The notes below the pieces were generated by a model. It saw only the letters and a program-made list of their open reading frames with translations. It did no database searches and was not told the origin of the DNA. From Octopus vulgaris (lineage: Eukaryota), in contig OX597815.1 in the NCBI GenBank assembly GCA_951406725.2, positions 200,508,001 through 200,572,000 of the forward strand: a stretch of DNA of 64,000 nt. The letters are read 5' to 3'. Position numbers and translations under genes: made by a program. Positions 1 through 64,000 of the stretch are shown here, piece after piece. How positions within the stretch are numbered: the first letter of the stretch is position 1; every line of letters begins with the position of its first letter.

Positions 1-205
1 TGTTAGAAGAGTACTGGAGGGATATTTTTCGCCACGGACAAGTAAATTTTGGAAGTGAGGCCTTGTAAGTCTACCAGATGGATGGGAGAACATTGTAGAA
101 AATGAAACCGTGTATATTTTAGATTAAAGAAGGGTTTTGTTTATTCTAATTTTGAAAAGTTAAAGTATAAAAAAAAAAAATGCAATAAATAAGGGATGGC
201 CCACT
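1..205 (+). mobile_element. 3' end of a decayed mariner transposon (transposase C-terminus plus probable right TIR)
   Basis: Translates with lesions as VLEGYF..F.K.GLVSLPDGWENIVENETVYILD*, matching the mariner C-terminal F...GI.KLP.RW.K.VEN.G.Y motif. A TIR-like tgcaataaataagggatggcccact follows. Confidence 0.7.
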
Positions 206-907
206 CCTATCTGCATTTACAGCAAGTTGATGCAAGTAGTATATCCCATCCCCCTCCAACTTTTATTTCATGCAATTGAAAAAAAACAAGACGTTATTTA
301 TGGCGTGACCCAACACTTCAAGCTGTGAGCTGAAAAAATTCTGGTTTTAGTCAGGTGATATTTATTGTTCTCTTGTTTAATCATTGCGGTACGCAAAAAT
401 TGCGGCAAACCGTCATTTTTTCCTCCTGCAACCGAAGTCATTTGGGTTCTAAATTTTCCTCTCTAGCATATTCTCAGTTTTGAAGCTTAGTTTTATTAAC
501 TACAGTAAAATCCGGTATTATGTAGCAGTTATATCCTCTGTCATTTTTGCCATTTGTATACTCTTCATCGAAGATCTTCTTTGATTCTTTATGTTCCATG
601 TTCTCCCAGTTTTTTTCTTGGTCTACACCTGCATCTTATATTACATTATTATTTACAAAGTTTATTGCACCTTGAAGATGTTGATTTTGAAGTTTTGTTT
701 TCCCGTTTCAACGGTTCCGTTTCTGACATCACTTACTGCGTCGTGCTGATTATCACAACATGATGAAGCTGTTTGATGGTTCCTAGTACTGCGCTTCTGT
801 CTCATTTTCTTTATAACGTGAGTGCAGGCGGAGTTAGAAATGACTTTGTTGTTAAGTTGTCTTTGATTAGTGAAGCTTTCATGATCGTGCGGTTGGTTTA
901 GATATTT

Positions 908-1319
908 TACTTTACTTTACTTTACTTATTTGTTTCAGTCATTTGACTGCGGCCATGCTGGAGCACCGCCTTTAATCGAGTAACTCGACCCCGGGACTTA
1001 TTCTTTGTAAGCCTAGTACTTATTCGATCGGTCTCTTTTGCCGAACTGCTAAGTGAAAGGGACATAAACACACCAGCATCGGTTGTCAAGCAATGATAGG
1101 GGGACAATCACAGACACACAGACATCTACACACATACATATATATATGCATATATACGACGGGCTTCTTTCAGATTCCGTCAACCAAATCCACTCACAAG
1201 GCTTTGGTCGGCCCGAGGCTATAGTAGAATACACTTGCCCAAGGTGCCACGCAGTGGGACTGAACCCGGAAACATGTGGTTGGTATACAAGCTACTTACC
1301 ACACAGCCACTCCTGCGCC
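908..1319 (-). mobile_element. tRNA-derived SINE family A, full length
   Basis: Minus strand reads GGCGCAGGAGTGGCTGTGTGGTAAG (A box)...GGTTCAGTCCC (B box), then CORE-like CCTTGGGCAAGT, an internal TA/TG tract, and tail GGCGGTGCTCCAGCATGGCCGCAGTCAAATGACTGAAAC+(AGTAA)n. Near-identical copies at 13708, 27543, 44810. Confidence 0.9.
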
Positions 1320-1899
1320 TGTAGTGTAGCAATTACATAATCTTGCTTGTCTTTTCGTTTTTCTATTTTCTTGGTTGCTTCTCTTTCGTCTCCTCCTTGC
1401 AAGATGTGGTTTCCGCCTTAGGAAAATCCCATGAGGATGACAGTGGAGGTGATTTTCCTGTGTGTCCAGGCTTACGTTTATGTTTAGAAAAACGAAATAA
1501 GGAGCGTAAGAGGGGGATTGAACTTAGACTACACAGTTGCCTGTCTGGTAGACTTTTCTTGTTCTTCTGGTGTTAGTATCGTTGTTGCTGCTGCTGGCTT
1601 CCATATCGATGATGGTGTCGTTGCTGCTGCACAACAGTTGATTGCATTTCTTCTTCTGCTATTGCTGCACCTGTTGATTTTGATGTTGTTCTTGTCTATT
1701 GTTGTTAGAAATGTAATGTTGGCTGTAGTGGGAGAAATCTCTTACGTGGTCCTTATTTTCCCGTGGCCCCTCGGTTCTCTACTCTCCACAATCACGCTTA
1801 GTTTCGTTCTGTAGAGAGTTAAGGTCTAGGATCGTTTCTAGATGTTCTGGTTCTACATAATCCAATTTCCACATCGTTCTCTTCACATCCAGTACTGCT

Positions 1900-2185
1900 T
1901 TCTTTCCAACACTGTACAAGTCAGTTTCCATCAGAGATATATCTAATGTATTCCCCACTATTGTTAATTTACTAAACTTCTTCCCAAATATATGGTGAAG
2001 AGAGCGTAGTCATTCCTCCTGTAGGGGACTGCTAAATGTTGCATTGCGAATGTAGGTCTCGGTTTTAAATAGATGCTCAACATCACCGAACTGTTTCACT
2101 CATGCTAAATGTTCCATGTTCTGCCATACATCGGGAAAAGACCTTGTTACTTGAGCATTGGTTGCGGTTTCTAGATGACCACTTT
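1900..2185 (+). pseudogene. Very decayed PLE-type reverse transcriptase fragment
   Basis: HWLRFLDDHF (YxDD-like) at ~2156-2185 and a VSF..-like motif upstream; many stops. Confidence 0.35.
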
Positions 2186-2267
2186 TATATATAGTAGTCT
2201 CTTCAGAAGTTGCACTTAAGGATTCAAAGGAGGGGGTAAGCTTTGCCTTTCTCCTCACACTTTGCCA

Positions 2268-3042
2268 GTCTACGCAATAGGATGACGGTACATAGATCGG
2301 AGATTAAAATACGGAAATACAGAAATATATGATTAAGCGAGCACATCCATATTTTGCGCCACTAACGAACAACCCAACTTTAGAAATTTCCCACTCTAAA
2401 TTCAAGGACAATACAACCTATTATCGGCGTATTAGCAAAGAAGCATATTTTATTGCAACATATGAACCTCTTTTGAATCCTTTCACCACGGATGAAATAA
2501 CTACAAGAATTTAGAACAATTCCAACCATTACTGCTACGACTACCACAGGACACTTTTAGGCCATTTAACCATTAAAGAAGATTCCACAAACAATCTACT
2601 GTGTATTTTCCATCTCCCGCTTCCTCTTCTTTCCCTACGTCTTCTATTCCATCTTAATCTACTTATTCCTCTCCTCATCCTCATCCTCCTTCTTCCTTTT
2701 CTGTTTCTCCTCTTGTTCTCCTCCTCCCTCGACTACTCCAGCTTAAAACATCAATTCTCTGTACTCACGAGACTATTTCTTCAGATTTGCTACCAACTAC
2801 AAACCTAGCATTCACAAAGAAGAGAGAGCCTATTTGAAGACTATGGGAAATATTTTCAAAATATTTCACTTAATTTTTTCTCCCGTTTAATTGTTTTTTC
2901 TTATTTTATTCTAAAAGGCGGAAACCGGAACTGAAATGTACTTCCTGATACCCTTTACGGATTCTCTTTTGGACATTTACTTTCCGGCTGCACCTCTCCT
3001 ACCTACGGATCACTGTGGACTCTACTCTTGATGAATAATCCT

Positions 3043-3045
<3 letters not shown>
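2268..3045 (+). mobile_element. PLE 3' remnant: GIY-YIG C-terminal half, pyrimidine-rich UTR, degenerate HHR-like end
   Basis: SLRNRMTVHRSEIKI..YR...LSEHI then RRISKEAYFIATYEPLLN, homologous to ORF 61208-61534. GAAACCGG at ~2921. Ends at (TA)n. Confidence 0.75.
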
Positions 3046-3080
<35 letters not shown>

Positions 3081-4164
3081 TATATATATATATATATATA
3101 TGCACACATATAAATATAAACATACATGCGTGCATACATACATACAATTACCACAGGGCCTTGTTTGACACGTTGTTCCAGCGTCCTTTTTATTTTCAAA
3201 TTCGGTCACGGTTTATGGAAATCTACATATTTTTCATGATCTGGCAATGATTAGAGCCTTTAGTTCATTCGCCAGTAACTCCACACTCTTCATCCTTGTT
3301 ACAAGAATTGACAAAAAGAGGGCAACTGAATTCTTAAATCCTATAGTTTGTCATAGAACACTCCTGGATCATCGAGAATCAGTTAGAATTCTCTGAAAGT
3401 TTCCTGATTATGTTTTGGTAAAAATTAATATTTAAAGTTACATAAGGGATTATCTGTGAAAATTATGGTGTGGCTGGATACCGCGGATGATTCAATTAGT
3501 CTCAACATATTTCACCGAAACTACTAAATTAGTGCATGTGAGGCAGTGATGTTAATTATCCTAGACTACTTTCCACGATATTATATTGTCTATGTATATA
3601 TATATATATATTTAATATTTTGCTTACATTCACTCTAGGAACATTAGCCCTGCAGAGCTGAGGATTTTTGTGAGATTCAGTCATACACACCATCATTTCT
3701 TGAAATAAACATCTGATCTCCTGTTCCTGTTTTTTTCTTTCTATTATTTTTTACCGTACACACAGAACATGTAAGCATGGTCGCTTGGACTGAATAAGAA
3801 TGGGAATTCTTTAAGTTAATTCATGAAAAGGTGATTCGGTGTGTCATATTTTATTGGTGATACGAGTCATATAAGATTCATGATGTGCTATTGACTGTGT
3901 AAATTAGTGTTGGATCATGGCCTCCCATATATGTTAACACTCCATAAAAGGAAGCAGCACTAATATATATTTCATGTTTCACCTTTTTCTGGTAACTCAT
4001 ATATATTTCACTTATTTTTCCCTTGATTTACTGGAAATACTTATATATATATATGCATTTTACAAAGTAAAATTATATAGAATTGGAAGGGATTTCGTTT
4101 ACATTGGCTGTGTTGTATTACCAAATAATATTGAAATGATTTTAATTATTTTTATATGCACATA

Positions 4165-4618
4165 TCAGAAATATTAAATTTCTAAATATCTCATAGAGAT
4201 ATGTACGGTGGTGGGGCGATAGAGTGGTTGTATACTGTCAACTTAACGTGACAGTCCTGTAAGGGAATTACACCACCACTGTTTAGCCCTAGGAAGCATC
4301 GACGCTTCCTGTCGGCCTTGACACATTTCCTGTGTCCTTATATATTTACGAAGGGGAGACAAACACCCCCACCAGCTAGGCCTGCATCTAGAAACACGCA
4401 TGTTTCAGTGACTTTGCCCATCATCGGTCTAAGACCCTGAAATATGCGTGTCTCTAGATGCAGGCTTAGCTCTTGGGGGTATTTGTCTCCCCTTCGTAAA
4501 TATATAAGGACACAGGAAATATGTCAAGGCCGACAGGAAGCGTCGATGCTTCCTAGGGCTAAACAGCGGTGGTGTAATTCCCTTACTGTCACGTTAAGTT
4601 GACAGTATACAACCACTA
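4165..4618. mobile_element. Fold-back (inverted) copy of the HHR-bearing retrozyme-like family R1
   Basis: Arms ~4222-4408 and ~4436-4617 are near-perfect reverse complements and match 28511-28896. Minus-strand HHR TAGA-CCGATGA-..-GAAAC-ATGCGT-GTT-TCTAGA at ~4387-4432. Confidence 0.85.
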
Positions 4619-4913
4619 TATGCACATAGTTCGTGTAGAACATGTCAAATACGTATTTGATTTTACTTGGGCAGAACCTCATCTAAAATTATTGCAAGAT
4701 AATCCTGGTAAATTCTTTCCAAAGCTAGTAGCATATGAACGAATTTGCTATGAGTCTACAGGTTTGAAACAGTAATTTTGATCTCTTGAGCTTTCTCAAG
4801 TAACCTTATCCTTCAGATGTAAATACCAGCACAAAAAAAACTGTGGGGGAAATGAAAACATCACGAATAAATTAGAGAGGTCCTTAATGTTTTTGATTTT
4901 CTTTTATGAAAGA

Positions 4914-5199
4914 TTAGCAGTATCGCCCGGCGTTGCTCGGGTTTGTAAGGGAAATAACTATATAAGCACTTTTAGAGAGTTATAGCCAAAAAATACATTA
5001 AAAATGGAAAACAAATGATGGTAATTTTTTTTTTAAATCGTTGACTCATCGTAGACGCGCGCTAATACTCAGAAAGGCTCGATATGAATCACGACTATAA
5101 GATACCCGGTTTTGGTTAAACTGCACCGCAAAATTTGGGAGTAGTTAGGAATCTAAATCGTAGGAGACAGACACACAACTTCTCTTTTATATATAAAGG
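4914..5199 (-). mobile_element. Non-autonomous Helitron-like element
   Basis: Minus strand ends with hairpin CCCGAGCAACGCCGGG plus a CTAG-like terminus and shares ~115 bp with 16925-17040. Confidence 0.7.
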
Positions 5200-6102
5200 T
5201 ATCTCGTACATAGCCCTATAGAAATAGTTTTTTGAATATCTTGATCTGTCTGCAATGAGGATCAAACACAGGATTGAAATGTGCATCTTTAAAACCCATG
5301 AATTATATATGTTAAGATTGCTGAGTATGTGACTTAAAGAGAGATAAAAAATGTATAGAAAAGTCACAGAAAGAGAAGTATTTGTAAAAAGATAAAATCT
5401 TAGTACTGTAGTAGAGCGTAGTGTTTATTTTTCAGACATTTCTGCGCTACATGAACAAGTGCTCTCTGTAAGAAAAAAAAATATAGGCAGAGGAACGGCG
5501 GGGTAATATAGTCGAACTTACAATTAAGTTATTTTTTTTCTGACGAAAGTAAATATCCAACTAAGCTGTATAGAATGTTTTGAAAGTTAAATCAACCAAT
5601 GAATTTTCTTAAAAAATGTAGTTCCAACTGAACAATAGGTACGTATTCGTTTGAAAAGAATATTACAATAAAAATAGATTTACTTAACTTCACTTTTAGA
5701 TATCATTACTATATTCGATACCATTTTACGTGGTTATGCAGAGTTCACTTTTTGTACCTTTAAAGTTGGCATCTACAGTATATTTCTGCTTTTGTCGCTT
5801 ATTATAGGGATCAAACTTTAAAACTTTAAACGATCAACATACATCTTATTGATTCACAAGTGTATAGAAATGTAGTCATTGTTTTATACTTTTCAATTAT
5901 TGTATTGTACGCATGGTGACCAAGAAGTACTTAGTGAAACAAAATACACATGATGTTTATTTTCTTAGATTGTTACTATAGTATCTGAGAGTTTTGACGT
6001 AATGCTAAGTTACAGGATCATAAACAAACTAACAGCAATTGTCAAATGGTGATGAGGAAAGACACGATACACACAGAGAAGAACACACAGACACACTATT
6101 AC

Positions 6103-6167
<65 letters not shown>

Positions 6168-6276
6168 CACACAGAGGGAGAAAGAGATGATAGATAGATA
6201 GGTAGATAGATAAAAACACACGCTGACTCTGATGCACTGATACCCATCTACATCCACACACACACACTGACACACA

Positions 6277-6331
<55 letters not shown>

Positions 6332-6999
6332 CGTGAGAGAAAAACAGAGAGAGAGAGAACAAATTTGCAGGACCAATAATCAGAAGACATTTGAAGACAG
6401 AAATAAATAAGAAAATAACAAACGACTTACTTTTATGTAACAAATAAGAAACATAAAATAAGACATAAATTATAAGTAGGAAAGACAGACGTAGTTTTCG
6501 CAAAACAAGTGAAAGAAACGAACTGTAATATAATGAAGCCTGTGGATATATACAATACAACGCCATCAAAATATAACCACGTTTGCGTATGAGGAAGCTG
6601 TAACAAACGAAATATTTAAAGTTAGATTATTTTTAACATAACAATACATTCAGATATAAACAGTTGTAGAATTATAATCGATACATCATGTTAGAGACTT
6701 AACAAATACCTTCTGAAAGATAAAATGTTATGATAAAACAGCAATAATATTATTTAAATGCACATTGGCGTAGATAAACATACTTGGAATAGATGAGAGC
6801 TTGAACACTAGAAAAAGAAATATATTGAAATTATTTGGGCACTACTTCAGCACTTTCACTATTGAAAATATGCATAGTGAGAAAGATAAATATATATATG
6901 AAATTATATTTCACTTCGTTGTAAGATCGACAGAGACTAACAGGTAGATATACAAACAAAAATTGGACAGAGGTTAGTGAAACAGAATGTAACAAACAT

Positions 7000-7760
7000 T
7001 GGAAAAATCGAAATTAAAGAGAATGTAAGATGAAGGGTTAAGCTTAAATCATACACAACAATCATTTTCTTATGAACAGCAATGATTTTCCTGGAAACGT
7101 AAACCTTTTAATCATCAGCTGGATAAAATTTCTCTATAGTAAATAATGCAGCGATAGAGGGAAAGAAACAACAATATTTTATGGAAGCATCGGTGAAACA
7201 GTGAGATACATAGAAAGTTACATCATCAACTGCAAACTTAGAGCACTCTTGTGAAGAAATAACAACTAGAATGTAATCAATATATTGAAATATGGACAAC
7301 TAGTTCGCCCCTGGAAGCGATAAATCTACAACCATTCGGTTGAAGTACCTCAACTTATTTGTAAAATCCTTCCAAAAGCAAACAAATAAAACCCCGTGGT
7401 CTACTTAAGCAATTGCATAGAGTATTTGAAAAACTGACTGAATGACAAATCGTACTGGATGCTGTGACTAAAGCCTACAAAATATAAAACTTGATGGTTA
7501 TATATTACAAGGGACCATAGCTGCCTGTAATTTACAAAAAAGCATCTCACCGTCATAGTCAAAGAGAAGAGCTTCTTTGCAAAGAAAATCAAGCGTATTC
7601 CAATACGTATGTTTCCTATCATGTCACTGTAAGCATAATTACTGGGGCATATATACAGTATTGGAGATCTCTTGAATGAAGAGATCTTAGATCTTGTCGT
7701 ACATAGTTTATAGGATTCTTTTAGCAATGTACAAAAAGAAAAGAAAAAGAAAACTACGGG
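7000..7760 (-). pseudogene. Decayed LINE reverse transcriptase (Rex-Babar/L2-like)
   Basis: Residual motifs in order on the minus strand: SLTMTVRCF, YFVGFS (FVDFS-like), LPG/PQG-like, KFAVDD (KYADD-like). Confidence 0.45.
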
Positions 7761-8899
7761 TAATAGTGATTTTGCGAAAACGCTATGATCGGTTGAATGT
7801 CGATGAAACTACCAGGAATCAATGAATTGTTCTAGTTACGCGAAGCCAAATTTAGCAGATTGTAGTGTATGGCACATCAGTATAATCATAAATTCAACTA
7901 AATACATAATAACGTTTGTAATGACTGTGTCCTAGGACGAACGTACGGTGGAGGCGCAGGACAGAAACATTGCCAAATACTACGAGCAGGTAGCTAAACT
8001 TGGCGGCTAGGTTGCAAGTTAGTGGAGCTAGTTTACCTGAGTTTTGTGTGGCGTTAACGATCTCCGCATTGTTGCACAATTGACTTCAAACTCTGACTGT
8101 GTTTGAAGTCAATCAGGAGATCGTTATTTTCAATCAGCGAAGTGGTAGAGAAGCTGACTAAATGGCTTTGGATAAAGGAATCAGAACAGTAGCTTAGCGC
8201 CTCTGGGAATCTAGCAATAAATTGATCTACCCTGGCTGATTCAAATGGATGAATTGGATTGATACTGAAAAATCAGAAAATCCCTAAAACACAGAAAACC
8301 TCACGAATAATCCACACCAGAGCTTCTATGAGGTATGTCATGTAAGGATGTAGAAGTGTGTCTCTCCAGATGTAACAATTACAAATAGCACTTTAGTGAT
8401 AATTTTCAAGTTCAGTAGCGTTTACAATTCTATAGCATGGTCAGTGTATTTCTTAGGTGTTCAGCACGCTTTTGCACATCATTTATAACCAATTGATATT
8501 TCTATTTTAATTTTATTTCTAAGTAGCTTATTACAATATTTAACATGAGAACACGGTAGCAAGTATATCATCAGTTATCTCTTTGTATATTCTAAAGCTC
8601 CAAACAAATATCTAATACGTAAACAGGTTTATACGGATACCATAATCTTTTCTCTAATCAATTGAAAACCGGGTGGTGAGGAATATGAAGAGTTCTTGAG
8701 CGTAGAAGGTTAATTGTAAGGAATTAGCATTGGCAATTCTAATATATTACCGCGTACACCAGCGGGAAATACGCTGTGCAACTGATAATTATGGACTATA
8801 TTCTAAGTATTGTAGATATTCCTCTGAATATAGTTAAAGTGATAACTGGGTTTTGCGGATAGACTTTACACATTTTATTCCTTTATCAGTTCTGCGTTT

Positions 8900-8900
8900 C

Positions 8901-8937
<37 letters not shown>

Positions 8938-8938
8938 G

Positions 8939-9001
<63 letters not shown>

Positions 9002-9063
9002 TGATGATGATGATGATGATGATGATGTTGTTGATGATGATGATGATGATGATGATGATAATG

Positions 9064-9117
<54 letters not shown>

Positions 9118-9490
9118 TTAAGGTGACACTCTAGCAAAATTCTAACATCAGAAGAGAAAGTGCTAGATGGCAATTCACCTCTCTTTAAGTTTTGAGTTCA
9201 AATCTCGCTGAGGTCGACTATATCTTTCGTTCGTCCTGGGACGGTGAGATAAGTACCTTTTGAGTACTGGGGTCAGTGTAATTGGCTTGTCCCTCACTTA
9301 GAATTTCAGGCCTTGCGCTTTAGTATAAAGAATGATGAGGATGATGATGATGATGATGATGATGATCATCATCATCATCATCAACATCATCATTATCATC
9401 AACATCATCATCGTTTGTCATCGTCGTTGTCGTCAGCATGGTCATCATTATCATTATCGTCATCATGATCACCATCAGTCACAGCATCAT
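8900..9490. repeat. (GTT)n/(TAA)n/(GAT)n/(CAT)n microsatellites around an old family-B SINE (9125-9330)
   Basis: Direct reading. Degenerate gagttcaaatctcgctgaggtcgac..aagtacc..tactggggtc; another old copy at ~9500-9700. Confidence 0.8.
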
Positions 9491-10099
9491 TATCGTTTGG
9501 GAATAGATAGCAAAAGCGTTGACGCATCAGACAAAACTCCCTGCTCTATTTTGTTTGGCTCTCTACAAACCACATCGATGTCAGTTTGCCTTTCATCACT
9601 TGAAGTTCGATGAAATAAAGTACCAAACAAGAACTGGAGTCAGTGCAATCGACTTCTCCTTGCCGCTCAAAAGTGGAACACTTGTGCCGATAGAAGAAGC
9701 AATTATCAACGTTAATGTTGAACGTACACCGCGCTGACAGCTGTATGCTGTTTTGAAAACAAGTTGTTAAATCGGAAGAATTCTTAAAACCTCGAATAGG
9801 ATTAATAAATCTATTGTGTTAAAAGAGGGACTACCAATTTTTTCCTGAAATGCACAATTCTGTATATGATTTTTTGGTCCCGATCATAGAGTTAGTTTTA
9901 TCGGCATAGAGATACAGCGACAGGGTAGGTGGATGAATGATTGTTACTAGTACCAACTACATTAGAAAGCATTAATATGAGAATAACGTCATCAATAACA
10001 ACAGTGGTACTAACAATTGTAGCAATAGTAATGACATTTTTGTATTTAACAAACACACCATCTCAAGCAACGACAGCACTCGCAGCAAAGACAACAGGA

Positions 10100-10290
10100 G
10101 TGGAGGCGCAATGGTCTAGTGGTTATGGCAGCGGATTCGCGGTCGTAAGAACGCAGTTTCGATTCCCAGAACGGGCATTGTGAGTGTTTTTACAGAAAAA
10201 AACCTAAGCTCCACGAGGCTCCGGCGGGTTGATGGTGGTGGTGAACTCCGCTGTACTCTTGCACCACAACTTTCTCTCACTATTTCTTCC
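10100..10290 (+). mobile_element. tRNA-derived SINE family C, degenerate
   Basis: GTGGAGGCGCAATGGTCTAGTGGTTA...TTCGATTCCC, homologous to 45230-45526. Confidence 0.7.
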
Positions 10291-10369
10291 TACTTCTGCC
10301 ACAAAGCAGAGGAACCATGGTGTAACCCACTATGATGTGGTAAAACTACCCTCCCACCTACCTACCTAC

Positions 10370-10572
10370 ATACCTACCATTCACAAAGGAAGAGACAGAC
10401 AGACAAACTATGGAAATATTTACAAAATATTTGGCCTAAATTTTTTTCACCAATTTAATTGTTTTTCGTATTTTACTCTTAGTTGTAAAAGTCTAAAAGT
10501 CGGAAACCGCTGCTAAAATGTTTTTCATGATAAAATCATTTTAGCATTTTCTACCTTGTCTTATTTTGCTTA
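10370..10572 (+). mobile_element. Solo PLE 3' end fragment
   Basis: Homologous to 62100-62320 (ggaaacc..ctaaaat..ttttagcattttcta.cttg); ends at (TA)n. Confidence 0.65.
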
Positions 10573-10586
10573 TGTATATATATATA

Positions 10587-11490
10587 ATTTAAAGGACACA
10601 ATATATGTTTTCGAGTGATACTAATAGTTTAATATGTCGAGAAATAACTCAAATATATTCAACAAGCACTAACCACATATCCTAACGAACTAAAAAAAAA
10701 TTGAACAAGGGAAGAAAAGGCTGAGTTGGCGTCATATAGAAAACGCAAATGGTTAAAAATACGGAAAACGAAAAACGTAACGCTGAATAATAATGCAACA
10801 GATATGACATAAATTGGATTAAGTGCAGGAGAATTCAAAAATCGCTATGCATATCACATACCTTCTTTCCGACATAATGACGAAAGGAAATCTATTAAGT
10901 CGGCGATTCACATATGGAATTGCCAACTTAATAGAACACCGCATGTGATTCAGTGGAAACTAGTTCAGAAATCCACACCTTATATTAATGGATCAAATAA
11001 TTGTAGGCTATGTTTAGTCGTTGAAAGAGCTCAGACCCCTTATTTAGATCAAGATCACTAGCTTTTTACTGAACTCTAGCTTTTATATTTTCAACGGTTG
11101 CAAACGTATGTAAAAAAATATTTTGAAAAATGCATAAATTCCACGTATACCTGATTAACTTATTAACATCTTTCCAGCCTTATAACCTAAGGTCTAACGA
11201 GGATAATTCTTTTCTCTTTTTTACTTTATCCATTCCCATCTTACACTTGCAGATATTCGATATAGGTGCTTTCTCGGCATTTTCGGGTTTCTTTTATTAT
11301 TCAACGTTCTTTAGTCCGTTATGGTATGTGGTTTGTACCTGATGACCGTGTTTGAGATATTTCTCAACATATGAAACTATTAGTAGGACTTAGAGACATG
11401 TTTTGTGTCCTTTAAATAAATGATATGGATATCTCAACAGAAAGCGTACATTTGTTCGTGAATCTTTCTATCACGAAGCAGTACATCATA
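10587..11490 (+). mobile_element. PLE remnant of a second lineage: GIY-YIG pseudogene, canonical HHR, inverted 5' pLTR fragment
   Basis: GVI*K...*IGLSAGEFKNRYAYH..SFRH...IHIWN...IQWKLVQKSTPYINGSNNCRLCL (10728-11025). 10587-10653 is the reverse complement of 11351-11417. TA tracts on both sides. Confidence 0.8.
11335..11389 (+). ncRNA. Type-I hammerhead ribozyme motif, canonical core
   Basis: GTAC-CTGATGA-[cGTG tTTGAGA tatt TCTCAA CAT]-GAAAC-TATTA-GTA-GGAC. Confidence 0.7.
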
Positions 11491-11509
11491 TACATATATA
11501 CATACATAT

Positions 11510-11583
<74 letters not shown>

Positions 11584-11685
11584 CAATAATAAATCTCTAA
11601 GCGAGGTATAAACAGTAACTGCTCTGTAATATAAGCGGGATCAGCCATCTGAATGTGGCTAGGGACAGGGCGGGGTGGTGGGTGT

Positions 11686-11729
<44 letters not shown>

Positions 11730-11733
<4 letters not shown>

Positions 11734-12250
11734 GAAAGAATGGAGTTGAACGACGAATTAACAAAATTCCTTTATTCTCGACATATGTTTCGAAGGCTGC
11801 ATATTCCTAATTTCGAAGGAATAAGGGGTGCATTATGCCGCCTTCTCATCATGAAAAACAAGGAACGTATGTCAGCATCAAGATGCACAAAACTTATCGC
11901 TATGGTCTCCGTGTCGGCAGTCATCTAAAAGTTTTTGTGTATCTTGATACTGACATAAGTTCCTTGTTTTTCCTGATGAGAAGGCGCCATAATGCACCCC
12001 TTATTCCTTCGAAATTAGGAATATGCAGCCTTCGAAACATATGACGAGAATAAAGGAATTTTGTTAATTCGTCATTCAACTCCATTCTTTCATTTATTTG
12101 TATTTACAAAAACACACAAATTTCCACACGAAAGCACGTGATCTCTGCCCTAGACATGTAGCTTCAACCGTGTTTTTCTGACGTGAATTTGCTACCCAGG
12201 TATCGGTTAACCGAATTATCCATAATAAGATAATTCATTCAACTACTCAA
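11730..12250 (+). mobile_element. HHR-bearing TA-flanked element family R2 with inverted 5' arm
   Basis: 11730-11895 is the reverse complement of 11930-12096. The plus arm has TTTTC-CTGATGA-GAAGGC...GCCTTC-GAAAC-ATAT-GAC-GAGAA (11968-12050). Other copies at 39226 and 60836. Confidence 0.85.
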
Positions 12251-12276
12251 ATATATATATATATATATATATATAT

Positions 12277-12497
12277 AGGGAAAGTTTACGAAAAAAAAAG
12301 ACGGAGACAGGTGGTGCACAAAACAAACAGCTGAATTAGTATAGCGCTCAGGAATAGAAAAAGTCTTTTACGTTTCGAGCCTACGCTCTTCTACAGAAAG
12401 GTACACGGAAAAAACAATGAGAGAGAAAAGGAGAAAAAAAGGAGAGTAAAAATGAGAGAAAAAGGAGAGAAAAAATGTGTGTAGTGGCTAACTATCT

Positions 12498-12500
<3 letters not shown>
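12277..12500 (-). mobile_element. TA-flanked short element family R3 with minimal HHR-like motif (12365-12400)
   Basis: Minus: CTTT-CTGTAGA-A-GAGC-gtag-GCTC-GAAAC-GTA-AAAG. Copies at ~21820-21970, 39657-39850, 62380-62560. Confidence 0.75.
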
Positions 12501-12539
<39 letters not shown>

Positions 12540-12580
12540 GTATACATGTGTATATGTGTGTGCGTTTGTTTGTGTATGTG

Positions 12581-12611
<31 letters not shown>

Positions 12612-13707
12612 CGTGTGTGTGCATGTGTGTGCGTATGTGTGTGTGTGTGCTTGTGTGGTGTGCGAATGCTTATGTTTAGGTATAGGCTTTGTCAATAACG
12701 TATGAAATATGTAAATACGTGTTTTCTAGGAATTTATATCTTTTCTTCTCCCTTTTCAGTCTGTGACAGAAATATTCTGTTATCTTTACAAAGCGATTGT
12801 CAATTTTATGGCGTGCAAATTTAAACGTTCCTTGCGATGCAATATTCTGCACGTTTTTCACCTTTATTCTGAGATTCTAAGCTTGTAAATCAAATCAGTA
12901 TTTCGATGTTTACCTTTAGAGTTGTACATATGTATTCTTTGACACGCTTCGTTTTAGGCTACGTTTTTTCCCCAGCTAATTTGATTTGTGCATCATTTGG
13001 TTACTTAAGCGAATAGCAATGATAGCTTCAGCTATACTCACGGTAAAATATGACTAACAAAGTCAACAAGAAAAAAGAAACTCTGACTATAAATTTGAGG
13101 TAAAAACTGAATAATTTACTGATAGGGTCATGTTATTTTACATTTTTAAAGTTATTTTATCAAAGTTAATGGACGTTTCCGGTGCAGACAAGAAGCCGTT
13201 TCTATTATATACAACAGAATACCATCTTCTTCCATTAGCTTTATGGTGGTATGCATGCTTTTAATATATATTCGTGAACATCACTATCTGTCTTGGGTAT
13301 AATCTATGTTTATCTTTTCCTGTTGAAAACTACCTTAAGTATAAATTTTGGTAATATGCATGAATGTCATATAACGCTTATTGTTTAGGCTCCTTGCGTT
13401 GTCTAGTATTTTAATGGCTTAGGAATTTGCTTCTTTTTGTTGCTCACCTGTACGTCTTCAATGGTTGTTTATTTACGCATTATTAATATTCACAGTCTAT
13501 GTGTCTTTCTTTCCTAATCTGTATATCTATTCATGTTTCGGAATATTAACACCTGCTGGGATTGATACGTCAGGAAAATACACTATTGTTATAAGTTAAT
13601 TTTAAAGCAATTTTGCTACTACTGCTAAGTTTGTTAATTAATAATAATAATCAGACAAATACATAACAAAAACACCAAGACTAACAAATATATATAACAT
13701 ATATATA

Positions 13708-14118
13708 GGCGCAGGAGTGGCTGTGTGATAAGTAGCTTGTTTACCAACCACATGGTTCCGGGTTCAATCCCACTGCGTGGCACTTTGGGCAAGTGTCTTC
13801 TGCTATAGCCTCGGGCCGACCAAAGCCTTGTGAGTGGATTTGGTAAACGGAAACTGAAAGAATCCCATCGTATATATGTATATATATATATGTGTGTATG
13901 TGCGTGTATGTTTGTGTGTCTGTGTTTGTCCCCCTAGCATTGCTTGACAACCGATGCTGGTGTGTTTATGCCCCCGTCACTTAGCAGTTCGGCAAAAGAG
14001 ATCGATAGAATAAGTACTGGGCTTACAAAGAATAAGTCCCGGGGGGAAGTTGCTCGATTAAAGGCGGTGCTCCAGCATGGCCGCAGTCAAAATGACTGAA
14101 ACAAGTAAAAAAAGAAGA
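13708..14118 (+). mobile_element. tRNA-derived SINE family A, full length
   Basis: Same head, body and tail as 908-1319. Confidence 0.9.
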
Positions 14119-14452
14119 AAATAAACAGATACGGAAAATAGCACTAATATACACTGCACGCATCCTACGTAAAACACTTTCAATACAATAACTATAAGAA
14201 CATCGCAACAACCTACAGCACATACCCAAGGCGCACAGAGCTGCGCTCGATAGTGCAGTGAAAGCACGTTATAATAATAGTAATAATAATAATAATAATA
14301 ATGATGATAATAATAATAATTATAATAATAATAATAATAATGATAATAATAATAATATTAATAATAATAATAATATTAATAATAAAAATAATAATAATTG
14401 TAATAATAATAATACTACTACAAATAATAATAATAATGATAATAATAATAAT

Positions 14453-14610
14453 AGGGGCTTCAATAAGGGTGGAGCACTTGCAGGAAACAACACTGCTTGG
14501 AACCGTTCGAATAGCCCGGCTGGTGTTCGGAAAATAAGGGCTGTTACTTGAGTTCACTGGTAGTGAACAAATGGCACCGTAGCACATCTCTAGCGATAGA
14601 AGCCGTGCTA
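14453..14610 (+). mobile_element. 5'-truncated R4/Dong-like non-LTR retrotransposon 3' end inside (TAA)n
   Basis: GASIRVEHLQETTLLGTVRIARLVFGK* resembles the LQK..LLGTARI.R.VL C-terminus of RLE-type R4/Dong elements. TAA repeats lie on both sides. Confidence 0.65.
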
Positions 14611-14632
14611 AGAGAATAAATAATAACAATAA

Positions 14633-15032
14633 TAATCTTTCCTGCTATAATTACAAGGCCAGAAATTGTGAGGGAGGAGGTTAGTCAATTACATCGACCC
14701 CAGTGTGTAACTGGTACTTAATTTATCGACCCTGAAAGGATGAAAGGCAAAATCAACCTGGGTGGAATTTGAACTCGGAACGTAACGACGGGCGAAATAC
14801 CTATTTCTTTACTACCCACAAGGGGCTAAACATAGAGGGGACAAACAAGGACAGGCATAGGTATTAAGTCGATTACATCGACCCCAGTGCGGAAGTGGTA
14901 CTTAATTTATCGACCCCGAAAGGATGAAAGGCAAAGTCAACCTCGGCGGAATTTGAACTCACAACGTAACGACAGACGAAATACCGCTAAACATTTCCGC
15001 CGACGTGCTAACAATTCTGATAGCTCACCGTC
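14633..15032 (-). mobile_element. SINE family B (Nin-domain-like), internally duplicated
   Basis: Two tandem copies of GCCTTTCATCCTTTCGGGGTCGATAAATTAAGTACC on the minus strand, head GAGCT...GAATTGTTAGCACG. Another degenerate copy at 15285-15492. Confidence 0.85.
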
Positions 15033-15056
15033 TTAATAATAGCGATAATAATAATG

Positions 15057-15110
<54 letters not shown>

Positions 15111-15180
15111 CTAACAACAACAACAATTATAACAACAACGACAAAAAAACAATAATAACAACAACAACAACAACAACAAC

Positions 15181-15280
<100 letters not shown>

Positions 15281-15635
15281 ATAATATTTTCTACTAAAGG
15301 CACAAGAATTAAAATTTAGGTGAGAGAGCATTAGCAATGTCACCAGTGTTTCACTGGTAATTAATTTATCGACCGCTGAAGAATGAATGGTAAGGCTGAC
15401 CTCGGTGGAATTGAAAATCAGAACATGAAGACGGACGAAATACCTCTAAACTTTTCAGCCGGCATGCTAACAATTCTGCCAGTTCATCGCCTTATTAATA
15501 TTACTAATATACGATTAATACTTATTAATACTACAACTAACATAAAAGTTCCAAGTTTTAGCGCAAGGCTACCTTCTTAGAAATAATGATAATAATAACG
15601 AAAATAAGAATGATAATACATCAAAATATGGTATT

Positions 15636-15810
15636 AAACTTAGATAAACTTAGATATGTTTCGACCAATGATTGGTCCAGGCCATGTCTAACTTAATAGC
15701 ACCACCTGATAGAATTATTTGAATCCTGTTTAAGTCAAGTTTTGTTTATGGACCATTCAAGTAGTGAGTTTTTGGGTATACTGGGCTTCGTACATTTTAC
15801 CCCAGTGATA
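15636..15810 (-). mobile_element. 3' end of a CR1-like LINE
   Basis: Minus: ..CTACTTGAATGG..GGTGGTGCTATTAAGTTAGACATGGCCTGGACCaatcattGGTCGAAAC+(TATCTAAGTT)n. Copies at 20833-20880 and 25640-25930. Confidence 0.7.
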
Positions 15811-15820
15811 TTTTTATAGC

Positions 15821-16850
<1,030 letters not shown>

Positions 16851-16924
16851 ACAAGATCATTAGGATCATTAATATGACAATAATAATCACCATTCTTTTA
16901 ATCAGCATCAATTTTATTTCATGA

Positions 16925-17294
16925 CTAGCAGTATCGCCCGGCGTTGCTCGGGTTTGTAAGGGAAATAACTATAAAGCATTTTTAGAGAGTTATAGCCTAA
17001 AAATGGGGAAAAAAATGATGGTAAATTTTTTTTAGTTAAAAAGGTCGAGTTGCGTCCCCTAGACAGTCTGTGGTTTGTGTTTCTGATTCTCGACCCCATG
17101 TCGAATTTATCGATTTTATTCAGAACTGGGGGAACTTTTCAAAATTTTCGCTGCGTTAGTTTTGAATTATGACATTGGGCTATGTGTGTGTCAAGTTTCA
17201 TCAGAATCGGTTGAAAGCCGTGGTCAGAGTGAGGGTACGAGAAAACAGACACACAGAAAACGCACAGACAAACTGCCGTTTATATAGAGAGAGA
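16925..17294 (-). mobile_element. Non-autonomous Helitron-like element
   Basis: Minus strand: A|TC...CCCGAGCAACGCCGGG hairpin...CTAG|T, the canonical Helitron termini and AT target. Confidence 0.8.
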
Positions 17295-17749
17295 TTATTT
17301 ACCGACCTTCGCAATAATGATATTTTCCATTTTTTCTCCCAACATATTTCGTATGATGTTCTGTTCAAGTTTATAGATTCGTTAATGAAATAAACACAAA
17401 GCCTACAATTTCTTAAAACCGTATACTTCAGTGTAGAGATAATATTTTAGAGTCAATTAGCAAAGTCTTTCGGAGGATAACTAAATGAAGAGGGAGGAAT
17501 TTGAGAACTAAGACGAGAAAGATATTGGGAGGATTACTTAGTACTGAAGTGAATAGATTCAACTGTCTATTCAAATCACTTGTCTTAGGGTGTAATATCA
17601 CGAGGTTCTCTTTCTAATATTACAAGATGCAAAGTTCAAGAGAATGAAAGCAAGATGGTAAAACACTTCGGCTGTTATATAAACAAATGGACATAGTTGA
17701 CTTATACTACACACTCTGATGTCTATTGGCTTCTATATATATATAGTAA

Positions 17750-17990
17750 TGTTTATATATCAACAGAATGTAGACGTCCAATAAAGGTCGATATTACTGT
17801 TGTTTTAGCCCCAAGAAAACAAAATTTATAGCTGATTATCGACTCAGAGTCTGTGTCCTTATAGCATTTGCGAGGGAGGTCATCGCTCCCATCTCTAGCC
17901 TTACGTGATACTCACAGACCTAAATTTCTGGATGCTATTCTTTCTCAGTGTGAGATAATCACAAGCTAGTGACAAAAGGTCTCTCCACAT
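17750..17990 (-). mobile_element. Old diverged relative of family R1 with degenerate HHR (17911-17954)
   Basis: gttttagccccaagaa..ctgtgtccttata..tttgcgagggag resembles 4280-4360. Minus: CTCACA-CTGAGAA-..-GAAA-TTTAG-GTC-TGTGAG with a perfect 6-bp stem I. Confidence 0.55.
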
Positions 17991-18033
17991 ATATATATGT
18001 GTGTGTAACGCTATACATTTATACACACACAGG

Positions 18034-18083
<50 letters not shown>

Positions 18084-18439
18084 TAACTATGTCGTAATTA
18101 TGTATTCATATAAATATGTGTGTATATATATAGTTAACATACATGCATATGCATATATGTTTAAGTTCACATGTTTAAGATTGTTCCTTTACATGAGTGC
18201 ATGCAAAATTATTTGTGTTTCTGGGTTACATATACATATATGATAATACGCATAAGTTTCAGAGACAAGAATATACACACACGTATATTTATATATCTCT
18301 ACTAAAATCATATATACTTTATAAACAGTCACATTCATATGGATATATGCTAATATATGTTTGAATGCAAGACGAACGTAGTGGTCTAAACTTTTCATAT
18401 GAATATGGATTTGCAGTGAATATATACTTAGATACATAC

Positions 18440-18504
<65 letters not shown>

Positions 18505-19020
18505 TGTGTGTGTGTATGTGTGTGCGTAGGAGTCGTTCATATAGTACATACTTAGTTTAATAATTCTGGTCACAATATGTGTTAAATAATTACCATAAAA
18601 TTTTGTTGGATGTAAATTTGAGTCATTATACGAATATATATTTATATGTATAGATAGAGACACTGACATTTCTCTGTCTCTCTTTCTCTGTGTATATATG
18701 CGAGTGCGTGCGTGTGCGAGTCCGTGTGGGTAACTGTGTGCATATTTATATACATAAACTGTACATACATATATAATACTCATACATACATGCATACATA
18801 TATATGTATATATATAAATATTTATTTATGTATCTATGCATGTATATATCCATGTATGTTTATATGCGTGTATATATGTATTTGTATATCGGTAAAGATG
18901 CTAGTATGTGTACGTAAACTTTCTGATATGCATTTTGTGAGACTATGCATAAATCTATTATTTATGTCTATTTGCAACGATGGTACGAGTGAATATTTAA
19001 ATATATCTAAATATCTATCC

Positions 19021-19140
<120 letters not shown>

Positions 19141-19143
19141 CTG

Positions 19144-19195
<52 letters not shown>

Positions 19196-19197
<2 letters not shown>

Positions 19198-19397
19198 TCG
19201 TTTAAACGTCCGCTTTCCATGCTAGCATGAGTTGGACGATTTTGACTGAGGGCTGGCGAACTAGATGTCTGCACCAGGATCCAATCTTGATCTGGCAGAA
19301 TCTCTACAGCTGGATACCCTTCCTAACGCCAACTGCTCCGAGAGTGTAGCGGGTGCTTTTTACGTGCCACCGGCACGGGGGCCAGTCAGGCGGTACT

Positions 19398-19400
<3 letters not shown>
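19196..19400 (-). mobile_element. 3' part of an RTE-tailed SINE/LINE
   Basis: Minus: GGCGTTAGGAAGGGTATCCAGCTGTAG...CATGCTAGCATGGAAAGCGGACGTTTAAACGATG, a typical RTE-type tail. Confidence 0.65.
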
Positions 19401-19466
<66 letters not shown>

Positions 19467-19616
19467 GCAAGATTAATCAGCCGAAATTGCGAGGATGACC
19501 CGGTCCTTGACTGAAGATTAGAGGCTTAGAATAAGCCGTCCGTGTTTTTTGTATCGTCTGTTTGAATGTTCTGCGTTCTTGTCCCATTTTGTATTTATAT
19601 ATATATATGTATATAC

Positions 19617-19658
<42 letters not shown>

Positions 19659-19839
19659 ATGTATATATATACATATATATATAAATATGTGTATAGATGC
19701 GTATTTATGTATATGTGTATATACTTACTATACATAACTACACACACTTCTAGATAAACACACACATAAATATATTAAATATATAAAGACTACGAATACT
19801 GGAGTAGATTTGTATGGAGCTATATAACATAGATATATT

Positions 19840-20280
19840 CAGTTAAACTTTGTGATATCATGGTACATTTGAGTAGGGAGTTCTGGTTGAGTGAGTTGTA
19901 CCCGATATACCTTGAAGAAATTTCTCCTGATTAAGTTTAAAGTTGATGAGATCCTTTTCCTCTTTGATCTGTTTCGGGACAATGTTAAGCAGGGTAGCTC
20001 CTGTTGAGAAAAGAGATTGTGTTGCAATGTATTTATGTTTTGTGAACCTAAATTAAATAGGGGACGTGTGCCCTATGGTCCCAGTCTTAGATGAATTTTC
20101 AGGCTAATGCTGAAGTCGTTTGGGCCATGTTGGTTGTATATTCTCCACATCGTGCAAATGATGTAAGGCTCACGACGGCGCTGTAGAGAATAGAGTTTCA
20201 ATGTTTTAAGGCAGTCCCAATAAACGAGATCAGTCATGCCTCTGAACGGGAAGGTTCTTAGGAGCTCATCTTCGACCTAT
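19840..20280 (-). pseudogene. CR1-like LINE ORF2 C-terminal remnant
   Basis: GMTDLVYWDCLKTLKLYSLQRRREPYIICTMWRI.. followed by sequence homologous to 25830-25930. Confidence 0.75.
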
Positions 20281-20361
20281 GTTGACCATAACCACTAAGC
20301 CACGCATCCTCACACACACACATACTCACAAACCCGCACACATACACAGGCATTTATATAC

Positions 20362-20423
<62 letters not shown>

Positions 20424-20563
20424 ATATATATATATATATATTATCTTTTATTAAAGTTTTAATACTTTTGATATATATTTAAAATAATATAAATTAATTC
20501 ATTTTGTGTATTGGCTTATGTTTTTCATTGTTTGATTTGCCTAATGGTGGTTTTATCTCTAAT

Positions 20564-20614
<51 letters not shown>

Positions 20615-20620
<6 letters not shown>

Positions 20621-20825
20621 TAATCCAAACAAGAAAGCACAAAAGAACACAACAACGCGAGGACGTGGAACAAATATAGTATTATTCGACGCTCAGGAAA
20701 GAAGGAAAGAAGGAAGGTTTAATGTTTCGAGCGGAGCACTTCGTCGGAAACATAGGAAAAGGATAGATCCAGAGAAGGAAAGACAGAGCAAAATAATCGC
20801 CAGCGGTACACACGAGGTCACATTT
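20615..20825 (-). mobile_element. TA-adjacent short element family R4 with minimal HHR-like motif (20717-20751, mutated)
   Basis: Near-identical to 25329-25525 and 54045-54250. Confidence 0.75.
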
Positions 20826-21999
20826 TCGTCACCTTAGATATGCTTCGATCAAAGATTGGCCCAGGCCATATCTAACGTCACTGAACCAATTGATTTGCTA
20901 TATAAGAAATTGGGATGACAACGGATATGAACATCTTTGTTACGATTTTCATTAGCTTCATTTCTTTATGTACTCTCATTATAATTTCTTATTAGCACTC
21001 TGTACTCGCCTGGCATTGAAGCATATGTATATCGAGTTCTCAGATCGGGTTAACAATGCGATACCTCTGCAAAATATTATAATAATGTGTGAGTGTGTGT
21101 ACGCGCGCGAATGTGTTTGTGTGTGTGTTTATGTATACAAACACACATACATGCATACATTTGTCCGTTGTCTTAGTGTTTGAAAAATTCAGGATTTAAA
21201 ATCTCTCTTGACTTCCTTGTTGCTTATTCTAGCAATGTGAATCATATGTTGAGAATCTTTGACATTTGTTTAAGAACTTACCAAACACCAAATATGTCAC
21301 TTTATTCGTAGGGGCACCAAGAAATTGATTCTTTTTCTGGTGGAAACCAGTATATACATAGCCATATGAGATGCCGTCTTTTCTTTTGCGCTAAATGTCG
21401 AACTCAAACAGAGGAAATCAAAGTTGACATAAAATGGTTTATTCAAATGCAGAAAGCCCTGACAGATATCGCTATGTTTTCGACAGATAACATATATAAG
21501 AGAAAATCAGCGGCTTGAAAACTGGGAAAAAAGGTGACAGTTCACCATTAAATATAAGCTCATTGTGACCAAAGGTTAACAACTCGAAATGAAATGTTAA
21601 CAACAAGCACAATATTATTAATGTCGATCACTACAATGAATATAACAGTTAAGTGATAAAGACCAACCTAAAGAGACAAAATGAATATTAGTAGTTGACT
21701 TCGACAACAATATTAGTCTTAGCATTTTCACGTCGGTTAGAGACATGCAAAACAACATACACCATATAAACAAATGCATACATACATGTATGTATAAATA
21801 TTTATGGTTCAAATTTATAGAACAACGAAGACAGATGTACGAACAAGCAAGTATTATAAGTCTGCCGCTCAGAGAAAATAGAAAACTCTTTTACGTTTCG
21901 AGCCTACGCGTTTCGACAGAAAGCAATAAGAGGAAATAGAGAGAGAATGAACAAAACGTTTAGAGTGGGACAATATATATATATATATATTTATATATA

Positions 22000-22180
22000 C
22001 CGGAGTAAACACATAAATGTGAAACAAGGTGGTAAAATGCGTACTCAAATACCAGAGGTAGAGTAATATGCTATATTTAAAAGCAGTTTCGTTAATTTAA
22101 CAAAACTGTCCGCCGTCCGGGAAGGTGAAACTCCGCGTAACAGCTTTTGTTAAGTTTCTGCTGCTTTTAAATAAAGTATA
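22000..22180 (+). mobile_element. TA-flanked element with inverted segment and degenerate HHR-like motif
   Basis: 22068-22086 is inverted relative to 22158-22180. AAAACTGT-ccgccgt-..-GAAAC-TCCGC-GTA-ACAGCTTTT at 22102-22148. Confidence 0.45.
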
Positions 22181-22190
22181 TATATATATA

Positions 22191-22963
22191 GGTAAGAAAG
22201 TTGGTATGTGAAAGCACGTGGTTGAATATATAGAAAATAGTTAAAAGTGAAAAACTACAGAAGGTTGTTTTAAAAGGTTAAGAAATATATAGACCGAACT
22301 GTGCAACATGTCCAAACCTGCTAGAAGGATCAGAATTCCTCTTCAAAGAGGGACAGAAATTCAAGATCAAATCTAATTTTACTTGTGCCTCTGAAAACAT
22401 AATTTATGTCATAAAATGCTCGGGCTGCCACCAAGACTACGTGGGATCCACGGGACTATCACTCAGACGTAGATGCACACTGCATCGACAACAGATTGCA
22501 TTCCCAGAATACAGAATGATACCCTTTAGTGAGCACATTGAGAAATGCGCAAAGCAACTACTACCACAATTTTTAATCATTCCATTCTACCAATGTGCTA
22601 TCGGAACACCAACACAAATTAGACTAAACAAGGAAACATTCTTCATTGAAAAATACAAGCCCAAGCTTAACCATTCCAACATACTTATACAGAGAAACAC
22701 TATCCAAAAGAAAGGCAAAAAATTTTAAGCGATTTTCTCCCTTACACCGGAAGAAATCACTTATTATCTAGATCTCCGCTCAACGTAAACATAACGATTT
22801 AAGAAATTTGAAAAGCTGAACGCGAAACCGGTCATTTCTTCTAAACTATGTCATTGTATGAAAAAAATTTATAACATTCTTCAGACATATTGACTCAAAT
22901 ATATATCATTAACCTTTTAAAACAAGCCTTCTGTAGTTTTTTCACTTTTTACTATGTTATCTA

Positions 22964-22965
<2 letters not shown>
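22191..22965 (+). mobile_element. 5'-truncated PLE (Neptune-like) with open GIY-YIG frame 22291-22728, U3-A8 HHR and inverted 5' pLTR fragment
   Basis: RPNCATCPNLLEG..KSNFTCASENIIYVIKCSGCHQDYVGSTGLSLRRRCTLHRQQI..SEHIEKC..KETFFIEKYKPKLN. 22228-22290 is inverted relative to 22900-22965. Confidence 0.9.
22801..22840 (+). ncRNA. Minimal type-I hammerhead, U3-A8 variant
   Basis: AAGAAAT-TTGAAAA-GC tgaac GC-GAAAC-CG-GTC-ATTTCTT: perfect 7-bp stem I and palindromic ACCGGT stem III. Confidence 0.7.
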
Positions 22966-23001
<36 letters not shown>

Positions 23002-23021
23002 TGTCTGTATAGACAGATAGA

Positions 23022-23200
23022 TTCTTTTATTCTTTTAATTGTTTGTTAGTTGTTTCATTTTGGCCATGCTGGAGCATCACCTTTAGTCGAACAAATCGAC
23101 CCCAGGAATTATTTTTATAAACCTAGTACTTACTGTATCGGTTCCTTTTGTTGAACCGCGAAGATATGAAGGACGCAAACACTCCAAAATCGGTTTTCAA
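23022..23200 (-). mobile_element. SINE family A, degenerate 3' half
   Basis: tggccatgctggagcatcacctttagtcgaacaaatcgacccc.. Confidence 0.75.
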
Positions 23201-24179
23201 CGCTCATATTTATAGAAGACTCTTTAGACTCCAACGTCTTTGACTCCCAATGCCTTCAAACACTTGAATGGTAAACCAAAGAATATTATACACTGTTTTC
23301 TAAGTTCAGTTTGAAGAGAGGCATTGGAATCTGAAGGTATAAGTGCCTGGTTCATTTATCTCAGCCACGTTATTCACACGTGGATGAGATAACCAACTAG
23401 ATTTTTTGAATTTTAATTTGTGTATGAGTTTGGAGAGTTGTATATACACTGCGGAATATTTTGTTCCTGGGGTATGTAGAGCTGTTTATAATCATATACA
23501 TATGATTTTGTTATACTGACGAGTAAACATGGGTTTTCCCCGTCATTCCAAAAATAATTGATCCATAGCTGAATAGTAGAGGATAGTCTCATGATTGGTC
23601 TTAGAAATTTTTATATGTTCCCCGCTACGTCGTGTGTTAGTATCAAGTAACAATGTTTGGCGTCGTAATTTAAGGCTGACGCAGTTGACTGAACAAGTCG
23701 AAACAATCAATGTTTTCTGTCAAGTGTTTGTAGAGAATGTCTATGCTTTAGTGTCACGTGACAGTAGATCTTGCACCTAAAAAGAAGGCCGAAACAGTGA
23801 AGTGCACATGTTAAGTTATAATCGAGGCACTCCAAATTTGATCTGTTTCGTGGAAGAGTGAACAGGAGTCTTTTGTATGTAGTTCAATGGCTACAATTTA
23901 GGTTGTTAGCTGTGTAGCTTTCTCATGATAATTGGCAGAATGTATTTTCATTTTGAATAGTTATTTGTGTATGTGCTCTGCTAAAATTTGATAAGTCTTG
24001 GTTTGTTATTTTTGTATGAATGTATTTTCTGTGTTAATCCGTCCTGCATCTATGGTATTCACTCAAGATCGGTAAAGTGGAAAGACTGGAAGTTGGCAGA
24101 CTTATTTTTCACTTGATACTAACGCACGGATGTAGCAGGGAACCTACAGAATTTTATAAAACCAGTAAGATAACTATAG

Positions 24180-24420
24180 TCTACCAATCGAATCTTACTC
24201 AAAATATATACCAATTTGAGCCATGAACTCCCTATAAAAACAGAGCAAACTTCAAACGCCAATCAGAAGCCAGACAGTTGTTACATAAGCCACGTCTTTC
24301 TATTCGTACTTTTGACAATCAGTGTAAACTGTGAAACCGGTTAAAGCTTCCAATACATTAATAAAACATATTTCAACTATTCTCAGTGTATTTTCAACTA
24401 TGATTTTTCCTGTGTATCTA
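24180..24420 (+). mobile_element. Probable solo PLE end with HHR-like motif (24309-24346)
   Basis: CTT-TTGACAA-tCAG tgtaaa CTGt-GAAAC-CG-GTT-AAAG; stem I is imperfect. Confidence 0.45.
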
Positions 24421-25328
24421 TGTCTCACCTTCCGTTTTTACATATTTATCAATATTCATGTAAACACATTGTTACGTTTACGAATTTGTTTTACAAGAAT
24501 CCTGATGTGAAATCGTGTGTTGAAACTGATATTGTTATATTTTATGATTGTCATTCTTTTTCTCTTACCAAACACATGCATTATGTATTCATTCTTCACT
24601 GGTTTATTTCTGCATTTATGTTATGTCCAGTGTATAGAGATCTTTCGTTACACAATTGTAACTTCTTCAGCGTCTTTCTATCCCAAGTGTCTTCTGTTGT
24701 GCTTAATCTTTTCTGTCTTTCTACGCTGTGTATCCTCATTGTCGCATGCGTTTGCTTTTGTATCTGTGGTTGTAAGTGCTGGGTGTGTTCGCATCTGTAT
24801 GTAATTTGCCTGTATGTTTTGTGTGGGTATATGAGTTTGCTTACTACACTGTTTGTATCCGTGTCTTTTATGTATTTATTTGACTAGTTACTTACTACGA
24901 TATCTCTAGTTTCCCCATTTCATCTTAAGTATGTATATTTGTGCCTTGTGTGCGTGTGTACAAAGGTTTATAGATAATGCTGCTTGTATCTTTTTGTATC
25001 TGTCTCCAGTTTTTCTCCCATTCCGTCATTAGTGGTCATGTTACATATTGTGGTGGAAGGTGATGCTATTGTTCCATTCGTGTTTTCTGGTAAGTGATTC
25101 AGTAATCTATCTCTGTTTCGTGATTGTTCTTTGCATCGATAATACTTTAACATCTATGTTATTAGCCGAATCTCTATGTTTTAATTGAGCATCTTGTTAG
25201 ACGAATGAGGAGGCTTTCCCGTCTTTGACATCCGGTTAGTCATCACCTATCTACACTGCTATGATATGTGCCGACTAACCAATGTAAGTTGTATTTATAC
25301 TGAAGCATACAGACACACGTATTTATAT

Positions 25329-25525
25329 AAAGTTAATCCAAACAAGAAAACACAAAAAAACACAACAACGCAAGGACGTGGTACAAATATAGTATTATTG
25401 GACGCTCAGGAAAGAAGGAAAGAGGGGTTTAACGTTTCGAGCGGAGCTCTTCGTCGGAAATATAGGAGAAGGAAAGATCCAGAGAAGGGAAGACAGAGGA
25501 AATAAATCGCCAACGGTACACATGC
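25329..25525 (-). mobile_element. Family R4 copy, HHR-like motif 25427-25461
   Basis: Minus: TTT-CCGACGA-A-GAGC tcc GCTC-GAAAC-GTT-AAAC. Confidence 0.75.
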
Positions 25526-25639
25526 TCATATATATATTTTACATAGAATGCTGATGTAACACAGCAATTTATATATATGTATATATATTTACATACACGA
25601 TTGTATGTCGGATGTATGTCTAAAATACAATGCCCACTA

Positions 25640-25930
25640 TAAACTTAGATAAACTTAGATATATTTCGACCAAAGATTGGTCCAGGCCATGTCTAACTTA
25701 ATAGCACCACCTGATAGGATTATTCGAATCCTGTTTAAGGCAAGTTTTGTTTAAGTCAAGATTTGTTCAAGTAGTGAGTTCCTGTTGGGTGTGTTGTATC
25801 AAGTTTTGTTCAAGTAGTGAGTTCTTGTTGGGTGAGTTGTATCCAATTATGGGTGACTTATCTGGTATTCTTTGAAGGAATCTATTCAGACTCCGTTTAA
25901 AGTTGATGGGATCCTTTTCACTTTGATTAT
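25640..25930 (-). mobile_element. CR1-like LINE 3' end (ORF2 C-terminus + UTR)
   Basis: EKDPINFKRSLNRFLQRIPDKSPIIGYNSPNKNSLLE then the same tail as 15636, with a local duplication at 25740-25830. Confidence 0.75.
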
Positions 25931-26094
25931 CCCATAAATATTAGTTTACACTACATACTGTTAATTTATCATGTAACAGCTTCAAGCCAGCTTATCCGAA
26001 TAGTTATAAACCTTCTGCGTTGAGCTCATCTTATTTGATGTACCTCAAGAATACATCCGGACAATGAAAACAAATTTGGGACACAAAGACGTAG

Positions 26095-26161
<67 letters not shown>

Positions 26162-26544
26162 TATGTGTGTGAGCGTGTGAGCGTGTGTGTGTGTGTGTGT
26201 GTTTGTATGAACAAGTTTGTGTGTATGTTCGTGCGCCTGTATATGTGTGTGTAAATGAGCGGGTGTATGCATTCTCATGTATGAGATTAATTGTGTTCGA
26301 TTTTGTGTGTATATGTGGCAGCAACAAAGTGAGAAGGTAATTGATTTATCGATAAGTGTGTGTGCGTAACCCACTCTCAAAAAACATTATGAACCTGCTT
26401 TTCTTCTAAATAGCTAATGATCTATTTTTCTATGCTTTTTATAGCTAGCAACCTATTATTAATCACAATATTTATTTTTAGCGTCAAACAAGCACTAAAC
26501 ACTATATATACGTATATATACACTATGTCTATCATCTATATATA

Positions 26545-26666
<122 letters not shown>

Positions 26667-26740
26667 TATATATATATAGATATATACATATGTACATATA
26701 TACTTATACATATGCACACAAACATATATACACATATATA

Positions 26741-26786
<46 letters not shown>

Positions 26787-27184
26787 TGTATATATATTAT
26801 ATATAGATGATAGACATAGTGTATATTTTGTGCACGATGCACCACAGGCACACAAACACACAGACACACATGCTCATACTTATAAATAGACACTATATTT
26901 AGATATTATTGTCTCCTTTATTTTCTTACCTATGAAATGAAAAATACAGGTATGGACTTCAGAATTACCATGGGTTTCTTAGCCTCATTTCTCAACATTT
27001 CATATTCTTGCATTTCAATTATTCAGCTTACATATTATGTCTAAAATATTAGGAGTTACCTCTAAAATACATGTACATATATGCACGTATTTATATAGAC
27101 GCATATGTGTGTAATGGGTGTGCACGCGCTTGTGTGTATATACATATATATATGTATAAGTATATAAATATATATATATATATG

Positions 27185-27251
<67 letters not shown>

Positions 27252-27280
27252 ATGAATATAATATATGTCTACATATATAT

Positions 27281-28354
27281 AAATTAAAATTAAGGATACA
27301 ATATATATTAGAATTTATCAGGTAGTCAGCATGTAATAACCAATTAATGTAAAATTAAATGAGTATATAAGTTTATAAGTATATTTATAAAACCATATTA
27401 ACGGCAAAAAGCGAATCTAGCAACAGGCCTAGCCACATGCTGAAAGAAGACGCCAAATGGCGCAACAGTGCCTCAGGTATCACGACAGTACGCACTGAAA
27501 GCGAGGAAATAACCGAGAAGATTTATGAATAGGTTCCGTCATAGGCGCAGGAGTGGCTGTGTGGTAAGTAGCTTGTTTACCAACCACATGGTTCCGGGTT
27601 CAGTCCCACTGCGTGGCATTTTGGGCAAGTGTCTTCTACTATAGCTTCGGGCCAACCAAAGCCTTGTGAGTGGATTTGGTAGACGGAAACTGAAAGAAGC
27701 CTGTCGTATATATGTATATATATATATATATGTGTGTGTTTGTGTGTCTGTGTTTGTCCCCCTAGCATTGCTTGACAACCGATGCTGGTGTGTTTATGTC
27801 CCCGTCATCAGCGGTTCGGCAAAAAGACCGATAGAATAAGTACTGGGCTTACAAAGAATAAGTCCCGGGGTCGAGTTGCTCGACTAAAGGCGGTGCTCCA
27901 GCATGGCCGCAGTCAACTGACTGAAACAAGTAAAAGAGTAAAAGAGTAAAGAGAGATCAATTGATTTAGGAATGTCAAGGAAAACCCATTTTTCTTCATT
28001 AGCATAACACAACCATATGCATATAGTTATACACAACTCTACATAACCCAGGAACTGAATAGTCCCGCGGTGTATATACAACCTTCCAGAATTACACACA
28101 AATTAAAATTTAAAAAATCTAGTTCGTTTATCTCAATTCGGTTATCTCAATTATTATCTAGTTTGTTTATGTCATTACGAAATCAATTGCTCCATAGCTG
28201 ACCTATTCATGAATCCTTTCGTTTATTCCCCCGCCTTCAGTCCGTGTTTACATGATACTTCAGGGAGTTTTGCGCCATTTGGCATCTTCTTTTATAAATG
28301 CAGCTTGGCCTTTTGTAAGACTCACATTTTGCACTTAAAATGTTTTTAAATACT
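27281..28354. repeat. Long imperfect inverted repeat element interrupted by a SINE
   Basis: 27378-27535 plus 27955-27977 pair with 28170-28354, e.g. aaagaagacgccaaatggcgcaa / ttgcgccatttggcatcttctttt. Confidence 0.8.
27543..27952 (+). mobile_element. tRNA-derived SINE family A, full length, nested in the hairpin element
   Basis: Same sequence as 13708; (AGTAAAAG)n tail. Confidence 0.9.
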
Positions 28355-28408
28355 CTCTCTCCCCTCCTTCTCCCTCTCTCTCTCTATATATATATACATA
28401 TATGTATG

Positions 28409-28489
<81 letters not shown>

Positions 28490-28510
28490 ACAGGACTGTC
28501 TCTATATATA

Positions 28511-28896
28511 CAGGACTGTCACGTTAAGTTGACAGTATAGAACCACTCTATCGCTCCACCACCGTACATATCTCTATGAGATATTTAGAAATTTAATATT
28601 TCTGATTTTGGTGATCAGTGAAAAAACTTCACTGAAAATATATATATTTCCGAATTCTAGACAGATACCTTCAGCTAGCAGGTCTCTGCACCTCTAGACC
28701 GATGATGGGCAAAGACCCTGAAACATGCGTGTCTCTAGATGCAGGCCTAGCTGTTGGGTGGTATTTGTCTCCCCTTCGTAAATATATAAATGTGTCGAGG
28801 CCGACAGGAAGCGTCGATGCTTCCTAGGGCTAAACAGCGGTGTGGAAATTCCCTTACAGGACTATCACATTATGTTGACAGTATAGAACCACTCTA
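28511..28896 (+). mobile_element. Retrozyme-like element family R1: ~346-nt monomer with 40-nt terminal direct repeat
   Basis: caggactgtcacgttaagttgacagtatagaaccactcta at 28511-28550 recurs, slightly diverged, at 28857-28896. Non-coding, (TA)n on both sides, internal HHR. Confidence 0.8.
28672..28753 (+). ncRNA. Type-I hammerhead ribozyme with extended stem I (U4C core)
   Basis: CAGCTAG..CTGCA-cc-TCTAGA-CCGATGA-tGGG caaaga CCCt-GAAAC-A TGCG T-GTC-TCTAGA-TGCAG..CTAGCTG; predicted cut after 28733. Confidence 0.75.
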
Positions 28897-28920
28897 TATA
28901 TATATATATGATTATACTTC

Positions 28921-29560
28921 TAATAATATCAGTGGCTTAGCATGCGTAAAAAATAAACTCATAACGTTAAAAATTATCAATTAATAATTAAGTGGTATCG
29001 GCACGTTAACTATAGTAGTCAAAATGACCAAACCACAATTTTTCACTTAAACAAATAAGTGAAAGTCGGCAAATGAATAAAAATCCTAAAACCCCATAAC
29101 AATGATGAAAACATCTTACTTTGTCTTCAGCGAGTCTTACTGATCCCAGGGTTAAAGAGATTATTCATCTTACCAATTAGATGAGTATATAGGCAAATTT
29201 TAAAAAGGTGATCGAAGTGAATAAAAATTATTTAAATGTACATGAGGATATTTTGATAATAATTTCAGTGGCTTAATATGCGTAAAAACCGATAGCAGTA
29301 AAAAATTATCAATTGCTAATTAAGAGTAAAACGAGTAGTACCGGCATGCTAAATATAGCAGTCAAAATAACCAAACCACAAACCGCTGAAGATGAAGTAA
29401 TACTTTTTCTCAAAGATCGAAATCACGGTGAAACGGATATGCCTGGCTTTTACAGACTTCGATTATTTTCGTCATTGGTGCGGGGTTTTAGGCATTTTAT
29501 TCATTTGCCCGCTTTCACCTTTGTGCATTATTGAAAATTTGCGGTTTGTTCATTTTAACT
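28921..29560. repeat. TA-flanked element with a diverged direct repeat and an inverted repeat
   Basis: 28921-29037 is similar to 29257-29381 (direct); 29012-29112 is inverted relative to 29465-29555. Confidence 0.65.
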
Positions 29561-29561
29561 G

Positions 29562-29596
<35 letters not shown>

Positions 29597-29932
29597 GCTA
29601 ATATGAAAAGTGAGAATAAGTGCTCGACACTATGTTCGTGGATAAATATTCTTTATTATGAATGAACGACGCAAGCAATTGATTCATGTGAAGAGAGATC
29701 TTCGCAATTGTTCGAGCGTATCACATTGAAGTGTTGTTACTTGCTTCCATTTTGAATTACGTTTTACGGGCTTGTAAGTTTGGGGAGATTGTTCGGGATT
29801 TCAAAATAATCAGATAGATGAATGGAGTTAACTTATACGAATAAATTTACTGTTATCTGCCTTACATTAGACTTGGTCTTTTGCAAGAAATTCCGTTCAC
29901 TAGCAAAGGACATAAATTTATTTGTGTGTATG

Positions 29933-30009
<77 letters not shown>

Positions 30010-30125
30010 ATGTAAATATAAATATAAATATAAATATATATGTGTCAATATCAACCTATAGAAAGTACTGATAAATGTGTGCATGTGTGTATATCTATAT
30101 CTATCTACCTATCTATCGATGTATG

Positions 30126-30165
<40 letters not shown>

Positions 30166-30193
30166 TATAAATATATAAATATAATATAAATAT

Positions 30194-30236
<43 letters not shown>

Positions 30237-32050
30237 GATAGACAGGTAGATAGATATAGATATACACACACGCACGCACACACATACATACACACGCACA
30301 CAAACTGATGCACATATATATTTATCAGTACTTTCTATAGGTTGATATTGACACACATTATTTGGGGAAATTTGTTTCCATATGCTATGCGTGAAATTCG
30401 ACCCCCGGGTCATGAGTTTTCAGTCTGATTAAATTATTTTGTATGCCAGAAAATAACAAGCATAAATACAAATTACTAATTCTTTAGCAAACTCTGTTTT
30501 ATTTTACGAACATTGAAGTCAACAAGTTGATGCGTGACGTTCCTTCTCGAATGTCTAATATTTGCAAATATAATGACCTTTTGTAAATATTATTCACACC
30601 GTATACTTTGTATCTTGTTATCCGTCTACAATATTTCCCACATAAATATACATTAGACTAAATGTGTATGGAAAGCTTATATTTCCAGTAGAATATCATT
30701 TTGGGAGGACTATTATATTTTAGAAAATAGCGAATAAAAGTACAAATGGGGACATCATTGGTGAGGTCATTTGTGAATATGAATGGTGTTTACGAAATGA
30801 TTAGTGTTCGAGTTTTGACGACCATCATACTGGCTTCAAATTTTGGCACAAGTGCAGAAAGTTTGGGGAGGAGAGGAGGTCGATTACATCGAATCCATTG
30901 TTCAGCATGTACTTATTTTATCGGTACCTAATGGATGAAGGGCAAAGTCGACGTACGCGAAATTTGAACTCAGAATGTAAAAACGGACGAATTGCTGCTA
31001 AGCATTTTGCCCGGTGTGCGGACTCCAGTAACACACTCATTTGCATACAGCCAATCAGAGCTCACCTTTACCTTCTGGTCAAGTTAACAAACACACTCTA
31101 CCAAGTAAACTAAAGACGAAGAACGGTGTAGTAATTACCGATCGCCAATCTATGCCTGATTTTAGAAGGAGACAGATACTTAGATAGATTTGCGTCTACA
31201 CCAATTATGGCATATTTTTGGTCCCCCTATAGTAAAGGTGTAGATGGAAAAATCTGGGTAGAAGGTGCTATGCTAGAAACCATCTCACCTTACTGTTTTA
31301 CAATGTAAGCAACCACACAATTAAATACACAGATGCAGCCATGTTTGCAATCAGAACAAGAACATTAGGCATGGATAGCTTATCGAAAATGGATAGTTTA
31401 TCATCTCAAGATGACTATATTTTGTAGGTATATTGCACCTCATAAAATTATTGACACTTGATAACTTATCTGTAACCGACACGAGATCATGATTGAATAT
31501 GATAAAGTCTAACTATAGCCAGATATTAGAGTACACTATATCTTATTATCTTATTATCTACATATTCACATAGACACCAATACGTACATGTACATATATA
31601 CACACATATCTATCAATCAATCTATCTATTTATGTGTCTATATGTGTGCACTTATACAAATATATGGTTTGAAAACACACACCTGTGCCTAACGGACCCA
31701 ATTAATTTTTGTCCAGTCGAAGCATTCATTCGTTCAGTCAGCAGTCAAAACTAATGTGAAAGATTGTGTTACCCTATATTTTAATGTTTGGTAAATAGTA
31801 ATATCCTACTATTATTTTCGAATAAGTAAATGGAAATTACAGATATACTAATATCCTCATGTTTGTTTTGACTTAGTTGAGTAAATAATAGTTATATACC
31901 AACCAATCATCTTGCGAATAACTCGGTAAATGTGTTACCTATCGCATGTGTAATATCTTTGGAAAAGGGCAGTTTACATTTGCGTTCGTTTCATGACATT
32001 TTAAACATGAATGATATATATGTGTGTGTGTGTGTGTGTGTATATATATA

Positions 32051-32432
32051 CCTCGAGAAAATACTCTACCAGATAACACTCGAGAAATTTGGAAGCACCT
32101 TCTCCACCTATATCCAGAACAACTGGAAAAGATACCTCGATGACTGTTTCATCATCTGGGATAAAAGTATAGAGAAACTTGAGGAAATTAAAATTCTATT
32201 AAATGGAATAAATGATAATATACAATTCACGATGGATCATAACGAAGAAGAATTACCATTTTAGACATCCTCATTAAGAAAACCGGCAACAAAATAGAGA
32301 CAGATATCTACTCTAAACCGACAGACTCCAAACAGTACCTACCCTTTGATTCATACCACCCACGACACACTAGCATAAATGTCCCTTCTTGTTTAGCTAG
32401 AAGGATTTGCACCATAATATCAGACACAGATA
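32051..32432 (+). pseudogene. PLE reverse transcriptase fragment (Neptune-like), one frameshift
   Basis: WKRYLDDCFIIW..IQFTMDH..ELPF/LDILIKK..IETDIYSKPTDSKQYLPFDSYHPRHT..NVPFCLARRICTII; starts directly at (TA)n. Confidence 0.9.
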
Positions 32433-32436
32433 TCGT

Positions 32437-33212
32437 CTTGTGGGTAGTAAACAACTAGGTATTTCGTCTGTCGCTACGTTCTGAGTTCAAATTCAACATA
32501 GGTCAACTTTGCCTTTCATCCTTTTGAGGTCGATTAAATAAGTACGGGTTACACACTGGGGTCGATATAATCGACTTAATCCGTTTGTCTTTCCTTGTTT
32601 GACCCCGGTATGTTTAGCCCCTTGTGGGTAGTAAAGGTACAGGTATTTCGCCTGCCGTTACGTTCTGAGATCAAATTACATCAATTACATCGACCCCAGT
32701 GCGTAACTGGTACTTATTTTAATCGACCCCGAAAGATGAAAGGCAAAGTCGACCTCAGCGGAATTTGAACTCAGAACGTAGCGACAGACGAAATACCTAG
32801 TTGTTTACTACCCACAAGGGGCTAAACACAGAATGGACAAAAAAGGAGAGACAAACGGACTAAGTCGATTATATCGACCCCAGTGTGTAACTGGTACTTA
32901 CTTAATCGACCCCGAAAGGATGAAAGGCAAAGTCGACCTCGGCGGAATTTGAACTAAGAACGTAGCGGCAGACGAAATACCTATTTCTTTACTACCCACA
33001 AGGGGCTAAACACAGAGAGGACAAACAAGGACAGACAAACGGATTAAGTCGATTATATCGACCCCAGTGCGTGACTGGTACTTACTTAATCGACCCCGAA
33101 AGGATGAAAGGCAAAGTCGACCTCGGCGGAATTTGAACTCAGAGCGTAGCGGCAGACGAAATACTGCTAAGCATTTCGCCCGGCGTGCTAGCGTTTCTGC
33201 CAGCTCACCGCC
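32437..33212. mobile_element. SINE family B array: plus-strand partial (32437-32681) joined to a minus-strand triple tandem (32682-33212)
   Basis: Three ~185-bp repeats of ATCGACCCCAGTG..GAAAGGCAAAGTCGACCTC..GAATTTGAACT; head GGCGGTGAGCTGGCAGAAACG at 33212. Confidence 0.9.
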
Positions 33213-34269
33213 CTTATAACGTAACAATACTGAAAAGTAATTGATGAGCTAATATCGGAAGCGTGCTGAAAGAATAATGAATTTTATCGATGAAATGGTT
33301 TAAACGAAATTGTCAAAAATATATACTAATACGTTTATATTCACTTTTTCATTACTACCTCAAAGAACTGTATTAAAAAAATCGGCATTTCTTTGATCTT
33401 TAGATGTTCTTTAAGATATTAGTGCGGATTTGTTAACCAAGAATAAGTATGTTAAACTTGAACACGAGAGTAAAGTTTGAACCTATTTGATAAACTTGAA
33501 AAGATTTTCGTCTTAAGTTTGCTTTTTGCGAAACACACGTGTGTTAACTATGAAAATTTATCCCATCAAGAATACAACAAATATGCAATCCGGCTGAGCA
33601 CAGCATAAGACTGCAGAATGTGTGCCAAATAAGACTCGAACTACTGTTTTGAACTTAAATAATTTTAGAACACACTGAGTTACGCACACTTATACTTATA
33701 GGTATATTCATACGTATATATACACACATGCATGCACACGTTTACAGGTATAAATATATGATGTATGGACGCAAATCTGTAGTTGTGTATAAAAATGATG
33801 TCAGCTAGTTGTACGTAAATTTGGTATCAAACTCTAATTTACTATCTGTATGCATGTATGTATGTATGGTGGAGACTGATATACGTTAACTCTTCCATGC
33901 ATACAAACATACGCACATGCACCTATACCCACACAGTTTGAAAATTGTCTCTGAGTTTCATCTGTCTGTCATGTTATCTTAGCGTTTATTTATACAGATA
34001 TATGAAGATGCCTGCCTTTCTGCTTGTGTGTGTAATTGAAATACAGGGAGAGAGGGAAATAGAGAGATAGAGAGAGAGAGAGCGATAGAAAGAGACAGAG
34101 AGAGCATTTATAGCATCTATATTTAATGATATATGAGTCTTTAACTACATATTATCTATAAATTCCTACACAACGACCAACACTCATTCACAAACAGGTA
34201 TGTATGATTAGTATCAATGAATAAATAATTCATACTTCTACGCGTACACACGTTTGTAATATACATCTG

Positions 34270-34404
<135 letters not shown>

Positions 34405-34710
34405 CGGCAGTATAGGTCTATCTGTGCTGCAGTGTGGTAAAGTATACGTTGATTTACCGAGATGCAATATAGATTATATATTCCCCCGTAATCGCACGCA
34501 TTCACCCAGACATACTTCAATACTTATGCACTCGCATGTACGTTCGCATGTTACAGATGACAACTTGAAGACGCACGCACACGCGTACATCGATTTCTGC
34601 GTACATGGCTATGTATGCACTCCTCTCCGTCTGTTAAACACTTTTCTTATATTTCACTAGCCATAGATGCATACTCGCACACATATACACACATATGTAT
34701 GTGCATGTAA

Positions 34711-34751
<41 letters not shown>

Positions 34752-34806
34752 ATATATATAAATATATATATATATAAATATATATGTGTGTGTGTTCTTG
34801 TATGAA

Positions 34807-34902
<96 letters not shown>

Positions 34903-35429
34903 TATATATATATATATGTATATATACATTTGTATACATATATATAAAAAATATAGGCACATATACACACACATATGTATATGTACATATACTTACATAT
35001 ATGTATAAATATATATATATATATATATATGTATAAGTGTGTGTATGTGTGCATGTGTGCGTATGCGTGCAGATACATAAACAAACACACACATGTAGAG
35101 GCACTTTCCTCAATCTAACACCTTCAAAACTTTCATTAGACATTGATTTTCTTCTACGTAGAAGTTTTGCCAAAGAAATGTCTCATATATTTACACTTTC
35201 GACATATTATTCAGAATCATATGACTCAATGAAGCAAATTATTCGGCGCCAAACGATTGGCTACACCTGTGAGAAATCTTTGAAGCTAAATAGCAAGGGC
35301 TGCTTTCTCATTATTCACATTAAGAACTCTTTACACTTCCTATAACTATTAATTTTATTTGTCCCTAGATGAGGCGTTGACCTGTTCAGTGAAAGCTGCT
35401 AACGATGATGATGCTGATGCTGATGTTGT

Positions 35430-35491
<62 letters not shown>

Positions 35492-35543
35492 ATACTACAA
35501 TTACTACTACGAATACTACTACTACTACTGCTGCTACTACTAA

Positions 35544-35606
<63 letters not shown>

Positions 35607-36451
35607 AACAACTATGGGCACCAGTGCTTATTCGAATCGTCTATCTATCTATCTATATGTATATATATGGATATATATATATTCATCTATCCATCTATGT
35701 GTATCTCTACCTATTCATTCATCCATCTATTTATCCTTCTCTCTCCCTATGTATGTATGTATGTATGCATCTATCTCTCTCTCTTTCTCTCTCTCTCTAT
35801 ATATATATTTATATATATGTATATATACATACATATATATATTCATCTATCCATGTATGTATATCTCTATGTATTCATCCATCCATCTATTTATCTTTCT
35901 CTCTCCCTATGTATGTATGTATGTATGCATGTATATATCTATCTATCTTTATATTCATTTACTTGTTTATACGTATTTATCTTGGTGAGTCATTTTATGT
36001 AGGAGTCTGCCTAAAATCTAGTAACTTTGTGTTTCTTTTACAATTGATTCTTCTTACTTTATTTTGAATTTCACCACTTACAGGAAACATCTTTAATGGA
36101 TAGGCTAGAAATAGACACCAAGATATCCTCACCATCTCAAGCATTGGAGAAGGATGCGTCTAGATCATATATATGTGGCTAATCAACATTGGACTGATCA
36201 TAGTTTAATCAACGCGAATAAATGCAACCTTCCAAGAAAGATCTTTAAGGAAGATAAAAAAAGAAAAAACATGCGGTATGCCTTGAATCTCCATCCTCAA
36301 AATTCGAAATATCAATTGAAGATTTTGATATTCCTTTATAACGTTATGAAAGATACAAGTGCTATTTTTCACATCCCGCCACTTTTCTCGACAACATTAT
36401 TGAATAGTACTTATGTTTTAAGAAACATAAAATCGTCTACCTGAAACATTG

Positions 36452-36531
<80 letters not shown>

Positions 36532-36717
36532 TTATCTATATATATATATGTATATATATCTGTGTGTCTACTTACACACTATGGAAGTTTATATATTATT
36601 TGTAGGTGAACATGGCTACCATAGGTTACATGTGGAGACACAACTCGCAACAATTATCAAGCCTTCCCCATGAAAGTGAAATCGTAGTACTTAAATCTAA
36701 TGGGGGGGGAAATTGAG

Positions 36718-37587
36718 CCGGTAGGTTGGTGTCGTAGCCGGGATGCTTGCCGCAAACATTTTTGCCGCAGGAAAATTCGTCTCAAGGTTTTGGGCCTTAG
36801 GAAAGTTCGTCGCATAGGAAATTCTGCCGTAAGAAAATTCTCTGCATAGGAAATTTTGCCGCAAGACAGTTTCATCGAAAACAAGATGAATTACTCCCTT
36901 GGTAAATAAATTCTTCAACCAGCCTATTTATTATATTATTATAGCAAATCTATAGGGGGTGTCAAAATAAAGCAATGTAACAGATGATAATGTTTTCAAA
37001 AAATAAAATAAAATAAAATTCTGCTTTAATAAAAAGTAATACGATATAAATATAATAACATTTACAAAGAACAAAAAGAAACCAAAAATCAGTTAAATCT
37101 AAAACAGAATTATATATAAATAAAAAAAACATATACAGTAATCACTCGACTATCATAGGTGTTAAGTTCGAAAAACCCCCGCGATAAGTAAAAATCTGTG
37201 AATTAGAATCAGTACTGTATATTTCTTTTCATTATTTTTGTCATTTGTATACATTAATTTTATAATAAATGCAAAACAACACAACGCAGGAATCGACGTA
37301 ACCTTAAATAATAAGCCGCGATAGTTGAACCGCTATATCGTAAAAGATTACTGTATATTTAAAAAACAATCTTTTTTCAGGGCTGTAATTTCTCTAAATC
37401 AGGTTGACTGCGATATATTCTAAATTATGTTTACGATGAATTTATCCTACGGCAAAATTTCAGGTACGGCAAAGTTTTCTAAGGCGAGTTTCCTACGGCG
37501 AGTTTCCTATGGCGAGTATCCTACGGCGAGTTTCCTACGGCGAGTTTCTTGCGACAAAATGTTTATGGCGAATGTTCCTTGAACCGG
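36718..37587. mobile_element. Mutator/foldback-like non-autonomous DNA element with subterminal 14-16-bp tandem repeats
   Basis: Left cgtaggaaa.ttc-type repeats (36750-36880) are inverted relative to right (tttcctacggcgag)n (37430-37587). Confidence 0.6.
37136..37353. mobile_element. pogo/Tigger-like MITE nested in the previous element
   Basis: TA|CAGTAATC...GATTACTG|TA termini. Confidence 0.7.
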
Positions 37588-38117
37588 TCAGTGCACTTGG
37601 TTTTCACAGTGACTGCAAACAGAGGTGTGGGTTTGATTCTTATTGTTTTTTTTTTTTTCTTTATTTTTGTGATAAAGGGCTTATATACAGCAATATAACA
37701 CGGTGAACACTTATTCCCTTCAAAGAATCGTATTAAGTATATAAATGTAGCATCCAACTATTCACCCTTCATAATAGAGGGATTAGTTAGGAATATTTTT
37801 ACGAGGATTTCTAGATTATCTGCTAATAATAAAATGTTCGAATCTCTGCTCTAGCTAGGGCTGTGTACCGGGGAAAATTCAGTATATAAAAGAAGCAGGC
37901 ATGCACGACACTGGTAATACCGATTAACCAGTTATTTAAGAAGACTGACCATTGTGGCTCCAAAGTTGGAGATAGTATTCATCGTATTTTCGATAAATAG
38001 TCTCCCACGCCAAAATTGTGACATGCCGCTTCGAGTTATGTGTGTTTGCATATGTATGTGTGTATGTATGTATGTATGTATGTATGTATGTATGTATGTA
38101 TGTATGTATTTTTTAAA

Positions 38118-38295
38118 TTCTATTTTATCTAATTTCAGCTCACGAGCTGTGGCCATGCTGGGGCACCGCCATTGGAATGCTCACAGCACCTAGGTTTCCC
38201 AAGTGGTCACCCATTTAAGTACTAACTAGGCTCGATGTTGCTTAACTTCGGTGATCGGACGAGAACCAGTGCTTTCAACGTGATATGGCCTAAGC
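38118..38295 (-). mobile_element. 5S rRNA-derived SINE3-like retrocopy (5S part 38177-38295 + LINE-type tail)
   Basis: Minus: GCTTAGGCCATATCACGTTGAAAGCACTGGTTCTCGTCCGATCACCGAAGTTAAGCAACATCGAGCCTAGTTAGTACTTAAATGGGTGACCACTTGGGAAACCTAGGTGCTGTGAGCAT, then GGCGGTGCCCCAGCATGGCCACAGCTCGTGAGCTGAAA. Confidence 0.9.
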
Positions 38296-38334
38296 ATATG
38301 TATGTATGTACCTGTTTATGTATGTATGTATGTA

Positions 38335-38370
<36 letters not shown>

Positions 38371-39102
38371 TGAAGGCATCAATATGTCTCTGGATATGTA
38401 ATGTTACTTCAAATCGACCTGAATCAAAGAGAGATGTGATAAGTTACTTTACAGCGGGCATGCAGCCATTTTTGAGGGTTAGTGTAGTCCAGACAAATTT
38501 ATTTAATGTGTTCGTATTTTATAATGGTAGGGTCAATTTTGAGGAAGGTTTGTCAAAAGTTTCGAACAAGTGAAATAGCAACTTGTAACCTTACGTCAAT
38601 GGGTTTGTAACAGTTTCTCAACCTTTTGTAGCCCGTGTTGTTTTATTGTGGCTATATGTCTTCAGTACAACCCATACACCTGAAATGCATATGATAGATA
38701 ACATTCCAGTGATAATACTCCATTATTTATCTGGATCTATAAGTGTATTATCCAAACGTTCACATCTTTGCGATAGTGACGTCAATATTATCAGCGACTC
38801 ACATGATGTATTTTAAGAAGTCAAACGACAATGTCAATAATACCTTTGTGAATAGTACTTAATTCAAAAACTTACCGGCTGCCCTTATTTCAGAAAATAA
38901 ATTGTAAACATATCTTGAAGGAAACAAATATTTGTAAAGAATAATTTAATTTACTGTATCGGCTTGATTTCAGTACGTTTCGCACATATAAACATTTCAA
39001 GACTGATGCACTTATGGGGCTGAGGGGTCCGTCCTATAATCTAAAGTTTCAGCGAATGACAAGTAGAGTAATAAATGAGATATATAACGGAAATATAGAA
39101 AG

Positions 39103-39569
<467 letters not shown>

Positions 39570-39656
39570 ATACTAACAATGATAGTGCGCAGGCAAACAT
39601 AAGCACGTACGCACGCATTCACATACAGACGCATTCACACAAGTATATTATATATA

Positions 39657-39850
39657 CAGGGAGAGTTTACGAAAAAAAAAACAAACGACGAAGACAGGTG
39701 GTGTACAAAACAAACAGATGTCTTAGTATAACGCTCAGGAATAGAGAAAAGTCTTTTACGTTTCGAGCCTACGCTCTTCTACAGAAAGGGACACAGAAAA
39801 AACAAAAAAACAAGGAGAGAAAAAATGGAGAGAAACAAGGAGAGAAAAAA
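39657..39850 (-). mobile_element. Family R3 copy, HHR-like motif 39753-39788
   Basis: Motif identical to 12365-12400. Confidence 0.75.
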
Positions 39851-40295
39851 TATATAAATATACGCGTTTGTGTATGGATATATGCGCCACGTACACATAT
39901 GTATATTTATATATAATCCTATACTCATTTTCGTCACTAGAATGCGGCAATAAGGAGGCGACACTTGTTCTAGTTGATCAAATAAACCGAAGTATATATT
40001 CATTAAAATCTACCAATAATTCTATAACTCTCTTACACCGGACACTCCCCACCCCTACATACAGACACGTCTTCACACGTACACACACACACACACATAT
40101 ACACACACATATACATAACAGATACGTAAGCAACGGAAGAAGAGATATTGGCCTCTGTATTACTGCGTCTGACCCCAACTCCATTGTACTCATTCTCCTG
40201 AGTTATGTATTTTATTACCTCATTCATATACAATATCATATCCCAGCAGAAGCAGATTCGTATAATCCATAGCTACACACTCATAAACCCATGCA

Positions 40296-40397
<102 letters not shown>

Positions 40398-40408
40398 GAT
40401 AAATAGAT

Positions 40409-40449
<41 letters not shown>

Positions 40450-40759
40450 TGTATGTATATATATATATATATATATTGTATATATGTATATATATATATA
40501 CACATACATATATATATTTGAATATATATGTTCACATATATATACATGCAAATACATACGCACAAACACAGCCACAAACTCACACACATGCACCAACACA
40601 TACACACACACACATCCACACAAACACACGTAGTGTTGGCATGTCTCTAGCTTTGCGTATGTGCAATGCTATGTATCATGTGAAGCACATGTAAATGTGT
40701 AATGAATGAGATTGAACGAATTCTTCTAACACGGTCTGTTACTTAAAAGACATGAAAGG

Positions 40760-41080
40760 CCTACTGAGCTAAACTGCTGCAGATAATGTTTCAAGAACTC
40801 CTTGACCACGACAGCGTAATGACCCCCTACACGTAAGAAGGACGAAGAGCAAATGCCAGGTCACACACAACTAGTCTCCCTGACATCGTATATCAACAAG
40901 TTCAGGGAAGAAATTATTTATGAGAAGCTGATAACTTTCTTAGAAAATAATAAACTGCTAAGTAATAGGCAGAATGGTTTCAGTTGAAGTAGAATCTGTC
41001 ATGCGCGGCTTCCATCGCTATTTATTGATACGTTGTTAAAAGCATCTCATACAATATCGAATGCTGATATGGTATAAACT
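40760..41080 (+). pseudogene. Decayed CR1-like RT fragment
   Basis: ..LVSLTSYINKF.EEIIYEKLITFLENNKLLSNRQNGFS*SRIC, corresponding to RPISLTS..K..E...QHGFR. Confidence 0.7.
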
Positions 41081-42690
41081 AAGTCAGCATGGAATCGAAA
41101 TAATCCAGCAAAGAGGTCAACATATCATTTTCGTCTGAATGTCACTGGCGATACAGCTCCGTGATTATTGCTAAGAATCCAAACTCTTCGAAATGGTTGA
41201 ATGTTTTCTTTACGTACATTACTTCTGATTGTTGTTGCCAATGTTCCTGGTTCATATTGTAGCGGTATTTCCACCCACCCCAACAAGTAGTTTTCACTGA
41301 GGAGATCTCTGAACAAAGGAGTTTTTGCAATGATCATACTTCTCTTCACAGTTTTGAAGGACTCCATCGACTATATTTTCTTAATTTCTTTCTGTCGGGT
41401 GTGGTTGATTGAGAGTGAGGAGTATATTTAGCTGTTACTTTTAGCAATTGTTACTTCCAAACACAGACGCATTTTTTCGTTTATATTTTCGGTATCATAA
41501 TCGAACACCATACAAAGCGACGAGATCTGTACTCTGGTTTGAGCTGCTGAGGTAACTTAATCCAATGAATAACACTGACCTGCAACTAGCCACTGGCGAT
41601 GCATGTATAGAAAATAACCCTCATTCATTAAAAAAAATATGCAATTTTAATTTGAACATTTATCTTTTATGTTCTTGCTTCTGGAAAGAATTACGAGTGG
41701 GAAACAACATCAATAATTTGCTAAACAAATTACTGCATAAATATTATAATCTATACAAACAGAGTGCATTAGGAAACATTGAATATCGATTTTTATGATA
41801 CTTATATGCACTTTTCAGGCGCCATAACAAGTTCAGAGATTCGGTTTTTCATTTTAATATTCTCAAAATGCTACCAACTCTGTTAAGTCACTAAGATTTG
41901 CAAACACATCACCATAACTTATTTCTAGACTAAAAAAATTCTGGTAAAGACTAATGCTTAAACTATAAAATCGATCTCACTTTATTGCAGTAAATAAGGC
42001 AAGGCAATGATGGAGCATTATCTTAACCTTTCAACTGTTTAAAACGAATATTCAAAACCTTCTTCCAGTTAGGTCAACGGCAGGAAAAAAAAAATGAAAA
42101 TATATGGACGCCTTCCGTTATAGCAGCCAGACCAGAGTTGATTCTCTGCAACTAGAAGTCAAATGAAAAACAAATCAAAATATGGAAAAAGGGGTTTACG
42201 TTAAAACCTTTGTACTTATTGTGTGGTGTACACACTTATATAAAGTGAAATCCAACGGGATTTAAGCATAGAAATCATAGAAATAATCAAAATTAATGAA
42301 GGTGAAGACATATGTATATTGAATACATCATATTTCATCTCTTATTGTTTCAGTTATAGGATTAGAGTCGCGCTGGGGTACCGCCTTGCATGATACGGCC
42401 AAAAGAATTGAGCAAAGTACTTCATTTTTCAAACCTGGTACCTTTTTTATCGGTCCAATGGAATATGCTACGGGGATATAAACAAACAAACACACACGCA
42501 CGCACATTAATGCGCGGGCACACACACATACACGTACACACATATATATATATATACACACACAATTTCCGTCCACAAGATCCGCTTACATATCCTTGGC
42601 CAACCCGCGGATGTAGTGGTTGACAAGAGGCCAAGGTGCCACGCAGAGGGAATCAAATTGGAACTAAGTAGTTGGAAAGAAACTTTCTTA

Positions 42691-42920
42691 TTTCTTTACT
42701 ACCCACAAGGGGCTAAACACGGAGGGTGCAAATAAAGACAGACGAACGGATTAAGTCGATTACATCGAGCCCAGTGCGTAACTGGTACTTAATTTATCGA
42801 CGCCGAAAGGATGAAAGGCAAAGTTGACCTCGGTGGAATTTGAACTCAGAACGTAACGACATACGAAATACGGCTACGCATTTCGCCCGGTGTGCTAACG
42901 ATTCTCCCAGTTCATCGCCT
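42691..42920 (-). mobile_element. SINE family B with ~19-bp TSD, nested in an old family-A copy
   Basis: ttggaaagaaactttctta (42672-42690) / ttggaaattaactttctta (42921-42939). Confidence 0.85.
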
Positions 42921-43457
42921 TTGGAAATTAACTTTCTTACCACTCATCTACGCCGGTGTCAGTGTTTAGTATTCGTATAATCACAATATCTCGCTTTAGC
43001 AGCCAAACGCAGCACTGAGTATGGACGTATGTTTGTGAGTTGGTTTTATTATATCTTGACGTAGGTATACCCCTATCGGCTGGCGCTTTCGACGTTTGAT
43101 ATCTAAATAATACAGTAGCTTATTACAAGATTTCAAATTGTCAAACTACATTTTGCAATATAATTGCTTTAATCCCGTGACGTTAAATAGATATCGTAGA
43201 ATATGTTATCGATTTCTATGTTGAAATTATAAGTTGTATTAAGTTTCAAATGAGTTACACAGAAAATTTAATCCCACCGAGTATCTCCTGGAAGTATTGC
43301 ATCAAAAATAATTGACACCCTGATTAGGCGGAAGGACTTAATGCCAAGCTAAAGCTGGAAAGAAGGGTTGCGTCTATTCTTATATGACAAATCATTAGTG
43401 CAGGTCGTTCGGCAATAGCTAGAAGCTCTGACGTTCTCTATCTCACACATACTCTTT

Positions 43458-43511
<54 letters not shown>

Positions 43512-43532
43512 CTCTCTCTCTCTCAATATATA

Positions 43533-43836
43533 CAGGGTGATTCAAAAGTCACCATATATAGGAATAAATTATTTTTTTAATAAGAAACAGTTAAAAAATT
43601 GTTTCTTATGAAAAAAATAAATTGTTCTTTATGTATACTCTTTTACTTGTTTCAGTCATTTGACTGTGGCCATGCTGGAGCACCGCTTTAGTCGACCAAA
43701 TCGACGCCAATACTTATTATTTGCAAGGCTAGTACTTATTCTATCTGATCTGTGTTTGCCGAACCGCTAGGTTACGGGGACGTAAACACACCAAAATCGG
43801 TTGTCAAGCGATTTTGGGGGGGGGGACAAACACTGA

Positions 43837-43890
<54 letters not shown>

Positions 43891-44078
43891 CATACATATA
43901 TACGACGGGCTTCTTTCAGTATCCGCTCACAAGGCTTTGGTCGGCCCGAGGCTATAATAGAAGACACTTGCCCAAGTTGCAATGCAGTGGGATTGAACCC
44001 GGAACCATGTGGTTCGTTAGCAAGCTACTTGCCTCAAAGGCACTCTTACGCCTTTAGGGCGACTTTTGCATCACACTG
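43533..44078. mobile_element. Tc1/mariner-type MITE containing a family-A SINE (43637-44053, minus)
   Basis: TA|CAGGGTGATTCAAAAGTCACC ... GGCGACTTTTGCATCACACTG|TA, with an internal palindrome at 43561-43630. Confidence 0.75.
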
Positions 44079-44398
44079 TATATATAATGTATATACATAC
44101 ATATATACATACATATATGCAAATACACATACACACACACACATTTTTATATAAGGTAATCACTAGCTATGTCGTGGTTCACCTATTGCGCCCTTAGTAC
44201 ACTGCGGATTTTTCTCCCTGTTATATTTAAATTTATATCGTATTCTTCTCAGTATATGTTGGGTTTTTGCAGCCGATAGGTTTTTATATTTCTTTTAGAT
44301 TTTCATTATTTCTGTTAAAAATTAAACATTTTCACGCCTAAACATTAATAAATACAATTAATTAAAATATATTAAAAGAAAATACATAGTGTAACAAA

Positions 44399-44630
44399 GG
44401 CGGCGAGCTGGCAGAAACGTTAGCACGCCGGGCGAAATGCTTTGCGATATTTCGTCTGCCGCTACGTTCTGGGTTCAAATTCCGCCGAGGTCGACTTTGC
44501 CTTTCATCCTTTCGGGGTCGATTAAATAAGTACCAGTTACGCATTGGGGTCGATGTAATCGACTTACTCCGTTTGTCTGTCCTTGCTTGTCCCTTTTGTG
44601 TGTAGCCACTTGTGGGTAGTAAAGAAATAT
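44399..44630 (+). mobile_element. SINE family B, full length, ~25-bp TSD
   Basis: GGCGGCGAGCTGGCAGAAACGTTAGCACG..; atattaaaagaaaatacatagtgta on both sides. Confidence 0.9.
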
Positions 44631-44809
44631 ATATTAAAAGAAAATACATAGTGTACCGTACATGGGTAAACAAATAATGAAACACACTGTATGTAAAGTG
44701 AAATTCGGGAGGCGAAAGAAGAGGAGATACTGGTACTACTAAGGGTTTGGTGAGAGTTTATAAAAGCTTAGATATATAGAAATAATAAAATATATACAAA
44801 ATATTAAAT

Positions 44810-44949
44810 TAGCTTGCTAACCAACCACATGGTTCCGGGTTCAGTCCCACTGCGTGGCACCTTGGCCAAGTCTCTTCTAGTATAGCCGCGGGCTGACCGA
44901 TGCCTTGTGAGTGGATTTGGTAGACGGAAACCGAAAGAAGACTGTCGTA

Positions 44950-44996
<47 letters not shown>

Positions 44997-45198
44997 ATGT
45001 GTTTGTCCCCCTAGCATTGCTTGACAACTGATGCTGGTGTGTTTATGTCCCCGTTACTTAGCGGTTCGGCAAAAGAGACCGATAGAATAAGTACTGGGCT
45101 TACAAAAGAATAAGTCCCGGGGTCGAGTTGCTCGACTAAAGGCGGTGCTCCAGCATGGCCGCAGTCAAAAGACTGAAACAAGTAAAAGAGTAAAAGAG
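44810..45198 (+). mobile_element. SINE family A, slightly 5'-truncated
   Basis: Matches 27570-27950. Confidence 0.9.
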
Positions 45199-45229
45199 TT
45201 AAAAACATATACGGTACAACATTGTTTTC

Positions 45230-45526
45230 GTGGAGGCACCTGGCCTAGTGCTTAGAGCAGCGGATTCCCGGCCGAGAGATCTCGGGTTCGAATCTCAGAC
45301 CGGGCGATGTATGTGTTTATGAGCGAAACACCTAAGTTCCACGCGATTTTGACAGAAGGTAATGGCGTACTTCTGCTGAATCTTTCGCCACCACTTTCTC
45401 TCTTTCCTTTTGCATCTAGGTACTTACCTGGGACAGACGCCCGTCCCGTCCAGGTGGAGAACCTATACGCCAATGTAACTGGGAAACTGGCCCTTGTGAG
45501 CCAGGCATGGCTCGAGAAGGAACAAA
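45230..45526 (+). mobile_element. tRNA-derived SINE family C, full length
   Basis: A box TGGCCTAGTG, B box GGTTCGAATCTC, tail CCCGTCCAGG..GAAACTGGCCCTTGTGAGCCAGGCATGGCTCGAG. Confidence 0.8.
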
Positions 45527-45639
45527 ACTCAAAAGCATACAGTTTCTACTTCGCTGACTTACTCCTATCGCGGAGGGTTTTCGAACGTAACGCCCACTAT
45601 AGAGGAGGGGATTACTATATATTTATATGTGTGTGTGTG

Positions 45640-45675
<36 letters not shown>

Positions 45676-45677
<2 letters not shown>

Positions 45678-46290
45678 AAAGTTAATTAATTGGGGTAAAC
45701 ATTTATATTATTGATTAATATGGCTAGTATACATAAAAAATTCCAAAGATTATAAATTATATCCTATATAGATAAATAACAGGAATAGCCTCCAAGGTTG
45801 ATTCCTAAAATGCTAGACGACACAGAATCGCCTTACCACGAAGAATATGTTCTCAAAAATTTTAGCAAGTGTCAGAATGTATGCGAACAAGACGAAGGAA
45901 AGGTGATTAAATAGAGCAATTAATTCCATCTCTTAAGTTTTCGCTATGAAGGATCTCTAACTTGATCATCCGTAGCTCTTCAGTGAAGTCATTCCAGGAC
46001 ACATAATCCGCGGAACTAGATACAAAGCGTCCTCGCGACAGAGAACATGCGCGGATTATGTGCCTTGGAAAGACTTCACGGAAGAGCTACGGATGATCAC
46101 GTTAGCGATCGTTGACACTGAAATCTTAAGGTATAGAGTTAATTCGTCTATTTTGTCTCCTTTCATTTGTCTTGCTCGCATACATTCTGGCGTTTGCTAG
46201 AACATTTGAGAACATATTCTTCAAGGTAAGGCGATTCTGCGTCTTCTTCTAGCATATTAGGAATTCGCCTTGGTGGCTATTCCTCTTATA
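45676..46290. repeat. TA-flanked element forming a ~510-nt imperfect rod-like hairpin
   Basis: 45776-46011 pairs with 46051-46290; about 40 mismatches and one 3-nt indel by manual alignment. Confidence 0.9.
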
Positions 46291-46309
46291 TATATATATA
46301 TATAGATAT

Positions 46310-46355
<46 letters not shown>

Positions 46356-46591
46356 AACATACATGCACACAGAAACATACTCACAAATATGTTCATAGTG
46401 ACTGACAATATTGACAATATTTTTTGGGGTTTTATAATGCAGAGTGTAGTGAAGGAAGTTAGTAAATAGAAATTAACTATGCTTCGATTAATTCAACCAC
46501 TCTGCTGATTCTAGCCTTTTTATTCACATTCATTACTACGTTGCGACGGCTCAACCACAAATCCCTGATACACACACATACACACACACTC

Positions 46592-46650
<59 letters not shown>

Positions 46651-47194
46651 TACAAGTGCACACTCACTTATGCATAGGCAGACATACATTCATAAACACA
46701 TGCACGTGTATGTGTATGTATATATATATGTATATATAAGTATGTATGCATATATATGTATATATTTATTGGTTGTGTGTATGTAAAATGCATCTTATGA
46801 CCATGCGAAATCAAACATGACTATAAACTTGATCTTCCACATTACAGTAGAACAACCATTCCGTTGGCCAGTGTCCAGGTCCCATATAGCTTCAACATAT
46901 ACATACTGATTGCATTAAACATCGTTGTAATAACGGATTTTTGAAGAAGAGATGGCTGAGTCAGTCTTGTATTAGTAATTTCTAAACTTACAATTTTATT
47001 GAAGATGTATTTGCCAAAATCCATCGATCATAAGATGTTTTTTTTCTTTTTTACAAAATGGTAGTAATCTTCCATTTTTCCATACATTGCAAAGCACTTA
47101 TAGAGAATTTTACTGGTTTGTGTTTAGCGCACTTACATTTCCAATTACTGCAACATACCAGCATATACTTATACATATACATATTTACATATAG

Positions 47195-48870
47195 AATTTT
47201 TAATGTTAGGACATCTATTGTGTTTACAATAGATTTGTGTTCGATAACCACAGCAAACATTAGTGAAACAGGGATTTCCGATACGCAATCGCTTACGTTT
47301 CTTCTGTACGGCTACGGGGTTTATACCCCCTATGGTCGGCTTGGATTAAATGGCATCACAGTGCTTTTTCGGAAAGGCCTTGACTTGGAGGTGAATACTG
47401 CCTTGCTCGACTCGGTCAGTAAGATGGTCGTCTTGGACGTAAGCAGCAAAGAAGGCAAGAGTGGGGTTTTCAGACTAGTGACAGCCTATGCTCGAACAGG
47501 AGCTGGACGGCCAGATTTCTTTAGACGTCTAGAGATTTCCTTGGGACATCTCGCTGATTAGTATTATTGGGCGACTGGAATTGCTTCTTAGACACAATCA
47601 AGGATTATGCAGCAACAGCGGATAAGAGGGTCGGGTGCAAAATACTCGCTAACTTCTTCTGGCATTTCCAACTGTATGAAAGGCTACGCTTCGATCACCG
47701 AAATGTACCAATGTGGACGTGGTCAAATCACCGTGGGTGATTCAGATATGGTTTTTATTAGGCCAGCACGCAGGTAGAGTATAATTTGCTCGCATTTTCG
47801 GATTGTTAGGTATTCAGATAATAAACTCAGGACCTTTACAATCAACTTAGGAAAAAGAATCAGACATCGACCTGGTTACTGGAAGATGAACGCGTCCCTC
47901 CCGCCGGCTCGAAAATATTTTAGGGACCAGATTAGTTGTTTACTTAAACAGGAATTGACGGGAGCCATTATCAGCAACAGGTTGTGGGCCTCCTGAAAAA
48001 CGAAATTCAGAAAGGTGTCAGTTAATTTTAGCAGAGAGATTGCTTTAGAAAACAACAGAATAGAAAACAAACTAGTTAGTAACTTAGGAGAAGTACACAA
48101 AAGTGGGACTGTAAATGACGTGCTAGCGGCGAGAATGGCACTGGACTATTTCTTCGATGTAAAACATGAAGGCTGTATTTTCCCAGCTAAGATGCGTGCC
48201 ATGAAACACGAAGCTTCAAAACTCATTGGTTGGTCACGGGTAGTGGAGGCCCAGAATGGAAAAAATCTAGGGTTCACCCTATGACGGACCGCAGTGGCCA
48301 TGTGCACACCGATTCCAAACAGAGGAGCACAGTGTTTCGGTAGTATTTCACCGACCTCTTTTCGAGGAGTGGCATTTTAGTCCCAACGAGCTTTGAGGCT
48401 TATCTCGTGGGTATGCTGCGCCTCTAGGAGAAGAATATCGAGTGCTGCGAGAAGCCGATTGCAGTGGAGGAAGATATCCTGGGGAGCAAGTCACCAGGAT
48501 TAGATTGTCCGCCCTATGAACTATAAGCCAACATGTCCCAGTTATTTGCGCCGGTTTTAGCAGTTGTCTACTTCTCCTAGCGACAAACAGGAAGCATTCC
48601 CAGTCGTTTGAGCCGGTGAGTGGTGATAATGTTGAGAAAAGATCTAAACAAGGAGGATGTGATTGAAAACTTCAGGCCCTTAACTCTACTCAACATTGAG
48701 TTAAAGATTTTAGCTAGGGTACTCGCCAAGAGGCTGGCGCTTGTTATCAGTAATATAGTCGAGGATGCACAAACCTGTGCGATTCCCGGTAGATCTATCC
48801 ACTACAATCTTCACTTCATGCGATACACCGTAGAACGGGCAGGGAATAGATCGGGCTTTGGAGGAATAGA
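47195..48870 (+). pseudogene. Tx1/L1-clade LINE ORF2 remnant (APE endonuclease + N-half of RT)
   Basis: ISETG, GITVLFRK, LVTAYA, LLGDWNC.LD, GYWKMNASL, KSPGLD.P.YELY, ENFRPLTLLNIELKILARVLAKRL, QTCAIPGRSIHYNL; many stops and frameshifts. Confidence 0.9.
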
Positions 48871-49204
48871 TCTGGTCAAGTTGGACGACTCCTGGTATTT
48901 TTGTTATGCATTTGTCTGAATGTTTTTTATCATATCTAATGTACCTACTATGATAGGAATTGTTTCTGTTTTTAGGCTCCACATTCGAATTACCTATAAC
49001 AATCTATGGAGTAGGAGTGATTTACTTTAGGGACGGTAAATGGAGGCAAACTGTAGCAGAAGTTTAGCCGGTTGTATTTCTATCAAAATAAAACTGCAAG
49101 TGTTCTGTGTTTTGAGAATCCCTGGAGCCGATCTGTTGTTTCTCTCTCTCTCTCTTTCTCTTTGTATATATTGATACATCTATCTATCTATCTATCTATC
49201 TATA

Positions 49205-49308
<104 letters not shown>

Positions 49309-51832
49309 AGTCTATCTCTCTATCCATAAAATGTCAGGTGAGAAGGAAGAAAATCCACAATTAGCACGTCTGTGGTTGTGTTTGGATATATAGTGTTTCG
49401 AAGTGGCGTTATATTATAATGTAAAGACAGTTTGTATACTGTTAATGAAGTATTTACAATATAATGAGGCTACAGGTTGAAAAGCTGTTCTGTCCGATTA
49501 TCCTAAGTGTAAAACGATAACAAAATTTAATTTATTGCCCTAAATCTCGAAATTCCACACCCTAACGTGTCATTCAAACAACAAGATGCGACAGCAAAAT
49601 CATTTTTTTATATATTGCCTATCATCATACAAACACGAAGTAGAAATTTAATAACGAATACGTGTGGGGGTAAGGTGGATTTTGTTTCTAGATCTAAGCG
49701 ATCAAGGCGAACGTGATGTAAATCACGTCAACAGGAAAAAAGGAAAAAAAATATAGCAATGCACATTTCCAAATAGTAAAAAGAAAAAAGGGGAGAAAAA
49801 TGTAAACATTATTTTCGATGTCCTTTAATATGATTTTATTTATTGATATATTTTTTTTAAAAAAAGATCAATTTCTACTTTGCTATAATGTTTGAAATGT
49901 GGTCATGCGATTTAAAAAGCGAAAATAATATTAATTCATCTAGCACATGACCTATTGCAAAGAGCTGCCTGACGTACAAGTAATTTACTAAAAAATGAAA
50001 TTTCCAAAGAAATTTAAAAAATAGTATTGTAGTAAAAAATTATAAATATATTTTTACATTTTTTGCTGAGTAATCATTGGTAAAAGCAATATGGGAATAA
50101 TATAATTTTGAACTTCCTAGCGTCAGTAAATTCTAAATAGCAGAATGGACACAAAATCAATCAATGATTGAATGAAACAAACAGGACAAAAACAGTGGCA
50201 TCTAAATGTTTGTTGTTTATAAGTGACACAGTGACGCTGGTAGCATGGGTCACGTTAGAGTTATGGTGGATGTCAGTAGGAGTGGACAAAGCGTTGAGGA
50301 GATGGTGGAATTATAAACAACTGGTTTCTAAAAATACATTGTAGAGTGATAAAAAGAACAATTTGTTTTAATGACAAATTTATTAGGAATATTAGATGTG
50401 CCCTAAGGGTATGCTCGTCCTAACAGTAAGCGGTTTTCCTGAGTGAAACCACGATGTTGAAGAGAGTAGAATGCCAAAACGGCATATGTTGCTGAAATCA
50501 AGTCCTTTAGCAAAACTGTTATTCTCCACAAAGAAACAGGAAAAAAAAAAAACCCAGAGAACACTAAATTTAGCAAAGTATTGAATTGGAGATTATATTC
50601 AGGTAAACAGTGTACCCTCTCCCAGTACTGTAATATACTATTTCAGTAAATCATCTCTTTCTCTTCTACAAATTACAACAAAGAACAAGTAACAACGTCT
50701 TGGACTTAGAATTTGGTGAAGATACTCGTCAAGTTATCGATAAGTGTTCACAAAATATTAGTCGAAGATACACAAGCCGATGTGCTCAAGTGAAGTCTAA
50801 ACATGATAATTTACATCAACAGCAACGTATTCATGCCTGATAAAGTTCAGCGGTGATCTTAACTTCGATTAGTGTAAAGTGTTCAAAAGGATTGGTCAAA
50901 TATACCTTGTATCTCTCCTTTAGCGTAAGTTTTTTTGCGTCATCTCTTCAGAACCTTCATTGCTAATATGTATTACATCATCATGTTATTGGTGAAATTG
51001 TGCATAATACCCGACAAGGATATGCTCCCGAAGACACATTCTCCGCTACCTCTCGTTTTATCTCACCCTCTCTCGCAATTCGGCATTTATACAATAATTT
51101 TTGTATTCGAATCAATAGAGTTTCTATCGAGAAAACTTTAAAAAAAAAAAAGCTTTTAAAAAATACACACACCTCCCAACTCCCTCCCCAGTCCTTCCCA
51201 AAATGAATCAGATTTCAGCTCTTGCAGTCTTAAGCTAATTGTTTTAGGATATGTTGTGATAAAACATTCCCTTATTTTCAGTTCCAAAGAAAAGAGAGAG
51301 GTACAGTCAGTGATTGGTTCAGAATACAGCCAGGAATATCCTACAAATGGTAGTGGTGAGACGGCAAAAAATCACAATACAGTCTGAGGTACAGACAGGA
51401 CAATAAATAGGAGGCAATGTCCTCGATTACATGATTATATTGCAAACGGAATCATACCAGTGCGATTAATTAGATCGGTCAACGATACATGTATATTTAC
51501 ACACGCTGTAACATATACCTACAGAAATACATGCACAGAACTTACGCACATAGACAAAAATGTTTATATTCGCTTAAATATATGGCCAAATAGACACATT
51601 AATAGACACATTGATAAAAAACACTGAGATACGCATACATATAGACAAGTACATACGTATATAACTGCGCATACATATGTGGGGATTTGAGTGCTTAGAA
51701 GTAAATATATAGTGAGACATAGATTGAAGGACACTTACAGTCAACGATGTGTTTGTTAAGTATAGTTGACATATGAAGCACAAAACAGGAATATGTTAGA
51801 GGGGTCTGGGTGATAGAAATCGAAAAAAAACT

Positions 51833-52058
51833 TATCGTCTATATGTGTATATATGCATGTATGTATGTGTGTGTGTGTGTATCTCTAGATTTCTCCCCAA
51901 CACCATTTGACAACCTCTGTCGGTGTGAGTACGTCTCCGAAACTTAGAGGTAAAAGATAGAATAAATCGTTGATTTGTTCGACTAAAACACTTCAAAGCG
52001 CTACCCCAGGATGGCCTCAGTCTAACGACTGAAACATGTGAAAGAATATAAGAATAAA
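51833..52058 (+). mobile_element. SINE family A, old 3' half
   Basis: gacaacc..tcggtgtg..cttcaaagcgctaccccaggatggcctcagtctaacgactgaaac. Confidence 0.65.
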
Positions 52059-52227
52059 ATGTAAGCTTGCTTGTGTATGCGTGTTTCGACACACATCTAT
52101 ATATATATATATATATATATACATAGCCATTCACACACATACTCCCCCACACATATATACATATACATATGTAAATATGCTATCATATATATACATACAT
52201 ATATATATATATATGTATATATACGCA

Positions 52228-52281
<54 letters not shown>

Positions 52282-52389
52282 TACACATATATTGATAGAC
52301 TGATACTTTGATAGCTAGATAATATATATGTACATAATATATATATATATATATATACGTATATATATACGTATTTATATATATATGTG

Positions 52390-52421
<32 letters not shown>

Positions 52422-52575
52422 CTCATATATATATATATGCACACATATACTTACATACGTGCATGAATACACACGCACATACATATATACATTCATAAAT
52501 ACATACATACATATATACATACATACATATATACATATATACATACATACATACATACATACATACATACATACA

Positions 52576-52607
<32 letters not shown>

Positions 52608-53612
52608 CACGTATCACTGTCTAGTGTTCTTTACGTCAAAAGCAATTTATCAAAATATATGTCGAGCAGTCTGTACAACTATTACTTGCATTTCCAGCCT
52701 TTTCACTCATTCTGTCTGTTGCACTTGTTTCACATCCTAAACTTGACTGACTCTCTCTCTCCTTTCTCTCCCCATAATTCTACATCTTACGTCTTTCTCT
52801 TCATTCACAAACGTTTTCCTCTCTCGCTGTTTACAAAACTTCATCTTCGTACGAAATTTCGGAGTTTTCATCAATTAGAAGCGTTTGCGTCCAATGATGC
52901 AAAACAGTATAATTGCCGCCAGTTAAAAATTTTATCCAAAGCAATTAAATCTCTACTCAGTATAAAATGAACTGATACTTTGAGAAATAGCTTTTAGACA
53001 CACGGACACACGGTCGAAACAGACAACAAGCGCAGACATTTTTTCCTTCTTCGCTTTCTCTTCTCGTCTCACTCGGTATGTATGAGCGTATGTAAATGTG
53101 TATGTCTACCCCCCTCTCTCTTTCTGTGCTTCGCATTTTTTCAGCCTCTCTGTGTCTCTGTCTGTAATTATGCGTGTGTGAATGTGTCTGTGTCTGTGTG
53201 TGTGTGTATGTGTGCTCGTGAGTGTGTGAAACTTATTGTACATACAACGTATATCTTTAATCTCTTACACGTTTCAGTCTTTGGACTGCAGCTCTGATGA
53301 GGCCCCTCCTTGAAGAGATATAATCAAACGGATCCACTCCAGTACCTTACTTTAAGTCTGGTAATTATCCTAGTGGAGACGTAAACAGTCCACAATATGG
53401 CTGTCACGTGTGGCGGCAGACAATCAAAAATCCTAAGGCAGACAGACGCACACATATATCACAGGCATCTTTCAGCTTCAATCTACCAAATACACTAAGA
53501 AGGCTTTGAGCAAGCGTAATTTAATCTAGTTGGGGTTGATTTAATCTTCAAACATAAATGTAGTATATAGAAGCATGATGAACCTTATTGTACAACTGTT
53601 ATTTCTACGTTT

Positions 53613-53850
53613 TGGTGGCGAGCTGGCAGAAACGTTAGCACGCCGGGCGAAATGCTTAGCGGTATTTCGTCTGCCGGTACATTGTGAGTTCAAATTCCGG
53701 CGAGGTCGACTTTGCCTTTCATCCTTTCGGGGTCGATAAATTAAGTACCAGTTACGCACTGGAGTCGATGTAATCGACTTAATACCTATGTCTGTCCTTG
53801 TTTGTCCCATCTGTGTTTAGCCCCTTGTAGGTAATAAAGAAATAGGTATT
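53613..53850 (+). mobile_element. SINE family B, full length, TSD tatttctacgtt
   Basis: Head and Nin-like domain as in 44399; repeated flank. Confidence 0.9.
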
Positions 53851-53999
53851 TCTACGTTGGAATTCTGGTTTCAGCCTGACAAATATGTTATGAATTCACG
53901 AGCATTTGGCATATCCATGCATTTACACTTCCATTGCAATGAACAGATATTTCAAAGAGAGATAGACTGTCTTCCTATATACACTCACGCATATGCATA

Positions 54000-54044
<45 letters not shown>

Positions 54045-54049
<5 letters not shown>

Positions 54050-54250
54050 ATCCAAACAAGAAAGCACAAAAAGAAAACACAACAACGTGAGGACGTGGAA
54101 CAAATATAGTATTATTAGACGCACAGGAAAGAAGGAAAGAAGGAGGGTTTAACGTTTCGAGCAGAGCTCTTCGTCGGAAACATAAGAGAAGGAAAGATCT
54201 AGAGAAGGGAAGAGAGAGGAAAAAATCGCCAACGGTACACACGCGGTCAC
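54045..54250 (-). mobile_element. Family R4 copy, HHR-like motif 54147-54181
   Basis: Minus: GTTT-CCGACGA-A-GAGC tct GCTC-GAAAC-GTT-AAAC; starts at (TA)n. Confidence 0.8.
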
Positions 54251-54781
54251 ATTGGTGCGTGTCCTAGTGGTTAAGCTGTTCCACTCACGATCGCCAGAAC
54301 GAAGTTTCAATTTCCGGAACGTTTGATGCTTTCTGTTCTTGAGAAAATACTTCATGTCACGTTACTCCTGTCCACTAAGCTATCAATTGGTGACCCTCGA
54401 CAGATCAGCCTTCCGATCAGAGGAGGGGATGTTGGTCTTCTCGTCCAGCCAGTTGGGTTGAATCATTCGAAAGTATAAAAGCGATGAAAAGCGTATTGTG
54501 ACCAGAGATTTATAACAACAACCAATGATCTGGTTGATCACGTGATCATAATACTGTATACACTTATTCATGTGTCTATGTGTGTATGTGAGCCTCTGTG
54601 TGTTTAGGTGTGCGGTAACCCAGAGAAGAAGACGCGAGAAGGAGCCGCAGGAAAAGAATAGGGAGAGAAAGAGAGAGAGGATGACGAAAAAGTGGGTATA
54701 TAACCGTAAAGGGACAAAATATACATTCAAAGAAGTGGATCGGGTTTATTTAAGCAAAAATAATAAGATAACTAAGTACAA

Positions 54782-55002
54782 CCCTTTAGCATTTAAACCG
54801 GTCATATCCGGCCAAAAGTATTCTGCCTGTTTTATGTTCCAACTGGCCACATCTGGTCTCTCACACCAGCCCTACAATATCGTTTTAAAAATTAACAGCT
54901 ACCTCATCAAAATCTCATAGCTACAAGATAATGCATGATTAATTCAAAACAATGTTGATGAATAAGCATTAATTTTGGCAGAATAATGTGAACACTAAAG
55001 GG
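54782..55002. mobile_element. piggyBac-like MITE
   Basis: aa|CCCTTTAG ... CTAAAGGG|tt termini with a degenerate TTAA target. Confidence 0.55.
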
Positions 55003-55554
55003 TTGAAGAAACCAAAAATTTGGCAATGAAAGACCAGAAAACGAAAAAAAAAGAGCTGGAAGATGGAAGAAAGGAGGAGGAGGAGGAGGAGGAGGAGGAG
55101 GAGGAGGAGAAGAAGAAAGTGGAATGGAACATGGGGGAGAAAAAACAAATAAATTAAGGAAGACATTACAAAATTTGACTTCGAGGAGGGTTGTGAATAA
55201 AATCGAAAAAAAAATGTAAAAGTGCAATGCGGCACTGAATGTAAGATTAAATTTGTAAGAAAACTAAATAAAACAGAAAAAAACCCCAAGAAAATAAGCA
55301 AACAAAACAAAAGGCAAACAGGTAAAAAGAGGGTAAATAATGCAAGCCATACCTCATCCCTATCTACCAGACGAAGGCTGCTACTCATCATTTACTCTTC
55401 GTCTTCGGAAAGTACACAATGGAAAGTACACACTCACTCTCCAAGCTCCGCGGTACGTACGTACCTACCTACCGACCTTCCGACCTGCCTAGCTACCTAT
55501 ATACATACAAACATATATGTATATAGAGACACATACATAAGTGCACGCAAAAGA

Positions 55555-56012
55555 GACAGCACGCCGGGCGAAATGTGTAGCCGTATTTCGTCTGCCGCTG
55601 CGTTCTGAGTTCAAATTCCGCCGAGGTCGACTTTGCCTTTCATCCTTTCGGGGTCGATTAAATAAGTACCAGTTACGGCTCAGTGGTTAGAGCGTCGAGC
55701 TTACGATCGTGAGGTTGTGAGCTCGAATCCCGGACCGGGCTGCGTGTTGTGTTCTTGAGCAAGACACTTTATTTCACGTTGCTCCAGTTCACTCAGCTGT
55801 AGAAATGAGTTGCGACGTCACAGGTGCCAAGCTGTATCGACCTTTGTCTTTCCCTTGGATAACACTGGTGGCGTGGAGAGGGGAGGCCGGTATGCATGGG
55901 CGACTACTGGTCTTCCATAAAACAACCTTGCCCAGACTTGTGCCTCAGAGGGTAACTCTCTAGGTGCAAACCCATGGTCACTCATGACCGAAGGGGGTCT
56001 TTACCCCTTTAC
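55555..56012 (+). mobile_element. Family-B SINE fragment followed by a tRNA-derived SINE (55677-56012)
   Basis: Nin-like domain to 55676, then GGCTCAGTGGTTAGAGCG..CTCGAATCCC..GTTCTTGAGCAAGACACTT..(TTTAC) tail. Confidence 0.85.
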
Positions 56013-56378
56013 ATGTGTGTGTATGTATGTGTATATATATGTATTTATGTATACAGAAAAAGTGAGTGAGACACGGACATGAAGAAATAGACGCATAGAC
56101 ACTTGAATAATACATACATACATATATATAATATATATAAATATACACATGCGCGCACACACACACACGCACGCTCGCACACACACACACACACACACAC
56201 ACATATGTATATGATAGGTATATTTATATATACGCACACATATATGAACATATATGTACATCTATTTATCTATATGTATTTATATCTACATTTATATATC
56301 TAAATATATAAATATATACATGCATACATACACACACACACACTCACGCATATATGTGTATGCATGTAAACATACGTA

Positions 56379-56410
<32 letters not shown>

Positions 56411-57045
56411 GATAGATATATATTTATATATATACATATATAGATAGATAGATAGATATATAGATAGATATGTTGATAAATATTGATACAGGACTGCGTG
56501 TGTGTGTGTATATATATGCATTTATTTTTATGAAAGTTTATACATATGCGTCTATGCGTATTTGCGTATATGTATGCTACTAATGTTATGTATGTTAAAC
56601 ATTCTTGACACTAACTTAATGCTATTTCCTTTGCTTTTTACAAATGTCTCCCTTCATCACACTTGATCATAATTCTTGGGTAGCAATTTTGTCAGGCAAA
56701 ATGATGGCGACAAGTATCTGAAAATCTGTGTGGACAGCTTTATGGAGTTGGAGAGGAAAACATTGTGAAGCTACATGCTGAGCGTAAATCAATCAATTCA
56801 GTAATAGATTACGGGAAATAACTTCTATGCTGACCCAGCAATTAACTTTTCTCTTTTCTGGTTTTCAAATTGTGGTCTTTCCCTATAATTACCAATTTGT
56901 TTAATGGTTCAACGGCCAAATTGTTCAACGTCTTTTGTGAAAATTATATGTTGTAGCATTTTCCTCTTCGATTCACCTCCTTCTGCGGCATATATACAAA
57001 TATAAATACATAATACGTACGCACATATATGGATAGTTAGGCGTC

Positions 57046-57119
<74 letters not shown>

Positions 57120-57228
57120 TATCCATGCAAGTATATTTGTTTATATATTTATGTGCACGCATTCACACATATATGCATATTCATATGTATATTCTATGCA
57201 AACATATATGTGTGTGTGTTTATATATA

Positions 57229-57264
<36 letters not shown>

Positions 57265-57305
57265 TATATACATACATATATATTCATATATATATATATA
57301 TATAA

Positions 57306-57350
<45 letters not shown>

Positions 57351-57698
57351 AGTGTGTATATGTGTGTGTGTAGAGAGAGAGAGACAGAGAGAAATGCAGA
57401 AATAGACAGAAAGAACTGGATAAAGAGGGTGAAAGAGAGAGTGGGAGAGATAAAGATGGACAGTTTGTTTTAAAAAAATCTGTTCTTTTTCTGTTACTCT
57501 TCCATCAAAGTTCCTCTTCTGTCTCATAGTCTGACTTATTGGCTGTTTGACGGCCTGTCTGTCTACCTTCCCCCAACTCTCTCTCCCCATCTATCCGTCT
57601 ATACTTTTATATATATATATATACATATATGTGTGTATGTATGTATATTGTATATATATGTATGTGTATATATACATACATATATATATATGCATATA

Positions 57699-57756
<58 letters not shown>

Positions 57757-58459
57757 TATATGCATTTATAAGTATATATGTGTACCATATGTTACATATA
57801 CATGTATAAATATGTGTGTGTGTGTGTGTGTGTATTTGTAAATACTTAGACACTAATGTATATACATATATGATCACATGCGTGCATATATGTATACTTG
57901 TAAAGACAGAAAGACAGACACGCACGCACGCAGTTACACGCGCGCGCGTGCTCACACACACACGTGAGCACACATATTTGTATGTGTTACGTCGAATTTT
58001 ACCTTCTCCAAGCTGGATGTCTAAATAGATGGCAGGAATCTCTCATTCCCAGCTGTTCGATGGCTGTTGAATCTACGAAGTTCATCTTAACTTTGATTTG
58101 ATCTTTCCTTCTTCCTATTGGGTGTCCAACCAGCTTTAGCTAGCTAGCTCGGTGTTATTGCCGGTTTAGTCGCTACGACCCGATCACATGGTATGCTATT
58201 GTCTATTCCCTTTTTTGAGCAGTAGATTGTTTTGATCGCCGAATTTTCTCACTTTAAAATAGTTCAAGCGTTAGGCATCGCTTGATTTTTATCATCTTAC
58301 AATATTATAAATTATAGTCATTAGCCGAAAAATGTAAAATGCTCAATGAAAAATTGCATGGGTGGAATGAGTGTATATGTTTGCGTGTTTGATAGAGCTA
58401 TGAACAACTATTGCAAGATACTCCCAACTTTCCAACAGCAATGTAAAAGAGTGTAGATA

Positions 58460-59875
58460 CTTAGCTGGACTTTAAAACCACGTCCTTCTGCTGTAAGAGA
58501 GCAGTCACTTGATAACTGCATATTTGGTCGTACATCGTTCACATTTCCGGTTATTTCTAAGTCCCAACTGAATGGCTCAGATTCCCGTGAGCAACACCCT
58601 TGTTTTCTACAAATTGCATTCAGTAGGTGTTTAAGTTGCTTGTTAGGTGCATGTGATACTGCAGACTTCCTTTGATATTGTTTCATCTTTGATCTTATAA
58701 TATTTCTGGTATTTCATGGACAAATTGTCTATCCGCTTCATGTGCCAAAGGCCCCTTCAGTCTTAATATTTAGAAAATACTGAATATCTTTTGTTCCAGA
58801 GTGTTGACTCGGCTTCCGTCATTCTCTGCTAATTCTCTGTCGAGCAGAAACGATTTTATTGATGTAGCCATGTAGAATTGAATTAAGTTATGTAGATTTA
58901 TTTTTAACAGAAACAGCCAGTTTAATTAAAACCAATATTACAAAGGGATTAGAGTAAATAACGACCGCAGCAAAAGGCGACTCCCTAAGTATTTTGGTTG
59001 ATCGATGGTAGAATTCACACGCCGGTTTCCATCACAACGTTGACACCCTAGTAATATGTGCACGAGGCGAGAAATATTAATCGTGTTGACGCCCATTCAA
59101 TTCATGGAATGTAAATGGGAGATGTAATCGCTCTTGGCCGTGACATTGGTGAAATGTCCCTGAATTGTATACAAAGAAATACATGCACTCAGGCACAGTT
59201 ATATAAAAATTCTATAAAGGAATGAATGTTTACTTAATCAAATGAATGCATGCAAACATAAATAGAGATGCACTTACATTTTACATACATTTGCCAAGCT
59301 TTCATCTTCTATATCGATATTTCAATAAGAATGACAAGAACATGATCTACACAGAGATCTGTATCAACTTGTGGTCACACATAGAATCCGTTGATAAAAT
59401 TGTAATACGACTGTGATTACGAGAGCAAATATATGCAATTCACACCGGTTGTGTTGCTGTAAATGCGCTGACAGATTTTTCATCATAATAATGTGTGAAA
59501 AGCCGAACTGGTCCTAATAAACTCAAAGGATGAAGAAATCATATTTTGTCATGATATGCTTTAAGAAAAAGATTATTGACCTCATAAAACCTATAGCTGT
59601 CTTTGTCAAGTGTACACGTTGTATTCAAACGATATATACTGTGAGCAAAGATAGAATGACAATATTATACTTCAACTGAAGACGTACTGTTTGGAAGCCG
59701 GAACAATTTATATTGGATTAAACCATCTTCTATGACAATTATTATCTGAATATTTGCAATGCAATAATGGATATTTTAAATAATCAGTGACTTCGACATC
59801 GACTGTTGGAATATATTTATCGTTAGTGATAACTTTCGTGTCAGCAGAAAAACAGACACCGTCTCGAAGGAGGCC
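58460..59875 (-). pseudogene. Possible two pseudo-exons (59688-59875 and ~58460-58690) of a CUB-like protein
   Basis: Acceptor ttcttttgcaccgattatctag| and donor |gtacgt. Peptides YP...C...IIVIEDGLIQ (needs a frameshift) and LSSDCSLTAEGRGFKVQL (SDxS..RGF-like). Weak. Confidence 0.2.
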
Positions 59876-60047
59876 TAGATAATCGGTGCAAAAGAAGTTT
59901 TGGGTGCCGTATCGTATTTCACATACAACACATACGTAAGTATAATACATGTAAACTCAATAATAAAAATATAATTTTGAGAGTGAAATTTCCTTTTGCC
60001 AAGGAAATTCACTGGCTTTAAAGCAGTTGCCTTTGAATGACAGTATC

Positions 60048-60282
60048 GGGGAACTGGCAGAAACGTTAGCACGCCGGGCGAAATGCGTAGCCGTATTTGG
60101 TCTGCGCTTACGTTCTGAGTTCAAATTCCGCCGAGGTCGACTTTGCCTTTCATCCTTTCGGGGTCGATAAATAAAGTAACAGTTTCGTACTGGGGTCGAT
60201 GTAATCGATTTAATATCTATGTCTGTCCTTGTTTGTCCCCTCTGTGTTTAGCCCCTTCTGGGTAGTAAAGAAGTAGGTATTT
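60048..60282 (+). mobile_element. SINE family B, full length
   Basis: As 53613. Confidence 0.9.
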
Positions 60283-60835
60283 TAACAACTATTTAAGCGA
60301 AAATTTGCATAAACTCTTTCATCTTATCGGCAGAAAGTAATGCACGTGTACTCCTCACAAAGCCAAAAGGATAACAAATACATTGAAGGTAAGGATAGTT
60401 TCTTTGAGCTGTGAAAAATATGCTGCATCTCAATTAAAATCAACCCCATACGTTATTCAATACTACAGTATACCTATTACATACCTGATAGAAACTATTG
60501 ATCACGACATAGGAAAGGCATATAAAAGGGAAACAGTCTGAGTGTGGAAAAACTATTTTAACCAACGAAATACGCAGGCTCAAACTAACTCAGACACATA
60601 CACACGCATACACATGCAGACTCGTACAGAGAACCACTCACCCCTACATACATATATCGGCACGGGTGAAATAACTGTCAAATTGCCTTATTATTGATCA
60701 ATATGTCAATGTAACACTAGTGAATTTGTTAGTTACACACACTGTCAGAGCCAGTGATTCTCATTATGGCACGTTTATATTTTATGTACTGTGTTGTTGT
60801 ATTCTCAGGCAAATTGCAACATGCATAAAAACACG

Positions 60836-60952
60836 GGAGGCATAATGCACCCCTTATTCCTTCAAAATTAGGAATATGCAGCCTTGGAAACATGTCGAGA
60901 ATAAAGGAATTTTGTTAATTCGTCGTTCAACTCCATTCTTTCATTTATTTTT
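60836..60952 (+). mobile_element. Family R2 partial copy (3' half of HHR) ending at (TA)n
   Basis: Matches 11988-12098; has GAAACATGTCGAGAA. Confidence 0.8.
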
Positions 60953-60958
60953 ATATAT

Positions 60959-61018
<60 letters not shown>

Positions 61019-61020
<2 letters not shown>

Positions 61021-62320
61021 TCCAAACACACACGATCATAAAAGGCAAGAGGCAGCCAAAATCTATGAAAAGTCTCTTAACACAAGCCCGAATACACTCT
61101 TCAACACAGAAGCCGACAGTAAAAAATGTGGAAGACCCAATTGCGGGATATGCGATTATCTAATTGAGGGATCAGAGTTCTCCTTCAAACAGGGACAACG
61201 GTTTACAGTGAAAAGCAACTTCACATGTGCTTCGGAGAACCTAATATACACACTAACCTGCTCTGGGTGTCAAGAGCAGTACATAGGCCAAACAAAAAAT
61301 AGTTTGCGCAAAAGAATGGCCCTGCACAGATCCCAGATAAGAATTCCCCAAAACAGAAAAATAGCTTCCAGCCAACACATAGATACTTGCGCCAACAACA
61401 AAACACCAGGCTTCAGGATTTCCCCCCTCTACCAATTTAGGGACGATACAACCTCGAGACAACGAATAAGTAAAGAAACTCTCTTTATTACAAAATACAG
61501 ACCACTTCTTAACGGGTCTACGACAAACGATTAATACACCTCAGCTTTAGAATAACAGAAATACACACGCAAATATTACATTCCAAAGAATCCATTACAA
61601 ATCAGTCCCAATCACAGCTATAATCCATAACGTGCCAACTTCAAGTCATACAACACCTCACTACTTCCACTCATTCATATTCTCCCTTCTCTTTTTTCTT
61701 CTTCTTCCTCTTCTTCTTCATCATCATCATTATCATCATCATCATCGTCATCATCATCACCATCATCATCATCTTCTCCTTCTCCTTCTCCTTCTTCTTC
61801 TTCTTCATCATCATCATCATCATCAACATCGTCATCTTCTTCTTCTTCTTCTTCGTCTTCTTCTTCTTCTTCTTCTTCTTCTCCTGCTCCACCTTCTACT
61901 TCAACTTTATCACTAATGCTTTTTAGTTTAACTCCTACGCAAATTCCATAAAGAAACCTTTCAATAGAAATATTCTCCTGCTAGCCGTCGCTGACCATTC
62001 AAAATACGACAATCAAGGCACTCCCAAATTTTTCCACCCCTTCCCCTAATCAACCTTCTTCTTCTTCTACCCTACCAAGAATTCACAACGACCTCGAACA
62101 CACAAGTAACAAGAGAGACACAGAAAGGGAGAAACAAGAAAAATGCCACTTATATTTGAACACTATACAAATATTCCTTTAAAAAAACTTTTCTTTTAAT
62201 TTTTCTAAATTTAATTATTTAATCGTTACATTTGAAAAGGTCTCAAAATGACCGAAACCGGTACTGAAATATTCTTTATAAAATTATTTTAGCATTTTCT
62301 ATCTTGACTTGTTTTTTCAT
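61019..62320 (+). mobile_element. 5'-truncated PLE (Neptune-like): linker, Zn-knuckle, GIY-YIG (to 61534), UTR, U3-A8 HHR motif (62225-62270)
   Basis: KRQPKSMKSLLTQA/KCGRPNCGICDYL..KSNFTCASENLIYTLTCSGCQEQYIGQTKNSLRKRMALHRSQI..KETLFITKYRPLLN. TTGAAAA-GGTC tcaaaat GACC-GAAAC-CG-GTA. (TA)n on both sides. Confidence 0.9.
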
Positions 62321-62379
62321 ATATATATATATATATATATATTGACTTGTTTTTTCATATATATATATATATATATATA

Positions 62380-62954
62380 TAGGGAGAGTTTACGAAAAAA
62401 ACAAAAGACGAAGACAGGTGGTGTACAAGACAAAGAGATGTATTAGTATAACGCTCAGGAATAGAAAAAAAGGCATTTACGTTTCGAGCCTACGCTCTTC
62501 TACCGAAGGGAACAGAAAAAACAAGGAGAGAAAAAAATGTGTGTAGTGGCTAACCATCTATCGTGAAGGTGCGTGGCTTAGTGGGTAGAGTGTTGAACTC
62601 ACGATCGTAAGGTTGTGGTTTCGATTCCCGGATGCGGGTGATGCGTTGTGTTCTTGAGCAAAACACTTCCTTTCACGTTGCTCCAGTCCACTCAGCTGGC
62701 GAAAATGAGTAATCCTACGACGGACCGGCGTCCCGTCCAGGTGGGGAATTTCTACGTCACTGAAACCGGGAAACCGGCTCTTATGAGATTCGCGGTTCGA
62801 ATCGTAGGCCGGGTGATATGTGTGTTTACGAGCGAAACACCTAAGTTCCACGCGGCTCTGGCAGAAGGTAATGGCGAACTTCTGCTGACTCTTTCTCCAC
62901 AACTTTCTCTCACTCGCGTTGTTGTGTTTCTTTTGTGTTTTCTTGTTTGGATTA

Positions 62955-62960
<6 letters not shown>
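62380..62960. mobile_element. Cluster: R3 copy (62380-62560), tRNA-SINE chimera (62563-62912), R4 end fragment (62913-62960)
   Basis: Matches to 39657, 55677/45290 and the reverse complement of 25329 respectively. Confidence 0.75.
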
Positions 62961-63026
<66 letters not shown>

Positions 63027-64000
63027 AGTTTCGAGGATAACAATTACATTGATGGGTAATTAGCTTCGAGTGGAGCGTGAAACATATGTTACATCACGAC
63101 TGCACGGAAACACTTCAGGTATTCAATACGATACGATAGCTATGACATTGTATTTCATTCATGCCTCAAGTCATCCACTTTGTGATAGAGAATGTCATTT
63201 ATGTGAAGCTAGAGACTCCACTCCAGATTTTCGCTTCTTACTTTGTTTTCGTTGCCGCAAAAATACGTATGAATGATGAAACAAACTCTCACAATAGTGT
63301 TGGATATGTCATATGAAAGCCTTAGTGTATCTGAAAGAGAGAAATCTTTGAAAATATTCTGAAGTCCTTTCAATCTTAACTTGGCTCCATCATTACTTAC
63401 AACCAATTAGATGACATTTTCAAAACACAAACATCAACAACATCAAATAGGAAACAATGGAAGAAAAGGAAATTAAATGAATCTGTATGTTTCAGTATCA
63501 AGAAAAATAATGAATTCAAAACATTGTTTTCAAATATAGAACATCTAAAATGCAAAAATATGTAAATAAAAAATAAATTTACGCGTCTAATAGTGTCATG
63601 TTAAAGGAAGTCGTCTTGTAATTATGTTATTCCGGGATAATGTTATTAATTTACCCAAAGAAATCGTAAAGAAAATAATTCAATAAACATATGTTTATTT
63701 TGTTAAACATAGATGTCTGTGTTATTTAATTTGGAAAATGTTTTGGAAAATAGTGGAATATAGTTTAACATTGAAGTCGATTCAAATACCAGTGTCTAAA
63801 GCGTGACAATGTGCGTAAATTCCTAAACACCAGCGTTTATCTGCTTTGATCTTTATGACTGTAATTTCGTATGTATTTTTGTGTCTGCATGCTTACACAC
63901 ACACACACACACATACACGCACATACACATGTTTTGCAAACAACTAGCACATGCAAGTGCTAACATACGAAAGTTCCCCATACTAGAAGTCAGCAAATGT

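Follow-up and report, generated by a model that had tools for sequence, protein, structure and literature searches.

The window analysed here, 64,000 nt of Octopus vulgaris DNA (GCA_951406725.2, contig OX597815.1, positions 200,508,001 to 200,572,000, forward strand), carries two insertions of a short non-coding hammerhead repeat, the features of which are listed in Table 1. The focal copy has a period of 346 nt, the family a period of 356 nt and a GC content of 0.42, and the longest stop-free frame of the unit is 63 amino acids. A sequence-only reading of the locus had described a circularly permuted retrozyme without an ORF and with TA runs on both sides, and both the missing ORF and the TA runs were borne out. 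The focal copy sits inside these TA repeats, where a target duplication is unreadable. Directly downstream of the unit lies another repeat (28920-29570), composed of direct and inverted segments and unrelated in sequence.

Table 1. Features of the two insertions in the window (+219-231 and similar signed numbers are family coordinates counted from the predicted cut)
Feature	Position	Strand	Remarks
TA microsatellite upstream of insertion	28386-28486		
14-nt duplicate of 5' junction	28487-28500	+	20 nt upstream; read from sequence
Retrozyme-type insertion L039	28509-28897	+	1.1 units, 5'-truncated; 3' end at site A (+169)
Terminal redundancy, upstream copy (42 nt)	28509-28550	+	39/42 identical to 28855-28896
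Site B (+219-231)	28600-28610	+	about 28606, internal here; second fixed 3' end of family
ATCAGT, predicted proximal promoter element	28614-28619	+	-53 here; -58 in 13/20 copies
Long extended stem around hammerhead	28641-28787	+	from folding, z = -6.0
Predicted transcription start and 19-nt LINE target	28667-28685	+	LINE-free here; ACC against family ATC
Type I hammerhead motif	28693-28739	+	predicted cut after 28733
Hammerhead stem I	28693-28698/28734-28739	+	
Hammerhead core CCGAUGA	28699-28705	+	
Hammerhead stem II	28706-28719	+	
Hammerhead GAAA	28720-28723	+	
Terminal redundancy, downstream copy	28855-28896	+	ends at site A, directly 3' of 9-bp hairpin; AC-rich surroundings
Short TA run downstream of insertion	28897-28910		
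Second locus, arm ending at site B	4164-4431	-	hammerhead lacks most of 5' stem I; U17 present
Second locus, inverted arm ending at site A	4431-4620	+	arms back to back
Second locus, 12-nt target duplication	4153-4164 and 4617-4628		

A DNA search of the same genome (2.8 Gb) returned 3064 first-look candidates, of which the best 40 were scored. Two samples were collected by exact match. Sample 1 took all 87 matches to a 31-nt hammerhead core, 86 of which were analysed after one identical duplicate was dropped; sample 2 comprised 76 rows from 70 stretches drawn from the first 100 of 398 matches listed for a 36-nt segment downstream of the cut. Median divergence from the family majority sequence is 3.6%, and the family is not very young.

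The 5' ends of the copies are scattered, and the 3' ends are confined almost entirely to two sites. In sample 1, 37 of the 86 copies end at site A (+158-170) and 40 at site B (+219-231), with nine elsewhere and none beyond +231. Sample 2 agrees (37/76 at A, 31/76 at B), its two longer rows being upstream passes of read-through copies. The circular permutation of endpoints in the sequence-only reading therefore did not survive, and its junction at 28511, through which the minus-strand copy of the second locus does read, is no more than the 5' truncation point of the window copy. Its expectation of a tandem or circular template did hold, since 18 of the 86 copies are partial tandems, more than 10 nt longer than one period. 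The 346-nt period and terminal repeat are likewise real, but the repeat is not a fixed feature: the overlap varies in length among these 18 copies, which makes the 42-nt repeat of the window copy incidental, and its upstream part would be the product of a second reverse-transcription pass. Tandem organisation with at least two consecutive hammerheads was found in one of 86 copies, a trimer, and not in the window copy. A rolling-circle RNA whose endpoints are permuted at random and whose 40-nt terminal repeat is fixed, moved by the adjacent PLEs, would account for the junction read-through and the terminal redundancy, which are both real, but neither for the 77 of 86 3' ends at two sites nor for the varying overlap; with the neighbouring PLE pieces truncated and unrelated in sequence, we regard this explanation as highly improbable.

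Inverted arms were present in 39 of the 86 rows, 12 of these having one unclassifiable end. The other 27 rows represent 23 insertions (four loci were counted from both arms), in which site A was paired with site B in 21 cases, with one A+A and one B+B (binomial p = 7e-5). Non-simple flank duplications of 8-13 nt were detected in 22 of 86 rows, two of the loci being represented by both arms; shuffled pairs gave 1.7 on average, and a further 24 flank-duplication matches were simple sequence. The 3' flank starts in TA repeats in 29 of 86 rows. The second locus of the window is such a two-armed inverted insertion with A+B pairing, of which the plus arm and the duplication had been missed in the sequence-only reading.

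Fixed 3' ends with an optional tail, 5' truncation, an inverted 5' arm and AT-rich targets are all features of PLE-type insertion. For PLEs, truncated 5' ends, partial tandems, inverted 5' copies and a tail of 30-40 bp have been described (Craig et al., 10.1101/2021.04.23.441226). With a purified Penelope protein, both strands were cut and extended, AT-rich DNA was favoured, and reverse transcription set in at two positions inside the RNA, the interval between them being the tail (Frangieh et al. 2024, PMC11167929). By analogy, sites A and B may be Penelope-type reverse-transcription starts, one for each nicked strand. The unit and PAc, the Penelope/Poseidon PLE of Anolis, have in common two internal starts that define a tail, an AC-rich first start, AT-rich targets and extension of both strands; the tail is about 55 nt in the unit, which is non-coding, against 30-40 in the PAc comparison, and the use of one start per arm, seen for the unit in genomic copies, differs from what is described for PAc (PMC11167929). 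By eye, CAACCAC near the first 3' end is common to the unit and a neighbouring PLE.

A coding parent was sought by tblastn with three PLE-like fragments of the window and by all-against-all comparison of upstream flanks. Neither GIY-YIG nor RT was found directly upstream in any of the 162 sampled rows (0/86 and 0/76), the nearest matches lying 0.6-1.2 kb off, beyond a microsatellite or on the opposite strand. The GIY-YIG at L071 was rejected as coding parent, about 660 nt including a microsatellite lying in between. What precedes the long copies is more of the unit, an inverted arm, unique flank or a LINE, and in no case GIY-YIG, so that the case raised by the sequence-only reading against itself, in which the copies are always the fixed end of a coding PLE, did not occur in 162 rows. 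Descent of the copies from an autonomous coding PLE, as its solo or truncated pseudo-LTRs, with the 356-nt period stemming from a deleted derivative as a minor by-product, would agree with insertion features that are all PLE-like (Craig et al., 10.1101/2021.04.23.441226) and with Xenopus retrozymes that match pLTRs (Li et al., 10.64898/2026.07.22.740005); it is largely refuted for the sampled rows, however, by the lack of any long copy continuing into GIY-YIG, and the unit carries an snRNA-type promoter motif of its own (see below), which leaves it improbable.

The sequence-only reading had assigned mobilisation to the neighbouring PLE machinery. The insertion anatomy upholds a PLE, but not these neighbours, the pieces of which are truncated and of which the family at 22.3 kb has no nucleotide similarity to the unit. 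The GIY-YIG pieces at 22282-22728 and 61019-61534 (Pfam PF01541) are both truncated, and the first scores below the curated cut-off. The family of 22282-22728 is abundant, with at least 150 scored matches at 94-100% identity, and comparison of its 3' region with the unit over 30 loci of this one family revealed no nucleotide similarity (best E 2.1). The comparison, which covered this one PLE family, thus yielded no partner enzyme. The window fragment at 22282-22960 is a 3' fragment of this abundant family with a GIY-YIG end and a hammerhead-like motif without stem II, and among L242-L271 the 3' ends of the family apparently fall at two points some 45 nt from each other. Other PLE-like fragments in the window are a GIY-YIG with a simple-repeat tail (61019-61900), an RT-like piece without Pfam match (31980-32264) and a degenerate GIY-YIG (2267-2496).

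Folding of a 161-nt stretch gave z = -6.0 (0/200 shuffles as stable) and folding of the whole unit z = -7.6 (0/100 shuffles as stable). The "full hammerhead" of the sequence-only reading stands as a type I layout inside a long stem, but its core is a U4C variant, found in 75 of the 86 sample 1 copies, with a U.U pair at the base of stem II, and no Rfam hammerhead match was obtained in 28600-28860 (261 nt, E<=10) or among 150 of the 205 matches listed over the window. The hammerhead fold lies 5.5 kcal/mol above the minimum-energy fold of the monomer. Compensatory changes between subfamilies were observed at pairs 1, 3 and 6 of stem I (3 of 6 bp), which indicates that the hammerhead fold was kept; the covarying copies, 10-11 of 139 hammerhead copies, belong to one sister subfamily and thus represent a single lineage, not many events. 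This sister subfamily (L194, L197, L198, L204, L223) has a canonical CUGAUGA core (U4) along with the covarying stem I, its stem III is a perfect palindrome, and it too is a LINE target; we consider it a better candidate ribozyme for cleavage than the main subfamily. In the main subfamily, the U4C core and the U.U pair suggest that cleavage is probably weak or needs a dimer, and the near-palindromic stem III of the window copy hints at dimeric cleavage as in axolotl HHR_Amex2. U4C considerably lowers in vitro activity, yet viroid infectivity is retained (Perreault et al., PMC3088659), HHR_Amex2, which shares the U.U pair, must be dimeric to cleave well (Cervera and de la Pena 2020, PMC7229834), and 8 of 9 Xenopus retrozyme dimers showed no cleavage (Li et al., 10.64898/2026.07.22.740005).

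A LINE 3' end is joined near position -67 in 6/86 rows of sample 1 and 7/76 of sample 2. In L114 (G000:C2:144684500-144692500) and L077, full-length LINEs lie inside the unit and unit positions -67 to -49 (19 nt) are duplicated, which identifies the unit as the target. The LINE of L114 has Pfam Exo_endo_phos and RVT_1 domains; we take it to be Tx1-like, a label that reflects domain order and motifs rather than a tree. A search with the LINE 3' UTR yielded 158 candidates, of which the best 40 were scored and 30 taken, and in 15 of the 30 the LINE 3' end is followed by this family at the -67 site, within 1 nt, a share biased upward by one pair of segmental duplicates and by a query that came from a unit-targeted copy. 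One LINE end is followed by a different hammerhead repeat (L135), and a related LINE 3' end lies at +1 of a U2 gene (L180). The LINEs (L114, L077, L115-L144) show two 3' UTR types, and related ends stand head-to-head in the LINE's own 3' end (L126, L129, L131). The joined 3' ends might be read as spread of the unit by the LINE, through 3' transduction or SINE-like use of its enzyme, instead of by a PLE. The target duplications in L114 and L077 refute this. The majority of copies, moreover, reach further upstream than -67, and A+B twin arms are not known as a LINE trait; we give this reading very little credence.

ATCAGT occurs at -57 to -61 in 11/12 U2 (L175-L186) and 15/15 U1 loci (L227-L241), the single exception being a LINE-interrupted gene; the 27 loci represent about four distinct promoter types. 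Their upstream regions are otherwise unrelated, and ATCAGT is a usable definition of the proximal element in this genome. The unit contains one ATCAGT; of the 20 copies in which its distance could be measured, 13 have it 58 nt upstream of the LINE site (the chance of its presence in a 5-nt window is about 0.001), and the window copy falls 5 nt short of this spacing. A proximal element about 60 bp upstream, as in snRNA-type Pol II promoters, is thus present as judged by motif position only, and we predict that the unit has a U1/U2-type Pol II promoter with a start 67 nt upstream of the cut. As this promoter lies between site B and the start, it is regenerated only from a tandem or circular template. 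Pol III may instead transcribe the unit, the only T4 run of which is at site B, but the motif matches U1/U2 and not the 8 U6 loci, among 14 taken, from which ATCAGT is absent; many of the U6 loci look like pseudogenes. An internal snRNA-type Pol II promoter in a hammerhead repeat is described for newt satellite 2 (Coats et al. 1994, as cited in PMC2220036), whereas that of the unit is predicted from motif position.

A cleaved linear monomer would leave 5' ends at +1. None of the 76 rows of sample 2 has a 5' end within 5 nt of the cut site and 33 cross it, so such a monomer is not the usual template. Stops at the predicted start (-67), where 5' ends should gather if a single-unit transcript were the template, amount to 7/70, one of them a LINE junction, and 2/19, equal to adjacent windows. 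The lack of a 5'-end pile-up at either point indicates that in most templates no free 5' end could be reached, and the template is thus probably either a long multimer or a circle closed by religation. Within one insertion, repeated passes resemble each other more than they do those of other insertions in 32 of 37 pairs (pooled 7.5% vs 10.2%), and so do the paired arms in 59 of 73 pairs (pooled 7.6% vs 9.8%), although some of these alignments spill into microsatellite; both are as expected from one source RNA. L021/L104 (G000:C27:11590591-11591840) is a three-unit insertion of two variants with one 13-nt target duplication, in which two near-identical units (1.9% apart) differ by about 9.5% from the last unit and the inverted arm. 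A single circle is not its template, and a template switch or a mixed multimer is needed. Assembled contigs of four presumed-RNA runs contain pieces of the family, and two low-depth contigs cross the 28511 junction, as genomic copies do; since contigs carry no information on strand, ends or level, we do not count this as evidence of expression.

The same element could also be mobilised by a PLE from an uncut linear multimer transcribed from a few master arrays, the U4C hammerhead being weak or vestigial and no circle being formed. The U4C core and the unfavourable fold speak for such a template, as does PAc, for which ribozyme cleavage is dispensable for insertion and uncut RNA is the main substrate (PMC11167929), and L021/L104 is simply explained by a heteromeric transcript, both starts lying in the final unit. 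Short multimers, however, predict run-off at the start in many events, and none was seen; long arrays are absent among the 87 core matches and the first 100 of 398 3'-segment matches listed, although the masters may be lost or unassembled; and the stem I covariation shows that the fold was kept. With hammerhead arrays as rare as one in 86, no source array was found. We hold the uncut multimer to be a serious but minority possibility, and put the circle as template at somewhat better than an even chance against a long multimer.

Taken with the ends, arm pairing and duplications observed, it is in our judgement probable that this dispersed, non-coding hammerhead repeat of 356 nt, with its two fixed 3' ends, is a non-LTR retrozyme, that it is transcribed from its own predicted U1/U2-type promoter, and that a Penelope-type RT-endonuclease pastes it in trans from RNA without a free 5' end, for which a circle is likelier than a long multimer. 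The ends, arm pairing and duplications are seen directly in the copies; the enzyme is deduced from them. Pol II would start 67 nt upstream of the cut in a source array and run into the next unit, whereupon two hammerheads, probably acting as a dimer, would release a monomer that, by analogy, would then be ligated. In AT-rich DNA, a PLE protein would nick the two strands with an offset of about 8-13 nt. Reverse transcription would be primed from both nicks, using internal site A for one and site B for the other, to give single 5'-truncated arms or back-to-back A+B arms. The promoter lies outside that first transcript and would be restored when copying goes beyond one round. The window copy would be a 1.1-round product from site A; as it has only one hammerhead, no circle would arise from it alone.

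The metazoan non-LTR retrozymes, especially the mussel 350-390-bp repeats and axolotl Rtz_353 with HHR_Amex2, agree with the unit in size, GC (42%), absence of an ORF, a type I hammerhead, a highly self-paired fold, target duplications >4 bp and, for HHR_Amex2, the U.U pair at the base of helix II (PMC7229834). On the side of the unit, these traits are a small low-GC sequence without ORF (346/356 nt, GC 0.42), duplications of 8-13 nt and a type I hammerhead recognised by motif, fold and stem I covariation, with a variant core. Unlike the retrozymes described there (PMC7229834), the unit occurs mostly as dispersed truncated monomers and inverted twin arms instead of arrays, has a U4C core and two fixed 3' ends, and is known here from DNA sequence alone. 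In its workings the unit thus resembles a non-autonomous PLE, and among the sequence criteria for non-LTR retrozymes that were tested it departs in one alone, tandem organisation being rare here; by these criteria it is a new cephalopod member of that group, and an expected one. Li, Clavereau and Pollet (2026) argued that animal retrozymes are non-autonomous PLE derivatives, from a set of 35 species (31 vertebrates, 3 insects, 1 coral) that contains no mollusc, and counted as "active" those with at least two consecutive hammerheads in tandem; monomer-rich families are common in their data (10.64898/2026.07.22.740005), and the unit is likewise monomer-rich. The PLE link rests there on co-occurrence and pLTR homology, and here on insertion anatomy, without pLTR homology in the one PLE family compared.

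The retrozyme-PLE link, the two reverse-transcription starts, the snRNA-type promoter and Tx1 targeting of repeats thus each have a precedent. In the literature consulted, no cephalopod retrozyme, A+B arm pairing or retrozyme-targeting LINE was found, although Repbase reports or supplements may hold one. The return of animal retrozymes to DNA has so far been inferred from PLE co-occurrence, and the octopus family offers exact coordinates for it: two reverse-transcription starts, the nick offset, a predicted promoter and start, and a predicted template without a free 5' end. The question of circle or multimer is directly testable with the published in vitro PLE assay.

More tentatively, and with doubt prevailing, the family may belong to a three-party system, in which a Penelope enzyme, working from the two nicked strands and from two set starts, writes a ribozyme circle driven by a U1/U2-type promoter into the genome, and a Tx1-like LINE targets the transcription start of the circle gene, as it does U2 +1, borrowing the promoter. 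If this were true, the genomic arms would be a direct record of circRNA-templated twin-primed retrotransposition. Target-specific LINEs of the Tx1 clade include Tx1L in Tx1D, Keno in U2 and Tx1-Mar (PMC4494074). The octopus LINE resembles them as an EN + RT LINE that inserts at one repeat site, and differs from those listed in that its target is the predicted start of a hammerhead repeat. Targeting of a ribozyme-repeat start would add a target class for Tx1-like elements. Elsewhere in the window, an open frame at 47034-47561 looks, by eye, like the endonuclease part of a LINE of this kind, and a 5S rRNA copy lies on the minus strand at 38178-38295 (95 bits vs a gathering score of 38).

Follow-up and report, generated by a model that had tools for sequence, protein, structure and literature searches.

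A rod-forming pair of inverted repeat copies with hammerhead remnants in Octopus vulgaris, probably a product of Penelope-type insertion

Metazoan non-LTR retrozymes are described by Cervera and de la Pena 2020 (PMC7229834) as non-coding, low-GC repeats of ~170-400 nt that are arranged head to tail, contain type I hammerhead ribozymes and coexist with autonomous Penelope-like elements. Where stem III is short and has a palindromic loop, as in metazoan hammerheads, the ribozyme has been described as working in dimers (PMC4209133), and Li, Clavereau and Pollet 2026 (bioRxiv 10.64898/2026.07.22.740005) argue that animal retrozymes are non-autonomous Penelope derivatives. Insertions of Penelope-like elements are described as truncated at the 5′ end, accompanied by an inverted copy next to them and often tailed at one end only (PMC8557442). 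For a Penelope protein, cleavage of AT-rich DNA and extension of both strands are described, with synthesis beginning at two sites that delimit the tail; in the in vitro account, the two DNA strands do not differ in their reverse transcription (RT) start site (PMC11167929). In a literature search of incomplete coverage, neither an octopus retrozyme nor twin priming by Penelope elements was found described.

In this study, we analyzed a 64,000-nt stretch of the O. vulgaris genome (contig OX597815.1, positions 200,508,001 to 200,572,000, forward strand; hereafter the window), in which a preliminary description had pointed out an imperfect rod with hammerhead remnants of opposite polarity. The rod very probably consists of two 5′-truncated copies of an old retrozyme-like repeat that lie back-to-back within a TA microsatellite. 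The two copies were likely placed there by a single Penelope-type insertion and have decayed largely independently thereafter, both ribozymes being predicted dead.

The repeat family resembles the metazoan retrozymes in having low-GC, non-coding units that follow one another head to tail and contain a type I hammerhead, in its coexistence with autonomous Penelope-like elements (PMC7229834), and in a short stem III with a palindromic loop (PMC4209133). However, its unit of ~500-515 nt is above the published range, stem II is long (13 pairs around an internal loop), and the copies are mostly truncated, ~11% diverged and at most partial dimers in the loci seen. The window locus differs further in being two inverted partial copies with damaged ribozymes, known from DNA alone. 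It does not contain two consecutive units with complete hammerheads, by which Li et al. define 'active' retrozymes. Like endonuclease-positive Penelope insertions, the locus is 5′-truncated, has an inverted copy at its 5′ end and a tail at one end only (PMC8557442), and the TA-rich target, the two fixed 3′ termini and the hammerhead upstream of the termini are further features in common with such insertions (PMC8557442; mechanism in PMC11167929). The tail is ~100 nt long, compared with the published 30-40 bp of Penelope, and, in contrast to autonomous Penelope-like elements, the repeat unit has no RT or GIY-YIG frame. Finally, the rod fold, the similar size and the motifs in both polarities recall the viroid-like circular RNAs with ambisense hammerheads (PMC10162972); unlike in those RNAs, the window rod is not the repeated unit, and its ribozymes are decayed duplicates of one sequence.

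The repeat family and its hammerhead motif

With the rod as query, the 2.8-Gb animal genome gave at least 95 matches of 68-94% identity, the window itself excluded (40 of 1415 candidates scored). Further similarity searches and fetched stretches yielded the 66 distinct loci analyzed here, which were chosen by similarity and are not a random sample. Profile matches below 25 bits were ignored in the analyses of locus architecture and unit junctions. An exact 24-letter motif of the family occurs 15 times in the genome; together with a decay of 8-11% per site, this would correspond, very roughly, to ~100-300 arms. The 75 arms of 120 or more columns deviate from the column majority by 5-22% (median 12.9%), and no young copy was seen among them. 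By 13 diagnostic columns, 85 arms were sorted into subfamilies A (43) and B (20), with 22 unclassified. Both window arms belong to subfamily A, the copies of which are mostly truncated, and each of the 12 loci where at least two arms could be classified has a single subfamily. Loci L045 and L053 lie ~20 kb apart on opposite strands (G000 C22), differ at 11 of 302 columns and have 20 rare changes in common; they are a recent local inverted duplication at the DNA level. The duplicate L053 was therefore omitted from the matched controls, the core and A>G counts, and the covariation, subfamily-A and folding analyses.

Family copies stop at two fixed 3′ points ~100 nt apart, a proximal end S (profile ~411) and a distal end T (~516). 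At 10 of the 66 loci, two of which represent one recent duplicate, the T end runs directly into the start of the next unit, and the unit period is 496-516 nt in L076, L036 and L075. The longest ATG frame in six natural units has 61 aa. Judged from these junctions, the period and the short frames, the unit is a ~500-nt non-coding, head-to-tail tandem repeat of retrozyme-like character. The tandem junction is absent at the window locus itself. Folded as circles in the sense strand, five of the six natural units were more stable than their shuffled versions (z = -2.5 to -4.1; 15 shuffles each), and the sixth had z = -0.6.

Column counts of the family yielded a type I hammerhead motif, in which stem I (7+4 pairs) is followed by CUGAAGA, a long stem II with an internal loop, GAAA, a stem III of three pairs closed by a palindromic UUAA loop, and GUA. 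The core columns are more conserved than their neighbours (509/550 vs 3649/4320 letters), and the core is intact in 21 of 49 arms. Covariation was evaluated on 31 of the 45 arms that span the motif, taken from both subfamilies; those omitted are mainly arms with indels. In this set, 87.8% of the cells are paired, and 35 two-sided changes, which occur in three helices, were counted against 12.3 after shuffling; none of 500 shuffles was as high, a count that does not amount to a probability since the covariation stems mostly from the difference between the two subfamilies and from related copies. Ten mostly subfamily-A copies gave no covariation signal. These compensatory changes support the predicted hammerhead of the monomer. 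Rfam returned no hammerhead among its seven matches at the locus, nor among the 150 of 205 window matches listed, and the assignment is thus based on our own alignments.

Layout of the locus and of the two hammerhead remnants

The locus is bordered at both ends by TA runs, as are most of the family ends displayed. The left-flank TA/TG microsatellite (45616-45675) is the likely insertion target. It adjoins the long arm on the minus strand (45676-46050; profile 120-516, score 348), a 5′-truncated copy of the ~500-nt repeat that ends at T near 45676. At the inversion junction (46050), one base is common to the two arms and nothing is inserted. The short arm on the plus strand (46050-46289), also 5′-truncated, ends at S near 46289, as indicated by the profile and the 3′-end comparison, and is followed by the right-flank TA/TAGA microsatellite (46290-46351). 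The ~100 nt between the S and T ends (45676-45775, minus strand) form a 'tail' that belongs to the long arm only and is unpaired in the rod. In the 3′-end comparison, the same extension was found in L002, L005, L010, L011, L017 and L022. The limits first proposed, 45776-46290, are too narrow for the element; the left arm continues unpaired to ~45676, so those coordinates miss the tail. Just left of the element lie two very abundant SINE-like repeats (44820-45200 and 45230-45560) with very high contig depth, and the same repeats interrupt several copies of the family (L006, L010).

In the rod, 45772-46012 pairs with 46050-46293 through 200 Watson-Crick pairs, with 41 mismatches and one 3-nt indel. 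The preliminary description of ~235-nt arms with about 40 mismatches, roughly half of them transversions, and one indel is thus confirmed; the mismatches comprise 22 of transversion type, 12 G.U (plus strand) and 7 A.C. The 37-nt loop (46013-46049) is the surplus 5′ sequence of the long arm, absent from the short arm, and on the minus strand all of it aligns with the family. The rod region folds at -310 kcal/mol (z = -27.6), and none of 100 shuffles was equally stable.

Two other fold-backs in the window, at 4222 and 11730, had been called near-perfect; measured from 4219 and 11719, each is ~90% matched. The element at 11720-12250 belongs to a second, younger hammerhead family of the same layout, with more copies near 39205-39427 and 60836-60930. 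It has an CUGAUGAG...GAAA motif at 11973 and a minimal stem III, and one of its arms stops at a TA run while the other is ~150 nt longer. The fold-back at 4219-4621 has neither flanking TA runs nor, in the motif scan, a hammerhead core, and it is probably an element of another kind. At 32437-33220, yet another abundant repeat is present as nested inverted copies, and this repeat also occurs at 14794, 42689, 44391, 53614 and 60047. A full-length 5S rRNA match (38178-38295, minus strand, 95 bits) could be a gene, a pseudogene or a SINE head. ARAGORN found no genes in the window.

The left hammerhead remnant (45916-45995, minus strand) reads CUGAAGA at 45983-45977 and GAAA at 45942-45939. Its core is intact and 20 of 27 pairs are kept, but the cleavage triplet, which reads AGA, and the A15.1-U16.1 pair are lost. 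The right remnant (46067-46146, plus strand) reads CGGAAGA at 46079-46085 and GAAA at 46120-46123, and retains the triplet GUA at 46131-46133 and 22 of 27 pairs. Its core U4 is changed to G, where 50 of 51 other arms have U, and two of four pairs in the base of stem II and one stem I pair are broken. These letters are exactly those of the preliminary description, which had recognized the lost triplet beside the kept core on the left and the altered core beside the intact triplet on the right, but had overlooked the loss in the base of stem II. Both remnants are predicted to be inactive. In free folding, neither adopts the hammerhead fold; the natural copy L021 nearly does so (-19.8 vs -23.9 kcal/mol). 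The two ribozymes had also been said to face each other. They are indeed apposed in the folded rod, but along the DNA both point outward from the centre, that is, they lie back-to-back.

The back-to-back layout was found at 32 of the 66 loci, the window included. The ends of these loci are S+T in 22 cases, S+S or T+T in none, and unresolved in 10; all 22 loci with two resolved ends therefore combine one short and one long end. Among the 10 unresolved loci, seven have one arm cut by another insertion and three end between S and T. L010, scored as cut owing to a stray match, is S+T on inspection, and L158 is an additional S+T case. The inner starts of the arms differ from locus to locus, and the inner junctions are scattered across the whole unit. 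The junction of the window rod is unique among the 66 loci and falls in an internal stem-loop of the unit.

In subfamily A, a hydrophobic frame of 38-39 codons begins at the predicted cleavage site; in the window it occupies 45816-45929 (minus strand) and 46133-46249 (plus strand). It is open for 35 or more codons from ATG in 18 of 44 arms. In subfamily B, the amino acids differ and the frame is often shorter. A genome search with the 39-codon peptide gave 92 matches, none in a frame longer than 124 aa, and a comparison with the Atlas gave no usable match. We do not claim the frame as a gene because it has no long-ORF relative and is divergent and often shorter in subfamily B. It may be the relic of an ORF start or a mere effect of base composition. 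In the autonomous element of L162, too, a hydrophobic, T-rich frame start lies across the two 3′ ends.

A relic ORF start at the cleavage site is what might be expected if the arms were pLTR 3′ ends of an extinct autonomous Penelope-like element. However, the sequence upstream of the copies is the tail of the previous unit (10 of 66 loci) and not coding sequence, and the short peptide leads to no long frame anywhere among its 92 genome matches. Alternatively, the second arm could have arisen within one cDNA synthesis by template switching or fold-back at the internal hairpin of the unit. The position of the window junction within that stem-loop agrees with this, and the prevalence of truncated copies in subfamily A suits both proposals. 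A single cDNA, however, would not yield different fixed 3′ ends on the two arms, as observed at every resolved locus, and junctions spread along the entire unit do not point to one hairpin. We consider it unlikely that the locus arose in either of these two ways. The original suggestion of an old inverted pLTR duplication survives in so far as an inverted duplication of Penelope type is concerned; the duplicated unit is a ~500-nt tandem non-coding repeat, retrozyme-like and not recognizably a coding element's pLTR.

Private decay and shared changes of the two arms

A maintained or viroid-like rod had been the other initial suggestion, with arm-to-arm mismatches fixed across the family as its expected mark. 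Neither the changes nor the junction of this rod recur in another genomic copy. The two arms have a common family majority and belong to a single subfamily, their mismatches are specific to this copy, and the junctions of other rods are different; this is the outcome that had been named beforehand as refuting a maintained rod. At 38 of the 40 mismatched columns in the aligned arms, one arm has the family majority and the other deviates. Relative to the subfamily A majority, 21 columns deviate in the left arm only, 16 in the right arm only and three in both, and 32 of the 37 single deviating letters occur in 10% or less of the other copies. Of the left-type changes, no other arm has more than 2 of 21, and of the right-type changes, no more than 4 of 14. 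The arms have diverged from the subfamily majority by 12.6% and 10.0%, around the median of 11.3% (42 arms). G.U and A.C mismatches (12 vs 7, p = 0.36) reveal no strand bias, the longest perfect run in the rod (19) does not exceed the random median (21), and the share of transitions is like that of the family. The 3-nt indel, also present in 16 of 67 other arms and different between the arms at several loci, is read as slippage in a TCT run. The private deviations, the lack of a G.U bias, the lack of a long protected duplex and the ordinary transition share together indicate that the mismatches are copy-specific decay and that the rod is not the replicating unit.

It is therefore extremely unlikely that the locus is an integrated viroid-like RNA that carried hammerheads in both polarities and replicated as a rod. 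Its length of ~515 nt, its rod fold and its apposed ribozymes of opposite polarity do resemble the published description of such RNAs (PMC10162972). However, the two ribozymes are copies of one sequence, each with private disabling changes, the rod junction occurs once in 66 loci, the element extends past the left end of the rod, and the tandem junctions of the family link same-strand monomers and never rods. Neither of the two defining properties, a rod that is itself the replicating unit and an intact ribozyme in each polarity, is apparent here, the former as judged from the 66 loci and the latter from the sequence. The locus is worn, probably ordinary genomic debris rather than a viroid-like RNA.

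The arms nevertheless have slightly more in common than two unrelated copies. Their mismatch of 16.9% is somewhat lower than the 19.4% in 54 matched controls, 19% of which are equally close, and three rare changes are common to both arms against 0.56 expected, a number reached by 1 of 54 controls. Six subfamily-A rods have 11 shared rare changes, compared with 3.6 expected (p = 0.001), and at polymorphic columns, arms of the same locus agree in 233 of 301 cases, compared with 170 expected. Over all copies, arms of one locus are closer to each other than expected (15.7% vs 20.1%, p = 0.007, 18 pairs); within subfamily A, this advantage shrinks (16.0% vs 19.0%, p = 0.22, 6 pairs). Most simply read, a single RNA variant was the template of both arms. 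The excess sharing would be explained by a shared template or by arm-to-arm gene conversion, and weak selection for pairing may also lie behind the shared rare changes.

Contigs from sequencing runs match the rod, and no matching run is on record as RNA. The run X1, which is RNA only by guess, contains a 109-nt exact contig of the right arm (46147-46255, depth 6); contigs of this kind reveal neither strand nor transcription. A contig of the run X2 crosses the junction (46019-46276, ~97% identity, seven differences, one gap), and the window locus thus seems to be present in another sample. Among the matches listed, X2 contigs depart from the left arm at positions 45818, 45824, 45870, 45897 and 45904, each time toward the family majority, and a gap-free 193-nt record with 12 differences would account for the distances to the end of the contig. 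This record is likely an orthologue without some of the private changes of the window, the alternative being a paralogue. A hint of later conversion between the arms comes from the shared change at 45824, which is seemingly missing in the X2 copy.

An ADAR signature was considered and rejected. The family-wide excess of sense A>G changes (p = 0.0002) vanishes in subfamily A, where A>G (87/2240) and T>C (125/3778) do not differ (p = 0.25), and none of the three shared rare changes is A>G. On this evidence, ADAR appears to have left no mark at the locus.

These observations also bear on a later co-option of the same insertion, by which it would be weakly maintained as a hairpin RNA, an endo-siRNA source or ADAR substrate that could, for example, silence its own family. 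The duplex would be very stable on either strand (-305 and -297 kcal/mol), the three rare changes found in both arms keep their pairs, and the locus seems to persist in a second sample, as judged from the X2 contig across the junction. However, some 40 mismatches remain unrepaired and randomly placed, without a G.U bias and with a neutral transition share, and the arms are as diverged as ordinary copies. The A>G changes expected of editing are missing both from the shared changes and, as an excess, from subfamily A. In addition, no host-gene family was recognized among the 72 of 129 window frames scanned, although short exons would escape such a scan. We regard co-option as a hairpin RNA as a minor possibility and quite improbable.

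Proposed insertion by a Penelope-type enzyme

The preferred reading, a Penelope-type insertion of two repeat copies followed by decay, can be formulated as follows. A Penelope-like RT/GIY-YIG protein, acting in trans, would nick both strands of a TA run, and from each nick the repeat RNA would be reverse-transcribed, beginning at a fixed site that differs between the two. Two incomplete cDNAs would then be joined by their 5′ ends. The template may have been a hammerhead-processed monomer or circle. The hairpin would be a by-product, and any read-through transcript would be a passive double-stranded RNA.

This genome is rich in RT+GIY-YIG elements, some of which have two 3′ ends in TA runs. Fragments with GIY-YIG similarity are present in the window at 60998-62320 (Pfam E 3.8e-5) and 22282-22725 (E 0.0019). 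The former is the 3′ part of a large, young Penelope-like family with an RT domain and, C-terminally, a GIY-YIG domain, the frames of which reach ~800-1000 aa. Among its 150 scored matches, many are near-identical and some are back-to-back; the family has two 3′ ends in TA runs and a long CTT/CAT repeat in its 3′ region. No hammerhead was found at its 3′ end. This was the one RT/GIY-YIG family examined for a helper with matching ends (30 loci and L162), and it has no sequence in common with the repeat; it therefore indicates only that such enzymes exist in the genome. With no such helper among these loci, the link to Penelope is drawn from the architecture of the insertions. The true helper of the repeat may be extinct. 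A separate reverse transcriptase fragment in the window (48620-48916; RVT_1, E 2e-6) probably belongs to a LINE.

More tentatively, and with slightly more doubt than confidence, we propose that a single asymmetric Penelope complex writes each two-armed insertion from one retrozyme RNA, probably circular, the two strands being primed ~100 nt apart to give one short and one long arm. Since the two strands would prime at two fixed sites, every event would pair a short with a long arm of the same RNA variant. If true, this is stricter than the in vitro picture, in which both strands use the same start sites (PMC11167929).

The locus illustrates how a viroid-like rod with ribozymes in both polarities can arise as a by-product of retrotransposition, and such structures are a trap for genome and transcriptome scans. 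The family provides an old, independent case of the rule of one short arm plus one long arm, which held at 22 of 22 resolved loci and bears on how Penelope-like elements finish integration and mobilize retrozymes. If the asymmetric complex is real, rods of this kind would preserve past Penelope integrations like fossils and would steadily supply the genome with long hairpins.
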